Translations under genes and position numbers: made by a program
In this document: in pieces, positions 1 through 64,000 of the stretch
Layout of the letters: every line of letters begins with the position of its first letter
Position numbering within the stretch: position 1 is the stretch's first letter
NCBI GenBank assembly: GCA_001179505.1
Contig: CDMY01000227.1
Span: 124,001-188,000 of the forward strand
Direction: 5' to 3'
From: Vitrella brassicaformis CCMP3155
Taxonomy: Eukaryota; Protista; Chromerida
Length of the DNA: 64,000 bases
The notes under the pieces: generated by a model
Database searches by the model: none
Seen by the model: only the letters and a program-made list of their open reading frames with translations
What the model was told of the DNA's origin: nothing

Positions 1-19
1 GTGTGTGTGGGGGGGGGGG

Positions 20-319
20 NNNNNNNNNNNNNNNNNNNNNNNNNNNNNNNNNNNNNNNNNNNNNNNNNNNNNNNNNNNNNNNNNNNNNNNNNNNNNNNNN
101 NNNNNNNNNNNNNNNNNNNNNNNNNNNNNNNNNNNNNNNNNNNNNNNNNNNNNNNNNNNNNNNNNNNNNNNNNNNNNNNNNNNNNNNNNNNNNNNNNNNN
201 NNNNNNNNNNNNNNNNNNNNNNNNNNNNNNNNNNNNNNNNNNNNNNNNNNNNNNNNNNNNNNNNNNNNNNNNNNNNNNNNNNNNNNNNNNNNNNNNNNNN
301 NNNNNNNNNNNNNNNNNNN
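20..319. other. Assembly gap (300 N) flanked by poly-G
   Basis: Run of N with G homopolymers on both sides. Confidence 0.99.
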
Positions 320-692
320 GGGGGGGGGGGTTGAGGGTGTCGATACACGGCTGGCCGGTGGAAAAGGGATGGATGGCTGCACACGTGAGATGGCATGGTG
401 TGGACTGATGGTCGCTGGATGGATGTGTGGATGGGCGGACAAACCGATGATTTTGAAAGAGCTGTCGGACGGTAACAGATAAACCAATGCAAGCCAAGCA
501 GCCATCAATCACACAGCACACAGCTTGTCCGTCACGATGCACATGTACACATAGGGATGAGTGCTATGCACGCTACCGTCTCTGTTTCTCTCTCGACTAG
601 CCAGTTGACTAAACAGCAACCCACCCCCGCCCCGCCCCGACCAGCCTGGCCTGGCCACTGGTGGCCGGCCCTTCCTCAGTCACTCATGTCAC

Positions 693-2524
693 TCATTCTC
701 TGACGAGCGTGCCGCGCCCCCTCCCCAGCTTCCTGAGCAGGTCGAACACGGTGAACACGTCGGCTGTCGCATTATCGGTCTCGTCGTTGCCCAACTCATC
801 GCTGCCACGCACGCAGCACACACGCTCTAGCCGGGGAAACCTGGCCTGCTTCAATGGGAAGGGCAGACAGGCGTCCTCCGCCCCACTCAGACGCAGCACG
901 CGGCACTGGCGGAACACCAGCGGCCTCATGGTCGGCTGCCGACCGCCCCACCACCGCCACTGGTCCTCGCTGTTGGATGTCGTGCACGCCACCGTCACCT
1001 CTCGCGCATGGAAGGCGGCGAACAGGGTGACCTTCTTGACGATGTGGCGAATCATGTCGTTGTCGTGGCTGGCGTCGGGGGAGAGGACGTCCAGCGTGAC
1101 TCGCTCGACAGTGATGTGGAGGTAGGGCCGCTCGAGGACGTAGAGGAGGCACCTGGCCATGTCGAGTGAGATGACGATGCTCTTGAAGTGGATGTGCAGG
1201 GGGCGGGAGGCCTCACGGTTGGGCAGGGTGGGCGGGAAGTGGTACTGCGTCTGGATCAGCTGGGGCATGAACGGGTCACTCTCGGGCTGCGCACGCAGGT
1301 ACGCAGGCAGCGTGGCGTAGCCGTGGTCGGCAGCTGGACTGTGGCTGGGACCAGGGGTGGTGGTCACGGTGGCGCCCCCGCGGCTCGTGCTGGTGTGCCC
1401 CCACCCGTCGCCCTGTTTCTGCTCCTCCACGACGCCGCTGGCAGTGTAGCTGACGTTGGTGTTCATCTGGGTGCGCGAGCTCCACTCGTCGACCACCACC
1501 CGCTTGAACTGCCGCATGGCCGCGTGGTGCCACACGAGGGAGTGCTCGAACGTGCTGGTGCAGTACATGGGCAGACGAGTGACGGCAGCGGTCCTCTCCC
1601 CCTCCCCACTCAACACCTTGAGCCACCTGTCCCGCTGTCGACTCGGCATGCGGCGCATCAATGGCTCGCCAAGGGCCAGGTGCGAGTGTGCTGAGGGGGA
1701 GCGCGACGCAGCCAGGGCGTCACGCGACACGTCGCCGTATGTGATGACGCGAGGCGTCTCGAGGAACGAGAGGATGTTGCCGTAGACCTCCAAGGGCACG
1801 GAGAAGCCCTGCATGGGAATGGTGGTGAGCAGCTTCGCGTCACAGTGGTGGAGGGGGAGGGAGGGACTGGGCGGGGGGAACAGGCGCGCCACCAACTTCG
1901 AAGACAACACCTGTCAACAATGACGCAACACGGATGAATGGTAATTAATGTCTGTCTGCTCGTGTGCCCACCTTGTTGTGTGCGCTCTTGCAAGCGCCAT
2001 GAACCGCGTTGGCTTTCTGGCAGGCACATCGCCACGCAGCGGCAGGGTCCAGGTGTGAGCGAACAGCCGCCACTCGCTCGACGGCCCAGCAGAGCAGCAG
2101 CAGAAGGATGGCGCAGGACATCCATGGCGACGACGCGATGTGAGCCGGCGGAGGGAAAAAGCCAGCAGGCGCAGTCAATCGGTATGTCACCAGCGATTCG
2201 CCGCCCCTTGCGTGGGGTCCATCGATGTCCGCGAGAAGCCCATCGAGTTGGTGACACTTGGTCAGCAGCCACTCATCTGTGGGCATGCTGCTGCTGGCGT
2301 CTCGCTCACATAAACCCGCCAGACGCAGCAGCTTCTCCGCGCTCGACAGCGGAGCTTGCAACATGGCCTCGGCGCTGAACCAACGCACAAGAGGCGGACA
2401 AAGAGTTGATGTTGAGCCGTCGCTTGTACTGTGTTTGTGGTATCCTCACTCACCTCGAGTGTGCTCCATGTGCAGTCGTGAGCGGGAAAACCGACGGGAG
2501 CAGAGCGATGAAGGCCAGCAGCAT
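693..2524 (-). CDS. Lineage-specific hypothetical protein with F-box-like motif; upstream exons tentative
   Basis: Main exon 1910-693 is a 405-aa open frame (PLEVYGNILSFLETP F-box-like; later LRLSGAEDACLPFPL...FPRLERV). It begins right after a CAG acceptor (1913-1911). The upstream frame 2374-1972 (...AHNK|GTGGG) joins in phase 0. A further exon 2524-2454 (MLAFIALLPSVFPLTTAHG, donor GTGAG) joins in phase 2. The 5' structure is uncertain. Confidence 0.55.
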
Positions 2525-2635
2525 GGCAAGAGCGAGAATCTCGGGTCAACTTTCGAAGTCACCGATTGCGTCGAAAACTACGGTAGTTGAGGTGCTGTGG
2601 AGTCCACATAGTCACCTCCTTTCCCTCGCTCCAGT

Positions 2636-2646
2636 TGCGAGCTTAG
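2636..2646 (+). promoter_or_regulatory. Candidate promoter motif TGCGAGCTTAG in a divergent intergenic region
   Basis: The same 10-mer recurs at 14405 and 56354; see findings. Confidence 0.45.
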
Positions 2647-2810
2647 AGTGGGTCGACTTTGCCCACTGGTTTTGTGCCCCTTGGGTCACTTCTTCCTCCT
2701 GAGCCACACACAGCTCCTTCAAGGCGCAGCATCCTTCCCTTGACGCAGATCTTTCAAAAGCCATCTCTTGATTCATTGCAACGCGCTTCGCTCGGCGCTT
2801 CGCAGCCAAG

Positions 2811-5145
2811 ATGATGTCGGCAGTGCGCTGTCGGCTGGCGCCCATCGCCTCTTCCTCCCTCCCGGCCCTTGCAGCGACATCCCGTCTGCCTCTGCTGAAA
2901 TCAACGCGTCTGTTCAGCACCAACACGACGCCCAAGGCCGTCACGTCCACAGTAGTGATACATGAACAGTAGTCGCAACTACACACCTCGCTGACCGATT
3001 CCCAAACACACGTACGACTCTACTCTCTGCTGGCGACTGCAGGTGGATGTGCTGGGCAACGTGCCGACGTTGGAGCTGCAGAAGCTGCTAGAGGGAGGCC
3101 ATTACCGCAGCGTGGTCAATCTCTGCGGGCCCGAGGAAGATTACATCTCGCCTGCCAACCTGTGTACGTAAGATTGAACAAGTGGTCGATGCGATGCTGC
3201 CCAGAACATCATTCTTATGACGTTGGTCGGTCTTGTGTATGTTTGCAGGCGAGAAGTACCGGCTCCGCTATGCCTCGCTGCCCGTCGACTCGAACAAACT
3301 CTCATTCGTAAGCCTGATGGATGAATGACGTCTCGTCTGCCTGACACTTGGCTGGTTGGATTGCTGCCTCTCTTCTGCTATGCTGTGTGTGCCAGGGTCT
3401 GGGTGAGTCGCTGGTGTCTGCCCTGTCCACCATGCCCCATCCCCTGCTCGTCCAGTGCCAGTCGGCCTCACGCGCGTCGGCGGCCGCCCTCCTGCATGTG
3501 GCCTCGTCGCCCCACGAGCAGCCCGATGCCGGCTCTGGTGGCACGGCTGAGCTGTCGATGAGCCCCGAGAGCAAGGGTACCTTCATGAGCCCGACTAAGG
3601 CACTCAAGTTTGCGGAAGAGAAGGAGCTGCCATTCCTGGGGAAACCGCCCCTCAAGCAGTGGGTGGAGGTGAGGGTTTAAACACAGCACAACAGACAGAC
3701 ACGGGGGAGGAATGGGGAATGAATGCTGGCGTGTACACTTACTTAGGTCTGTGTGATGTGGTGTGTGTCGTGTGTGGGTGTGGTGTGCAGCGGTATCTGT
3801 GTGCGCGTCACGTGTCGCTGGGTCACGAGGACCCTAACCTGTTCTTCCGTCAGCTGTTCGATCGCGAGAGCTGCACCTTCACCTACATCCTTGCGGACCC
3901 CAGGACACGCGAAGGCATCATAATAGATCCCGTCCTAGAGCATCTCGAGTGAGTCAGTCAGTCAGTCGATGTGGAACACAGAGAGGGATGGATGGATGGA
4001 TGGATGGATGTGTGTCTGCATGTTTGTGGTTCCTTGGTGCAGCCGCGACTTGTCCCTGCTTGACGAGTACGGCATCATTCTCAAATACGCACTCAACACA
4101 CACGTGGTCCGCAACAGAGAGAATGATGACCCACACCCACAGTGACCCTTGGGGATAGAACATTGTTGATGTGTGTCTTGATGCTTGCAGCACGCCGACC
4201 ACGTCACCTCCACTGGCTGCATGAAGGCACGACTAGACGGTGGGTGCGTCAGGGGACCACATCATCTTTCCATCTTTCCGTCTTTCCGTCCCTCGTCTGT
4301 GTCTGTGTATGTGTTTGTGTTTGTGTTTGTGTTTGTGCAGGCTTCCGGAGCGTGTTGAGCTCTGGCTACTCGTCCGCCCGCGCTGACCTGCACGTGGACC
4401 ACGACGCCAAGCTCTTCTTTGGCGACCGCTACGTGGTCGCTCGCAGCACCCCTGGCCACACACCGGGATGCCTGACGTTTGTGCTGGACGACCACTCCAA
4501 GGCCTTCACGGGAGACGCACTCCTCATCCGCGGCTGTGGCAGGACTGATTTCCAGGTGGGTGCGTGTCCTCCATCCATCCATCCATTCGTCGAAAGCGAT
4601 CAATGCGTTCCGTTCCTGTCTTGGGGTCTGTCTTTTGTCCATCAGAGCGGTGACTCTGAGCTGCTGTATCGGGCGATATGGACGCAGATCTTCACGCTGC
4701 CCGAGAGCTGCCTCCTGTACCCGGGACACGACTATCAGGTATCACACACGCCGAACCACCAAATGCGCACCAATCAGTGCTGGTGCGATGTAATGTTTGT
4801 GTGTCCTGTGTCGTGTGTCCTGTGTCGTGTGTCCTGTGTGTGTGTGTGTGTGTATAGGGTCGCGAGTGCAGCAGTGTGTGGGAGGAGAAGCGCTACAACC
4901 CCCGGCTGACGAAGTCGCTGCCCGAGTTCAAGGAGCTGATGGCCAACCTGGGCCTGCCGCAGCCAAAGCTCATCGAGGTGGCCGTGCCCGTCAACCTCGA
5001 GGACGGCATGGCCAAGATACCATCGGGAGAGCTCAGATGCTTCGTAAGTGTCAGCTTGCAAGGCCTACGTGACACTTATAATCATCCATGCATGGTTGGA
5101 TGGCTTGGTGGCGCGTGTGTGTGTTTGCAGGGCTGCCAAGGCTGA
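2811..5145 (+). CDS. ETHE1: Mitochondrial DUF442-like (CX4R sulfurtransferase) + ETHE1-type persulfide dioxygenase fusion, ~453 aa, 11 exons
   Basis: Exons 2811-2939 (or 2951), 3043-3163, 3249-3307, 3396-3668, 3791-3948, 4043-4106, 4191-4239, 4341-4555, 4646-4738, 4858-5043 and 5131-5145 splice in frame at GT-AG sites. ETHE1 motifs: FRQLFDRESCTFTYILAD, NTHVHADHVT, TPGHTPGC, FTGDALLIRGCGRTDFQ, YPGHDY, EEKRYNPRL. N-terminal Arg/Ser/Ala-rich presequence ending RLFST. Intervening domain YRSVVNLC...LRYASLPV...PLLVQCQSASRAS. Confidence 0.9.
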
Positions 5146-6884
5146 TGGGCTGGATAGGATATTGTGGCGACACGCGTGGGTGTGAATGTGTGTGTGTGTG
5201 TGCTGCCCCGTGAGTATTTTTCGTCCTCTAGGTGATGATGCCGGCGTGATATCCTGAAACGAGTCCTGCTCGAAATGATTTCTGTTCTGCCATCCGTGCT
5301 GGGCGGTGCTGGCGTATGGCGCCGGAGGGGGACAGTGAGTGCCAGGCCAGCCAGGATTCGCCTGCTGCTCTCTGTTTCTCTCCAAAGCCATACGCCGACA
5401 AAGTCCAGCAGCAGGGCGGGCAGAAGACATGCGCACTAAGTGTTTGTTTGTTCTTGCCTGGTGAGCGATTCTTCGTAGCACCATCGCTCATGGGACGCGA
5501 TAATGCCCACCTAATTTATGTTTGATCTGTGGGTGTGTGTACCTGCAAGAGAGCCAACATCGATTCCAGCAGTTCACACCGTCACATTAATTGACGAAGC
5601 CATGTCGCCTCTCGAAGGCAGAAACCGAGACAGCACAAACCCGATTTACGAATTTGCGTGTCTCGCGAACATACATCGATGGATGGATGGATGACCTTAA
5701 GGGACGTCGTCGATTGAACGATTCATCAATGTCTATTGGTCCCCTAGCACGGGTGTCTCATTCATCAAGTCAAGCGCACACTTGTTCGCCTGCCCAGCAA
5801 TCGCTTTTCTCGCACTGCGAAGAAAATCTCAAGAGCAGCCAGCGAGAACCATCACCCGACCCACCCACCCATCCCGAGACACACAAACACCAGCTAAGCA
5901 GCACAGGAAGGCCATCCCTTCCTCTCTCCCCCCCCCTCCCTCCACCCATCCACACAACGCATCGAGGCCTTCCATGGCAAAAACAGCAACGGGTCGATTG
6001 GCTGTCTGTCTGAAATGCGTCGTTAGTTGTCCTCCTGGGCTTCGATCATCCGTGTGCACATACCATACATACGGTGCCACCCACTCGTTGGTGTCTAGAT
6101 ATATGTAGATACCAGATCGAGGGAGGGACATGACGTCACTCACGCGACAGCCGCGCTTGCAGCCATCTATTCGTTATTCCAGATAGCAGAAAAACACCAT
6201 ACCCATCCCATCCACCCAACCACTCACCGAGCCGAGAGAAGGGGAAAAAAGCATGCGTGAGAAAAAAGTGCCTAGCGAGTGCCTATGGGCACGGGCAGGC
6301 AGCTCCTGTGCGCAGGCACGGCCAATTCTCTCTAGAATGAATCATATGCCATGCCATAGGCCAGCGATTGATGCACACATGAAGATGAACGAACAGCCAC
6401 TGGGTGTCTGTCTGTGGCTGGACTGCTGGGCCAGGCCTCACTGCAGTGCACCGCACTTCGGTGGACGGACGATGTGAAGACATCCATCTGCACACCAACC
6501 AAACACCCACCAGCAGCCGATGCGCACCGTCGCGTACACAGAAACTTCAATGTGCAAACACCGACCGACACTCATTCCCACAGCCACGAGAAATTTGCCG
6601 CTCGCCCTTACCCTCCAGGCATGTAACCGCTCACTAAGCAGCCGGGCATCCATCCACATTACCCATTCATTCTGGCAGCAAAGCAAAAATGCCCGCCCCG
6701 CCCGATTGGTACGCTCACACACACACACATCCATCCATCCATCCATTCGGCCAGTCAGACATAACATACATACGTGACATACATAAGTGCGTGCACACGA
6801 AGTGTGGTGGACACATACTGACTGACCAATCACAAACTCTGCATAAAGTTAGTTAGTGCCCACTGGTTGGTTCGTTGGCCCTAC

Positions 6885-9800
6885 TCACTCGCCCCGTTTG
6901 AGCAGCAACGGGGCATAGAGGTACCCCAGCGTCGGCCTGGCGATGAAGTGCGCGTCGTTGGTCGCGGGCGGCGGGATGTCTTCATTCCATGGATGGATGG
7001 TCGATGCAAGCAAGACACGACAAATGAATGGATCCAGCCCGCGTCTGTGTCTGTGTCTGTGTCTGTTGCTGCGCTTACCGATCAGGCCACGACGGTTGCA
7101 CGGAGCCGACACCTCGAAATAATCTGAGGCACAGATGACCACACACGCGCGCAGGGGAAGAGATACATACATATGGAGCATGTATGTCAGAGGAGGACCG
7201 ACCGGCGAGTGGGACCCTCTGCGGGGTCTCGTTGGGGAAGTTGTAGAGCGCATCGACGAAGCGGCACATCATTACCTCGCCCCCCTCCATGCCCAGCAGG
7301 TACTGCTGCGCCAGGGCCACCGTCACCCCCTGGTACTCGTACAGTGACAGGTTGTTGCGCTCGTCGAGCGCCACGCCGCACCGGTCCAGCCGCCCCAGAT
7401 TGATGTACGACATCATCTCTGTCGTGAAGACGTCCTCAGAGAAGAGCATGAACAGAGGCGGCGTGCTGGTGCTGGTGGTGGACTCGCTTGCCGTGACGCC
7501 TGTGATGTTCATGTTGTCCCGCCCCTGTTGTAGGATGGCCTGCCAGATGAGGTTGTACTTGAGGCTGAAGGTGGAGTTGGAGGGGGCGTCGAAGAGCCGG
7601 CGGAAGAAGGCCGCCTCGCCACCGTCCTCTCCTTCTCCCGCGGGGCTGTCCATGGCGGCCTCCACCCAGTAGCTCGCCGAGCGGGTCGCGGCCGCACGTG
7701 CGCCGTCAATGGTGGAGTTGCCGCAGGTCTCTTCTGTCCAGCAGGACTGGTTCATCGCCAGCAGGTCCGCATAAGCCGCGAGGCCAAAGGTGCCCTTAAG
7801 TGCCAGGTTGGTCGCATTGGCGTCGGGCCCCTTGAAGTCATCTGTTGGACGCAAAGCAAGCAGCCCCACATGAGCTCATGTGTCCAGTTGTGTTTGTTGT
7901 GCCCCCACCCACTGACGGGCCTGTGTAAAGCTGGTGTGGCGGGTTTGGCAGCGATTCGTTGAGGTAGCTCCCCCACTGGTCTATAACCGGCCAGTAGTCC
8001 GCCAGATAAGACACATTCCCGCCCTGTCTGTGTGCAATGGCGGCGATGAGTATCAGCATGTCGGCCGTCTCTTCCATAGGCATGTCCCAGTTTCGATAGC
8101 TGCACAATCATCCGCACATACGCACACACATGGATGGAAGGACATGCACCCACGGCTCCTGCTTGGCTCACTCGGGAGTGTCAGCGACGGGCCAGATGCC
8201 GAGGTGGTGTGGGGCCCACGGCTTGCGGTAGTGCGACAGCGTCTTGTTGGCCGAGTAGTCAAGGATGGGCACGAGCATCAGCCGGAGCACCTCGGGGCTG
8301 AACAGCAGCAGCATGGGCGACGTGGGGAAGATCACGTCAACCTATGAACACACACACACACACACAGGGACACATGTGTTGTAGAGGAGTATCCATCCAT
8401 CCATCGTGTCTCGGATGGATGAGGGCACACCGTGTTGAGCATGCCGTTGGTGGATATCTCTTTCTGGAAGACGCGGTGCTCGTTGATGTAGTCGTCATGC
8501 ACGACCTTCTGCCCACCCGTCACCTGGCCACGGACATGAATGACAGGACACACACGACTGTCTTGCGAGTCTTGGCGGGGGGATGTGCGCGTGTGTGTGT
8601 GTGCTCATGGTGGGCATACATACCTGTCTGTATACAAGTGACGCCACGGCCGCATACTTGGGCCCACCAGTCATGAAAAGGTCATCCACAAGACCCTCAT
8701 CGAACGCAATACTCCTCTTCTGCACACACACACACACACACACGCACACACGCACACGCATCTCCGTGCACAAATCGCTGGCCCTCCACCACCCTGCCTG
8801 TGTGCGCAGCGCAGCGCACCTGTTCATCATCCCACTTTGCCATGGCGTCCTTGAGCATCTCCCCAGTGGGGTGGCTCGAGTGCCACTTGTTGTCGAATGC
8901 CCCCACCAGAGGCATGCCCTCCTCCATCCGATACACGTTGCGCCACGCCGGCTGCATGAGACGGCCGAAGAAGTTGACAGTGATCCGGTCGTCGAAGGCG
9001 AAGAGAACCCGCCTGGTGGCCGACTCGCCGGGCGCCACACTCCCGAGGTCCATCATGAGACCAAGGGCGGCGTTCCTGGCTGCACATGTATGTGTCAGAG
9101 AGACGAGTGCGTGGCACGTGTGTGTGTGTGTGTGTGTTTTGTGGTCACCAGGGCCGTCATTTCGGTACTGCTGGTTGGTCGGTTCCGTCACTTTCGAGAC
9201 CAGCGCCGCGAACTTGTCAGCGGTGAACTCAGGGTCCGTGAACGCATCGATGGCCGCTCGCCAAGTCGTCCTGAGCCACACACACAGCAGACGGGATGAT
9301 GAAGTTGAACACGGGCACACGTAGACGACCGACGACCGTCGTACCTTTGCGAGTTGCCCCTGCGGAATTGGTCGCTGAGGAAGAGTTCCTCCATCGACGC
9401 GTTGCCGGCAGGTGCCCCGTTGTCATCGATGCTGCCGTGTGTGTCGAAGAGGGTGCTCGTGAAGGGGACGGTGCCGTTGTCCTTGGGCGTGACCAGGTGG
9501 AAGAACCCGTGATTGGGCGTCATGCCGTCGCCTTTGAGGCCCAGCTCCACCTGAACCAATCAATCAGGAAGCAGGCCCCGGCAGACGGACAAACATGCAA
9601 GCGTCATGCATGTGCACGCCTTCGTGTGTCTGTGTGTACCTGGTGGAAGTTGCCAACGGTCAGGACGTCATGGCCCTCCACTGCCGGCGCGTTCAACGCG
9701 ATGGCCACATGCTCATCCCCCCCAGTCACCCCAACATGCCCAGTGGTCTGGTACAGCAGCTGCACGTCGTGCGCGCGATCGTCCGTCGACTCCACGTCGA

Positions 9801-10551
9801 CTGTCATGTAAGTGACCGGTGGGGCGGACACATAAGCGTCAAAGTCCTCCATGATGGAGGCAGGCGTCGCGAATGTCACGGAGAGGGCGATACCCCGTCC
9901 GGCGAATGTGTACTCGGTGCGTGTGGGCCAGACGATGAGCTGCGTCTGAGTGAGTGCTGGGACGTCCATGTCGGGCTGGTGGTGGCCGGCAGGCCACGGG
10001 CCTCTCTCGAGCATGTTGCGGCCGAGGAACCGGAACAACTGGCCATCGATGCGCACCAGACCAACCATCGGTAGCTCGTAACCTGCGCCCAACCACACAC
10101 ACACACACACACTCAGTCAGTCAATTTGTGTGTGTGTGTGTGGTTGGGTGCTGTGGTGTTTGTCACTTACCGGACCAGTGTGAGGGAAAACCGTCCGTGA
10201 GCTTGTTGTAGTTGGACCAAATGGAGAAGTCGGGGTCATTCACAATGAGCGGCACAGAGGGGTAGCGCAGCTTCGCCAGCCTCCCATCAGTGGTGGGGAC
10301 AGTGTCGTTCTCCGGCACGGGGCACGGCGGGCCCACCTGCAGGCTGCGATGATCAACTGCACACCAACACACACACGCACACACAAAGAGTGACTCAATG
10401 TCTCTCCCCTCCCTCCCCTCCCCCCCATTGTCCCTAGCTCACCATCTTGTGTGTGTGTCGCCCTGAGGCTTCTGAGGCGGCCACCGTCCTTGGCCGATGC
10501 ACACGTCAGTGTGAGGAGGACAAGAGCAGACGACAGCCACATGCACCGCAT
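6885..10551 (-). CDS. Secreted GtaA/glutaminase-A-like six-hairpin protein (DUF4964/DUF5127/DUF4965/DUF1793-type architecture), multi-exon
   Basis: Signal peptide MRCMWLSSALVLLTLTCASA. Family-like motifs: YPSVPLIVNDPDFSIWS, MVGLVRIDGQLFRFLG, FQKEISTNG, DVIFPTSPMLLLFSPEVLRLMLVPILDYSA, LYTDDFKGPDANATNLALKG, FSLKYNLIWQ, VPLADYFEV, and C-terminal FIARPTLGYLYAPLL. Stop at 6885. Confidence 0.82.
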
Positions 10552-11852
10552 GCCGGGGGGGAGGCCGCTGCCGCGAGCAGTGCTGAGGAGAGGGCTTGTC
10601 GAGATCGATTCGATGCCGGTGCTGCGCTGCGTGTGCCGGAGGACTGGTAAGCACGTTCCGCAGACAAGGATGTGGGAAGGAGGAAAGCTCGGTAAGAAGT
10701 GACGACGAGCCTGGTCCCAATGCCGTGGATCGCAAGGGTAAGGGTTTTGAGAACAAACCCATCAGTCAGTAAACCAGTCCGCGTGCCAGTGAGTGTGCGT
10801 GTCCATCACCATGCATTATGCGTCTCTCCCTCCCTCCCTCCCTCACTCCGCCCTTTTAATTGCACGGCCGCCTCCCCTGCCGATGCACTTACGAATCTCC
10901 CATCCACTCAGTGACTCACTGGCATGCAGGCCGACCCCCGACACACATCGATAAACAGTCAATCGAGCGCCCTGAGATGGAATGAAACGCAAGCCAATCA
11001 ATGCGCTGCGCAGCCACCGGGCTGCCAGGGGTCATCAACCCGACAAGTGCCGAGCCCGAACATCGAGCAACCCCGCAGGCCGGGGTCGCTCGATATTCGA
11101 CAAGGACCCCGGTCGGGAGGACGACTTGGCAAGCCATCGACAGCGCGCGTCTGTCTGTCTGTCTGACTTATGAGGATGCCCACACCATTTATCACGGTAG
11201 CCATCCATCCGTGTCGGCAAAGAAGCAGCCAGCAATGCCAAAACTGGATCAACAAAGGGGTGAATGAATGAATGAAAGTATGCTCTCTCAAAAACAGGTG
11301 TGTTGCTGCATGGGTGTGTGTATGTGTGTATGTGTGTGTATGTGTGTGTGGATGGATGGATGGATGGATGGACGCCGTCGGTAGGTAGGTACACAGGCAT
11401 ACACTTGCCTGCCTTTGCGGCCACCCACCCAATCTCTCACTCACTCAAGTCTCGCTACCCCCCGCATCAACCCGATCTGACTCCCCCTCCCCTCCCCGCC
11501 AGACAGAGCAAACACATCGAATTCACCTTCACATCAATTTCGGAATACTTGCCAGCCACCACGTACCCATCCCCCCCGCACACACATCCATCCATCCATC
11601 ATGCATTCGGTGCAGGTGGAGGGTTGTTTCACCCTCCCTCCTGTCCTGCACACCAGCACCTTTCGCCATCCTGCCTGCCTGCCTCCCATTGCCCAATCTT
11701 GTACGATAGGTACGGTAGGTACGGACCACGCCAGGCCACTATGCGCGCACGCACCTGTACAAAAACAGGGGGGCTCAAAAACAACTTCGTTATCCATTCA
11801 GTCAAATAAACACCCACACCCTCACACACACAACCATAGCCAGCCAGTCACA

Positions 11853-13429
11853 TCACGCAAAAGAGGGGAAGCCGCCGCCCTGCCCCTGCTGTGTTGACGA
11901 CGAGGGCTGGCCGTACATCTGCTGCTGCTGCTGCTGCTGCTGTGTGCCTGCGCCCATGCCGAGTGCCTGCATTTGGTTGTTGATGCTGTTGAGGGTGTTG
12001 GCCGCCTGGAAGGCCGTGTTGACCTGCTGCATGGGGGGTGGGCCACTGTAGCCCAGCTGACGCGTGGTCGGCGTACCTGACAATGGTCAACACACATGGC
12101 AAGAGGGAGAATGAATGGTCCATCGATTGTCTGTCTGTCTGTCCGTCTTGGCTGCTTACTGAGTGCTGGGTATGAGCTGCTCTGCTGCCCCTGCTGTTGC
12201 TGGCCCCCTCCGAGTCCCCCCATCCCCCCCGCCATGCCCATCACACTCCCCAGTTGGCTTTGGATACCCTGCGTGTGCTTCGCCAACTGGCTCAAGTCAC
12301 TGGCCACCGACTGATGCTGCTGGCGGGTGTTGGCGGGGTCCCAGCCTGGCCGCGTCTCTGTGCCATAGGCGTCATTGGGTTCGGGGATGGGTGAGGGCTC
12401 CAGCTGGGGCGAGGGGGAATGGTACGCCGGTGGCTGCTGCTGCTGCTGCTGTTGGTATGACGAGAGGTTGGGGTAGCTTGATGGATAGGTCGTAGCGCCA
12501 TACTGCTGCTGCTGCTGCTGCTGCTGGTGCTGGTAAGAGTGCTGGTGGTGCGACGGTGACGTGTTACCATATGCGAGGGAAGCCGATGTCTGTGTCTGTG
12601 TCAGGTTGGGGTAGCTCGAGTGGTCGCCATACGCGGATTGGGCGTGGTGCTGCACGGCCGTTGGGGGAGCGTACGTCTGGTGCTGATTTTGCTGTTGGGG
12701 CGAGGTGGGCGACGCATAGCCGTAGCCGCCATAGCCGTTCTGCAGGGAGAACTGCGAGTTGGGCTGCGGCTCCGGCTGTGGCTGGTAGGCGCTTCCCCCC
12801 TGGAAAGGATTCGCAAACACATCCTCGCCACCGCCGCCACCACCCGCACCCCCGAAGCTCATCATCTCAGGGAAAGGGTTGCCCGCCGAGCCGTTGAAGA
12901 AGTCCTCTTGCTGCTGCTGCTGCTGCTGCTGGTGCTGCTGATGTTGTTGGTGATGGTATTGGTGCTGCTGCCTGGCGTGTTCTTGTGGCGAAGAGGACCA
13001 GCTGTTGGCTGAGGGGAGGGGCGGCTTGGGGGAGGATGCCGGCGATGACGAGTAGAGGTTGTTCTTGAGGTCGGTGATGGAGCTGCTGGAGGAGTGGAAG
13101 GGGTAGCTGTTGCCTGGCGCACTCGGGAGCGGCAGGCTCGTACGCCGAGATGGGACGCCCCGCCGAGACTGGATGACAGCATAGCACAGGACACGAGGTG
13201 AGGCGTGATGCGGTGTGTATGGCTATCTATGTCTGGGCGTCGAGTCCACTAATGTGTGTACCGTACCCACCAGGTTGAGCTCTCTGTTGAAGGTGGTGTC
13301 CTTGATCTGCTGCATCGGCCCCTCGAGCTTGCGCAGGTACTCACCCAACTCAACAAACAGGCCCATCGTCGTCCCTGCAGCGTGTGTGCACAGACAGCAC
13401 TCACACATGGCATGGCCCCCTCCCTCCCT

Positions 13430-13464
<35 letters not shown>

Positions 13465-14343
13465 ATGGCTGTCGACCTACCGAGCATCTTGGTGATGACG
13501 GGCTTTGTGTCGCTGAACTTGGTGGACAGCACGCCCTCCAGCTCGCTGCGACAGACGTCGTCCATGCGGGAGAACTCGTGTGAGCTGTTGCCCATCTTCT
13601 TCTCGTTCCTGGCCAGCTTCTCCATCTGCTTGGCGCTCTCCGCCCGCCCGGCCGCCCGCACCCTGTCCCTGTTGCATTTGAGGTTGTCGAGCTTCTTGTC
13701 GTAGTGCACCTTGGTGTTCCACGCCCTGTCCCTCTCGACCATCTTGCGCTCCACCTCTCGGATCTTGACGAGCAGCTCGTCGTTGGCCGTCTTGAGAGCC
13801 TCGAGGTCGGGCCGCATTCTGTCCTTCTGCCGGGTGAAGACCTGCAGGATGTCGCTCACGTGCACCGCCGCGCCGCGATAGGGACAGTCGTCCTGCAATG
13901 GCGTGGCGACAACAGAGACAGACAGACAAACAGACAGACAGACGGACAGGCAGTGTGGTTCGGTTTACTGCCAGCCTGTCTGTTCTGTTGTTTGTCGGTT
14001 ACTTACCGTGTAGAAGTGCTCCAGAACATGCGATAGATCACCATACAGCTCCTCCATCCCTGCAGAAACCGGAAACCGCACACACAAAACAACAAAACAA
14101 ACACCAAATCACACACTTGGCTCTACGCCACGCCGGCGGCCAGCCCCTTCACAAACACACAGACCCACACCACGCACCATTCATCATGGCGCCGAACTTG
14201 CCGATAAACCGCTCAAACGCAGCGGCGAATTTGTCATATTCCTCGAGCTCCGCCCTTTCCCTCTCGATGTCGTCGCCCTCCACCCGTTTTGGCTTGATGC
14301 CCATCACATCTCGGAAGCCCTCCTTCAGCTTCTCCATGCCCAT
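11853..14343 (-). CDS. BAR-domain (amphiphysin/endophilin-like) protein with long Q/P/S/Y-rich low-complexity tail
   Basis: Helical N-terminal exons: MGMEKLKEGFRDVMG..., ...KIREVERKMVERDRAWNTKVHYDKKLDNLK...ARNEKKM.... These are followed by a poly-Gln/Pro tail. The last intron 12159-12077 rejoins in frame to ...GFPSFA*. Confidence 0.65.
11921..12940 (-). repeat. Several coding (CAG)n poly-glutamine tracts
   Basis: (CTG)n runs on the + strand near 11921, 12434, 12504 and 12911. Confidence 0.85.
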
Positions 14344-14404
14344 GCTCCCTCAACAAGACGGTCTTGAACCCACGGGGAGAACGTTCCGGCGAACGTTTCG
14401 AATC

Positions 14405-14415
14405 TGCGAGCTTAG
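14405..14415 (+). promoter_or_regulatory. Candidate promoter motif TGCGAGCTTAG
   Basis: Lies between the BAR gene and the MDR gene. Confidence 0.45.
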
Positions 14416-14547
14416 CTTGACAACACTTCCCCTCCGCACAGAACGGACTCACGCTTTGTCATCTGCTGCTTGCCGGGGAGCACCTACTGCAAGCTTGTCC
14501 GCTGAATTTCCCAGCGGCGCGTCGAGAAACACCAAAGATCACCAGCC

Positions 14548-16403
14548 ATGAGTGTTCGGCCCTGGCTGCCCTCTCCACTCCCTCTCCCCTCCCTCCTACT
14601 GCCCCTTGTCACTCTACTCGTCGCGTCAGCAGCACTCACAAGGGCGATATCGATCTCGCACCACAGTCACGGCCACAGGGGACCATCAGCAGCAGCCGTG
14701 TTGAGCTCATCAACACAGTCAACACGAGCATTAGAGCGCCGGGCGGCCTTCCTGAGTGCGCTGCGTCAGCTGCCTGCTTTGGTGACGAAAGACAGGCCCG
14801 GCACCACCGTGCTGGAGATCCCGGAGCCGCCTGTGCTGCCGCATGAGAAGGAATATATGGACGCCTGGGTGCAGTCGGGTGAGTGAGCAGCCAGCAACTG
14901 AAAAGCATTGAGCGTCCATCTGGCTGGCTGGCAGAGCCCTGCCTGTTGGGTCGTGTGTGTCGTGCAGGGTTTGGTGGTCCCGACGTGATAGAGCGTCGTG
15001 AGTTCCTGATGCCGTCGCCCGAGCCGCACCAGGTGCTCGTGAAGGTCAAGGCCGCCGCACTCAACCCTGTCGACATAGGTATGCAGTCAATGCACGTCTG
15101 TCTGCCTGTCTGCCTGTGGGTGGGCGGCTGCCGTCCGTCTCTGCACTGACTGCACATCCCGGACTAACTGATGTAATTGATGTCTGTGCTGAGTGTGTGT
15201 GTGTTGTTGTGCAATCTACTCGACCTGCAGGTCGCCGGACGGGTTTCTTTAAGGGGTTCATGAATGAGAGCTTCCCATTCATACCAGGGTGAGATAGATA
15301 GATAGATGGATAGAGAGATGGGAAAGCGGCAGGGTCTCCATCACATCACATCACATCACAACCCCACACCCCCACAAATGTGCGTGCGTCTCCTTCCTGA
15401 CCTGGGTGTCAGGTACGATTTTTCAGGGACGGTTGAGGGCGTGGGAAAAGATGTCAGCAGGTGGCGGACGGGGATGGAGGTCTACGGCTACCCACACGAG
15501 ATCGGTACGTACGTCACTCACAAGGGGTCCAATCACTTCCTCCACTATAGAACTGCACTCACTGTGAGAGAAGCGTCGCGTGTGTGGTGGGCTGGGCAGG
15601 TGTGCGCCCTCAGCGGTATGGCACTCTGGGCGAGTACCTGGTCATCGACCAGAGCTTCATCGCAGCCAAACCCAAATCGATCTCACACGAGGTAAGTAAG
15701 CACAGCGAAGCAACCATGATCAGCCGACTGACTCTCAAGACCACCATCGATGGATGGATTGATGTGATGTGATGAAGGAGGCGGCCTCTCTGCCGACGGC
15801 CATCATGACGTCGCTGCAGGCCTTCGAGATGCTGCACATCAAGCCGGGCGACGCGGTGCTGTTCACTGGTGGTGCGGGTGGCGTCGGCACACAGGCCGTG
15901 CAGCTGCTCAAGCACTACTGCGGGGCGGGGTACGTCGCCACCACCGGCAGCGGATTCAAGACACAATTGCTGGAAGAACTCGGCGCGTCAGTGGTCAGTC
16001 AGTCACAGAACAGACCCCCAGCCCCACCCTACCCCCATGTGCTTACTCGTCTGTGTGTGTCCAGGTGGTGGATTTTCTGAAGCAGAACTTCACGGACGTC
16101 CTCAAAGACCTGGACAGCGCCATCGACGCGACGGGCGAGTGGTGGGAGTGCCTGCAGTGCGTCAAGGAGGGCGGCCACGTCGTCACCATCCGCGGCGGCC
16201 CCGGGCGGCCCGCCAACGTGCCCTTCTTCACCGTGCAAGCGAGGGGATCTGACCTGGAGAAGGTCCACGACCTGTACGAGAAGGGCATCGTGAGGCCGGT
16301 GGTGGACAGTGTCTTCCCGTTCGACTCCCTCCCTCTCGCGTTCAGCCGACTGGAGACGGGCAGGGTCACCGGCAAGGTCATCGTCAGGGGGCCATCTCTA
16401 TAA
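14548..16403 (+). CDS. Medium-chain dehydrogenase/reductase (NADPH:quinone/alkenal oxidoreductase-like) with bipartite signal+transit leader
   Basis: VLVKVKAAALNPVD, FPFIPGYDFSGTVEGVG, YGTLGEY, EAASLPTAIMTSLQA, VLFTGGAGGVGTQAVQL, IVRPVVDSVFPF, GRVTGKVIV*. Hydrophobic leader LLLPLVTLLVASAA followed by a Ser/Arg-rich segment (RRAAFL). Confidence 0.9.
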
Positions 16404-17775
16404 AATATGGCGTGTGGGTCGGTGTGGGTGTGTGGGTCGGTGTGCGCGGCGGCTGTGCAGTGCAGTGCATGGTGTGTACATAGACAGACAGACAGACAGA
16501 GAGGGGTGGGAGAGAGTGAGGGGGAGGGTGGGAGGGGAGAGGGGGGTAGAGGCAGGCAGCGCAGCAATGGGGGAGGGAAAGCGGCCGGCCATTTTGACGA
16601 AATGACTGAGCGGCATGCTCCGTGCTTCCATCGTCAGTCAGTGGATTTTCCTCTTGTCTACTGATGGATGGATGGATCGGCACAGCGCGCCAGAGAGGCC
16701 GGGGTCTGGCGGGGGGGGGGGTATGTACGAGTGTGTGTGTGTGATGCATCATCCATCATGCACACCTGTTTTTGCCGACATGAAAGACATGACTGACTGA
16801 CACATACGCACAGCTACCTGCCTGGCTCTACCTGTCTGTCTGGCGTAGCAAGTTGGCCACGTACAATATGCGATAGCACATACAAGAGAGAGAGGGAGAG
16901 GAGAGGAGAGAAGAGGGGAGGGAGACAGAGAGTCGGGGGTCAGCAAGAGACAGAGAGAGTTCCTTTCCTTGCTTTCGCTGTCCTTTGTCTCTTACAAGGA
17001 GCGTAGAATTTTTGTCTTTTCCATGTATGTATTGTGTGGCTGGCTGGCTGGATGGTTGTGTAATCGATCCTCTCTGCGTATGGTGGGTGCCGTGAGTGAG
17101 TGCAGCCAGCCCCCGTTTTTCCCTCGTGAGTGAGAGGAACAGACAGACAGACAGACACGTGTGTGAGAAGGGGAGAGGGAGGGAGGGAGGGAGGGAGAGG
17201 GTGTCACTTGCTGCCGTAGTGAGGGTGGGTTGGGGTAGGGAGAAAGAGGTGAGTGGAGTGTTTGTCGTGCGTATGTGTCGATAGTTCCCTTGAGGGCAAA
17301 TGTGAGTGCCGTGCCATGCCATCGAGCGAGTGGGAGAGCGTGTGAGGGGCGGGCCTCTGTCGGAAGCCGTCCGTTCCAAAGCCAAGGCGAAAGTCGGTAG
17401 GGAGCTAGTAGGTAGGCACTAGTCTGTAGGACCGACAGACAGACAGGTGACCCTGTGGACGACCGGATCGGTGGCTGGCTGGATGGATGGATAATGGATG
17501 CCATGTGGTGTGGTGTGGTGTGATGAGTGTGTGTGGTTTTTTCGTGAGTGACGTGACGACACACATGCTTGCATTACAGACGGCCGGCCGGCCGGCCGGA
17601 CGGACATATAAGAGGCGGCAGCCATTCGTGTGGTGCATTCTGTGTCTGATGAATGGATGGTCCATAGACACGTCGGAGTGGCTCAAACCGCGACACTCAC
17701 ACCACCAGCACCACACCACAAAGCTTGTGGTCTGTCCTTCTGTCTGTCTGTCCGTCCTTAGTTAACATGGCTAGG

Positions 17776-18076
17776 CTACGAAATGCCTAGTTTCTGCAAG
17801 GCATCCACAAAGTCCTGTCGCTGGAACACACCGCTCTGGCGCAACCAGTCGCCCATGTGCTGCAGAAACCAACCAACCAACCAGCACACAAAACCACCAC
17901 ACATAACAACACAACACAGACAGGCCTCTGAGTGAGTGAGTGGCTCATCTCTTCCCACCTCACCTCTCGCATGATGCCGTAGCCCATCCCTCCAGCGGAC
18001 ATGCCCTACAGACAGACAGACAGAGGCGCACCCCACACGCGCATTCAACACACACATGTCTGTGTGTCGCCCTGTC

Positions 18077-18112
<36 letters not shown>

Positions 18113-21100
18113 ANNNNNNNNNNNNNNNNNNNNNNNNNNNNNNNNNNNNNNNNNNNNNNNNNNNNNNNNNNNNNNNNNNNNNNNNNNNNNNNNNNNNNNN
18201 NNNNNNNNNNNNNNNNNNNNNNNNNNNNNNNNNNNNNNNNNNNNNNNNNNNNNNNNNNNNNNNNNNNNNNNNNNNNNNNNNNNNNNNNNNNNNNNNNNNN
18301 NNNNNNNNNNNNNNNNNNNNNNNNNNNNNNNNNNNNNNNNNNNNNNNNNNNNNNNNNNNNNNNNNNNNNNNNNNNNNNNNNNNNNNNNNNNNNNNNNNNN
18401 NNNNNNNNNNNNNCCCCCCCCACCTGGTCGTCATGCTCGGCTTCGTCATCGATAACCTGGCCACCACCGGACAGACTGAACCCCTCCAGCCCGTTCAAAC
18501 GAACCGACAAACCGCCACCACCACTACCACCCTCGCCCCCGCCGACACGCCCCCGGGCAGCACTCCAGCTGCCACCAGCTGAAGCAGCAGCTGCGGCGGC
18601 TGCTGGTGCGCTGCTCGGCTGGGGCGGCTGGTTGTTGTGGTTGGCTTGTTGGTTGCCATTGCTTGTGGTGGTGATGCTGGTGGTGAACTCCGTGGATGGC
18701 TGCTTGCCGGGTATATTCCACATGACCTTGGGGCGGCACTCGCGGCGCGCGTAGAGATTGCTGTTGCTCACGCCGCTCAGCACAGTCGCCTCTCGACGCA
18801 AGACGCCCACACCCTACACAAACGAGGCAGGGCACAAGAGATGAGAGAGGAGCGTGTGTCTAGTCTGGTGCAGGAAGGGTTACTTACGCTTCCAGCGCGT
18901 CTGGGGCCGCTGATGCCGCTGGTGATGCTGTTGTTGTTATTGAGCCCCTTGGGCGGCTGCAGCTGTGTGGGTGGTCGTCTGGGCCTGTCGACCACGGCCG
19001 CCTGGCGGGCGGGGCCGCCCGACTGCTTCTCCAACGCCTCCAACTCCTCCTTCTTGGCGTCACGCCTGACATACACACACACACACACACACGTGCAGGA
19101 ACACTGAGTGGGTGGATGCCCTCTGTGTGCTCGTGTCCACCGTCTGGTGGGGTGTGTCTTATTACTTACTGTCTGAGTAGGGTCTCTCGCTGCTCGGCAG
19201 GGCTCGATTCGATGCGCTTCTGCAGACGATCCAGCTACACATTCACAAGACCGACCGACGGACACACAGACAGACAGAGAGCGTGTAGACCAGACATCCC
19301 CCAGTCCCGCCCCGCACCCACCTCTCTCTGTGTCCTCCCTCACCTGTTTCCTGATGTTATTTTTCTTCTGCATGAGCTCGATCTGGCGCACTACCTGCAG
19401 ACCCTTGCTCTTTTTCTCCAGCTGGATCTTCGTGTTCACCTGAGAATCGAAGAAAAGAAAAGTTGCACACACACCATCTTGTGCGCGTCTTGTTTGCTTC
19501 CGTCGCGGGCGGCTGGCTTACATCTTGGCTGGTCCACTGCAGGCCCTCCCGCTCCTGCTTGCTCTTCAAGTCCGACACGAACCTGCATGTGCCCACCGTG
19601 TGTGTGATGTCCGGCTCGATTCGATTCGCTGCGTGTCCCTGCGGGTCTGTCTGTCTGTCTGTCTGTCTGTCGCTCACCTTCCTTCGTATTTGAGGTCCGC
19701 GGCCCCCTCCCGCCGCACATAGTCCTCAATCACCATCTCCCACACCTCCTGGATCACACATCACACCCAGGAAAGCCACATCTCACCAAGATGCCCCCCC
19801 CTCCCTCCCTCCCTCCCTCTCTCTGCTCACATACATGGTTTTTGACGTCCTTGTCTTCCACTGCAGCGTCCTTCGTTTCCCACTCCGCCAGGGCCTTCTC
19901 GTGCTCGGCAATGCCCGGCTGCGCGCTCCTCATGGCCTCGCGCTTGCCCTTCTCGATCTTGCGCTGGGCGTAGTAGAAGTCGGGCTGCTTCGACGACCCC
20001 TGGGCGTTTCGCAGGTCCTCCTTAAGGTGCGTCTTGCGCGCCGCCATGTCGTCCTTCAGCACCCAGCGGTAGCCACGAGAACCACGACCTATTTATTATA
20101 TGGAGGGAGGGAGAGATCCACGAATGAATGCAGTCAGTCATTGCAATGCGTGTGCGGGCGGGATGGTTGTGCGTACCAAGCCTGATGCGGAATACTGGGA
20201 CGTCGTCGTGGCTGGTGCGTTCGTTCTGGTGGTTGGGTGGGTCGTCTCCCGTGTCGCCCATCAGCCGCCACTCGTCGCAGCTCGCCTTGTCGACGTAAAC
20301 CACCTCTGCACATACATGTTGGATTGACACACACACGAGGAGGTGGTCAATGGTCTTTCCTTTCCTTCGTGTCCGTCCGTGACTGATCGGTCGGTTCTCT
20401 CTCCCCCAGTCACTCACTTTCGATGCAGCCGAGCTTGTAGCATGCGGGCGTCTCGTCGGCAGCCGGCAGCAGCACGAAGTAGCCCTTCGATATCTCATCC
20501 AGTCTGCACGCAGGCAGGGCAGGCAGGGAAACGAACGAACGGGGCGCGGTGTAGCTAGATGCCTTGCTGCATCCATCTGCTGAGTCTGTCTGTCTGTCCG
20601 TGTGTCCCACCCCCACCGTGGGTGCTTCTCGTAGTAAGCCAGGTCCGACTGCGTCAGTACGACTGAACTCATCAGCTCAGGAGTCAGCCCTCGTACCTGA
20701 TTGATAAAACACAACACAACACAACATGGGCTCTCTTTCTTCCTCGGTGGACGCGATGCACCCATGGCATGCCATGCATGTGCTCACCTGCACATCTTCA
20801 TCTTTATCGCGTTTCTTGTCGCCCTTCAACCGTCTGTCCCGTGACCGCTCCGAGCGCTCGGAGCGCGCCTTGTCGTCGTCGTCGAAGAAGGCATCCCTCT
20901 CCCTATCTCCTCGGCGGTCGGCCATTTTGCGCGACTCCTTGAAGATGGGCGTCTCGTCCTCATCGTCGAAGGGCGTCTTCTCCTTGTCCTTGTCTTTGTC
21001 TTTGTCTTTGTCGGCTGCTGCTGCCTTCTTGGTTGGCTTGGTGGCCTGGGGTTTTTCCTCCTCGTAGTCGCTGTCTCGGCGGTCGTCGTCGCTCTCCTCC

Positions 21101-21842
21101 TCTTCGCCCTCCTCCGCACTCTCCTCCTCCTCGCCCTCCTCCATCTCCTCGTCTGGCCAGCCAGCCATGATGGATAGGGCAGACAGAGAGAGAGGTGGGT
21201 GATGGCTGTGCGCCTGTCCGTCGTTGTATGTGTGCTGCATACACACACACACACATACATCCATACCGTCTGTGCGTCGCTTCTTGGCCTCCTGGTCCTT
21301 CTGCCGCTTGGCATCCCGCTTTTTCTGGCCAGCACAACAAACACCACACAGACGTACAGATCAGAGATGCGGGCACTCAGGTGTGTCGTGTCTGTCGTGT
21401 CCGTCTGCCTGTCAGTCAGGGAGTGTAGTGTGCAGCACACACCATACACACCTACCCTCATGTCGGCGAGTGCCTGGTTCTCTGCCCGTTTCTTCTCATC
21501 GACGACCGACGAGGCCGCCGCGGCGGCCTGCTCACGCTCACGAGACTTCTCACGCTCAGAAGGAGCTGGCAGACGGTACTGTTTCCTGTGACACACACAG
21601 TCGGCACACACAGAGAGACGAGGAGGAGATGACCATATAGCCACGCCATGCATTATCCCTGTCCGTGCTGTGTGGTGTGCATTGTTTGTTCCTTCTCTGC
21701 GTCAGTCATACTTCTTCTGTTCCTCGACGAGTGCCCTCTCGTACTGCCACACCGTCATGCCCTTGGCCCACTCAGGCCGCTCGTCCTCATCGTCATTCTC
21801 GTCCTCCTCGTTGCGACGACGCTTCTTCCCACGATCTGCCAT
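17776..21842 (-). CDS. RTF1: RTF1-like PAF1-complex subunit (Plus3 domain); gene spans an assembly gap
   Basis: Acidic/basic N-terminus with MTVWQYERALVEEQKKYD (HMD-like). Plus3-like VVLTQSDLAYYEKHPRWDEISKGYFVLL...YKLGCIE. C-terminal NLYARRECRPKVMW resembles the RTF1 DPFxRRxCxP motif. Last exon HMGDWLRQSG...KLGIS*. Confidence 0.68.
18114..18413. other. Assembly gap (300 N) inside the RTF1-like gene, flanked by poly-C
   Basis: N run with C homopolymers on both sides. Confidence 0.99.
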
Positions 21843-21904
21843 CAGCACGGCCACAGTCACGAGGACAACGCGCAGCACGCACAACCAAGGAAGGGATTGC
21901 GGTA

Positions 21905-21917
21905 AGATCTGCGAGCT
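21905..21917 (+). promoter_or_regulatory. Candidate promoter motif AGATCTGCGAGCT
   Basis: Lies between RTF1 and the amino-acid transporter. Confidence 0.42.
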
Positions 21918-22007
21918 CACACGCGACGATCTTTCGAGCGGTGTTTTTTGCCCCAGGAAGGGTGTTTGTAGGCTATTTGACCTCTCGTGTTGCAATTTGG
22001 TAGCGCG

Positions 22008-24903
22008 ATGCCGAGCGGCGATGGAGAGGGTCCCCGCGAGAGTCTGGTGTCGTCGCCACCTCAGGGCGAGGCCTCCCTGGACCGTGTGCGGATCGATTCG
22101 ACGATATCTGTGACTGACCTGCTAGAGCGGCGGCCGCCTGAGAGACCGAGGAAGTACAACAGCAGCCCCGCCACCGTCATCACCGTCTGTGCCAATGTCG
22201 TTGGGTCATCGGTGCTGGTCTTCCCCTTCGCCTTCAGGTGGGCTGGGCCATCACATCACACCACACACAACGAGGAGGAAACACTGTGGATACACACACA
22301 CACACACAGACTGAATGAGTGCACATCTATCTGCTTGTGTTGGTGTGTGCAGGAATGCCGGCGTGTATTCTTTTGTGTTGTTCCCCTTCCAAGTGGCGCT
22401 GGCGTGTTTCTCCATCCTGTGGCTGTGCCGGTCAGTGGAGCTGACCGAGGGCCTGCTGCACATCCCCAGTGTGGGCAGGCACGTGCCTCGCCGCCGGAAG
22501 CACCACACCCACCTCAGCTATAAGCAGCTGGGCGTCCGGACCTTCGGCAAGCCCATTGGATACGCCATTGAAGTCCTCATCGCCCTTTACACATGGTCAG
22601 TCCGCCAGCAGAGAGGGAGGGAGAGGGAGAGGGAGAGAGCGCTGTTTATTGTGTGTGAGGTGACGTGTGTGTGCATAGGAGCATGTGTATCAACATCGGT
22701 GTGATTCTTCACAACCTGATTGACCCCGTCGTCACACACTTCATCCACCACCCAGACGAGGCGGCCCCCGCTTTAGTCTCCACACACAATGCAACCAATG
22801 CCACAAACCTCACCATGCCAGCAGGGCTTCACAACGGCACCCGCCCTTTGATCACGGCCCTCTACAGCAGCAGCAGCGATCTGTGGCAGCTCGTGTCGGC
22901 TCGACAGCTGCAGAGCAACACATCTGCGGATGACGGTTGGGGCGGTGGGGGCGACGACATCGGGCCAGCAGCAGCGGAGAGCATCTGGCTTCAAGAACGG
23001 TTTCAGTTTGTCGTGCTGGGGGCGCTGGTCCTCTGTTTCGCGCCGTTCAAGTCCCTAAGGGCGCTGCGGTACACGTCGTTCGTGAGCCTGGCCTTAATGC
23101 TCTACCTCACTGTAGTAGTGGTGCTGGAGACCAGGAACTATCATGCTGGCGACGCTGGCGGTGGTGGTGGTGGTGTTGGGCAGAGTGGTGGCTGGGTATT
23201 TGATGGCGGCTTCTTCTCTCCGGGTCTGTCGATGGACTTCTGCCAGGGGGTGGGCATCCTCAGCTTCTGCACCACGTCGCACTACAACATACCACGGTAG
23301 GCATGTTTTTCTGGCGACAACACTGGGACATACCTGGGTGACTTGACGACGTGTCTGCAGGTATTACAACGAACTGGCCGACGCGACTCCCGCCAAGATG
23401 TTTGGTCTCAGCATTGTGTCCTACGCCCTCATCTTCCTTATCTACTTCACCGTGGCAATCGCCGCATACTTGTCGTTCGGCCCCACCATCCTCAGCAACA
23501 TCCTCCTCAACTACCGCGGCGATGACGCCCTGATGCTGACGGTGCGGGTGGCCCTGGTGGTGGTCCTGGTGTGCGCATACCCACTGGTGCACCAGGCCAC
23601 CAGAGCGGCGCTGGAGAGCATCTTCTTCCACCCGAAACGTTTGTGAAGCAAAGAGAGAGGGAGGGAGGACGCCTGTGTGATGTGTGTGTGTGTGTCTGTC
23701 TGTGTGTGTGTGTGTGTGTGTGGTTTAGCGTGGCGGCGTTCGCCTCCTCGTTGGCGGTTGATGTGTGAGAGTGTGGTGCTCATTCCGCTGGCATTTGTTG
23801 TCTCCTACTGGCTGCCGGACATCGGTGAGTGAGGGAGGGAGGGAGGGGCATTACATTACCCAACCAAGGCAAGGCCACAAAAGGCTGACGCATCCTCTCT
23901 GCGTGGATGGGTGCCTACAGGTATTGGTCTTGGGTTTAGTGGTGCCGTTGGTTCTACTCTGCTGGTCTTCATCCTGCCGCCACTCTTCTACCTCACCGTC
24001 GCCAAACGAGTCAGGAAGCAACAACAGAAGCAGCAACAGGAGCAGCAGCAACAGGAAGAGCAAACAGAAGCTGCCCCTGCAGCAACGGACAGCCGCGCCG
24101 TCTGGCTTGACGAGCCGCCCTTCGAGGCGCCCTTGCAGTGGATCACACCGCCCTCTGCCATCGGCACGATAGCACCACCACCACCAGCCGCAGCGGCGAC
24201 CAACGGACACGCGCACACCCTCCCGGCTTCGCCCGCAGAATTCGACAGCCGTCCACAGGACAAGAAGGAAGGGCTGCGAGGGGTGGAGAAGCCAAAGCCC
24301 CTTTTGCCTCCTCCGGCTCCCGTGGCTGTCAAGGCGGACCTGTCGGCTGCCTTCGCTGTACTGGAAGAGAAGGGCGGCGTCCTCAGCCCCCCTCTCGTCC
24401 CCGAGCCGGTCTTCAAGAGCCCCTACAGTGAGCTCGGTGTCGACGGCAACCAGCAACACGTCCGTGCGCACGTCCTGACGCGAAGATCGGAGTCGTGTCT
24501 GTCGAGCAGCACACTGGGGGGACCGACCCCTCGTGTGTGCGACGTGGTGCAGGTGCGTGTGCACGGCCCCGAAGGCGGCGATCGGAAGAGAGTATCGTTC
24601 GACACGATGGAAGAGGGCGACGAGGCAGCGGCAGAGACGGATGGGAATGGCACTACTGGGGGAGAGGGAGAGGGAGAGGCGGCGGGGAGGGTGAATGGCT
24701 TGTCTAATGCTGTGGGTGGCCGTGGCCGTGGTCGTGTTGGAGAGAGGGACGAGAGTGATGACGACGCGTATGTGGCGTCGCTACTGCCTAGTGTGTGTGA
24801 CGAGGTGATATGTTGGGTGAGTGTGGTGGCGGGGTGCGTCTTCTGTGTGGCGGGGCTGATGGGGTCCGCCCACGCACTGCACCAAGCAGTGAGGGACAGG
24901 TGA
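22008..24903 (+). CDS. Amino-acid transporter, AAAP/Aa_trans (SLC38-like) family
   Basis: SSPATVITVCANVVGSSVLVFPFAFR, SYKQLGVRTFG, PFKSLRALRYTSFVSL, GILSFCTTSHYNIPR, FGPTILSNILLNY, CAYPLVHQATR, GAVGSTLLVFILPPLFYL; multiple transmembrane segments. Confidence 0.9.
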
Positions 24904-25384
24904 CGTGTTGGGTGCGACGATGTCACTGTGGTAGGTTTGAATGAATCCATGGTTGATGGAGTTCAGAGCGAGATGAGGTGTATGATAAAAAGCGAGAGAG
25001 ATCAGGTTTGACGAGACGCATGCGTAAACGCTTTGGTGCGTCTGTCTGGTTGGTTGGGTGGGAGTGAGAGTGCGTAAAGCGAGCCCTTTTCATCTGTTCG
25101 TGTGTGGGTTTGAGCTCATGCATGCATGCGTCGGTGCGTGCTGATTGCATGGCATGGAAGTGGCTGTGCTGTGTGTACAAAGAGAGCAGGAGAAGCGAGG
25201 GAATGACTGAATACCTACCTAACCGACCGACACAACAGGCAGCCCAGCCTAGCCTCTTTTTCGCCGGTTGGTTGGTCATCTATCTCACGTCCTCCCGTGG
25301 TTCGTCTCGATCTAGCTAGCTATTTGTTGGTCATCATGCGCCCTACGTGTGTGTGATTATACATCGCGGAGAGCGATATGACCC

Positions 25385-25683
25385 NNNNNNNNNNNNNNNN
25401 NNNNNNNNNNNNNNNNNNNNNNNNNNNNNNNNNNNNNNNNNNNNNNNNNNNNNNNNNNNNNNNNNNNNNNNNNNNNNNNNNNNNNNNNNNNNNNNNNNNN
25501 NNNNNNNNNNNNNNNNNNNNNNNNNNNNNNNNNNNNNNNNNNNNNNNNNNNNNNNNNNNNNNNNNNNNNNNNNNNNNNNNNNNNNNNNNNNNNNNNNNNN
25601 NNNNNNNNNNNNNNNNNNNNNNNNNNNNNNNNNNNNNNNNNNNNNNNNNNNNNNNNNNNNNNNNNNNNNNNNNNNNNNNNNNN
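25385..25683. other. Assembly gap (~300 N)
   Basis: N run followed by poly-C. Confidence 0.99.
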
Positions 25684-26130
25684 NCCCCCCCCCCCCCCCC
25701 ACCCCCTGCCCCTCCGTCTACTTCCCTCCCTCCCTCCCCTCCCCTCCCGCCCTCTCTTCCTGTAGATCAGCCAGCGAGAGTCTGCATGACTGTATGGGTG
25801 TGTGTGTGGCTGGGCGTATATATCGACCGTTGGAAGGACCGGTGTTGTAATATAACAAATGTTGCAGGCAAGACGCACTGACGGATAATAGCCATCATGT
25901 CATCGTTATTGACGAGATCCACACACTTGCATGCGTCGTCCTTTCCATTCGTCAACGGCCGACAGATCCTTTCGCAGCATCGATCAGTCGTGCGGCCGCG
26001 GTGAAAGCATCCCCAAATCACGGCGGCATGATTCGGAGTTGCTCGACACACGGCGATCCACGGCCCATCGATGCAACGCAAGAATCCGCCACGTAGCACG
26101 TCGCACAAACGTCAGCAGGCAGGAACAAGG

Positions 26131-29100
26131 TCACGTGTCCAGGCAGGACCACTTGGATCGACACACGGCAGCAGCACGTCGCACGGGACGGCGGCAATCA
26201 TCCAACACCTTACTCAAATCACGCAAAACCTGCACACACACACGACAACACAAGCAGCAACAACGAAATCACGTGTGTGGATCGCGTGTGTTGGTCTGGC
26301 CTGCGCCTGTGCCCCCCTCGCTCACCTTAGTCTCATATTTGCGTATCTGCAGGTACGGCTTCTGGCTGATGAGCATGAGCCCCTCCACGGCCAGCAGTCG
26401 TGCACCAGCCTGCGGGCCCCTCACCGCCACCCACAGCAGACCATCCACCAGGCTCCCCAGCTCCTCATTCACAAAGTCAACGGGCGAGGAACCCTTCCTC
26501 TCCCCATCCACTGCTGGCGGCCCCGGTACCCTCACGGCCGCCGGCCTGGTCTGCTGCTCTAGTTTCAGGCAGGCCAGCAGGAGGAGCACCACGCGCACAC
26601 TCAGCCCCTCAGTCACTTCTGACACCAGCTGGGACTCCTCGCTAGGCGGCTCTCCCTCTCCTCGCCTCTCCTTGGCGGACGAGGATACCGTCTTGGCGAG
26701 ACGGATGGAGTGGGGGGCGTCGACGGCATCATCTGAGGGTGCTGCTGGTGGTGATGGTCCTGGGCTGATGCCGGTGGAGGTAGGGGTTGCGTCAGGGCTG
26801 CCTGTGGGAGGGAAGAGGGGCACCCGGCGTGTGGCGAGGTCCATCCCGTTCAGCACCGTCAGCCTCAGCGCATCAGGAAAGTCATTCACCACGGTCTGGA
26901 TCGGCAGCCTCGCCAGCATGGCAGCCACGCACGCCACCCCCGCCAGATGCAGCTGTGGCGGCAGCAGGAAGGCATGCAGCTTCGCCATGGCCTTGTGGCA
27001 CACCTTCTGCAGCACATAACCCGACACCTCGCTCGCACTGTCGCTCCCCGACTCCAACGGCAGCGGGCACAAAATGTTGAATGCGATGGGGGCTGCGAGG
27101 GCGGCGTAGGGGTCGGCCCGGCTGCTGGAGTCCAGGAGGCTTGTGAGGCCGTCCAGGAACCTCATGGCCGACTTGCGTGACTGCGGCGAGGCTGCGGGGG
27201 CCGCCTGTCGGATCCAGAGGGCCTTGGTGACCTGCCCGTAGCACCTGACGCCGCTGTGCAGCCTCTCCAGTGTGTGATGGCAGGCCTCGTCGTGCCGCCG
27301 GTGCTCCTCATTCTCCTGGTGGACAGTCTCCTTGAGCTCCCTGTCGATTCTCTCCAGCAGAGGCGTCAGCCTCTCCTCGCTGCTGCACCGCACCGCCGCG
27401 CCGATCGTCCGCAAAGCATCCGTCTTGACGTCCTTCGTGGAGAGCTCGGCCAGGTACTGCGCCTCAGCCGTCGAGAGCGCCCCATTCGGGATTTCCTCGT
27501 CGGGCTGCCCCTCTTCTTCGAAGCAGATGGCGAGACACAGCTGCACCAGGGGGGTCATCATGCCCCCGGCAGCCGTGCCTTCAGGCACCGCCTTCAATGA
27601 AGGGGGGAACAGGTGGGGCACCACCTTGAGGAGCACCATGCGATGGAGGGAGGCTTGGGAAGAGGCATCTGGCGGCTTGAACAGCAGCTCGAGCACCGCT
27701 GACATGATCTCCGCTTGTCGATCAGGGCTGCTTCTGGTTTCGAAGGCCTCGACCAGCGCCTGAAGCAGACGTCCGGTGCTCATCAGGAGCCTCTCGGCTT
27801 CGGGCGAGAGGCTGCCGCTGACCGACTGCTTTGCAATCGTCGGGCGGAAAGATGGCAGCGTCAGAATCTGCTGGAACCACGAGGGGCCGAGCTGCTTTGC
27901 TACGCCGTCGGCAAGGGGAGAGCCTCCCGATCGCTGCAGTGCCTCCGTCAGTGTCTGCTGGCCGAGCGTGAGGACCTCAATGGCCGATGGCGGAGCGGCC
28001 GGACTCTCCTGCATCATCGACGCCACCCACTCCCGCAGAAAAAACCTGAAGGATGCGAGCAGCAGGTCGTCTGTGCCGCCAGAAGAGGGTGAAGAGAGAA
28101 GCTCCTTGGAGAGCGCCAGGCCGATCCTCAAGGCCTTGATGGCCGTCTCCTCATCTCCTTCCACGACGGTCTCCTCACCGCCATTTCTTGCCGCCTGTCC
28201 GTTGGCCGTCACCCCGGTTGCAGCAGCGGCTTTGTAGATGTGTTGGAAGCCCTTGTAGAGGCACGACAGCACGGGCACCACCAGGGACCGGTAGACCTCC
28301 TGGTGTGAGCACCGGATGCCCTCCATCGCTGTGAGGATGGTGATCAAGAAGTGGTCGTCGGCCGCCGACTGCTGGTCGTGGTCAAAGAGAAAGGCCGTCG
28401 AGCTGAGCCGGACGAAGGTCCTCATGTGGTCCTTCAGGCGCCCAATGCAGCTTTCGTCGATCGCCACTTTGGTGGCAAACAATGCGTCCTCGTCCTCACC
28501 ACCCTCCTGGTCGCCGCTGTCTTGGTCTCCCCCCTCCGCACAGACACCTGGCGCGTCGCTGGAGGGTGGTGCCGGCAGCGGCAGTATCCTCAGCATGGCC
28601 CGCACCACGGTGGCCACGTGCCTGTCGGGTGTGGACGAGATGGCCGCCAGCTGGCCGATCAGCCGCCACACGAGGAAGCCGATCGTGTCGTGGTCGCCCT
28701 CGCTCCCTCCAGGCGTCTCTTTCACGTCTCTCTGGAGGTACGTCACAGCCCCCTTGCTGCCCTCATCCTCCCTCTCCAGCACACGCAGCAGCTCGCATTG
28801 CAGACGCAGCCCCTCCAGCGGCAGCCGACGGCTGTATGTCCACTGGCTCGACCCCCTGGCCGCATCGACGTGCAGCGCCTCACCGCTGCCGAGCGTCTTG
28901 GAAAGGTAGTCGAGCAGCAGCCGGATGCTCGACCAGTCCACCGTGCAGCGGCCGCATGATGTGGTGGCATCCTCAGTGGGCTCGTCTGCCTTGTTTTGTT
29001 GCTGCTGCAGCATGACCGTGACGCGCTGCACGGCCTCGTCGAAGGTGAAGGTGAGGACATGGAAGAAGGCCACGGGAGAGGACGCCGCCGCGGCGAGGAG

Positions 29101-30659
29101 CAGCTCCTCACACACCTTGATCTGGCTGGGTGTGGGCTCCTTGCCTTTGTTCTCCTGCTCGTCGCCGCCGCTCTTGGTCATGACGGCCCACACCTTCTTG
29201 AGCGACGGCGTCAGCAGCTCCTCGAACCAAGGAGGCGTCATGCCCGCCGGCAGCCCGCTCGTGGCCACGCGCAGCACGTCACGCCAGAGGCCGATCAGCT
29301 TGTTGCGGTAGCTGCACTCGTTGTCGATGATCTCGAATTTGAGGAAGTCGAAGAGTGCGGGGAGGTGGGTCCGGGTGGCCTCGCTGCCGTACTGCTCGCA
29401 GCAGAAGACCAGGGCCTCGATGGTCTCGTTGCGCGTGTCGCAGGTCTGCTCGCTGTCGGCCCGGAGTGAGTCGATGAAGAAGGGGATGACCTCCTTGGCC
29501 AGACGGGGGTGACACGCCAACGTCAGCTTGAGCTCTCTCTTGAGCATCTCCTCTGCACACACACACACACACACACAGACAGACACACACACACACACAT
29601 CCACACACATCCACAGACGCACAGCCATGAGCACCTGAATAATGTGTCAGCCAGTGGGTGGCTCTTCCTTCCTTGACTGACCGGTGATCTGGTTGGGATC
29701 GTTGGGCGGCGGTGTGAATGAGATGGGGAAGTAGAGAGTAGTGACGTCGCTGATGACGAGGGCGGTCTCGGCGCCGATGAGGTCCTCATACTTGGTCAAG
29801 AGCAGCCGCAGCAGGGGGAAGGTCAGGACCAGGTTCCGGGGGTCCTTCTCGTCCTCGATCTGACTGCACACCTCATTACCTGCATCACATCACAGCACGA
29901 CACACACTTCACTTTCACTCACGGCCCATGCCATGCGTTTGTTTCATTTGAGCATGCCATGCACGTGTGCTGTCTCCGATGGATGTACCCTAGGTACCTA
30001 CCCAGCTTGAATTCGAAAGACCTCATCTCTTCCTCATACTCTGTCAGCAGCAGAGTGAGGACCTGACGGACGGACGCGCAAACACAACACACAGTTTGTT
30101 TGCCCACTCCACTCCACTCCACTCGCCTACCCCGACACCGACAAACTGACTGACTGACCTCGATGAGTATCTTCCGGATGCTCTGAGCGAACGACGGTCC
30201 ATGAACCTTCGAGAAAACCGCCTGCGCGATGTTTTTGACCACCTCCTGCCCCTTGTCCCTGTCGTCGTCAATCAGCACGCCCCGGTAGGACCTCAGGATG
30301 GCCCTGAACGTGACTAGTGCACCCTCCACACTGTACCAATCCTCCAGCCTCTCGGAGAAGAACGAAACCACCGTGTCGAGGTGCTTCCAGTTGACTCGCA
30401 GCCGCGGGCACTTGGTGAGCACCTCCCCGATGAGCAGTGCCGACCGGCGACGCTCCTGCGCGATGGAGCTGGTGAGTCCCTCCTGCAGGACGAGCACGAG
30501 ATCGAGGAGGGACTTGCTGCCGCCTCCCACGGCGAGGACAATGCCATTGATAGCTTCGAGGTGGTTGGCGGCCGGCAGATCTGGGTCGATGTAGGACGAC
30601 ACGGCACTCTCGAACGCCATCGGCGTGGCGGACAGGCCTATCACGCCTTCTTCAGTCAT
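26131..30659 (-). CDS. MMS19: MMS19 (cytosolic Fe-S assembly targeting-complex scaffold, HEAT repeats)
   Basis: LLDLVLVLQEGLTS...ERRRSALLIGEVL, FFSERLED, IEDEKDPRNL, YFPISFTPPPNDP, and terminal exon VLRDLSKVLDDCRRPVRRAAAVCRSKW...* (stop 26133-26131). One very large exon of about 3.2 kb. Confidence 0.9.
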
Positions 30660-31078
30660 CGGCAGCGAACACGAGCGATCTGGATGTCAAATGGCGCGTG
30701 ACACCATGGGAGATCTTGCGAAAGGCCCCTTTCTTCCACTCCCCCTTTCGCGGCTCGCGATCGCGACACATGCAGCCTTCTGCAATGGGGCTGTGGGAAG
30801 GCCACACGGTGACTGCGAGAGGTCCAGTTAATGACATGAACAAGTCGTAAGTCGTGCCGATGTATGGCAAAAGGAGAGCCGATCGGTCAGGCACATGAGG
30901 GCACATTACAAGCTGTCGGACCACAGGATGATGCAATGCAACCTTTCAACAAATGCTAGCATACACTCACTCGGACAAAACGGTGACCGAGCAATAGGCA
31001 TGCAGGCCTGCACGACAGACACGGACGCATCATGATGAAGTGGGGAAGCTGTCCCCTGTTCGGCGGGCAGCCACCACA

Positions 31079-32074
31079 TCACAGGAGCTGGTTTGCAGTG
31101 GCTGCGGGCAGCTGCACCTCAAGACCTGACCGACACACATACACCCAACAGACACCACACCATCCTGTCCGCATGTCGGCAAATGAATTGAATTGGTGAG
31201 CTGTGCTGTGCTGCCTGGCCTGACTGAACTGACTGACCATCGTGTTCGGCGGTGAGTTTGAGCTGGCAGCCTAACCGTGACCTGAACGAATCCACACCAC
31301 AACCAGGAGAATAAGTGTGTGTGTGTGTGCTCGGGTGTCTGCAGCACGTAGCGTACGTGTCTTCGTCCATGTCGAGTGCCATGTCAAGCATGTCCAGCTC
31401 GTTCTCGTCCGGCTGGGGGAACTTGTCAAACATGTCCTTCTGCATACCCCATACCCCACCCAGCAACCATACATACCAACACACAACACACACATGTACA
31501 GTACAGCGCCATGCCATGTGCAACGCAACGAGAGGGGCTCAGCTCACTCACTCACTCCGCCCGCCTGCCTGTCTGTCTGTCCTGTCCTTGTGTGTGTCGT
31601 GTCACACGATACGCACGTTCTTGATGTAGATGTGGCACGTGGAGCATGCACACTGCCCCCCGCATGCGCCCTCGATGTCCACGTCGTTGTCCTTGGCCAC
31701 CTTGAGAATCGTCATGCCAGCCTGCATACAGTACACCGCACACACCACCTATCCCATGCACACAGACCTCAACCCCCGCATCGATGAGTGTGCTCTCCCG
31801 CTCCGCTCACCCTGTACTCGCACTCCCATTTCTTGCTGCCATCGCTGCTGACAAACGTCATCGAGTAGAGCCCCGCAACACCCGTGCTCGTCTTCTCCGT
31901 GCTGAAACGCCGCCTCCCCGGCAAAGCTCCCATCCGCCTTGGCTGGCCGCAGAAGGGACCATGGTCGCTGAGCAGACCCGCTGGCCGAGTGAGATGCCGC
32001 ACCATCTGCCTGTTGCATTGCAGATCAGAGCAAACGATTCTTCTCTTCGTTGTCGCCAAACATCTTCGAAGCAT
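31079..32074 (-). CDS. Mitochondrial [2Fe-2S] ferredoxin (adrenodoxin/Yah1-like)
   Basis: Presequence MLRRCLATTKRR...RRRFST. Spliced motifs DIEGACGGQCACSTCHIY, ENELDMLDMA, SRLGCQLKLT and LEVQLPAATANQLL*. Confidence 0.92.
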
Positions 32075-32429
32075 CCTTTCAAAGAGAAAAGATCACTTCT
32101 TATTCTCTCCAGCGTCCCTCCTCGCCTCGTCTGGGCAATGTGCCGTGCCCTTTCTAAAGTCAGATCTTTCCTGAGCAACGGTTTCCGAAAGCACCCTAAG
32201 CGCCCGACGGACTCGGAATGTAAGAAATGGAGATTCTTGCTTCCGTCCTTGAAAAGTGCTGGATTGTTGCTTCATTGCCTGCGCAATTGGTCATCAATTG
32301 AAGCTGTTTACCAAGAGACGCGCTACTGCATGCCTCTCCTTTTCATCTGAATGCACCCAGTCATCCAATGCGCGCACGTGTGGCGATCTCATCGCTCATT
32401 CCATGTCTCAGCACGTGGCGGCCCCCCAC

Positions 32430-32822
32430 TCAAATCAACACGTATACGAGTGAATACACTGCCAGCAAATATAAAATGTAGGCAGCAATGATACATAAGG
32501 CACACTGTCTCTGCGGATGGTCGGCGGCGAGCCCCTCCTGCGTCCCATACACCATTTTATCCCACCTCCCACCGTGGCACCCCTCATCCAGCCCCGGGTT
32601 ATGCGTCGGCAGCCGCTCCACCGGCATGACGTTCCGGATGCCGCCGCCGCAGGGGTGCTGCTTCGAGGAGTCGTCGAGGCTCTTGAAGTAGGTGCGGGGG
32701 TAATAGTCATCTTCCAGCCCCATCAAGTCGTACTGCGGCGCGTCACGGTACTCGTATGGCTGCAGCCCCCTCCTGATGCCCTCCGCCGACCTATAGCAGT
32801 CCTCCACACGGTACGATGACAT
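32430..32822 (-). pseudogene. Truncated duplicate of the 5' end of the adjacent pseudokinase
   Basis: MSSYRVEDCYRSAEG...GGRWDK is near-identical to 34581-34294, then diverges into unrelated sequence and stops at 32430 with no kinase lobes. Confidence 0.6.
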
Positions 32823-34702
32823 AAGCAATGTGGGAAACAGGATCCCTTCACGCCGCTGCAGCCCGAGGGCCTGGTACACACGCTGGCATGGCCGCTGCTA
32901 CCTTCTATGTGTCGCTCTTAGAGCTCCCTCAAGGAAAAAGGCGGTCGGCGCGGCACCGGGGGTTGGCAGTGGCGCGGGGGCCTCACACACAGCTGGCGGC
33001 GGCGAGAAGAGAATTCTGACAGACAGACAGACAGACAGACGTCCATCAACATACATACATTAACATATTATGTACTGGATCGATGGATGGATGCACGTGT
33101 GTGTGTGTGTGTGTACGTGTGTACCATGACTCGCTGAAAAGCTGAGCCAGCGATGGCCTCATTGCCGGGTCTGGGTGACAGGCCCGGCCAAGAAACTCCT
33201 CTGCTTCTTTCGTTATGGGGCGGCTGCCATGCCAGAAGAGGATCTCCTCCACAGCCCGCCTGACATGACATCCACAAGATACGATACATGGTCAAATGTG
33301 CAACGTTCAAGCGACGCGACGTGTGTTGGTGCGGTGCGTGTTCATCATACATACGTACCCGAGTATGTAGACCGTGGCCTTGTCGGCATCGACGGTGGCC
33401 GTCCACCCCGTCATGGCCTGCACAGGCAGACCAGACGGACATCGGTGGTGCAGTGCACTGAAGTGTTCTGTGTGTGTGTGTGTGTGTGGGTGTGTGCGCG
33501 TGTGTGTACCTCTGGCGGCGTGAAGGCGTGATGGGAGGTCTTGCGGGCGGCGGCGCTACTCACACGGCCCTGCACGCGTCAGCCAGGACGGGACGACATG
33601 ACAGAAATAAATGCAGCCACACACGCAAATGAGTCCGTCCGTATGCACCAACAAACATCTGTCTGTCTGTCTGTCTGTCTGTGTCACCCACCTGGCTGAT
33701 GGGCACCATATTGCGGACGTCCGCGAACTTGATGGTGCCGTCCTTGCTTATGACAAATTGGCTGAGACACACCACCCTGACACACAGAGCAGACAGACAT
33801 TTTGTATGTATGTATGGGTGCATTTATTCATTGATTGATGTCGGTCGGTCGGTTTGTCTACACGGCACGTCAGTTAAGTGCATGTGTGATGTATGTGACT
33901 CACGGTTTGTATTTGCCGAGGTCCAGGAGCTCCTTGTGTGCCACCAGGAGGTCCCTTGCCCACTTTGCCGCTTGCTGCTCAGTGATGGAGGTCGTGCCGC
34001 CGCTCAGGCGCGTGGCGAGAGCGGGGCACTTGCGATAGTGGTACGACTGAATGAATGGATGGATGCATCACACACACACACACATGCAGAAAAGTAGTGA
34101 ATGAGGCTTGCTCATTCTGTCTGCCTCCCCTCCCTCCCTCCCTCCCTCCCACTTACGCATCTGAGGGTCACAAAGGGCTTCCTGCCCTGCCGCCGCGCGG
34201 CGTCGAAAACACCGACCTCGTCCATCAGCGACGGCAGCTCATCTTCGCCGGTCTTGAAGAGCGTCTTTTGGGCCACGAGGGTGCTGCTGCTGCCCATTCT
34301 ATCCCACCTCCCGCCGTGGCACCCCTCATCCATCCCCGGGCGCAGCCAGCTCATCGAGTTATGCGTCGGCAGCCGCTCCACCGGCATGACGTTCCGGATG
34401 CGCCGCTGCAGGGGTGCTGCTTCGAGGAGTCGTCGAGGCTCTTGAAGTAGGTGCGAGGGTAATAGTCATTATCCAGCCCCATCAAGTCGTACTGCGGCGC
34501 GTCGCGGTACTCGTATGGCTGCAGCCCCCTCCTGATGCCCTCCGCCGACCTATAGCAGTCCTCCACACGGTACGATGACATAAGCAACGTGGGAAACAGG
34601 ATCCCTTCACGCCGCTGCAGCCCGAGGGCCTGGTGCACACGCTGGCATGGCCGCTGCTACCTTCTATGCGTCGCTCTTAGAGCTCCCTCAAGGAAAAAGG
34701 CG
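32552..34702. repeat. Direct tandem segmental duplication: 32552-32943 and 34294-34702
   Basis: About 390 bp of near-identity. The second copy has an 18-nt insertion and a 1-nt deletion relative to the first. Confidence 0.92.
33000..34581 (-). pseudogene. Degenerate protein-kinase-fold gene (pseudokinase) with apparent frameshift near 34400
   Basis: Subdomain-like segments after splicing: LVAQKTL (VAxK), QAAKWARDLLVAHKELL, FVISKDGTIKFADV (DFG replaced), HHAFTPPE (APE), KATVYILG (DxWxxG), ITKEAEEFLGRACHPDPAMRPSLAQL. No HRD motif. The 5' frame is broken by a 1-nt deletion relative to the duplicate. The 3' end is approximate. Confidence 0.6.
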
Positions 34703-34886
34703 TCCGTCCAAAGAAAGGGCAGGGAGGGGAATGAAATTTCAAAAGAAAGAGAGAACCGGAGCGTCTCGTCGAGAATTTGTGGCTAGGATTCTCGCTTAAA
34801 ACAGCACCTGGGTGGATGGTGACGGCCGGAGAAGGGCAAGCAGGTGCACGTCTGACGCCTATGGTCACCAGACGCGTCCCGGGAAA

Positions 34887-34895
34887 AAGCTCGCA
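34887..34895 (-). promoter_or_regulatory. Candidate promoter motif TGCGAGCTT (reverse strand)
   Basis: Lies between the pseudokinase and malQ. Confidence 0.4.
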
Positions 34896-35024
34896 CTGAG
34901 GGGATTGCGCGCTCGCTGGGAGGAGCGTCCTAAGTTTGTGACTCAGTTACGCATACTTGCGTGTGAGAAGACAGCCAATTTCGGCCACATCTACATCCCT
35001 GCTTTCCTTGACCAGAGAGAAAGA

Positions 35025-36923
35025 ATGCCTCAGGAGACCCCCCTCCCCCGCGCGGCTGGCGTTGTGCTGCACCCCACGGCGCTGCCGAGCCGCTATGGTG
35101 TGGGCGACATGGGCCCGCCCGCCTACGAGTTCGTCGACTTCCTCGTCAAGTCGGGCCTCAAGTACTGGCAGGTCCTCCCCCTCGGCCCGACCGACGCCGT
35201 CATGGGCCACTCGCCATACATGACCCTCAGCACCTTCGCCGGCAACCCGCTGCTCATCAGCCCCACCAAACTCGCCGAGGCGGGCTACCTCAACCACAGC
35301 GACCTCACGCCCCTCCCACCCGCAGGACCAGGCAAGGACGCCACACACATCGACTTCGACGCGGCAGTGCCCCACAAGATGAAGCTCTTTCGCAAGTCGT
35401 TTGAGCACTTCAAGGGCCAGGGCGGGCTCAGTTCGCGGCGGTTCGTCGACTTCAGCAAGGCGCAGGGCAGCTGGCTCGACACCTTCGCGCTCTTCATGGC
35501 GCTGCGGGACGTCTACCCCGGCCAGACGTGGAACGAGTGGCCGCGGGAGCTGCGGCTGCGGACGACGAGTGCCCTCAAGGAGGCGGCGGCGACCCATTCG
35601 GATAGCGTCAACTTCCACAAGTACCTCCAGTTCATGTTTTTCGAGCAGTGGGGTGCCTTGAAGCGGTACGCCAACAGCAAGGGCGTGTCGATCTTCGGGG
35701 ACGTGTCCATCTACGTCAACGGCGACAGCAGCGACGTGTGGGGCAGCCCCGAGGAGTTCGACCTCCACCCCGAGACCAGGGAGCCGCTGGGCATGTCGGG
35801 CGTGCCGCCAGACTACTTCAGCGCCACTGGACAGCTCTGGGGACACCCTGTCTACAACTGGTACACACACACACACACACACACACATCTTTGTCGTATC
35901 GCACACTCATCATATCATCCGTGTGTCTGTTTTGGGTGCCTGCCTTGGTGTGGTGCAGGGCAGAGGCGGAGCGCAACGGGTTCAAGTGGTGGGTGGACCG
36001 ATTCCGCACGACCATGGAGCTGGTCGACCTCATCCGCATCGACCACTTCCGCGGCTTCGAGGCCTTCTGGCGCGTCGACGCACAGCACGCCAAGAAACAC
36101 CAAAACGCAATTGAGGGCGAGTGGGTCAAGGCGCCGGGGTGGGCCCTCTTCGAGACCATCGCCACACAGCTCGGCTGGAAGGAGCCCGGCCGGGCGTGCG
36201 AGCCCTTCGAGCTGCCCGTGTGTGCAGAGGACCTCGGCCTCATCACTCCCGAGGTGGAGGCGCTGCGGGACCATTTCGGGTTCCCGGGCATGAAGGTGCT
36301 GCAGTTCGCCTGGGGGGGCGACAGCAGCAACATACACCTGCCGCACAATGTGGCCGACAACAGTGTGGTGTACCCCGGCACGCACGACAACGACACGGCG
36401 CTGGGGTGGTGGCAGCGGGCAAGCGACAAGGACAAGCAACACGTCGCCGAATACACTGGTGGGGTGGGGTGGACGGGGCGAGAAAAGGCGGAAAGAAACC
36501 ACACACGCGCAATCAACACATGGCGGTAGTGTTGGTGCGCGTGATGAGATGCGTGTTGATTGTATTTCGCCAGGGTTGGGGTCTCCCGCGAGCGTGAGCG
36601 AGCCGTCGTGGCTGCTGATCCGGATGGCTTTCGCGAGCCGCGGTCGGCTGGCCCTCGCGCCGCTGCAGGACTTCCTCTCCCTCGACAACACGGCCAGGTT
36701 CAACCTCCCAGGCAGCTTCATCGCCGAGAACTGGTCATGGCAGATGCCCTCCACACACTGCCTCACCTCAGCACTCGCGCAGAGGATCCGGCGGCTCACC
36801 GAGCTCTACGGCCGCGAGCAGCCAGTGGCCGCGCAGCCGCCACCGCCAGCCAAGAGTGAGCAGCAGGCCAGTGCCGCTGGGGTGGCGGAGACCAGGAAGG
36901 TCGGCGGGCGGAGGGATGCCTAG
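35025..36923 (+). CDS. malQ: 4-alpha-glucanotransferase / amylomaltase (GH77, MalQ/DPE1-type), 3 exons
   Basis: Exons 35025-35860, 35959-36458 and 36574-36923. Motifs RAAGVVLHPTALP, WQVLPLGPT, SPY...STFAGNPLLISP, GVPPDYFSATGQLWGHP, catalytic RIDHFRGF, AEDLG and YPGTHDNDT, and C-terminal RFNLPG...NWSWQM. Confidence 0.95.
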
Positions 36924-37011
36924 GTCTGTCTGTCTGGTTTGGATGGATGGACGGGGGCGATTTAGAGGGAGGGAAGGGTGAGTGATGCCTGTTTTAGGCA
37001 CACCACACCCG

Positions 37012-37042
<31 letters not shown>

Positions 37043-38586
37043 GTGGCCTGGCCGCTTCTGGCGCAGCGCGTGTTGGTCGGTTGGTTGGTGGTGGAAATTC
37101 TTCTCTTTTTCTCGGGGTTGGTGTGATCGAGAGACTGACTATAAGAGAGGACATGGCATGCATGGGATGGCCGTGGGGCAATCGATACGTGTGTGTACCG
37201 TGCCTTGCGTACTCGTTGGCACTGGAAAGGACGAACCCTGCTGATGTCTGTCTGTCTGCTGGCTGAATGAATGCCTGACTGACTGACTATGTCCGTTGCT
37301 TGCGCCTGTGCATGAAGCGACAAGCATGTCGAGTAGAGTGTGTGTGGCTCGCTGATGGTGCCGAGGGGGAGCCCCGCGATGTGCCAGACCATCATTGAAG
37401 GGCGCCGCCTCGTCACCGTGGACAAGCCACGCACACTCTGCCACTGTTCCTGAAGACAGACAGACACACTTGACTCGAATCGCAGAAAGAATGTCATTGA
37501 TATCAATACTCACATAAATGGATGGATGGATGGATGGACGGACGGACGAGCCGCACTACACACTGTGTGGGTGGGGTGACTCCTCCCTCCCTCTATAGTC
37601 ACATACATACATACCTGCACATCACATTGATTCAATCAATGGCCGGCTTTGCTCACTTGCAATGAGCTCCGCTCCCACATACTCACTTCACTCCAGCCTG
37701 CTCGTCTTTGTTCATAGCGCATGCCATGCCGTGGTAACCCCTTTCTCGTGGGGGCCGGAGGGTTGGTTGGTTGGCTGGGCCCACATGGCATGGCATTCCA
37801 TTCACTCTCTCGCCTCACCTCACTCACTGTCTGAGGTGGGGATGGAAGCATGGAATGAATGGCGCGGGGGGCGGCTTTCTAAGTAGGACGGGTACGGACA
37901 GATGTCTCTGTGTACAGATGAGATGAGATGGATGGGTGGAAGGTTTAACGGAGGGGACACGATTGGCGGTCTGTCCGTCCGTCGTCATGCTCCCTCCCTC
38001 TCTGCTGGCCTCTCGACTGATGGGTCTTTCTCTTCCATTATCTATGACCTGATGCGTGGCACCCGGCCATCTACACACCATGCACCACCCACTAACTTTC
38101 ACAGGAGAGAGGCGTCACGCTTGTGTGTATACAGGGAATGTGGCTGGCAAGCCGGCTGGCGGATTGACGAAAGCTGCGTGTGCCAGCCCCGCCCCGGTCC
38201 CCGTCCCATCCCATGGAGGTGTGTGTCATTCATTACTTACGCCATGGAGGGAGGGGTGCGTGTGTGTGTTCGTGTAATGAATGCCTTTGATGCGGCGAAA
38301 GTGAACTGCTTTTTGGTCGCCCGCGAACAGCATGACGGCATGGATGGACGGACGATGGACAGAGATACCCTACCCTTATTGACGTGCAATGATGAACATT
38401 TGCTGGCAACAGTGAGCAACTAACAGTGTCACAACCAACCATGTCTGTCGCCCACGTCCCTCCCTATGCACTGCACACAATACTCACTCACACGCGAACC
38501 GACGCTCACGGACACACACACAGACGTGCACGTGACGTAGATATCTACACGCGAAGAAGGTCAAATCTAGTTGACCAGTCAGTTAA

Positions 38587-41500
38587 CTAGTTCCTGAGTG
38601 CGGCTCTGGCCTTGTCCATGACCTCCTTCTTGATGCGCGGGTAGTTCTCGTTGAGCCTGAGCACCTTCTGACACACGCTGATGGCCTCCACGTGACGCTT
38701 CGCCTTCAAGTAGTTGAACGCCAACCTATACCTAACAGCACCCACACAACACAGCACACACACACACACACACACAAATGGACACACACATGGATGGATG
38801 GATGGATCGATGCACCCTCCCCTCCCTCTCTCGTGTGTGTCGTGTGTGTCGTTCCCAGGTACCTACCCGACGGTTGGTGCGTTTTCGTTGGACAGTTCCC
38901 AGGCCTGTTCGTAGTGTGCGGCAGCGTCCTTGAATGCGGCTTCCTTCTCGTAGATGAGCCCCAGCTGCTCGTACGCCTTGCCGCACGACCGGTTGTGGTC
39001 CTTGGCCTTCCTGCACAGATCGGCCGCCCACTCGTGCTTGCCTTGCTGCATCCCATGCCATCCACTCAGCCAAGCCACATTGATCAGGTATGTGAAATGG
39101 GGTGGGTGTGCGTGGCTATGGAGGTAGCTACCTGTATGTGTAGGTCTGCGAGCAGCAGCCAGGCCTTCTCAAACTCCTCGGCAAACTCCGGATTGTACGC
39201 CTGTCGACCGATGCAGTGCAGACAGATGGCAGACAGACATCACAGCACAGATCCCAGGCAGGACGCTCGCACGCTCTGACTGACCTTTTTGGCCAGCTCG
39301 GTGATGCGCTTCAGCTGGTTCCTGGCCTTGTTGTGCTGAGCCCACGCACACACCCAATGCGCACACACACACAGGCACATATGAAGCGAACAGAACAGGT
39401 GTGGTGTGCCCTTCCACTCCACACACCGACCTGCTTTTGCATGATGAGTCCGTTGGACATGGCGAGGAGTGCCGGGACATAGTCGCGGTATCTGTTGTAT
39501 GTGAGCAGCTGCAGCAGCTGCTGAAGGGCGCGCTCGATCTGAGACTTCTGGCGGGTCGCCATCAACACCTCAGCCTATAGAACACACGCACACAGAGAGA
39601 GAGATATAAGAGAGTTAGAATTAGACTGCTGCCGCGCCCGCCCATATACCAACCTGGTATATTTGAATGCGCATGTCCCGTGTGCTCTTGGCGCACTGCT
39701 GCAGCTCCGCCAGAAGACCCTCAACCTCCCTGTCGACACACACACACACAAATACACGCTGCCATGTGATTGTTGGTTGGCTGGCTCACTTGACGGTCTC
39801 TGCATTGACGGCGAGGTCAGCGTTTTCGAGCTGGTCGAGGCCGCCGCCCTCATCGCCCCGCAGGTATATCTCCACCATGTTACGCAGACACTGGACGCAT
39901 ACACATGACCCACGCAGCACAACAGACAGACAGACAGACAGGCAGACAGAAGACATGGGGCACAGAGGCAGGCAGGTAGGCACTCAGTCAGTCACCTCTT
40001 CTCGATAGTCCGGGTCTCTCCTGGCGTAGTTGAACTCCTCCAGCGCCTGCTGCGCCTTGAACGTCCACCGGTAATGAATCCCACGGCAGTAACGCAGCCC
40101 TACACACCCACCCCACCCCACACAGACATCACAGTACACACACGTCCCCCATCCCACCAACAGACAGACAGACACGCACACACCACACGCACCCACCTGG
40201 TTCCTCCTCAGGGTCTTTGGTCGTGGCACAGGCCTTCTCCGCATTAGCGAGGTACTTTGGCGCGTCCTTGAGACGCCCCGCCCGCCGCAGCAGGAACACC
40301 AGCTTGCTCAGAGCGGCGTACTGGTCGGGCTTGCTCTCCAGCAAGCTCTGGTAGTAGAACAGGGCGTCCTTGTACTCCTGCGCCCCGCCGTCTCCCTGGC
40401 GCCCCCCCTGCCCGGCGAGGGTCATCATCAGATCAGCCATCATGACGGAGGCCTCCTCGTTGGCGGGGTCGATGCGCAGGAGGGTCGCGAGCTGCTTCTC
40501 GCCCTGGTCCAGCTCGCCTTTGGAGAAGTGCAGCTTGGCCAGGGCGAGGTAGCACTGGGGGTAGGTGTCGTCATGCTTGAGGGCGTCGTGGTAGTAGCCT
40601 ATGGCCACGTCTAGACGCCTGATCGACGTACGTCCATTCCACAAAAGGACACAGACACACACAGAGACATGGACGTGTCTCGATGAGTGAGTGGGAGGGT
40701 GGGGTGCTGTGCTGCGGTGTGGCGGACATTCAGACCTGTCTCTCTCTCTGAAGTACTCGCCCAGCTGGAAGTTGATGTGTGCCGCCTCCGTCTTGAGCGC
40801 CCTGGTCGTCTCCTCGTCCACACTCGGCACACTAACCGACAAGCACCGACAACACAATGCCCTCCCCCATCGGCCTACACCCACACCCACTTGGCGAGGG
40901 CCTGGCCGATCTGCTCCCTGGCCTCCTGCAGCGCGTGCACGGCAGCGGGGACGGCGGCGTTGGGCTGCGGGGCGTCTCCCGTGGGGCTCTGTTGGGTGGC
41001 GCCGGGTGCGAGTGCGTCGGCCTTGGCCTGATGGACCTTGGACAGGTGCATCAGTGTCTGGATGTGGCTGCGCTGTGCCTGCAGGCTGGCGGGGGACGAC
41101 TTGCCCTCCTCGGCAGCTGACAAGTCAACACACACGACACGACAAGCATGAACCATGGAGGCGCCTCGCCTGATGTGCGCCGTACCTTTGGTACGTGCCG
41201 TCTGAAGCTCAGTGACCGCGGGATCCCACCTTAGAGAAAAACCATGGATGCATGGATGGAGCCAATCCCGAGTCTCGCTCTCACTTCTTGAGTTTGAGGT
41301 AGAAGCTGGCGAGGTCGTTGCGGAGCTCTGTGCGTGAGGGGTCCCGCTGCAGGGCATCCTTGTAGTACTTGACGGCACGGTCGTAGTCGTGCGTCTGCAC
41401 CAGAGCGTTGCCAATCCGCTTGATCAGCGTCGTGTCCGAGGGGCTCTTCTCTAGCGCCTGCTGAAACGCCGTAATGGCGTCACTGGGCTCCTGCAGACAC

Positions 41501-44500
41501 ACAGACACACAGACACACAGGGGGCGTCATGGTGTGTGTGGGAGGAGGGAGGAGGGGGGCTGGGAGGAGTGCGTGCCTGTATGGCCATGAGGGCCTCTCC
41601 GAGTGCGAGGTAGTTGGCGAGTGTGGGCTGGTGTTTGATGAGGTCAGTGTAGCACCGCACGTACTGGCGCTTATCCTTCCGGTGCTTCAGGTAGATGCTC
41701 CCCATTGCCATCTGCACACTCGCCACACACACACATACACACAGAGGGACAACGAACGTAGCCCAGCCGCCATTGCGTGCCTCCTTCCTTCCATCTCACC
41801 TTGGCAGTGGCGAAGTGGGGGCTGGTGGGCTGCATGGCCTTGAGCATGTTTAGGGCCTGGTCCACCTCGCCCCTCTTCACAGCCAACTCAGCATTCGTCA
41901 CCAATATCCTATATCCGCAGCCACACAGACACTCTCTCCCATATATCCCATGGATCCCACCGCACCGCCTCTCAGTGCAGTGCCACCTCACCGCCCTCAC
42001 CTGACTTCCTCAGGGGTGCCTGCAAACTCTGCGATGGCGTCCTGGATGACCCTGTTGGCGTCGGCCACCCTGTCGGCCTTTGTGAGCAGCTCGGCCAGCA
42101 TCACAAAGATGGTCCCACGGTCAGCCGTGCTCAGCGGGATGTTGGTGCTGCTGCCGCCGGTGCGTGTGTGTCCTTGGCCAGAAGTGGGGGCGGCACCAAC
42201 TGCACGGACAGACAGATGGGACAGATGATGGAGATGTGATGACGTGTGTAGGTACGTGCCTGTCTTGATGCCCGGGAGCTGCATGGCCTCCTCGAGAATG
42301 CGGATGGCCTGCTCGTCGTCACCGGCGGACGAATGCACCTACATGACATCACACCACATGACATGACGACACACAGCTTGGCTTGCTGGCGGACGACAGA
42401 CAGACAGACGTGTGGCTGGGCTGCATCGGGAGGGTCAATCAATCGCCTAGGTGGGCCCACCTACCTGTGCTTTGAGCAAGTGGAAGATGGGCTGCTGTCT
42501 GACGGTGAAGTCGTGGGAGAGACCTTTCTCCAAATACTGCAGGGCCAACGTGGGCTGGTCCTGCTGGTGATACAGCCTGCATTGCATCCACACGACACAC
42601 ACACGAGACGACCGCACACCTCTCTCTATCTCTCTCTCTCTCTCTCTCCCCCTCTCCCTCGCTTTGCTCACTTGGCCAGAAGGAGGTAGCCGTCAGCGTT
42701 GGCGGCGTCGAGCTTCAAACACTGCAGCAATATCCGCTGCGCAGCGTCGTTATCCTTCAATGCGATCCTCGCCTTCGCCAAGAGTATCTGTGCGACACCC
42801 ACACCCACCCCAAACCGTGTCGAGAGACATATAGCCTGCCTCTATGCCTCTCCCGGCCCACCTGAGCTGGAATGAGCCCCGGCACAAATCTGGTGAGCGT
42901 CTCCAGGACTTTGATGCCCCTCGACAGGCTCTGCGATGGCTTCTCCCCTCCCGCACCAGGGGCAGCGGTCTGCTGCTGCTGCTGTGGGACGGTGGACGCG
43001 GCAGTGGCAGTGGCTGTCTGCTGCAGGTACTCCCTGGCTATCTCGAGCATAAAGTCGGCATTCAGCTTGATGAAGAACTCGTACCCACTCGCAGCTGACA
43101 TCCGCAATGAACGGCGTGTGTGAGTGTGTGTGTGTGTGTGTTGGGGCGGGTTGCCGATATGGTGCCTGTCTACCTCTGAAAGTGGTGATGTGCAGGGTGA
43201 GTGCGTCGTTGAGGTGCTTGACGGCCGCCTCGCTGTCGTGCCGCTTGCGCCAGGCGATCAACGCCGTCATCAAGGCCAACTCTGCCGACTTGCAAACACT
43301 ACCCTGGTTGATTTGATGCAGCAGGGGCCATGCGGATGGAGCGAGGAGGGTCGATGCGCGCGCGTGTGTGTGTGTGTGTGTGTACCTGTATCTCGTGCAG
43401 GAAGTCCAGCTGTTCCTCAGCCTCCGTGAGGTTGCCCTCCTCGATGCGGCAGTGGAGGATGCCCAGCAGCGGACGGACGTCGGAGTTGTCCTTCTCTATC
43501 GCTTGCTACATGATTGATTTAAGAAACGTCCTCACACACACACACACACACACACAAACAAGAGCTTCTGCTGCCTGTCTGTCAGTGTGTATGCCGGTGT
43601 GTGCATGTCTGTCTGTCTTTACGTGGTATGCCTGTGCGGCGTCGTTGATCTGTCCCATGAGCAGCTGTTGGTACCCCAGCTCCGTCAGATACACCGACGT
43701 CACGCGCCCACCCAACATCTCCATCGCACGACGCAGCTGCGGTGGCCACCGCACACACACACACACACAGACATACGGATGCGCTGCTGCACTAAATGGC
43801 GCGCTGGCTGGCTGGCCATCCAGGCCCCCGACCTCCCACCATGCTGACAGTGACGTTGATGATGGATCTGTCCCTGCACGCGAGGCGCGCGAAGAGCTGC
43901 GAGCACGACAGCCACAGGGCGGGGTTCCGCGGCTCCTGTGTCTGCAGACACTGCATAACATAACGAAGAGACAGACAGACAGAGGCAGAGGAGGGAGGGA
44001 TGGTGTGTGTGATGGTGTGTAGTGGTGTGTGTGTGTGGTGTGTGTGTGCATGCATCTATCTACCTGCACGAGCTGCTGGAGCTGCTGTGCAGCGGTGGAC
44101 TTGCGCGCCTCGACAGCCAGCGAATAGAGGATCGACAGACGCAACGTCTGGACAGCAACGCCAAGCCACGACCAGTTCATTCGGTTCATTCGGTAAACAA
44201 GTGATGATTGATCTTCTTCTTCTTCCGTTCACCCACCTCGATGTTGTCAGCCTCTAGCTGCGTGATGCGCTGGGCCGTCTCCATCGCCTGTTCCCTGACA
44301 GCACAGGAAACACACACACACACACAGCCAGCCCTGGTGGGATGGGATGTGGACACACACATGCCGGCCCGGCCGCACGTACCAGTCTGCTGTTTGCATG
44401 AGGACTTTGGCCTTCTCGATCAGGCCGGGGACGAACCTGAGATGCAAGCAGAAAGCATGGCTGGTGATTTATATATTCCTGGTACAGCACACCCCGCTCA

Positions 44501-45984
44501 CCACTCGAACTGCACCACGACCTCGTTGACGAGATCCAACGCCTGTTTAAACAGAAATCAGTTATATGCATGACGTGGTGGTAAGTAGCTGCGCGCTGTG
44601 TGCTTTGCTTTGCTTCCGTTCCTCTCCCTCCCTCCCTCCCTCCCTCTGACCTGCTGCCACTGCCTCTTTGCCTCTGCCACCTTGACGCGACCCATCAAGG
44701 CATCCACGTTCTGTAGCAAGCAATACACACACAACAAACAAGTCAGTCGATCCGTTCGCCATTTGACGAATGATGACCGACCGACCGACCGACCTGTTTG
44801 CCACCCTCGTGCGCGGCTGCGGCATTGAAGGCCGCCTCGCACTTCTCTATCACCGGACCCACGGTTTTCGACTGCACGCATTAACGGCGCATAGAGAGAA
44901 AGGGATTGTTTGCTGTGAGTTGTGGCCTACTTACCGAGCTGAAGCCTCCCTGGCTCTTGCCCGCGAGATACTCCACCCAGCCCTGCCAGCCATAACAGAG
45001 AAAGCCACACATGTCTGTCCGTCCGTATGGATGGTTCTCATTGGTGCCCGCCCCTGACTGACCTTGGTGGCGTGCGCTACAGAGGTGGGGACGGAATCGA
45101 GCACCCGCTGCACGTATTGGCGCGCATCACCGAATTGCTGACACACCGAGGGGTGGAGGGATACACACATAACACATAACACACCATACAGCACACGCGA
45201 AGGGTTCCTTCCTTTCTCCATCCATCCATTCGCCCCCCCTACCTCAGTGTAGGCATTGAAGAGTGCCGCCATGAGCAGGGCCTGCACGCGGACACAAACA
45301 AGGTGGGTGGCAACTCAGTGGAACCATGCATGCCGAGAGGTTCTCGTGCGCGTGTCCAGGTGTGTGTGAGTGGCACGGCACCCACATGGTCAGTGGCCGA
45401 GCCGACTTCTCTCTTCATCGCCGCCTTGAGCGACTCAACCGCATCCTTATGGACAGACAGACGGACAGACAGACAGACAGACAGGCACGTGTCGGCCCGC
45501 TCAGCTCAATGACAGCCTATCCATTTTCGCTGACCCTGTCAACTTTTTGCGCCTGTTTGTGGTAGTAGAGGAGTGCCGCCGTGGCCGGCAGCGCCACCTC
45601 CCGCCGGTGCACTATCACGTCACACTCACGCAGCGCCTCATTCACCGAACCTGCCATGCACGACACACACACACAAAATGCCATCTGTACGTGTGTTGTG
45701 TTATGTGTGCTTCGGTGCGTCATGCATGCCGTTCCCTGACCCTCTTTGGCCATCCCCAGCGCCCGCCAAAAGATGAAAGAGGCCTCATCGCGGGTGCCCT
45801 GGGACAGCTCCTAACCAGCAAGAAGGACAAAGAGGGAAACGACCAGCGAACAGACTTTGTTTTGACGGATCTGCGCGGCGCATCGCCTCTTTGTGGTTGT
45901 CACCTCGTTGCAGACCTCCTGGATCTTTCGCCAGTAGCCCTCCCGCGCGAAGTAGTGCAGCATGCACTCCGCCTGACCGGACAT
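38587..45984 (-). CDS. TTC21B: IFT139/TTC21B, intraflagellar transport complex A TPR protein, many exons
   Basis: N-terminus MSGQAECMLHYFAREGYWRKIQ...DPFLTFWRAYG. TPR-rich body. C-terminus YRLAFNYLKAKRHVEAISVCQKVLRLNENYPRIKKEVMDKARAALRN* matches the TTC21B/IFT139 terminus. Confidence 0.93.
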
Positions 45985-46149
45985 GACGCTATGCGATGGA
46001 CATTCGTCAGATCTCTATGGACGCCATCAGATGCACCACTACCTCAACACAACCGCGACATCAAGGGGAGTGATCCGCCAATTCACCGCGTGGGGGCTGG
46101 CCCCCCGTCTCCCCGGCGTCTCGGCAGTGTGGGCAGTTTGTGCCTCCCC

Positions 46150-47683
46150 ATGGCAGACAGTTCTGTTGATGCGGCCGTGTGCAAGGCAGGTGGTGAGCCC
46201 GAGCCGGAGGTGCCCGCGCGAGAAACAGAGGCCCCACCTGCTGAGCCTCCACAAAAGGCATCCGATGATGACAGCCATGCTCCAGGTCCGCCACTAGCTG
46301 TGACGCCCATCCATGTCATATCATGACATTCGCTCTGTCTGTGTCATGCAGTTTCCGCCTCTTCAGATGGGATTGCTCCCGACGTGAGCAGCTCCTCAGC
46401 AGCAGGTCTCCTTCGGGAGGCCGACGACATCATTGATTCGCTCAAGCAGTGGCGCGAGGACACACACAAGCGGCTGGAGGAGCAGCTGAGGTCAATCCAG
46501 AACGACCACGTGCCCGACGGCGTGCCGCTGGCCGGGCCCCCCGAGTCGAATGCAGCTGCCGAGGAGGAAGAGCTCGACGTCTGGCTGGAGGAGCAGCAGC
46601 AGCAGCTGGCCGAGGTGTCTGAGAGAAGACAGCACATACAGGACCAGCTGCACGCCATCAGGGTACCCAACACAAGGAAACAACGCAGAATAGCCATCAT
46701 TTCGTGTGTATGTAATGGTGGTCTCATTATAGGCTGAGGGCGACAGCGGTCGTCTGCAGCAGAGTTTGGAGGAGTTTTTGAAGCGGTTGCGGGCGAGCCA
46801 GGTGCTGCTGGAAGAGCAGTCCAGCGAGAGCAATGCCAGGCTCAGCGCACTCCGTCGTGAGATAGAGGAAATGAGGATCAGGGCGGGAGGTGAGTGAGCC
46901 AAGGACCAATGCACCGATGGTTCCTTTGGTCTCCCTGGTGGCCTGGCTTGTATTGTATGCATGCTGGCAGAGACGTTGAATGACGCGGCTTCCATCACGG
47001 CTCCCTCGCAGCCGGTGGAGGACTCTGCTGCAGTGGACGCGAGCGCCACTTTGCAAGAGATGCTCGACAAGGTGAGAAGGCGACGAGTGGCGTCCGTCTC
47101 TGTGTGCTCCCCCCCGGCTGTACGTGATCTCTGCGTGCAGTGGACCGAGGAGCTGGAGGGCATTTTGGCGCAGGATGGCCCGCTGGCTTCTCTTGTCGAC
47201 GGAGAGGAGACGGACAGATACCTGCCGTCCTTTGCCCGCCCCCCATTGCCGTGCGCCTCCAGCGAGTCGCCCCCTCGCATTCTCACCCGGGCGCAGAGAG
47301 ACATGGCGGAAAACGCCCCAAGCGCCACAGCAGATGAGGTCAGTCAGCAGCCGCTGGGAAAGAAACAGGCACCAAGGTTGGTTGGCTCCCCGTGTGTGGT
47401 GCAGCTTCCTGCAGAAATGGTTCCCTCAGCCGACGAGCTGGACAGCACGGCCTTCCGCGGCCAGATCGAGGAGCTCGAGCACATGATGGACGAGCTGCTC
47501 GAGGAGTGCGACGAGGTGGAGAGACTCATCACCGAGGCGCTTCCGGAAGGGCATGGCCACGAGGATGCTCTGGCACCCCCTGGTGGTCAGGGGCAGGAGC
47601 CGGAGTCGAGTCCGGAGGCGGAACCCTCTTGCGGGAGGTCATCCTCGACGCTGGGCGCGTCGCGGGCCGAATCGACCAATTGA
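46150..47683 (+). CDS. Hypothetical acidic coiled-coil protein, multi-exon
   Basis: ATG 46150 (MADSSVDAAVCK...). E/Q/L-rich heptad-like exons (LREADDIIDSLKQWRE..., QIEELEHMMDELLEECDEVERLI) with plausible GT-AG boundaries. Stop at 47683. Confidence 0.6.
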
Positions 47684-48032
47684 CGGAATGGGATGGGATG
47701 GGACACTTAGTCAGTGCATGTCTGCCCATGTGTGGGTGTACGGAGGGCCGGGGCGGGGGATGCACAGTGGCGCTTATGGGATGGTGTGGTTTCTGCGTGA
47801 GTGACTGGTGACAGACAGACTCATGGACTCATGGGATCAATGAGTGAGAGAGATTGGAAGAAGTGCTTCGTTCAGTCAGGGCGAGAATGCACCACCACTA
47901 AGTCCAAATTGAGCCAATCGTATAGAACCGTACCCTGTGTCCCCATCAGACGACCCTTCTGCAGTGAAAGCACAAGAAAACTTCCCCTCCTCCCCCCGGG
48001 TGGAGCGTCCCCTCCCTCCCTCCCTTCCACCC

Positions 48033-49188
48033 TCACGCGTGTATCGTCCCCCCATCGAGCACATCACTCAGCAGCCCGTACCGACCCAACACACGCCTCG
48101 CATGTCGCATCGTCTCGGGGTACTTGTCCAGCCCCGACGCACCGCCCCCCACCGCCGTCTCCGTCGTGTAAAGCCACAAAAACCCGTTGCTGAGTCGCAG
48201 GTAGGCCGCAAACGAGTCACCCTCCTTGTACCCACTCATTAGGATGATGCACTGCTCCCGGGGGTTGGCCGCGTTGAGGTCCCGCCGGTCCTCGCGCCAG
48301 CTGATGACGAAACAGTCATCGTCATTTGCCGTCTGTGTGAGCAGCGACCGGTATTTGGGGTTGTCTTCACCGACTCGCGCGTCGAGCAGCCGCTCCTGCC
48401 GCACCAGGCTGTACCAGAGGCTGAAGACGCACTGGGTGAGCAGGTTGGTGAAGGTCGGGTGCAGACAGGAGCCGTCGCGCACAACGGGATCGGTCGCACG
48501 GTAGGCCTGATGGTAGGGGTGGTTGGCCGGCAGATCCTGCTCTGAGACGACGACAAACTGGAGGTCATGAGCCACCCACACAGGGGCCTGCTGCTGAGGC
48601 ACACACACACACAGCGGCACCCCATGAGCAACGATGGCCGCATCTCTGTGTGCAATCCTTCACCGGTCCAGCAGCAGCGGCAGCAGCTCCCTGGCCCGCA
48701 CCTGCAGCCTGCTGCGCCAGCTGCATGTTCCTATCCTCGAAGCTCATGAGGTGCCCGATGGTCTTATAGACGGCCATCGACAGCGGCACCTCGTGAAACG
48801 ACGCCTTGGTGGGCAGGTTGTCCCGCAGCCATTGAGCCGGCAGCATCAGCGGCAGCCCGCCCTGCTCAATCACGTGGTAGATGGCGGCAAGCCGGATGAA
48901 GATGGCAATCTTGGGCCACTCCCCAGTCGACGCGCCTTGCTCGAGCACATAGGCCGCCCGCAGCACGTAGCCGAACGATACGGGGGCCGTGCGGTCGATG
49001 TCGATGAGGCCGATGACCCCGTGGCGGGCCATGAGGCTGTCGAGCCGTGTGAGGAGCACATCCGCTGTGATGACGCTGGCCCCGTCTGAGCGAGAGGTCG
49101 ATCGCACGTTGACGAGGTCACAGACCGAGAGCAGGAAGCTGAGCAGCACCCTGTCGCGCCAGAGCTCCAAGGGCAGTGAATACGGCAT
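48033..49188 (-). CDS. Lineage-specific expanded-family protein with N-terminal F-box-like motif, 2 coding exons
   Basis: MPYSLPLELWRDRVLLSFLLSVCDLVNVRSTS. Intron 48663-48594 joins the two frames. Probable 5'-UTR intron ~49291-49212. Confidence 0.7.
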
Positions 49189-49395
49189 CTTTGCGGCAGG
49201 CAATCAATGACCTGAGAAAGTGGAGAAAACAGCAAGAATGTATTCATGAATCGAATCCATGTGGCAATGACATACTGACTGCCATCCTCACCTTCGTTTA
49301 AGGGAGTTCGGTGTTGAGGAAGCGATGTGTCGGCCCGCATATGGATAACCTCGGCTATAGCCTGATTGGTTTCTCAACATTCGGCCTTTTTTGAA

Positions 49396-50007
49396 ATGGC
49401 GAGCTGTCTGGCGATCTTTCAGTGTTCGTTCGTTGAACTCAGTGTGCTGTTGGCATTGAGCATTGCCCCTGCTCCAATGGAGCTCGAGATCTATCGTTTT
49501 CAGCCCATCCCACCTTCACTGCTCTCGTTCGCTCCCCTTCTACCCCAGACTCCTCGTCGCCCCGGCTGTGCATCGGCAGCAGAGAGCCGCCCACATGATG
49601 AGGATGCATCCCGACATGCAGATCCTCTGCAGCTGTCCTTGACCGACGGCCGGCTGTCGTTCGTTCCAGCGCGGCATGTGCCCACCCCACCACGGCAACG
49701 CCGGACAGTGTGGATATCGCGGCTGCAGGGCAAGAAGTACACCAAGAGCAACCTGCCGTCCAAGATCTGCGTCGTGTGCGAGCGGCCCTTCGAGTGGCGG
49801 AAGAAGTGGGAACGGTGCTGGGACGAGGTAGGTGAGGGGAGGCAAGCAGCACACGAGGGAGAGGAGGTCCCATGGATGGATGCACTCAACTTGTCGTGTG
49901 GTTGTGTGTGTGTCGCGTGTTGTTGTGTGCAGGTCAAGTACTGCTCTGAGCGCTGTCGCCGCGTGGCCAAACGGAGGGGGGCCAAGGCAGCCGAAGATGG
50001 CAAATGA
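49396..50007 (+). CDS. DUF2256-family small Cys-rich protein with long N-terminal (signal+transit-like) leader
   Basis: KSNLPSKICVVCERPFEWRKKWERCWDE|VKYCSERCRR across intron 49828-49932. This is the DUF2256 signature. Confidence 0.85.
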   Translation: MASCLAIFQCSFVELSVLLALSIAPAPMELEIYRFQPIPPSLLSFAPLLPQTPRRPGCASAAESRPHDEDASRHADPLQLSLTDGRLSFVPARHVPTPPRQRRTVWISRLQGKKYTKSNLPSKICVVCERPFEWRKKWERCWDEVGEGRQAAHEGEEVPWMDALNLSCGCVCVACCCVQVKYCSERCRRVAKRRGAKAAEDGK

Positions 50008-50686
50008 CTGACGAGTGTGGAAGCGGTAGATGGGCTGTGCGGATGCATGGATGTGTCCTCGCAGTGCTGTCGGCCGGCCCACTTTTATTGTGATGTGTTG
50101 CATGCCTTTGTTGCTTTCTTCTTCATCTTTTGTCCGGTGCCGTCACACCCTCAGGTGCAGCCAGCTGCAGCGGGCTGCAGTTGTCGGTGTGGGTGGGCTG
50201 GTCGAAGGATAAGAAGAAACGCAGCAGCACGCACGACGTGACAGACAAAGGATGGTGTGTGTCGATAGAGTCGTATGCTGTGTTTGCCTGGGGGAGCAGA
50301 ACCTGGTGACGTCTCAGGCTGTTGTCGGTGGGTGCAATCTCGGCACGGAGGGTGTTCTTCCTGTAGTGGGCGCTGCGGACGATAGCTTGTCGTGTTGGAC
50401 AATCGCACGGCAGGGTAACGTCAGCGGTGTCCTCTGGGGAAGGACACACACGTGATAGAGATCTCGAAGAGACTCAAATGGATAGATACATCGATGGAAG
50501 CAACTGCCACCTGCTTCTGTCGTCTCGTGCAACTTGACGGTCGGCCTGTGCCGAAGTGCATCATGATGTGCTCAACACTTCCTGCAATGACACCGAGAAG
50601 ATTCCAGCTCGCCTCACACTCAGAGAGAGAGACCCCCAGGCCGCCTAGGGTGCTTCGTGAAACCGCTGCTGCCGAGATCTGGCGCC

Positions 50687-51465
50687 ATGGCGCTGACGTT
50701 TGACGTTGCGGCTCCCTTTCTGCTGTTCACCGTCCTCAATAGCACCCAGAATCTCGTCCTCTCGCTCATCACGGCGCTCACGAGGGTGAAGACCGGCGTG
50801 CTGTTCGGGTGAGTGCGCCACGCCATGCCACGCCCGCCGGGAACAAGGCGCATCCATCGATGTGTGTTGTGTTTCGCTGCTGGTTGTGTGTTTGCAGCAC
50901 TGGGGAAGAGACTGGGGAAGCACTTGCAGGCGGCACCAGCAGAGAAGCCAGCCTGCAGCTCCTGACACGAAGCAGGGCTCATGGCAACCACACAGAGATG
51001 GTCAGCCTCAGCTGACTGACTACAACGACTCACCTGAAACACATGCATGTGATGTCTTCCTGTGCGTTCCTTGTGTGCAGATGACGGTTCACCTTTTCCT
51101 GCTGTTGGGGCTGACCATTGCGGCTGCGGTGGAGGGGCCGACCGTTGGCATCACCAAGGTGGCTCTCTACTCGTATGGGGCGATTTTCTTCACTCTCAAG
51201 ACGATGCATGTCCACGCCCACCTGCAGCCAGACAGCTACAAGGCACCAAACCAACCATTCAGAACGGTACGGTCGCCACACACCACACACACACGCCTCG
51301 AGCACACGCACAGAACGGGTCGATGAGGGGGAGGGGCGGAGAGCGTCACTGTCTGTCTGTTTGTTTGTGTGTGTGCAGATTGGCTATGTCGGGAACTGGC
51401 TCCTGATGGTAGTGATGGCTGGGCACCTTCTGCTGGCCTGGCTCAAGAAGGAGAACATCTTTTAG
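50687..51465 (+). CDS. MAPEG-family membrane protein (microsomal GST / YecN-like), 4 exons
   Basis: Exons 50687-50808, 50898-51000, 51081-51266 and 51379-51465. VLSLITALTRVKTGVLFGTG...RAHGNHTE...TMHVHAHL...PFRTIGYVGNWLL; four hydrophobic segments; RxHxNxxE motif. Confidence 0.72.
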
Positions 51466-52526
51466 GTTAGGAGAGAGGCAGGGAGAGAGGGAGGGAGAGA
51501 GGTGTCGGCCGATAGGGCCGACGGACTGACTCACTTAGTATGATGGATGGATGGATGGATGGATGGATGGATGGACGCACTGAGTGTGGCAGTTTGAGAC
51601 TTTTGACTGTAAGTGGTTTTGTATGTGAGGCTCGCTGATCGGTGAATGGCACGGCACGCTACGGCCGCCATGCGATGGACAGCGCAATCACGGATGCTCT
51701 GCTGGTGTACAATCTTGTGTCTGTTTCTCGAGGGCCTGGCTGTCTGGTTGTGTTGTCCCTCCCTGTCTGTCCTTCGGATGGCCATCCCCCACACGCAGCT
51801 GAGTGCATCTGTCCGTGCGGGTGGGCCGCTTACAGGATGGAGGAGATGAGAGGTGCCTGTCCGCCAGCCATTCCAGTTGTCACACTATCACCCGTGCTGT
51901 TTGTTTCCGTGTGTCATCGCTGACTTGTATATCGTTGGTTGCTGCCGTCTTGGCCGCATCCTTGGGAGCCTTGTTGCCGGCTGCGTATTCGCTGGGCGGC
52001 AGCACCGCACCCAAGGATGCAGCCGAGAGGGCAGGGGCCTACACCAAACACTGACTGTGTGGAAACAAGAAGGCCCTTAATCATTTTCCCAGCATGTCTA
52101 CCTTGCTTTATCCACGTTTGTTGGTCGTTGGCTCTCTTCGTCTGTTGGTCTGTGATGCCGTTTGTCGGTCGTCAGGATGGGAGCTGGCACAAGGGCGGTG
52201 TGAGTGAGTGCTCTCACTGCAGCTTGTCTCCATCTTCTTCTTGATGGCCGACACGGCAGGCCTGCAGACAAGGCGTACGATGCAATCAACTGGGTTTGGA
52301 CAGAGTGGCTGGCTGCACTGCATTCATTCAACAGCTCATTCGGAAGAAATTAATGGCTCATCAGGCCATCCCTTCGCAGGCACATACATGTATGTGTCTG
52401 TGCATGAACCGTCTCACTCACTCCAGAACACAACTAAATGCCACCCCACCCCACCTACCCACCCGCCCACCGATCCACCCGCCCGCCCCATCAATCACAC
52501 CATTCATTCCCCTCATGGCTGTCTAT

Positions 52527-54257
52527 CTAAGCCTTCTTGGTCTTCTTCCTGGCAGCTCTCCGTGTCCTCTTCCTCATCTGCTCCCTCCACTTGCGCGCCG
52601 CTTCTTTCTTCGCACGCGCCCGCATCGCCTCCTCGTTCGCCTCCTCATCGGTTGTGTCACCACCCCCCGCTGACACCATACGCGCGGCGAGCGACTCCTG
52701 AGGCAGGAACTCATCTCCTGGCCGGCTCGTCACGCCCTGACACACACACCAGACTGAGTGTGTGTGTGTGTGCATGTGGTGGTGAGTGAGCATTGTCCAC
52801 CCACCTGTGTGAGTGCTGATGGCTCTGCCCTCCTGGGCGGTGCTGCTGGTGACGACGACACGACCTTGGCGACCTTCCTCTTGACCACCTTCCTGCTCGA
52901 CGGGGTAGCCTGCGACTGAGGTGGCCGCGGGGCCGCCGGCGGCGGGGGCTGGCTGGTGGCTCGTGACACAGGAGGCTGCCTCTCCTCTAATACTGGTGCT
53001 GACACACCGCCCCCCTCTCCCTCTCCTCCGTCAGGCCGCCTTGGCTGGGAGGGCGGCAGGGCGACAGGTGGTGCGGGGGGGCTGTCGGGGTTCTCTGCCT
53101 CGAGCAGTGCTGCCTCCGCAGCGGCCTGCTCGTTGACCTCTCCGCCAACACCGAACGCCTGTTCGCGGATCTTTTCCTCAAACTCCTGCAGAAGAAAGGA
53201 AGATCACATCACACACACACACGAGGGTGTGGTGTGTCCTGGGTGTGTGGAGGTGAGGTGCCGCGCGTCCGTCAGTCAGTCCGTACGCACGCACCAGTTC
53301 TTTCTGCAGGGCCTGTATGTTGGGGTCTTTCCTCTTGAGCTCCTCGATGTCCCAGATGGCGTACTTGGTCTGGTTCTGGTCGTTCCACAAAGCGAAATAC
53401 CAACCGGCTGATATATGAACGGACGGACCCACCCGACACACATGAGGAGAGAGAGATTGAATGCACAAAAGTGTGTGTGTGTGTGTGCATGTGTGTGTAT
53501 GTCGTTTGCGAACTTTCTTCGTATTTCTCTGAGAGTGGCGATGGCTTTCTGATTGACTTCGGCACGAGTGCGTCGAGGGCCTTGGTGTACGGCTGCACGA
53601 CCTTCTTCCGAGCCCACCACTGCACACACACACACACACACACAAGGCAGGGTTGGCAAGGGTAATGCAGGAGAAAACGGCCTAGGGCTGTGTGTGTGTG
53701 TCTGTATTTGTACCTCTTCCTCTGTGGCGAAGAAGAGGCTCTTGCCGGGTTTGAGCTTGTAGGCCTTGAACTTGATCTCCTGCATGGAGTCACGGGCACA
53801 CCCATTAATGCCCATGCATCACACTACACTCATCGATGTCACTGCCACGTGCGTCCATAACATACCGGCCACGCCCTTTGGAAGTAGCCCTGCCCCTCAT
53901 ACTCGGGCGTGCAGTCCGCCAACGCACGGTAGATGTCAGACAACTGACAGACACATGGGACGGACGATACACACAAAGCACAGAAGCGTAATGACACGTG
54001 CTTGCAAGCACATGTGTGTGGGCTGTCGTCAATTACCCTTTTGGTGAGGAGTTTGTACTGCTTGGGCAGCCCCTCCATTATGTGCACCAACCGACGCAGA
54101 CGAGCCCGAAGCTGACGAAGCAGAAAGACGCGCAGACACCCAGGCAGGGGTCGTGGCAGTCAGTGCGGTTGGCTGTGTCCTTGCCATCCATTTGCTCACT
54201 CACCTCGACGGTGTCCATGTTGAAGGTGGGACAGAACTGCAGATGGGCCACCCTGTC

Positions 54258-54288
<31 letters not shown>

Positions 54289-56170
54289 CCCGCGCAGACA
54301 GAAAAGAGCTTGAGGTCACATATATGTGCGCACCATCATCCCCCGCTCACTTGCGTATTTCGACGAAGGTGCCCAGCCTGAGAGCGACCTCCAGGAAGCG
54401 CAGCTCAGGAGGGAGCTCGGAAATGATGGCGGGGCTATTGGTGACCTTCTGGTTGAGCTGGCCAAACGCGTAAGTGATGTACAGCGACTCCCGCAGAGTC
54501 GGCATCATCTCCCCTAATTCCTGATGGATGGGCAGGCAGGACACACACACACAGTGGCCTGCGTGTGTGCCAAACTCTCTCTCTCTCTCTCTCTCTCTCT
54601 GACCTCTGGGGTGCGCTCTTGAAGGTCTTCGTTGGTGATCTTCTTTTGCCTGCAACACACATGAGGGAGTGGTTGGCCTTCGTATATTTGTCAGTGTGTC
54701 GAGTGAGTCAGTCAGTCAGACTGACAGGATGGCGACGTCGATGGTGTCTCTGCGCTTGTTCTCCCACTCCGCCAGGCACGCCTTGGCCACTACCCAAAAG
54801 GCAGCTACCTCGGCACCGGTCACGCCAGCCAAATCCCTATTACACAGACAGGCACGAACCGAGATATGTTGACCACCACACAGACAGACATCCTTATATA
54901 TCATGTGTTCGGCAGTGTGTGCTCACTCGACGTTGTACTCGCCCGACACAAACTCAGGTTTGAACGTGCTGCCCACTGCAATGCCGTCGCGCAGCCGCAG
55001 CTCAGCATCCTTGATCATCTGCTTGAGGGGGCCAGCCAGCCTCTCCTCCTCGAGCATGTACATGTACCTCAGGTCCCTGTACTCACGGGCGATGTCCAGC
55101 TGGTCCTCCATCTGAGCCCTCAGCTTGAGAGTGCCCAGGAGCTGCTTGAGGTCGGTGCCCAGCATGTCGAAGTTGACCTCCACCCAACGGCGGAACTCCT
55201 GACGGCCCGCCAGACACGCTGCCTGCATCACACATATGCACAGGGATCGATGAATAAGGCTGGTGCGATTGTGCGTGTGTGTGCGCGCCATCCATCCGCT
55301 CACCTTCATTGCTGTGACGACCTCCTTATAGTCTGCGTCAAGCGGCAACCTGATGAGAGAAGAGATAAGAGATGGGGGAGAGCGCGACGCGCGTGACGCG
55401 TCCACCATTACTCACCTGAGTGGTTCCCTCTCCCTGTTGATGGTAGGTGTGGGCCAGCACACGGCCACCTGGCCTTCATTCGTCGCAGGCACTTCCACCG
55501 GTCGCCTGAACACGATCAGGCGGAAGCAAAATAATGAATGATCCAGATGGATGCATCACCAGCCCCTTCACAGCCTGCCGTGCCTCTCTACCTGGTGAAA
55601 GGGTCGAGGACAAAGTCCCTGCCGTCACGATTGATCACCCCAGGAGCAGTCCGCACCCTGCCAGCGGCCTGCAACCACAGAAAGACATACATGGTGAAAG
55701 GTGGGAGGTGGCATTCATTCCCAAGCAAGATCTTCTCCTTTGCTTCGCCTCGCCCACCACTTGTCCGGTTTCTTCTTCCTCCGTCTCGACGGTGCGGTAC
55801 CGGGCCATCGACAGACGCGACAGATGCGCACGACTCCGCCCAGCTGACACACGAACGGGCTGCACTTCTGGCCGATAACAGGACGGCTGCAAGGGAGGGA
55901 GATGATTCAATGATCAGTCATCACTGTTAACACAAGCATATATGGTGATTGACTCATGATTCGTGTAAGTACCGCTGGCAGGATGAATGAAGGCCGTGAT
56001 GTCCTCCGGAGCTCTGCAGCTGCTCTCCGAGGCCTCAAGTACAGCAGCGCCAAGCTCAACCATGACGGAAAAACCATGCACAGCCTCCACACTGACGAGC
56101 GCCTCTCGCGAAGACGTTGCCTTGAAGTTGTTGCATCAGATCTACGCCTTGAGCCGCTATCCATCTGCAT
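52527..56170 (-). CDS. Hypothetical multi-exon protein with bipartite plastid-type leader; no family recognised
   Basis: Leader ...MVFPSWLSLALLYLRPRRAAA...SFILPA|PSCYRP...RAHLSRLSMAR. Coding-like exons RLPLDADYKEVVTAMK, AACLAGRQEFRRWVEVNFDML..., WYFALWNDQNQTKYAIWDIEELK. Acidic/Pro-rich then Lys/Arg-rich C-terminus; stop 52527. Could be more than one gene. Confidence 0.55.
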
Positions 56171-56353
56171 CCTCAGCTTCGTTGGGCAGACCATTGGACA
56201 CGCAAAGCGCAGCCTTCACTGCATTGGTGCTTTGATAAACTGCTGTTCGGTGATTGGAAACTGTTTCCTCCCCTTGCCCTGCGACAGCCCCTTGCTTCCC
56301 CTGCGGCTTCCCAGAGAGCGGTTTCACGGACTGTCCTAAGCGGCTTCCCACTT

Positions 56354-56363
56354 TGCGAGCTTA
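56354..56363 (+). promoter_or_regulatory. Candidate promoter motif TGCGAGCTTA
   Basis: Lies between the plastid-leader orphan and the SDR gene. Confidence 0.45.
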
Positions 56364-56434
56364 AATGGGACGATCTCGCAAAGAGGCGCAGATCTTGCGT
56401 GTGCGTACAGACTACGCATTGCCTGCTGATCCTG

Positions 56435-58190
56435 ATGCTCAATAAGCCTCTTCTTTCATCCCGGCTGCCCCCCCTCATCGCCGTCTTTATCCAACCTTTC
56501 CTTGTGGTCAGCAACAGACCATCACAATCCATCAATCCAAAACACTACAAGGCCGCGCTTCTCTCTGCTGACTCACTTGTCTGTCTGTCTGCAGAGTGCC
56601 TTTCGCTCTATCCTGGTGTCTTCACACTCGCTCAACCGTCGTGCACGAAGCCCTCTCGCGGCTCACTGGAGGACAGCGCGACGAACGAGCATGTCAAGCG
56701 CATCGACAGAAGTAAGCGAGCGCATGTGGACTGACTGGCACCGCATCGCCTCGTTGTATGCTGTATGGTGGATATCTGCGCTGCGTGTCGTTCAGGCCAA
56801 CGGTCGGCTCCCCATTGATTCAGCACTGATTGTTGGGTGTGGCTACGTGGGGTCTGCTGTGGGCAAGGCGCTGAGGGAGCAGGGTGTGCGTGTGGAGGCC
56901 ACCACCACACGCCCCGAGAGGGCCAGCGACCTGCTGGACGAGGGCGTGGTCGACTCGGTGTGCACCATACCCACTGAAGCGCCCGGTGACGCGAGCAAAG
57001 ACCCAATGACGGGTGCGCTTCATGAGGCTGACGCTGTGTTCATCGCTGTGGCGCCGGGGTAACGGATAGAACAACATGTGGTTGCCAGGCAGGCATGCAG
57101 TTGATGTGTGTGTGTTGCTGTCCTTGAGTGCAGGCGCTCGATGAGGGGCGTGCCCGACGCGTATCCCAAGACCTATGTGGGGACTGTGCGTCGGGTGCTG
57201 AAGGGCCTCGAGGGCAAGAAGAAGCCTACACGGGTGGTCTACATCAGCAGCGGAAGTAGGCAGACAGACAGACAGACTGACTCTCAGACAGAGGGATGCC
57301 CAATAGGATCTTCTTGTGCCTCCTTGCTCTTCTCTTCCCTTTAGGTGTGTACGGGACGTACGACGATGGTCGAATCGTCACCGAGGACACCCCGCCAGCC
57401 AACCCCAGCGACAACCAACAGACGCTGATCGAGGCAGAGAAGGTACACAGCACCCACCCAACCTGCCTTTCTGCATCAACACGCCACGCCCCTTTCCTTC
57501 ACACATCACTCTCCCCGCTACTGTCATACGGATGGATGTCTTCAGCTGCTGTTGGATGCCGCCAAGGCCTCCCAAGACATGATCCGCGTAAGCATCCTTC
57601 GGCTGGCGGGCGTGTGGGGCCCCAACAGACCCATCAGGAGTGTGGTTGAGAGAGTGGCGGGCCAGGAAGTGCCAGGGACGGGCGAGACATTCGTGCACTG
57701 GACGCACCTCAAGGACATTGTGGCTGCCTCCCTGTTCGCCCTGAGGAATGGGCTGGAGGGCGCTTACAACGTCTGCAGCCCACCCGTCCTGAGGAAGAAG
57801 CTCTATGATGTGGTCAGTCAGTCGGTCGACAGAGAGGAGGAGATAGATGGACACATTGTTCGCATGCTGGTGTGATCTTTGGGGTGTGTTGTGCTCTTCA
57901 TGTTCAGATCTGTGAGCTCGAAGGCCTTCTGCCCGTCAAATGGCAGGGCCCCGGGGAAGGAGGGTGAGCACACACACGCACCTACACAAACAAATGGGGT
58001 GATGTATGTCTGTCTATCTCTGTGTGTCTGCTGTTATTGTGTGTGTGTGTGTGTGTGTGTCAGTGAGTACACAGGTCGTGGCGGCAACAAGCGGCTGGAC
58101 TGCAGCAAGATCACGGGGCTGGGCTTCAAGCTGCTAGTGCCAGACACCATCCAGGAGCTGCAGAACGCATACCAAACGGTGGCCGACTGA
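56435..58190 (+). CDS. Atypical SDR / NAD-dependent epimerase-dehydratase (YeeZ-like) with bipartite leader
   Basis: ALIVGCGYVGSAV (GxGxxG), VVYISSG/SVYG, ILRLAGVWGP, HWTHLKDIVAA, YNVCS, NKRLDCSKI.GLGF. Leader ...LIAVFIQPFL|SAFRS.... Confidence 0.88.
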
Positions 58191-58431
58191 TCGCATCCAT
58201 CGCATCGCATGAGTCTGTCAAACAAACATGAGCCTGACTGGGTCTGTGCATGACAAACGGATTGATGGATGGATGGACCTATTTGTTAGTGGACAGATGC
58301 GACGCTGCGCGTGAGACAGAGAGATTTGTCGATCCGTATCCATTACCAGATTCCGATCTGTTAAATGTCTTGTGGGGCCCCCATTGTGTCCAACGTTCTG
58401 CAGTCAACGTTCCTCCTCGTGAGTCTGCGCA

Positions 58432-61400
58432 ATGAAGCTATGTGGCTTGTCGACCGCCGCTGTGGCGTCATGGGGCCTCACCATCTTACTCGTCATCGTG
58501 TCAGCCGCCGCCCATTCTCGTCACTTGGAGTGCGGCCGGCGCCCTTGTGGCTCAGAGCTTCAACGACACAAAATGGGGCGCTGTCCACTATGCCGACCAC
58601 CCCTTCTATCACCAGAACGACAAGGAAGACTCCCCCATGCTAAGGGGGCTGCAAGTTGAAGCCGACAACAGCACTGGCAGCGTGACTCATTTTGTGCCAA
58701 TGCGGATCTTCTTGCACAACGACGGAATGAGCGAGTCCCTCACGGACACTGCCTTGCGAGAGTATGTTGTGGGGGACGTGCTGCCGACGGCGACTTTGTG
58801 GATCCAGGTGCATGTGTGGATGGAACCTTCTCTTTGCCGACAGACACCTGTCGCCTTTTTCTTTTGCAGGAGCTGTTGAGTGTCATTCCTGTCCAAGGCA
58901 AGCTGGAGCTGGAACCCTTCTGCTCGGCAGCATGGTGAGCATGGCAAGTCACGGGAGGTCGATCCCTCGACATGACATTTGTTGTGGTCTCAATCAATTC
59001 TCTTCATTCAGGACGTCGTCTCAGGGAGACAGCATCTGCGCTGTGCTGGGCAGCAACTACAACACATGCGGCGAGAGCATTGTTCCAGAGGACCACTTTA
59101 AGGAGACGGCCGTCTGCGCCTCCAGCCCGTCCGACTGTGCAGCCCCCTTTGGTGGCAATGGGCCATCAGACAGTGACTTCATCCTCTATGCCTCAGCCAC
59201 GAAGTCCGCAAACTGCGTGGGCAACCGGCTGGGTTATGGAGGATCTTGCTTTCGCGACCAATACGACAGGCCCGTTGCTGGATTCGTCAACCTCTGCCCC
59301 GACATGCTCGTGGGCCATCTCGACCCACAGGAGTGGCGGAGCGAGATCGGCTTTGTAGTGCATGAGATCTTCCATGCACTTGGCTTCTCTGGCTCAGACA
59401 TTGCCTTCTTTCGCGATGACAGGTGCGCCCGAGGGACGCACCAACACCGAACATCGATATATGTGTGTGTGGTTTGACAGCGGGAATCCCAGGACTGCGA
59501 GGGGCTCCAATGGCCGCCCGCCGCTGGACAACACCTACGGCCTTCTCTATGCTCCCGACAGCACCTCTGCAGAGATAACTGAGGCAGACGGCAACACTAG
59601 ACTCAAACTGACCACACCAAAAGTCAAGGAAATCGGTGAGTCAGCCAGCTGCCATGTGCGTCTCTCGTTGTCACGAGCTGTCTGTCTATTGGGTGCAGGT
59701 CGGCAGTACTTCGGCTGCCCCAATCTTGACGGCGTCTATATGGAGAATGAGGGCGGGCAGGGAAGCGCCTTCAGCCACTGGGAGCGGCGGCTCCTCTACA
59801 GCGAGACCATGGCATCCGTCAGCAGCAAATTCGACACCCTGTCGGCCTTCACACTCGCCTTCTTTAGAGACAGTGGGTGGTACCTTCCCGACTTCTCAAT
59901 GGCATCGTCGTTCCCATGGGGAGACGCGGCATTCAATGGCGATGGATGCACGTTTGTCGAAGGCCCCTGCGTGCCATCGCTGGAGAGCGAGCAGGCGCAC
60001 TGAATGCGACATCGTCCACACTGCCGTTCTGCCTGGACACCACTCGGTGAGGGGCACTGCATGTACCACACACTCGGTGACAGACAGGCACAGTTGCCTC
60101 CCTCTCCCTCCCTCCCTCTCTTTTCATGTGTCTGTGTAGGGATCACTGTTCGCAGAACCGAGTGGCCAAAGGCATCTGTGCACTGAGTGACTTCAGCACT
60201 GTCGGCCTCACCGTCCCACAGTGGGGCCAATACTTCAGTGACGATCCTTATCTCGCGGGCAGCGACGCGGCCGTCGACTATTGCCCCGTCAAGGTGCCCT
60301 ACGGCAACGGCGACTGTACCGACATCGGCAATTACCAGTCCTGGAATGCCGTCTACGGCAACATATACGGGCAAAGCAGCAGGTGCTTCGATTCCTCCCT
60401 GCTGCGACCGAACTATGGCTACACCCCCGGCAAGACAGCCGACACACTGGACGGCCAGTGCTTCGCCCGGACATGCATCGAGGGTCCGGCGGGGCCGGGG
60501 GGCACCAAGACGTTTGTTGCTGTGGAGTTCAACGTTTTGACGGACGATGCTGGGACAGAGGTGACTTTGAGATGCGATGCCGGTGAGGTGGGGACGCGCA
60601 AGACCGTCGCGGGGATGCAGGGGGTGGTGGAGTGCCCCAGTGTGGACCAGATCTGCTGGGGGTACCCTTGTGAAAATGGCGGCGTCTGGAAGAACCACAG
60701 GCAACTAAGGAGACAGAGAGAGACATCCCTTTCCTGCCGGTACTTTCCTGCTTATACGTTTCTCTTCGGCCTGTCCGTCTGTGCAGGTGTGTGCGTACGC
60801 TGGGCTTCATCGGCTCTCGGTGCACCATCCCTGACAGGGCCGACCTCCGCCTGACCACCCCGAGCCACTATCATTATGAGCCATCACAAATCACCCTGCT
60901 GGCCGGCAACTACCATGAGCTCACTCCCTCCGTCCAGGGCTCCCCCGCCTCCTTCTCGGCTGTCACACAGCTGCCACTGGGCATGACCATCGACCCAGCC
61001 ACTGGCGTCATCAAAGGTAGGTAGGTACACGGAAGAGAGACATGTGTCATTGATACAATACCTGCACACGTGTCTCTCTCTCTTTCTGTCCTGGGTCAGG
61101 TGTGCCGTCGTCTGCCCTGCCGTGCACCCCTTTCACCCTGTCAGCAGCAAAGGGCATCGAAGAGGCCCGGGCGCTCGTCTTCCTAGCGGTGGTGAGCGAT
61201 TCATCCGCCAAGCCGACCAGCGTGTGGAGCGACTGTGCCGCGTGGAGTGAGGGCACCCAGGGCACCGCCGCACCCACACCCGCACCGGCCGATGCAGCCC
61301 CGACATCACACCCACAGCCATCGGTGACGACGACGCCGGGCAACAATGGTGGCGGAGGCAACACGAGTGGTGGTGGCGGGTCGGTGACGCAAGCACCGGG

Positions 61401-61563
61401 TGGGACAGGCGGGGCGCCTGGAGGGGGTGATGGGGGGGATGACACTTCTGGTGGGGATGTTGGTGACGACCCTGACAATGCAGCTGTGGGGCGGTGGGGC
61501 GTCGGTGGGTGGGCTGTGTTGGTGGGGGTGCTTGCTGTCTTGGCGGCCATGTATGCGGGGTGA
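58432..61563 (+). CDS. Leishmanolysin/GP63-like M8 metallopeptidase with EGF-like and putative-Ig (He_PIG-like) modules and GPI-type tail
   Basis: Signal peptide. DQYDRPVAGFVNLCP, VVHEIFHALGFS (HExxH), YFGCPNLDGVYMENEGGQGSAFSHWERR, ETMAS (Met-turn), DYCP, SRCF. Then CENGG...GFIGSRC, LPLGMTIDPATGVIKGVP, a Thr/Pro/Gly linker and a hydrophobic C-terminus. The 5' junction near 58490-58560 is unresolved. Confidence 0.9.
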
Positions 61564-62940
61564 CTGTACTGTGAGATGGGCGAGTTGAATGAAATGAGTG
61601 AGACACACTCGTTTGCTTCCTGGCTGTTGGTTTGTCAATCAAATGAACGAACCGTTTTGTACAAACAATAGATGGTTCGTGGGACTCACTCCACCCCCAC
61701 CGACACGAATGCATTGATTGACACGATAGATATATGTGTTGGTCCATCCATCCATCCATCAGCGCCACAGACAGCGAGACCTCTCTGCTGGTCCCGGCAG
61801 CGACGCATACACATACTAACATCATCGCGTACACACACCACGCCACGCCACGCCACGCCTACCCACACACGTGACGTACTCACATATTACATACATTACG
61901 GCATGCCATGCGGGAAAACTATCAAAGCAATGGAGGCGACGCCTCTTCCCAACTCTTCCAAAGAAACCATGGTTTACAAAGAGAGGGGGCGGGCGCGCAT
62001 GGACGCACCGCCCCGCACCACACCACCCCAGGGGCCAGGCCAAGCATCCCCCTCCCCCCTGCCGCCCCTTCCCTCCCTCTCTCCCTCTGTCGATGATGCT
62101 GTGCAACACAGTCAGCAGATGTGACTGTACACAGAAGGGGTGCAAACAAAGAGGCGCAGAACTGTGCTGCCCGCAGAGAGACAAGAGGGACACGGAGAGG
62201 CAGAGAGGGAGTGTGTGTGTGTGCATGTGTATAGACAGCCAGCCAGACAGCCAGATCGACAGACAGACCTAAGCCAGAAATACGACATTGGCCAATGCAG
62301 CCAGGCAGGCAGGCAGGCAGGCCGCGACCACACGCACCAGACCCACTCACTCACAGGCGACAGACAGACAAACACACCAATCCAGCACCAGCATCAATCA
62401 GCAGCCATCCCAGCACCCAACTAAGTCACCAATCCCACTTATCAGTTTTCCCTCTCTCTCTCTCTCTCTCTCTTGTCATCTTGGCCACCAAAACAGACAG
62501 CAAACAGCCAGCTCATAGCAGTCAGTCAGTAAGGTAGGAGGCAAACAATGGTACAATGCAGTGCATGAGTGCACTCATTCCATCACACGACAAAACAATG
62601 GTACACCCCATCAGCCGAGACTAGAAGGAGCCAGAGAGAGAAAGCGACAAAGAGCCGTACGTGTAGTCAGTCAGTATGCACAGAGAAAAATGCGATCGGG
62701 GGAGAACAAGAAGCAGGCCAATAAGCCTGCCCCCCTCGTCCCCACACCATCCATCCATCCATCCACTCGGCCATATCATGCCTGCCTGCCTGCATCAACC
62801 ATCCATGCGCTGCATCACACCATGGTCCCAGACTGTCTGTCCTGTCCAGCAGCTCTCGCCGCGTTTATATCGATACGCGAGAGCGCCGGCCAAAGTCACA
62901 CACACCCGCACCCAGGCAGACGACGCCCACACGAGGCAGG

Positions 62941-64000
62941 TCACACCTCTTCCTTGGCCCGGACGCCTTCGCTTTGTGGGCTGCAGTCCCTCTCGCCTCC
63001 CAGCATGGTCGGGCTGTTTGGCAGAGACGAGGACGGGCCACAAATGCCGCCATAGTCGTGCAGCCGCGGCCTCGGCCACCCGCCCTCCCAGTCGCTGCAT
63101 GAACCATCCGCATGGTTCCTCCTTATGTCAATGCTGAGAACCCGATGGTGGTGGGTGTGGTGGCGGGTCTCCCTGCCGGCCATGGGCGAGTGGCTCGCGA
63201 CGTCCCTGCGGTTGCTCCGACTGTGTGTGTCGTGTTGGGTGAGGGCGTGCGCTGCGACTGCACCACCGGTGTGGATGTCGTTGTCTGATGGGCATGGGTC
63301 GTCGATGTCGATGCTGGTCATGGACAGAACCTTGGCGGGCGTCATGCCGCCGTGTCCGTTGGTCTGCTGGCTGGTGGAGAGCTCCTCCTCGTCGTAGAGG
63401 CCGTCCTCCTCCGCCAGGCCCTTGCGCTTGGTGCAGTCGTGGCTGTCGGTGCGGGTGAGGTTGGCCAGCTCCGAAAGACTGGCAGTGGTGCTCATGCGCA
63501 CGCGACGCTGCACCAACACACACACAAACGGGATCATTCATTCATATCAAATCATGCCATTCATTCAATCAGTCACGTGAAAGTCTCTCTCGCGCTACAC
63601 GTCCCTCCCGCTCCGCTACCCCCGCCCCGCTCTCTGGCTAATCAATCTCGCTTCTTGCTGCCCCCTGCTGCAGATCTACTGGCCGCAGCGCTCCCCTGGT
63701 CCCTTTCGCCACTGAGTGTGTCCATCATCATTACCTGCTCGCCAGCATGGTCGTCGCCGTGTGCGGTCCTGGCGTGGCTCCTCGCGAGAGTGACGACTCC
63801 CGCCAGGACGAGGGATATCCCCACGCCGTATAGCGATGGCAGCATGGGCCGCTCCCCCAGCACCACCATGCCCGCCACGCTGCGGCAGGCGATCAGGAAG
63901 GCCATCGTGGTGGGCACGATGAACACCGCCTGGAACTGATGGATGGATGATGGACGAAAAGAAACGACACACAATCAGGTGTGGTGTGGTGTGGATGGCA
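62941..64000 (-). CDS. 3' part of a NIPA/DMT-superfamily-like membrane transporter (5' end outside the window)
   Basis: Exon 63935-63735: FQAVFIVPTTMAFLIACRSVAGMVVLGE...YGVGISLVLAGVVTLA, resembling the last two TM helices of NIPA-type proteins. It splices in phase 0 to a hydrophilic tail exon 63507-62941. Confidence 0.55.

What the first reader, a model, noticed from the sequence alone, without database searches (positions are those of the whole stretch)
2811..5145. Mitochondrion-targeted DUF442-like sulfurtransferase fused to an ETHE1-type (type I) persulfide dioxygenase
Seen: four small exons, invisible as one ORF, splice in frame ahead of the ETHE1 domain. They encode YRSVVNLCGPEED...LCEKYRLRYASLPVD...ALSTMPHPLLVQCQSASRAS, and a presequence ending RLFST precedes them. 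Established: these blocks match the DUF442 pattern (SVINLR / YVHIPV / PVLxxCxSxxR), whose CX4R loop Cys (codon 3456-3458 here) acts as a rhodanese-like sulfur carrier. Bacterial Blh proteins fuse DUF442 to a persulfide dioxygenase, whereas animal and plant ETHE1 are stand-alone and rely on separate rhodanese/SQR. The dioxygenase here carries the type I GCGRTDFQ signature, not the GTARCDFPGG type I recall for Blh. Inference: an independent eukaryotic fusion giving one mitochondrial enzyme that loads sulfane sulfur onto glutathione and oxidises it to sulfite. I do not know of a description of this in an alveolate.
Basis: partly seen in the sequence, partly recalled or inferred. Interest (0 to 1): 0.85.

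Follow-up and report, generated by a model that had tools for sequence, protein, structure and literature searches.

The report
Algal sulfurtransferase–ETHE1 fusion enzyme gene
This expressed Vitrella gene joins a very divergent DUF442-type sulfur-carrier domain to an ordinary ETHE1 persulfide dioxygenase behind a mitochondrial-type leader; databases do not recognise the front domain, yet the same layout occurs in several other algae.

Summary
An 11-exon, all GT-AG gene (2811-5145, + strand) encodes 457 aa. Spliced contigs from three public runs carry all exons as one mRNA. One boundary needs correcting: exon 6 ends at 4106, which restores the HVHADH metal motif.

The window is Vitrella brassicaformis. 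The gene model is already public (CEL95210.1 / A0A0G4EH25) but is named only "persulfide dioxygenase".

- **N-terminal domain:** about 155 aa, with no Pfam or NCBIfam hit of its own. It belongs solidly (89 bits) to a eukaryotic family with an invariant C-X4-R loop.
- **Link to DUF442:** the family profile hits the two solved DUF442 structures (E 1e-8 and 4e-5). Between 7 and 11 of its 17 members hit PF04273 or TIGR01244. The AlphaFold model (pLDDT 90) matches DUF442 best.
- **C-terminal domain:** a type I ETHE1 (E 3e-80 to human ETHE1), not a Blh orthologue.

One point is not supported: the fusion is not special to alveolates. Vitrella has three paralogues. Nannochloropsis, Tribonema and marine eukaryote contigs carry the same fusion, and ESM Atlas clusters suggest chlorophytes do too.

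I found no paper describing this fusion in eukaryotes. It is a new variant of a known kind, of moderate interest.

The parts
2811..2951 (+). Exon 1: start codon and a 47-aa presequence (MMSAVRCRLAPIASSS...RLFSTNTTPKAVTST)
   Evidence: In-frame TGA at 2769-2771. The 47 aa hold 6 R/K, 0 D/E and 15 S/T. Joint 2951->3043 is seen in X1, X7 and X8.
3043..3163 (+). Exon 2: first strands and helix of the DUF442-like domain (VDVLGNV...YRSVVNLCGPEED...)
3249..3307 (+). Exon 3: EKYRLRYASLPVDSNKLSF (the 'hPV' strand of the domain)
   Evidence: Joints 3163->3249 and 3307->3396; alignment.
3396..3668 (+). Exon 4: active-site strand, loop and helix, a disordered insert of about 25 aa shared by the three Vitrella paralogues (Nannochloropsis P0165 has a shorter one at the same place), and the helices WAxExxLPF...WV
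   Evidence: The exon borders are conserved in a paralogue's genomic ORF, P0124.
3456..3473 (+). C-X4-R loop CQSASR (Cys TGC 3456-3458, Arg CGC 3471-3473)
   Evidence: C and R are the only invariant columns among 17 family domains; codon checked.
3791..3948 (+). Exon 5: linker helix and start of the ETHE1 domain (LFFRQLFDRESCTFTYILAD...)
4043..4106 (+). Exon 6: ends in ...NTHV. The corrected donor is at 4107.
   Evidence: (joint 4105->4190, cut +1).
4191..4239 (+). Exon 7: HADH, which completes the HxHxDH metal motif
   Evidence: H227, H229, D231 and H232 invariant in A3.
4341..4555 (+). Exon 8: TPGHT, FTGDALLIRGCGRTDFQ (signature at 4532-4555)
4646..4738 (+). Exon 9: SGDSELLY...LYPGHDYQ
4858..5043 (+). 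Exon 10: C-terminal helices of ETHE1 (NPRLTK...AVPVNL)
5131..5145 (+). Exon 11: GCQG followed by the stop codon
   Evidence: Joint 5043->5131 in three runs.

Best explanation
The gene encodes one bifunctional enzyme of sulfide detoxification, very probably imported into the mitochondrion.

**Shown here**
- It is one mRNA and one reading frame.
- An N-terminal domain of about 155 aa has the cysteine-phosphatase-like fold of DUF442/TIGR01244 sulfur transferases and an invariant Cys-X4-Arg loop (Cys128 and Arg133 of the 457-aa protein).
- A long helix joins this domain to a complete type I persulfide dioxygenase (ETHE1) that keeps all metal-binding and GCGRTDFQ motifs.

**Inferred by analogy with bacterial Blh and the SQR-fused DUF442**
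- Cys128 takes up a sulfane sulfur as a persulfide. The donor would be thiosulfate, polysulfide or the SQR product.
- It passes that sulfur to glutathione.
- The ETHE1 domain oxidises the resulting GSSH to sulfite.
- The reverse use, GSSH plus sulfite giving thiosulfate, is equally possible chemically.

**Origin**
- The fusion is older than the three Vitrella paralogues.
- It belongs to a family of such fusions spread among eukaryotic algae.
- It is not an orthologue of bacterial Blh.
For: - **Transcript:** spliced contigs in three runs; identical MMETSP and public proteins.
- **N-terminal domain, sequence:** an HMM built from 14 non-Vitrella members hits residues 46-199 at 89 bits, E 7e-24. 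The family profile hits the DUF442 structures 3gxg/3gxh at E 1.3e-8 and 2f46 at E 4e-5, while phosphatases score above 0.03. PF04273 matches 7 of 17 members, and one full protein, P0122, scores above the Pfam cut-off. TIGR01244 matches 11 of 17 and the Blh model 7 of 17.
- **N-terminal domain, structure:** the AF2 model has pLDDT 89.7 and pTM 0.83. The best Foldseek PDB hit is the DUF442 structure 3gxh. The best ESM Atlas match is a bacterial cluster that is 93% PF04273 (TM 0.75/0.78, rmsd 1.9 Å).
- **Active site:** C and R of the loop are the only invariant columns.
- **ETHE1 domain:** human 4chl E 3e-80, Arabidopsis 2gcu E 2e-78, but type II 4ysk only E 6e-19. It is 54-67% identical to animal ETHE1 and lies with eukaryotic ETHE1 in the tree.
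- **Biochemistry of DUF442:** sulfurtransferase activity and coupling to the dioxygenase were measured for Blh (PMC5823870) and for the Cupriavidus DUF442 (PMC9163753).
- **Leader:** 6 R/K and no D/E in 47 aa.
- **Congruent paralogue trees for both domains**.
Against: - The window's own N-terminal domain gives no hit to PF04273, TIGR01244 or DSPc when scanned alone, so the assignment is transitive.
- No activity, metal content or location was measured.
- No targeting predictor was available. In an alga with a complex plastid, the leader could conceivably serve another compartment.
- The full-length AF2 pTM is only 0.72, and coordinates could not be inspected. Active-site proximity is therefore unknown.
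Confidence: 0.78

Rival explanations
1. The N-terminal domain is a dual-specificity or tyrosine phosphatase-type enzyme, or a phosphate-binding regulator, attached to ETHE1. It is not a sulfur carrier.
For: The fold is the cysteine-phosphatase fold. PRL-1, VH1 and MKP5 follow closely in Foldseek. Some members give sub-threshold DSPc hits.
Against: - The loop is C-X4-R in all 17 domains, not the C-X5-R of PTPs and DSPs.
- The Asp of the 'PVD' position, where a general acid would sit, is present in only 7 of 17.
- DUF442 proteins score 5-7 orders of magnitude better than any phosphatase.
- Fusion to a persulfide dioxygenase matches the sulfur role shown for Blh (PMC5823870).
Confidence: 0.07
2. 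The domain is a sulfurtransferase working downstream of the dioxygenase. It would move sulfane sulfur from GSSH to the sulfite just made, giving thiosulfate as the end product. In my own recollection, rhodanese-PDO fusions are reported to work this way.
For: DUF442 catalyses GSSH:sulfite transfer in vitro (PMC9163753). The nearest bacterial type I PDOs are fused to a rhodanese (BpPRF 5ve3, E 3e-78).
Against: In the bacterial rhodanese fusions listed here the rhodanese follows the PDO: the window's ETHE1 part aligns from residue 21 of the 373-residue BpPRF chain. Here the sulfurtransferase comes first, as in Blh, where feeding of GSSH to the PDO was shown (PMC5823870). Sequence cannot tell the direction.
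Confidence: 0.3
3. The domain is a redox or persulfide sensor, or an interaction module, that regulates the ETHE1 domain. It would not turn over sulfur catalytically.
For: In Cupriavidus the fused DUF442 modulates its partner enzyme's activity (PMC9163753). The Vitrella paralogues carry a disordered insert of about 25 aa next to the active-site helix.
Against: Cys and Arg are strictly kept across very divergent members, including stand-alone and tandem proteins without any PDO. This argues for an autonomous catalytic site.
Confidence: 0.1

Closest known systems
Blh (bifunctional sulfur transferase/dioxygenase of the bigR operon; Xylella, Agrobacterium; NF040641)
   Same: The order of domains is the same: an N-terminal DUF442-type C-X4-R domain, then an MBL-fold persulfide dioxygenase. 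The whole-protein predicted shape resembles the Blh cluster (TM 0.53/0.57 over residues 44-453). Sulfurtransferase and dioxygenase activities are coupled in Blh (PMC5823870).
   Different: - The protein scores 88.5 bits against a cut-off of 625 for the Blh model.
- The dioxygenase is type I ETHE1, whereas Blh is a separate subgroup (PMC5584763).
- The N-terminal domain is nearer to the Shewanella 3gxg type (…C-x4-RASA) than to 2f46 and has extra C-terminal helices.
- It is eukaryotic, intron-rich and carries a presequence.
ETHE1 (type I persulfide dioxygenase of animal and plant mitochondria; PDB 4chl, 2gcu)
   Same: E 3e-80 and 2e-78 over the whole domain. HxHxDH, TPGHT and FTGDALLIRGCGRTDFQ are all kept. 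It groups with eukaryotic ETHE1.
   Different: The animal and plant ETHE1 entries seen here are single-domain proteins of about 230-310 aa. This one carries an extra catalytic-type domain of about 155 aa between the presequence and ETHE1.
DUF442 / BLH_phosphatase (PF04273), TIGR01244 sulfur transferases; structures 3gxg/3gxh and 2f46; DUF442 fused to SQR in Cupriavidus
   Same: Same fold, same C-X4-R loop, and significant profile-level similarity.
   Different: The window's domain is too divergent for the Pfam and NCBIfam models. The eukaryotic subfamily has the conserved tail 'WAxExxLPF..L..WV', and the Vitrella paralogues have a disordered insert.
PDO-rhodanese fusions (BpPRF 5ve3; CstB)
   Same: A type I PDO (in PRF) joined to a sulfurtransferase in one chain. 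The PDO part is E 3e-78 to this protein.
   Different: The partner there is a true rhodanese (PF00581), and in BpPRF the PDO part starts at residue 21, so the partner lies C-terminal. Here the partner is a PTP-fold DUF442-like domain at the N-terminus.

Membership tests
DUF442 / BLH_phosphatase (PF04273) = TIGR01244 sulfur transferase | The protein itself matches the family HMM at or above the curated cut-off | tested here: not met
   P0138, P0138:40-200 and P0138:44-200 give no PF04273 or TIGR01244 hit, even at E<=10 (Pfam) or E<=1 (NCBIfam). Single exons give none either.
DUF442 / BLH_phosphatase (PF04273) = TIGR01244 sulfur transferase | Significant profile-level homology between its own family and bona fide DUF442 proteins | tested here: met
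   - The A2 profile hits 3gxg/3gxh at E 1.3e-8 and 2f46 at E 4e-5.
- PF04273 matches 7 of 17 domains at E<=1, and the full protein P0122 scores 32.7 bits against a cut-off of 26.1.
- TIGR01244 matches 11 of 17.
- The window protein joins the family at 89 bits using an HMM that excludes Vitrella.
DUF442 / BLH_phosphatase (PF04273) = TIGR01244 sulfur transferase | Cysteine-phosphatase-like alpha/beta fold with the loop between a strand and a helix | tested here: met
   - AF2 pLDDT 89.7, with strand 80-83, the loop, then helix 88-100.
- Foldseek top hits are 3gxh/3gxg.
- The Atlas top cluster is 93% PF04273, TM 0.75/0.78.
DUF442 / BLH_phosphatase (PF04273) = TIGR01244 sulfur transferase | C-X4-R active-site loop | tested here: met
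   CQSASR at 3456-3473. C and R are invariant in 17 of 17 domains. 3gxg (CLANYR) and 2f46 (CRTGTR) have the same spacing.
DUF442 / BLH_phosphatase (PF04273) = TIGR01244 sulfur transferase | Sulfurtransferase activity dependent on the loop Cys | not testable with these tools
   Known for Blh and the Cupriavidus DUF442 (PMC5823870, PMC9163753). Not measured for any eukaryotic member that I could find.
ETHE1 / type I persulfide dioxygenase | MBL fold with HxHxDH, a second His and an Asp ligand, and the GCGRTDFQ region | tested here: met
   NTHVHADH, TPGHT and FTGDALLIRGCGRTDFQ are invariant in A3. Lactamase_B hit.
ETHE1 / type I persulfide dioxygenase | Closer to ETHE1 than to other PDO subgroups or to glyoxalase II | tested here: met
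   4chl E 3e-80, 2gcu E 2e-78, 4ysb E 1.5e-64. Against these, type II 4ysk is E 6.5e-19, 3r2u is E 1e-14 and GloB is E 1e-12. Tree.
ETHE1 / type I persulfide dioxygenase | GSSH-dependent O2 consumption and sulfite formation | not testable with these tools
   Needs an enzyme assay.
Blh equivalog (NF040641) | Whole-protein score at or above the curated cut-off (625 bits) | tested here: not met
   88.5 bits for P0138, and 79-112 bits for the other seven fused eukaryotic proteins scanned.
Dual-specificity / tyrosine phosphatases (DSPc, PTP) | C-X5-R P-loop and a conserved general-acid Asp | tested here: not met
   The loop is one residue shorter in all 17 domains. The candidate Asp is present in only 7 of 17. 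DSPc hits are sub-threshold only.
Mitochondrial matrix proteins with a cleavable presequence | Basic, hydroxylated N-terminal leader free of acidic residues; import shown experimentally | tested here: inconclusive
   The composition fits: 6 R/K, 0 D/E and 15 S/T in 47 aa. No predictor or localisation data were available.

The most novel reading that the evidence does not exclude
A eukaryote-specific subfamily of DUF442-like sulfur carriers, invisible to Pfam, was fused once to ETHE1 in an algal ancestor, or was spread by endosymbiotic gene transfer among lineages with plastids. It now exists as paralogues sent to different compartments. In Vitrella one has a mitochondrial-type leader, one has an acidic N-terminus, and one has a 5'-open frame. 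A Nannochloropsis copy has a signal-peptide-like leader. This would give algae a one-chain sulfide/persulfide detoxification module outside as well as inside mitochondria.
Probability: 0.25. Interest if true: 0.6.

Novelty: new variant of a known kind. Interest (0 to 1): 0.45.

Why it matters
The eukaryotic ETHE1 proteins that have been studied, in animals and plants, are stand-alone enzymes that depend on separate rhodanese and SQR proteins. This gene shows that many algae instead use a single chain joining a sulfur-carrier domain to ETHE1, as bacteria do with Blh, PRF and CstB. It pairs a different partner (a DUF442-like domain) with a different dioxygenase (type I).

Standard domain models do not detect the N-terminal domain, so databases label these proteins simply as "persulfide dioxygenase". 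Recognising the domain would do three things:
- correct the annotation of a whole algal protein family;
- provide a natural system for studying coupling between sulfurtransferase and ETHE1;
- add a marker for tracing gene sharing between chromerids, ochrophytes and green algae.

It does not overturn the known chemistry of sulfide oxidation.

Tried and rejected
- **Pfam on single exons:** only Lactamase_B for exon 8. The pieces were too short to judge the N-terminal domain.
- **Exhaustive phmmer with exon 4 alone:** only 4 hits. These nevertheless supplied the bridge to PF04273 (P0122, P0123).
- **Word-indexed search with P0001 residues 20-185:** found only itself. The later alignment search found the window protein and ten more fused proteins, so the blank came from the word index and not from real absence.
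- **The search for related loci in bacterial genomes with A2 and A4:** I therefore have no bacterial DUF442 or Blh sequences. No hhalign against a DUF442 alignment and no tree including Blh could be made.
could not be checked.
- **Literature searches:** DUF442+ETHE1+eukaryot, ETHE1/PDO with Vitrella/Chromera/Nannochloropsis and PF04273/TIGR01244 gave no description of the eukaryotic fusion. A search for the TSA prefix GECG0 did not identify that organism.
- **Window as a second species:** I considered and rejected the idea that the window is a species other than the one carrying P0001 and P0127. All three proteins are Vitrella brassicaformis paralogues.
- **Neighbouring ORFs:** only a glutaminase-A-like fragment was found, with no sulfur-pathway neighbour.
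- **Chromera, dinoflagellates and apicomplexans:** none appeared among the listed hits. The searches were capped, so this is not evidence of absence.
Full report
**Observation.** I read the region 2400-5600 and spliced it at GT..AG sites. Eleven exons give one open frame. Aligning the product with its closest homologue exposed a one-codon error in my first model at the exon 6 donor. The true exon 6 is 4043-4106, which gives NTHVHADH, the metallo-beta-lactamase HxHxDH motif. The corrected product has 457 aa. An in-frame TGA at 2769-2771 fixes the start codon at 2811.

**Transcript evidence.** Eight public runs hold the stretch. I laid four of them on 2500-5600.
- Runs X1, X7 and X8, from three studies, each contain a single contig lacking all introns. 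The X1 and X8 contigs start in the 5'UTR (2779 and 2689) and the X7 contig starts at exon 2. They continue through exon 11 into the 3'UTR (X1 to 5508; X7 and X8 to the end of the stretch at 5600).
- Seven joints are listed with GT..AG ends. One is 4105->4190 (cut +1), which confirms the corrected exon 6.
- The three joints beside microsatellites were dropped by the tool. The contig coordinates leave exactly 124 nt and 103 nt between listed pieces, as the model requires.
- The DUF442-like exons and the ETHE1 exons are therefore one mRNA.

**Identity of the genome and the public record.**
- An alignment query (A1) retrieved P0138. This is CEL95210.1 / UniProt A0A0G4EH25 of Vitrella brassicaformis CCMP3155, 456 aa, named only "persulfide dioxygenase".
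- P0138 equals my model minus the first Met. The MMETSP transcript protein P0254 equals my model exactly.
- Earlier notes of this scan also call this genome Vitrella.
- The gene model is therefore public, and what is unannotated is the N-terminal domain. Pfam finds only Lactamase_B in the whole protein.

**What the N-terminal domain is.**
- *Scanned alone:* neither the exons nor residues 40-200 nor the Vitrella paralogues hit any relevant Pfam or NCBIfam model.
- *First bridge:* an exhaustive phmmer search with exon 4 found four proteins. P0122 is a tandem two-domain protein that hits PF04273 BLH_phosphatase at 32.7 bits (cut-off 26.1). P0123 is a 144-aa protein of the red alga Bangiopsis that hits at 24 bits.
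- *Family alignment:* the alignment search added ten fused proteins. The 17 aligned N-terminal domains (A2) have only two invariant columns, the Cys and the Arg of a C-X4-R loop, followed by a nearly invariant Ala.
- *Window protein in the family:* an HMM built from the 14 non-Vitrella domains hits window-protein residues 46-199 at 89 bits, E 7e-24 for a nominal database of one million.
- *Family versus solved structures:* the family profile finds the two solved DUF442 proteins first, 3gxg/3gxh at E 1.3e-8 and 2f46 at E 4e-5. Dual-specificity phosphatases come only at E 0.03 or worse.
- *Family versus curated models:* member by member, PF04273 matches 7 of 17. TIGR01244 "sulfur transferase" matches 11 of 17, and the Blh model 7 of 17.
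- *Predicted structure:* AlphaFold2 on A2 gives a confident model, pLDDT 89.7 and pTM 0.83. It has four strands alternating with helices, the loop lies between strand 80-83 and helix 88-100, and a low-confidence insert spans about 101-128.
- *Fold searches:* Foldseek ranks 3gxh/3gxg first, followed by PRL-1, VH1 and MKP5. The ESM Atlas shape search ranks first a bacterial cluster that is 93% PF04273 (TM 0.75/0.78, rmsd 1.9 Å over 133 residues).

I conclude that this is a divergent member of the DUF442/TIGR01244 superfamily. It forms part of a eukaryotic subfamily with its own C-terminal helices (WAxExxLPF..L..WV).

A phosphatase reading is unlikely for three reasons. The loop is one residue shorter than C-X5-R in every member. 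The would-be general-acid Asp is present in only 7 of 17. DUF442 proteins outscore phosphatases by orders of magnitude.

**What the C-terminal domain is.**
- P0138 hits human ETHE1 4chl at E 3.4e-80, Arabidopsis ETHE1 2gcu at E 2.1e-78, the Burkholderia PDO-rhodanese fusion 5ve3 at E 2.9e-78 and Myxococcus type I PDO 4ysb at E 1.5e-64.
- By contrast, the type II PDO 4ysk scores only E 6.5e-19 and glyoxalase II about E 1e-12.
- All metal and substrate motifs are invariant in a 24-sequence alignment (A3).
- Against NCBI's Blh equivalog model it scores 88.5 bits where 625 are required.
- In a tree of the dioxygenase domain, fused and unfused eukaryotic proteins lie together, apart from the bacterial sequences (support 87).
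- The literature treats ETHE1, Blh and SdoA as separate subgroups (PMC5584763).

**Distribution of the fusion.**
- *Vitrella:* there are three fused paralogues: the window gene, A0A0G4GZ50 (P0125; its transcript form is P0001) and A0A0G4ENL7 (P0127). Transcript contigs of the second are intron-free. The transcript contig of the third holds the whole fusion, interrupted only by an assembly gap. In both domain trees the three form one starred clade with the same internal order. The fusion therefore predates their duplication.
- *Other named organisms:* the same architecture occurs in Nannochloropsis gaditana (I2CRD5/P0165 and P0213), Tribonema gayanum (P0237/P0269) and an unnamed TSA organism (P0140).
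- *Environmental lineages:* it also occurs in several uncultured marine lineages (P0139/141/143, P0155/267, P0209, P0250). One of these lies on a TARA metagenome contig beside a gene with cNMP-binding and (faint) RGS domain hits. That points to a eukaryote rather than a bacterium.
- *ESM Atlas:* 43 of the 60 nearest clusters by features are Lactamase_B-only; the three shown are eukaryotic, 384-480 aa, with Chlorophyta the commonest label. One of them, the 480-aa cluster, matches the N-terminal domain model at TM 0.76.
- *Domain without a dioxygenase:* it occurs in tandem in Heterosigma akashiwo (P0121 cluster) and singly in Bangiopsis.

Whether all the fusions go back to one event is unresolved, because deep branches are weak.

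**Mechanism.**
- *Shown:* one chain holds a presequence, a DUF442-like C-X4-R domain, a long linker helix (147-163 of the mature model) and ETHE1. Both domains are confidently folded in the full-length model (pLDDT 85.9, pTM 0.72).
- *From the literature:* the DUF442 domain of Blh transfers sulfane sulfur from thiosulfate to cyanide or GSH and thereby feeds GSSH to its ETHE1-like domain (PMC5823870). The Cupriavidus DUF442 accelerates polysulfide-to-GSH and GSSH-to-sulfite transfer and stimulates PDO (PMC9163753).
- *Inferred for this protein:* Cys128 cycles through a persulfide and hands sulfur to or from glutathione next to the dioxygenase. This would limit free sulfane sulfur during mitochondrial sulfide oxidation. 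Sequence cannot settle the direction, whether it feeds GSSH or makes thiosulfate.
- *Location:* the leader of 47 aa has 6 R/K, no D/E and 15 S/T, which fits a matrix presequence. No predictor was available.

**Novelty.** I found no paper on a eukaryotic DUF442-ETHE1 protein. A recent preprint abstract still contrasts the single-domain human PDO with fused bacterial ones (PMC12934615, listed). Sulfurtransferase-PDO fusions as such are well known in bacteria. I therefore rate this a new variant of a known kind, of moderate interest.

**Limits.**
- I could not obtain bacterial DUF442 or Blh sequences, so "independent of Blh" rests on scores and subgroup membership, not on a joint tree.
- The runs are not on record as RNA. 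Their RNA nature is inferred from the exact removal of all ten introns.

Noticed in passing
P0125 (CEM36350.1) versus transcript loci L001-L004: The public model of the second Vitrella paralogue lacks 16 residues (VDLKREGDLFFRQ region) that the transcript-derived P0001 has, so one exon border looks mis-set. It also starts 53 aa upstream of P0001's Met. In the transcripts that upstream frame is open to the contig end, so this paralogue may also have a leader.
   Followed up: partly
P0213 (Nannochloropsis gaditana), N-terminus: The leader has a strongly hydrophobic stretch (LVIFYGICCYSATAF), followed by a Ser/Arg-rich segment. This resembles an ochrophyte signal peptide plus transit peptide, so this copy may go to the plastid. 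Tribonema isoform P0269 has an Arg-rich mitochondrial-type leader instead.
   Followed up: partly
P0121 cluster (Heterosigma akashiwo) and P0122: These proteins consist of two tandem copies of the same C-X4-RASA domain and have no dioxygenase. In the tree, the first domains of the two proteins pair with each other, which points to an old internal duplication.
   Followed up: partly
window 3942-4023, 4289-4344, 4825-4864: There are microsatellites inside introns 5, 7 and 9: (GGAT)n, (GTTT/GT)n and a repeated CCTGTGTCGTGTGT unit. They caused the reads tool to drop the three joints beside them.
   Followed up: yes
window about 2668-2689 (5' end of the X8 contig): The X8 transcript contig carries 21 letters upstream of position 2689 that do not lie on the window. 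This could be a 5'UTR intron, a leader or assembly noise.
   Followed up: no
window 7078-7869 (- strand): An ORF here has a glutaminase A six-hairpin domain (PF16335, E 1.5e-14). It is probably an exon of a neighbouring gene unrelated to sulfur metabolism.
   Followed up: partly
P0124 and P0126 (ENA contig of 5860 nt): These genomic ORF fragments come from a close relative or strain of Vitrella. They show that the borders of the exon-4 equivalent (…|GLAMRL … QWVK|) are conserved between paralogues.
   Followed up: partly
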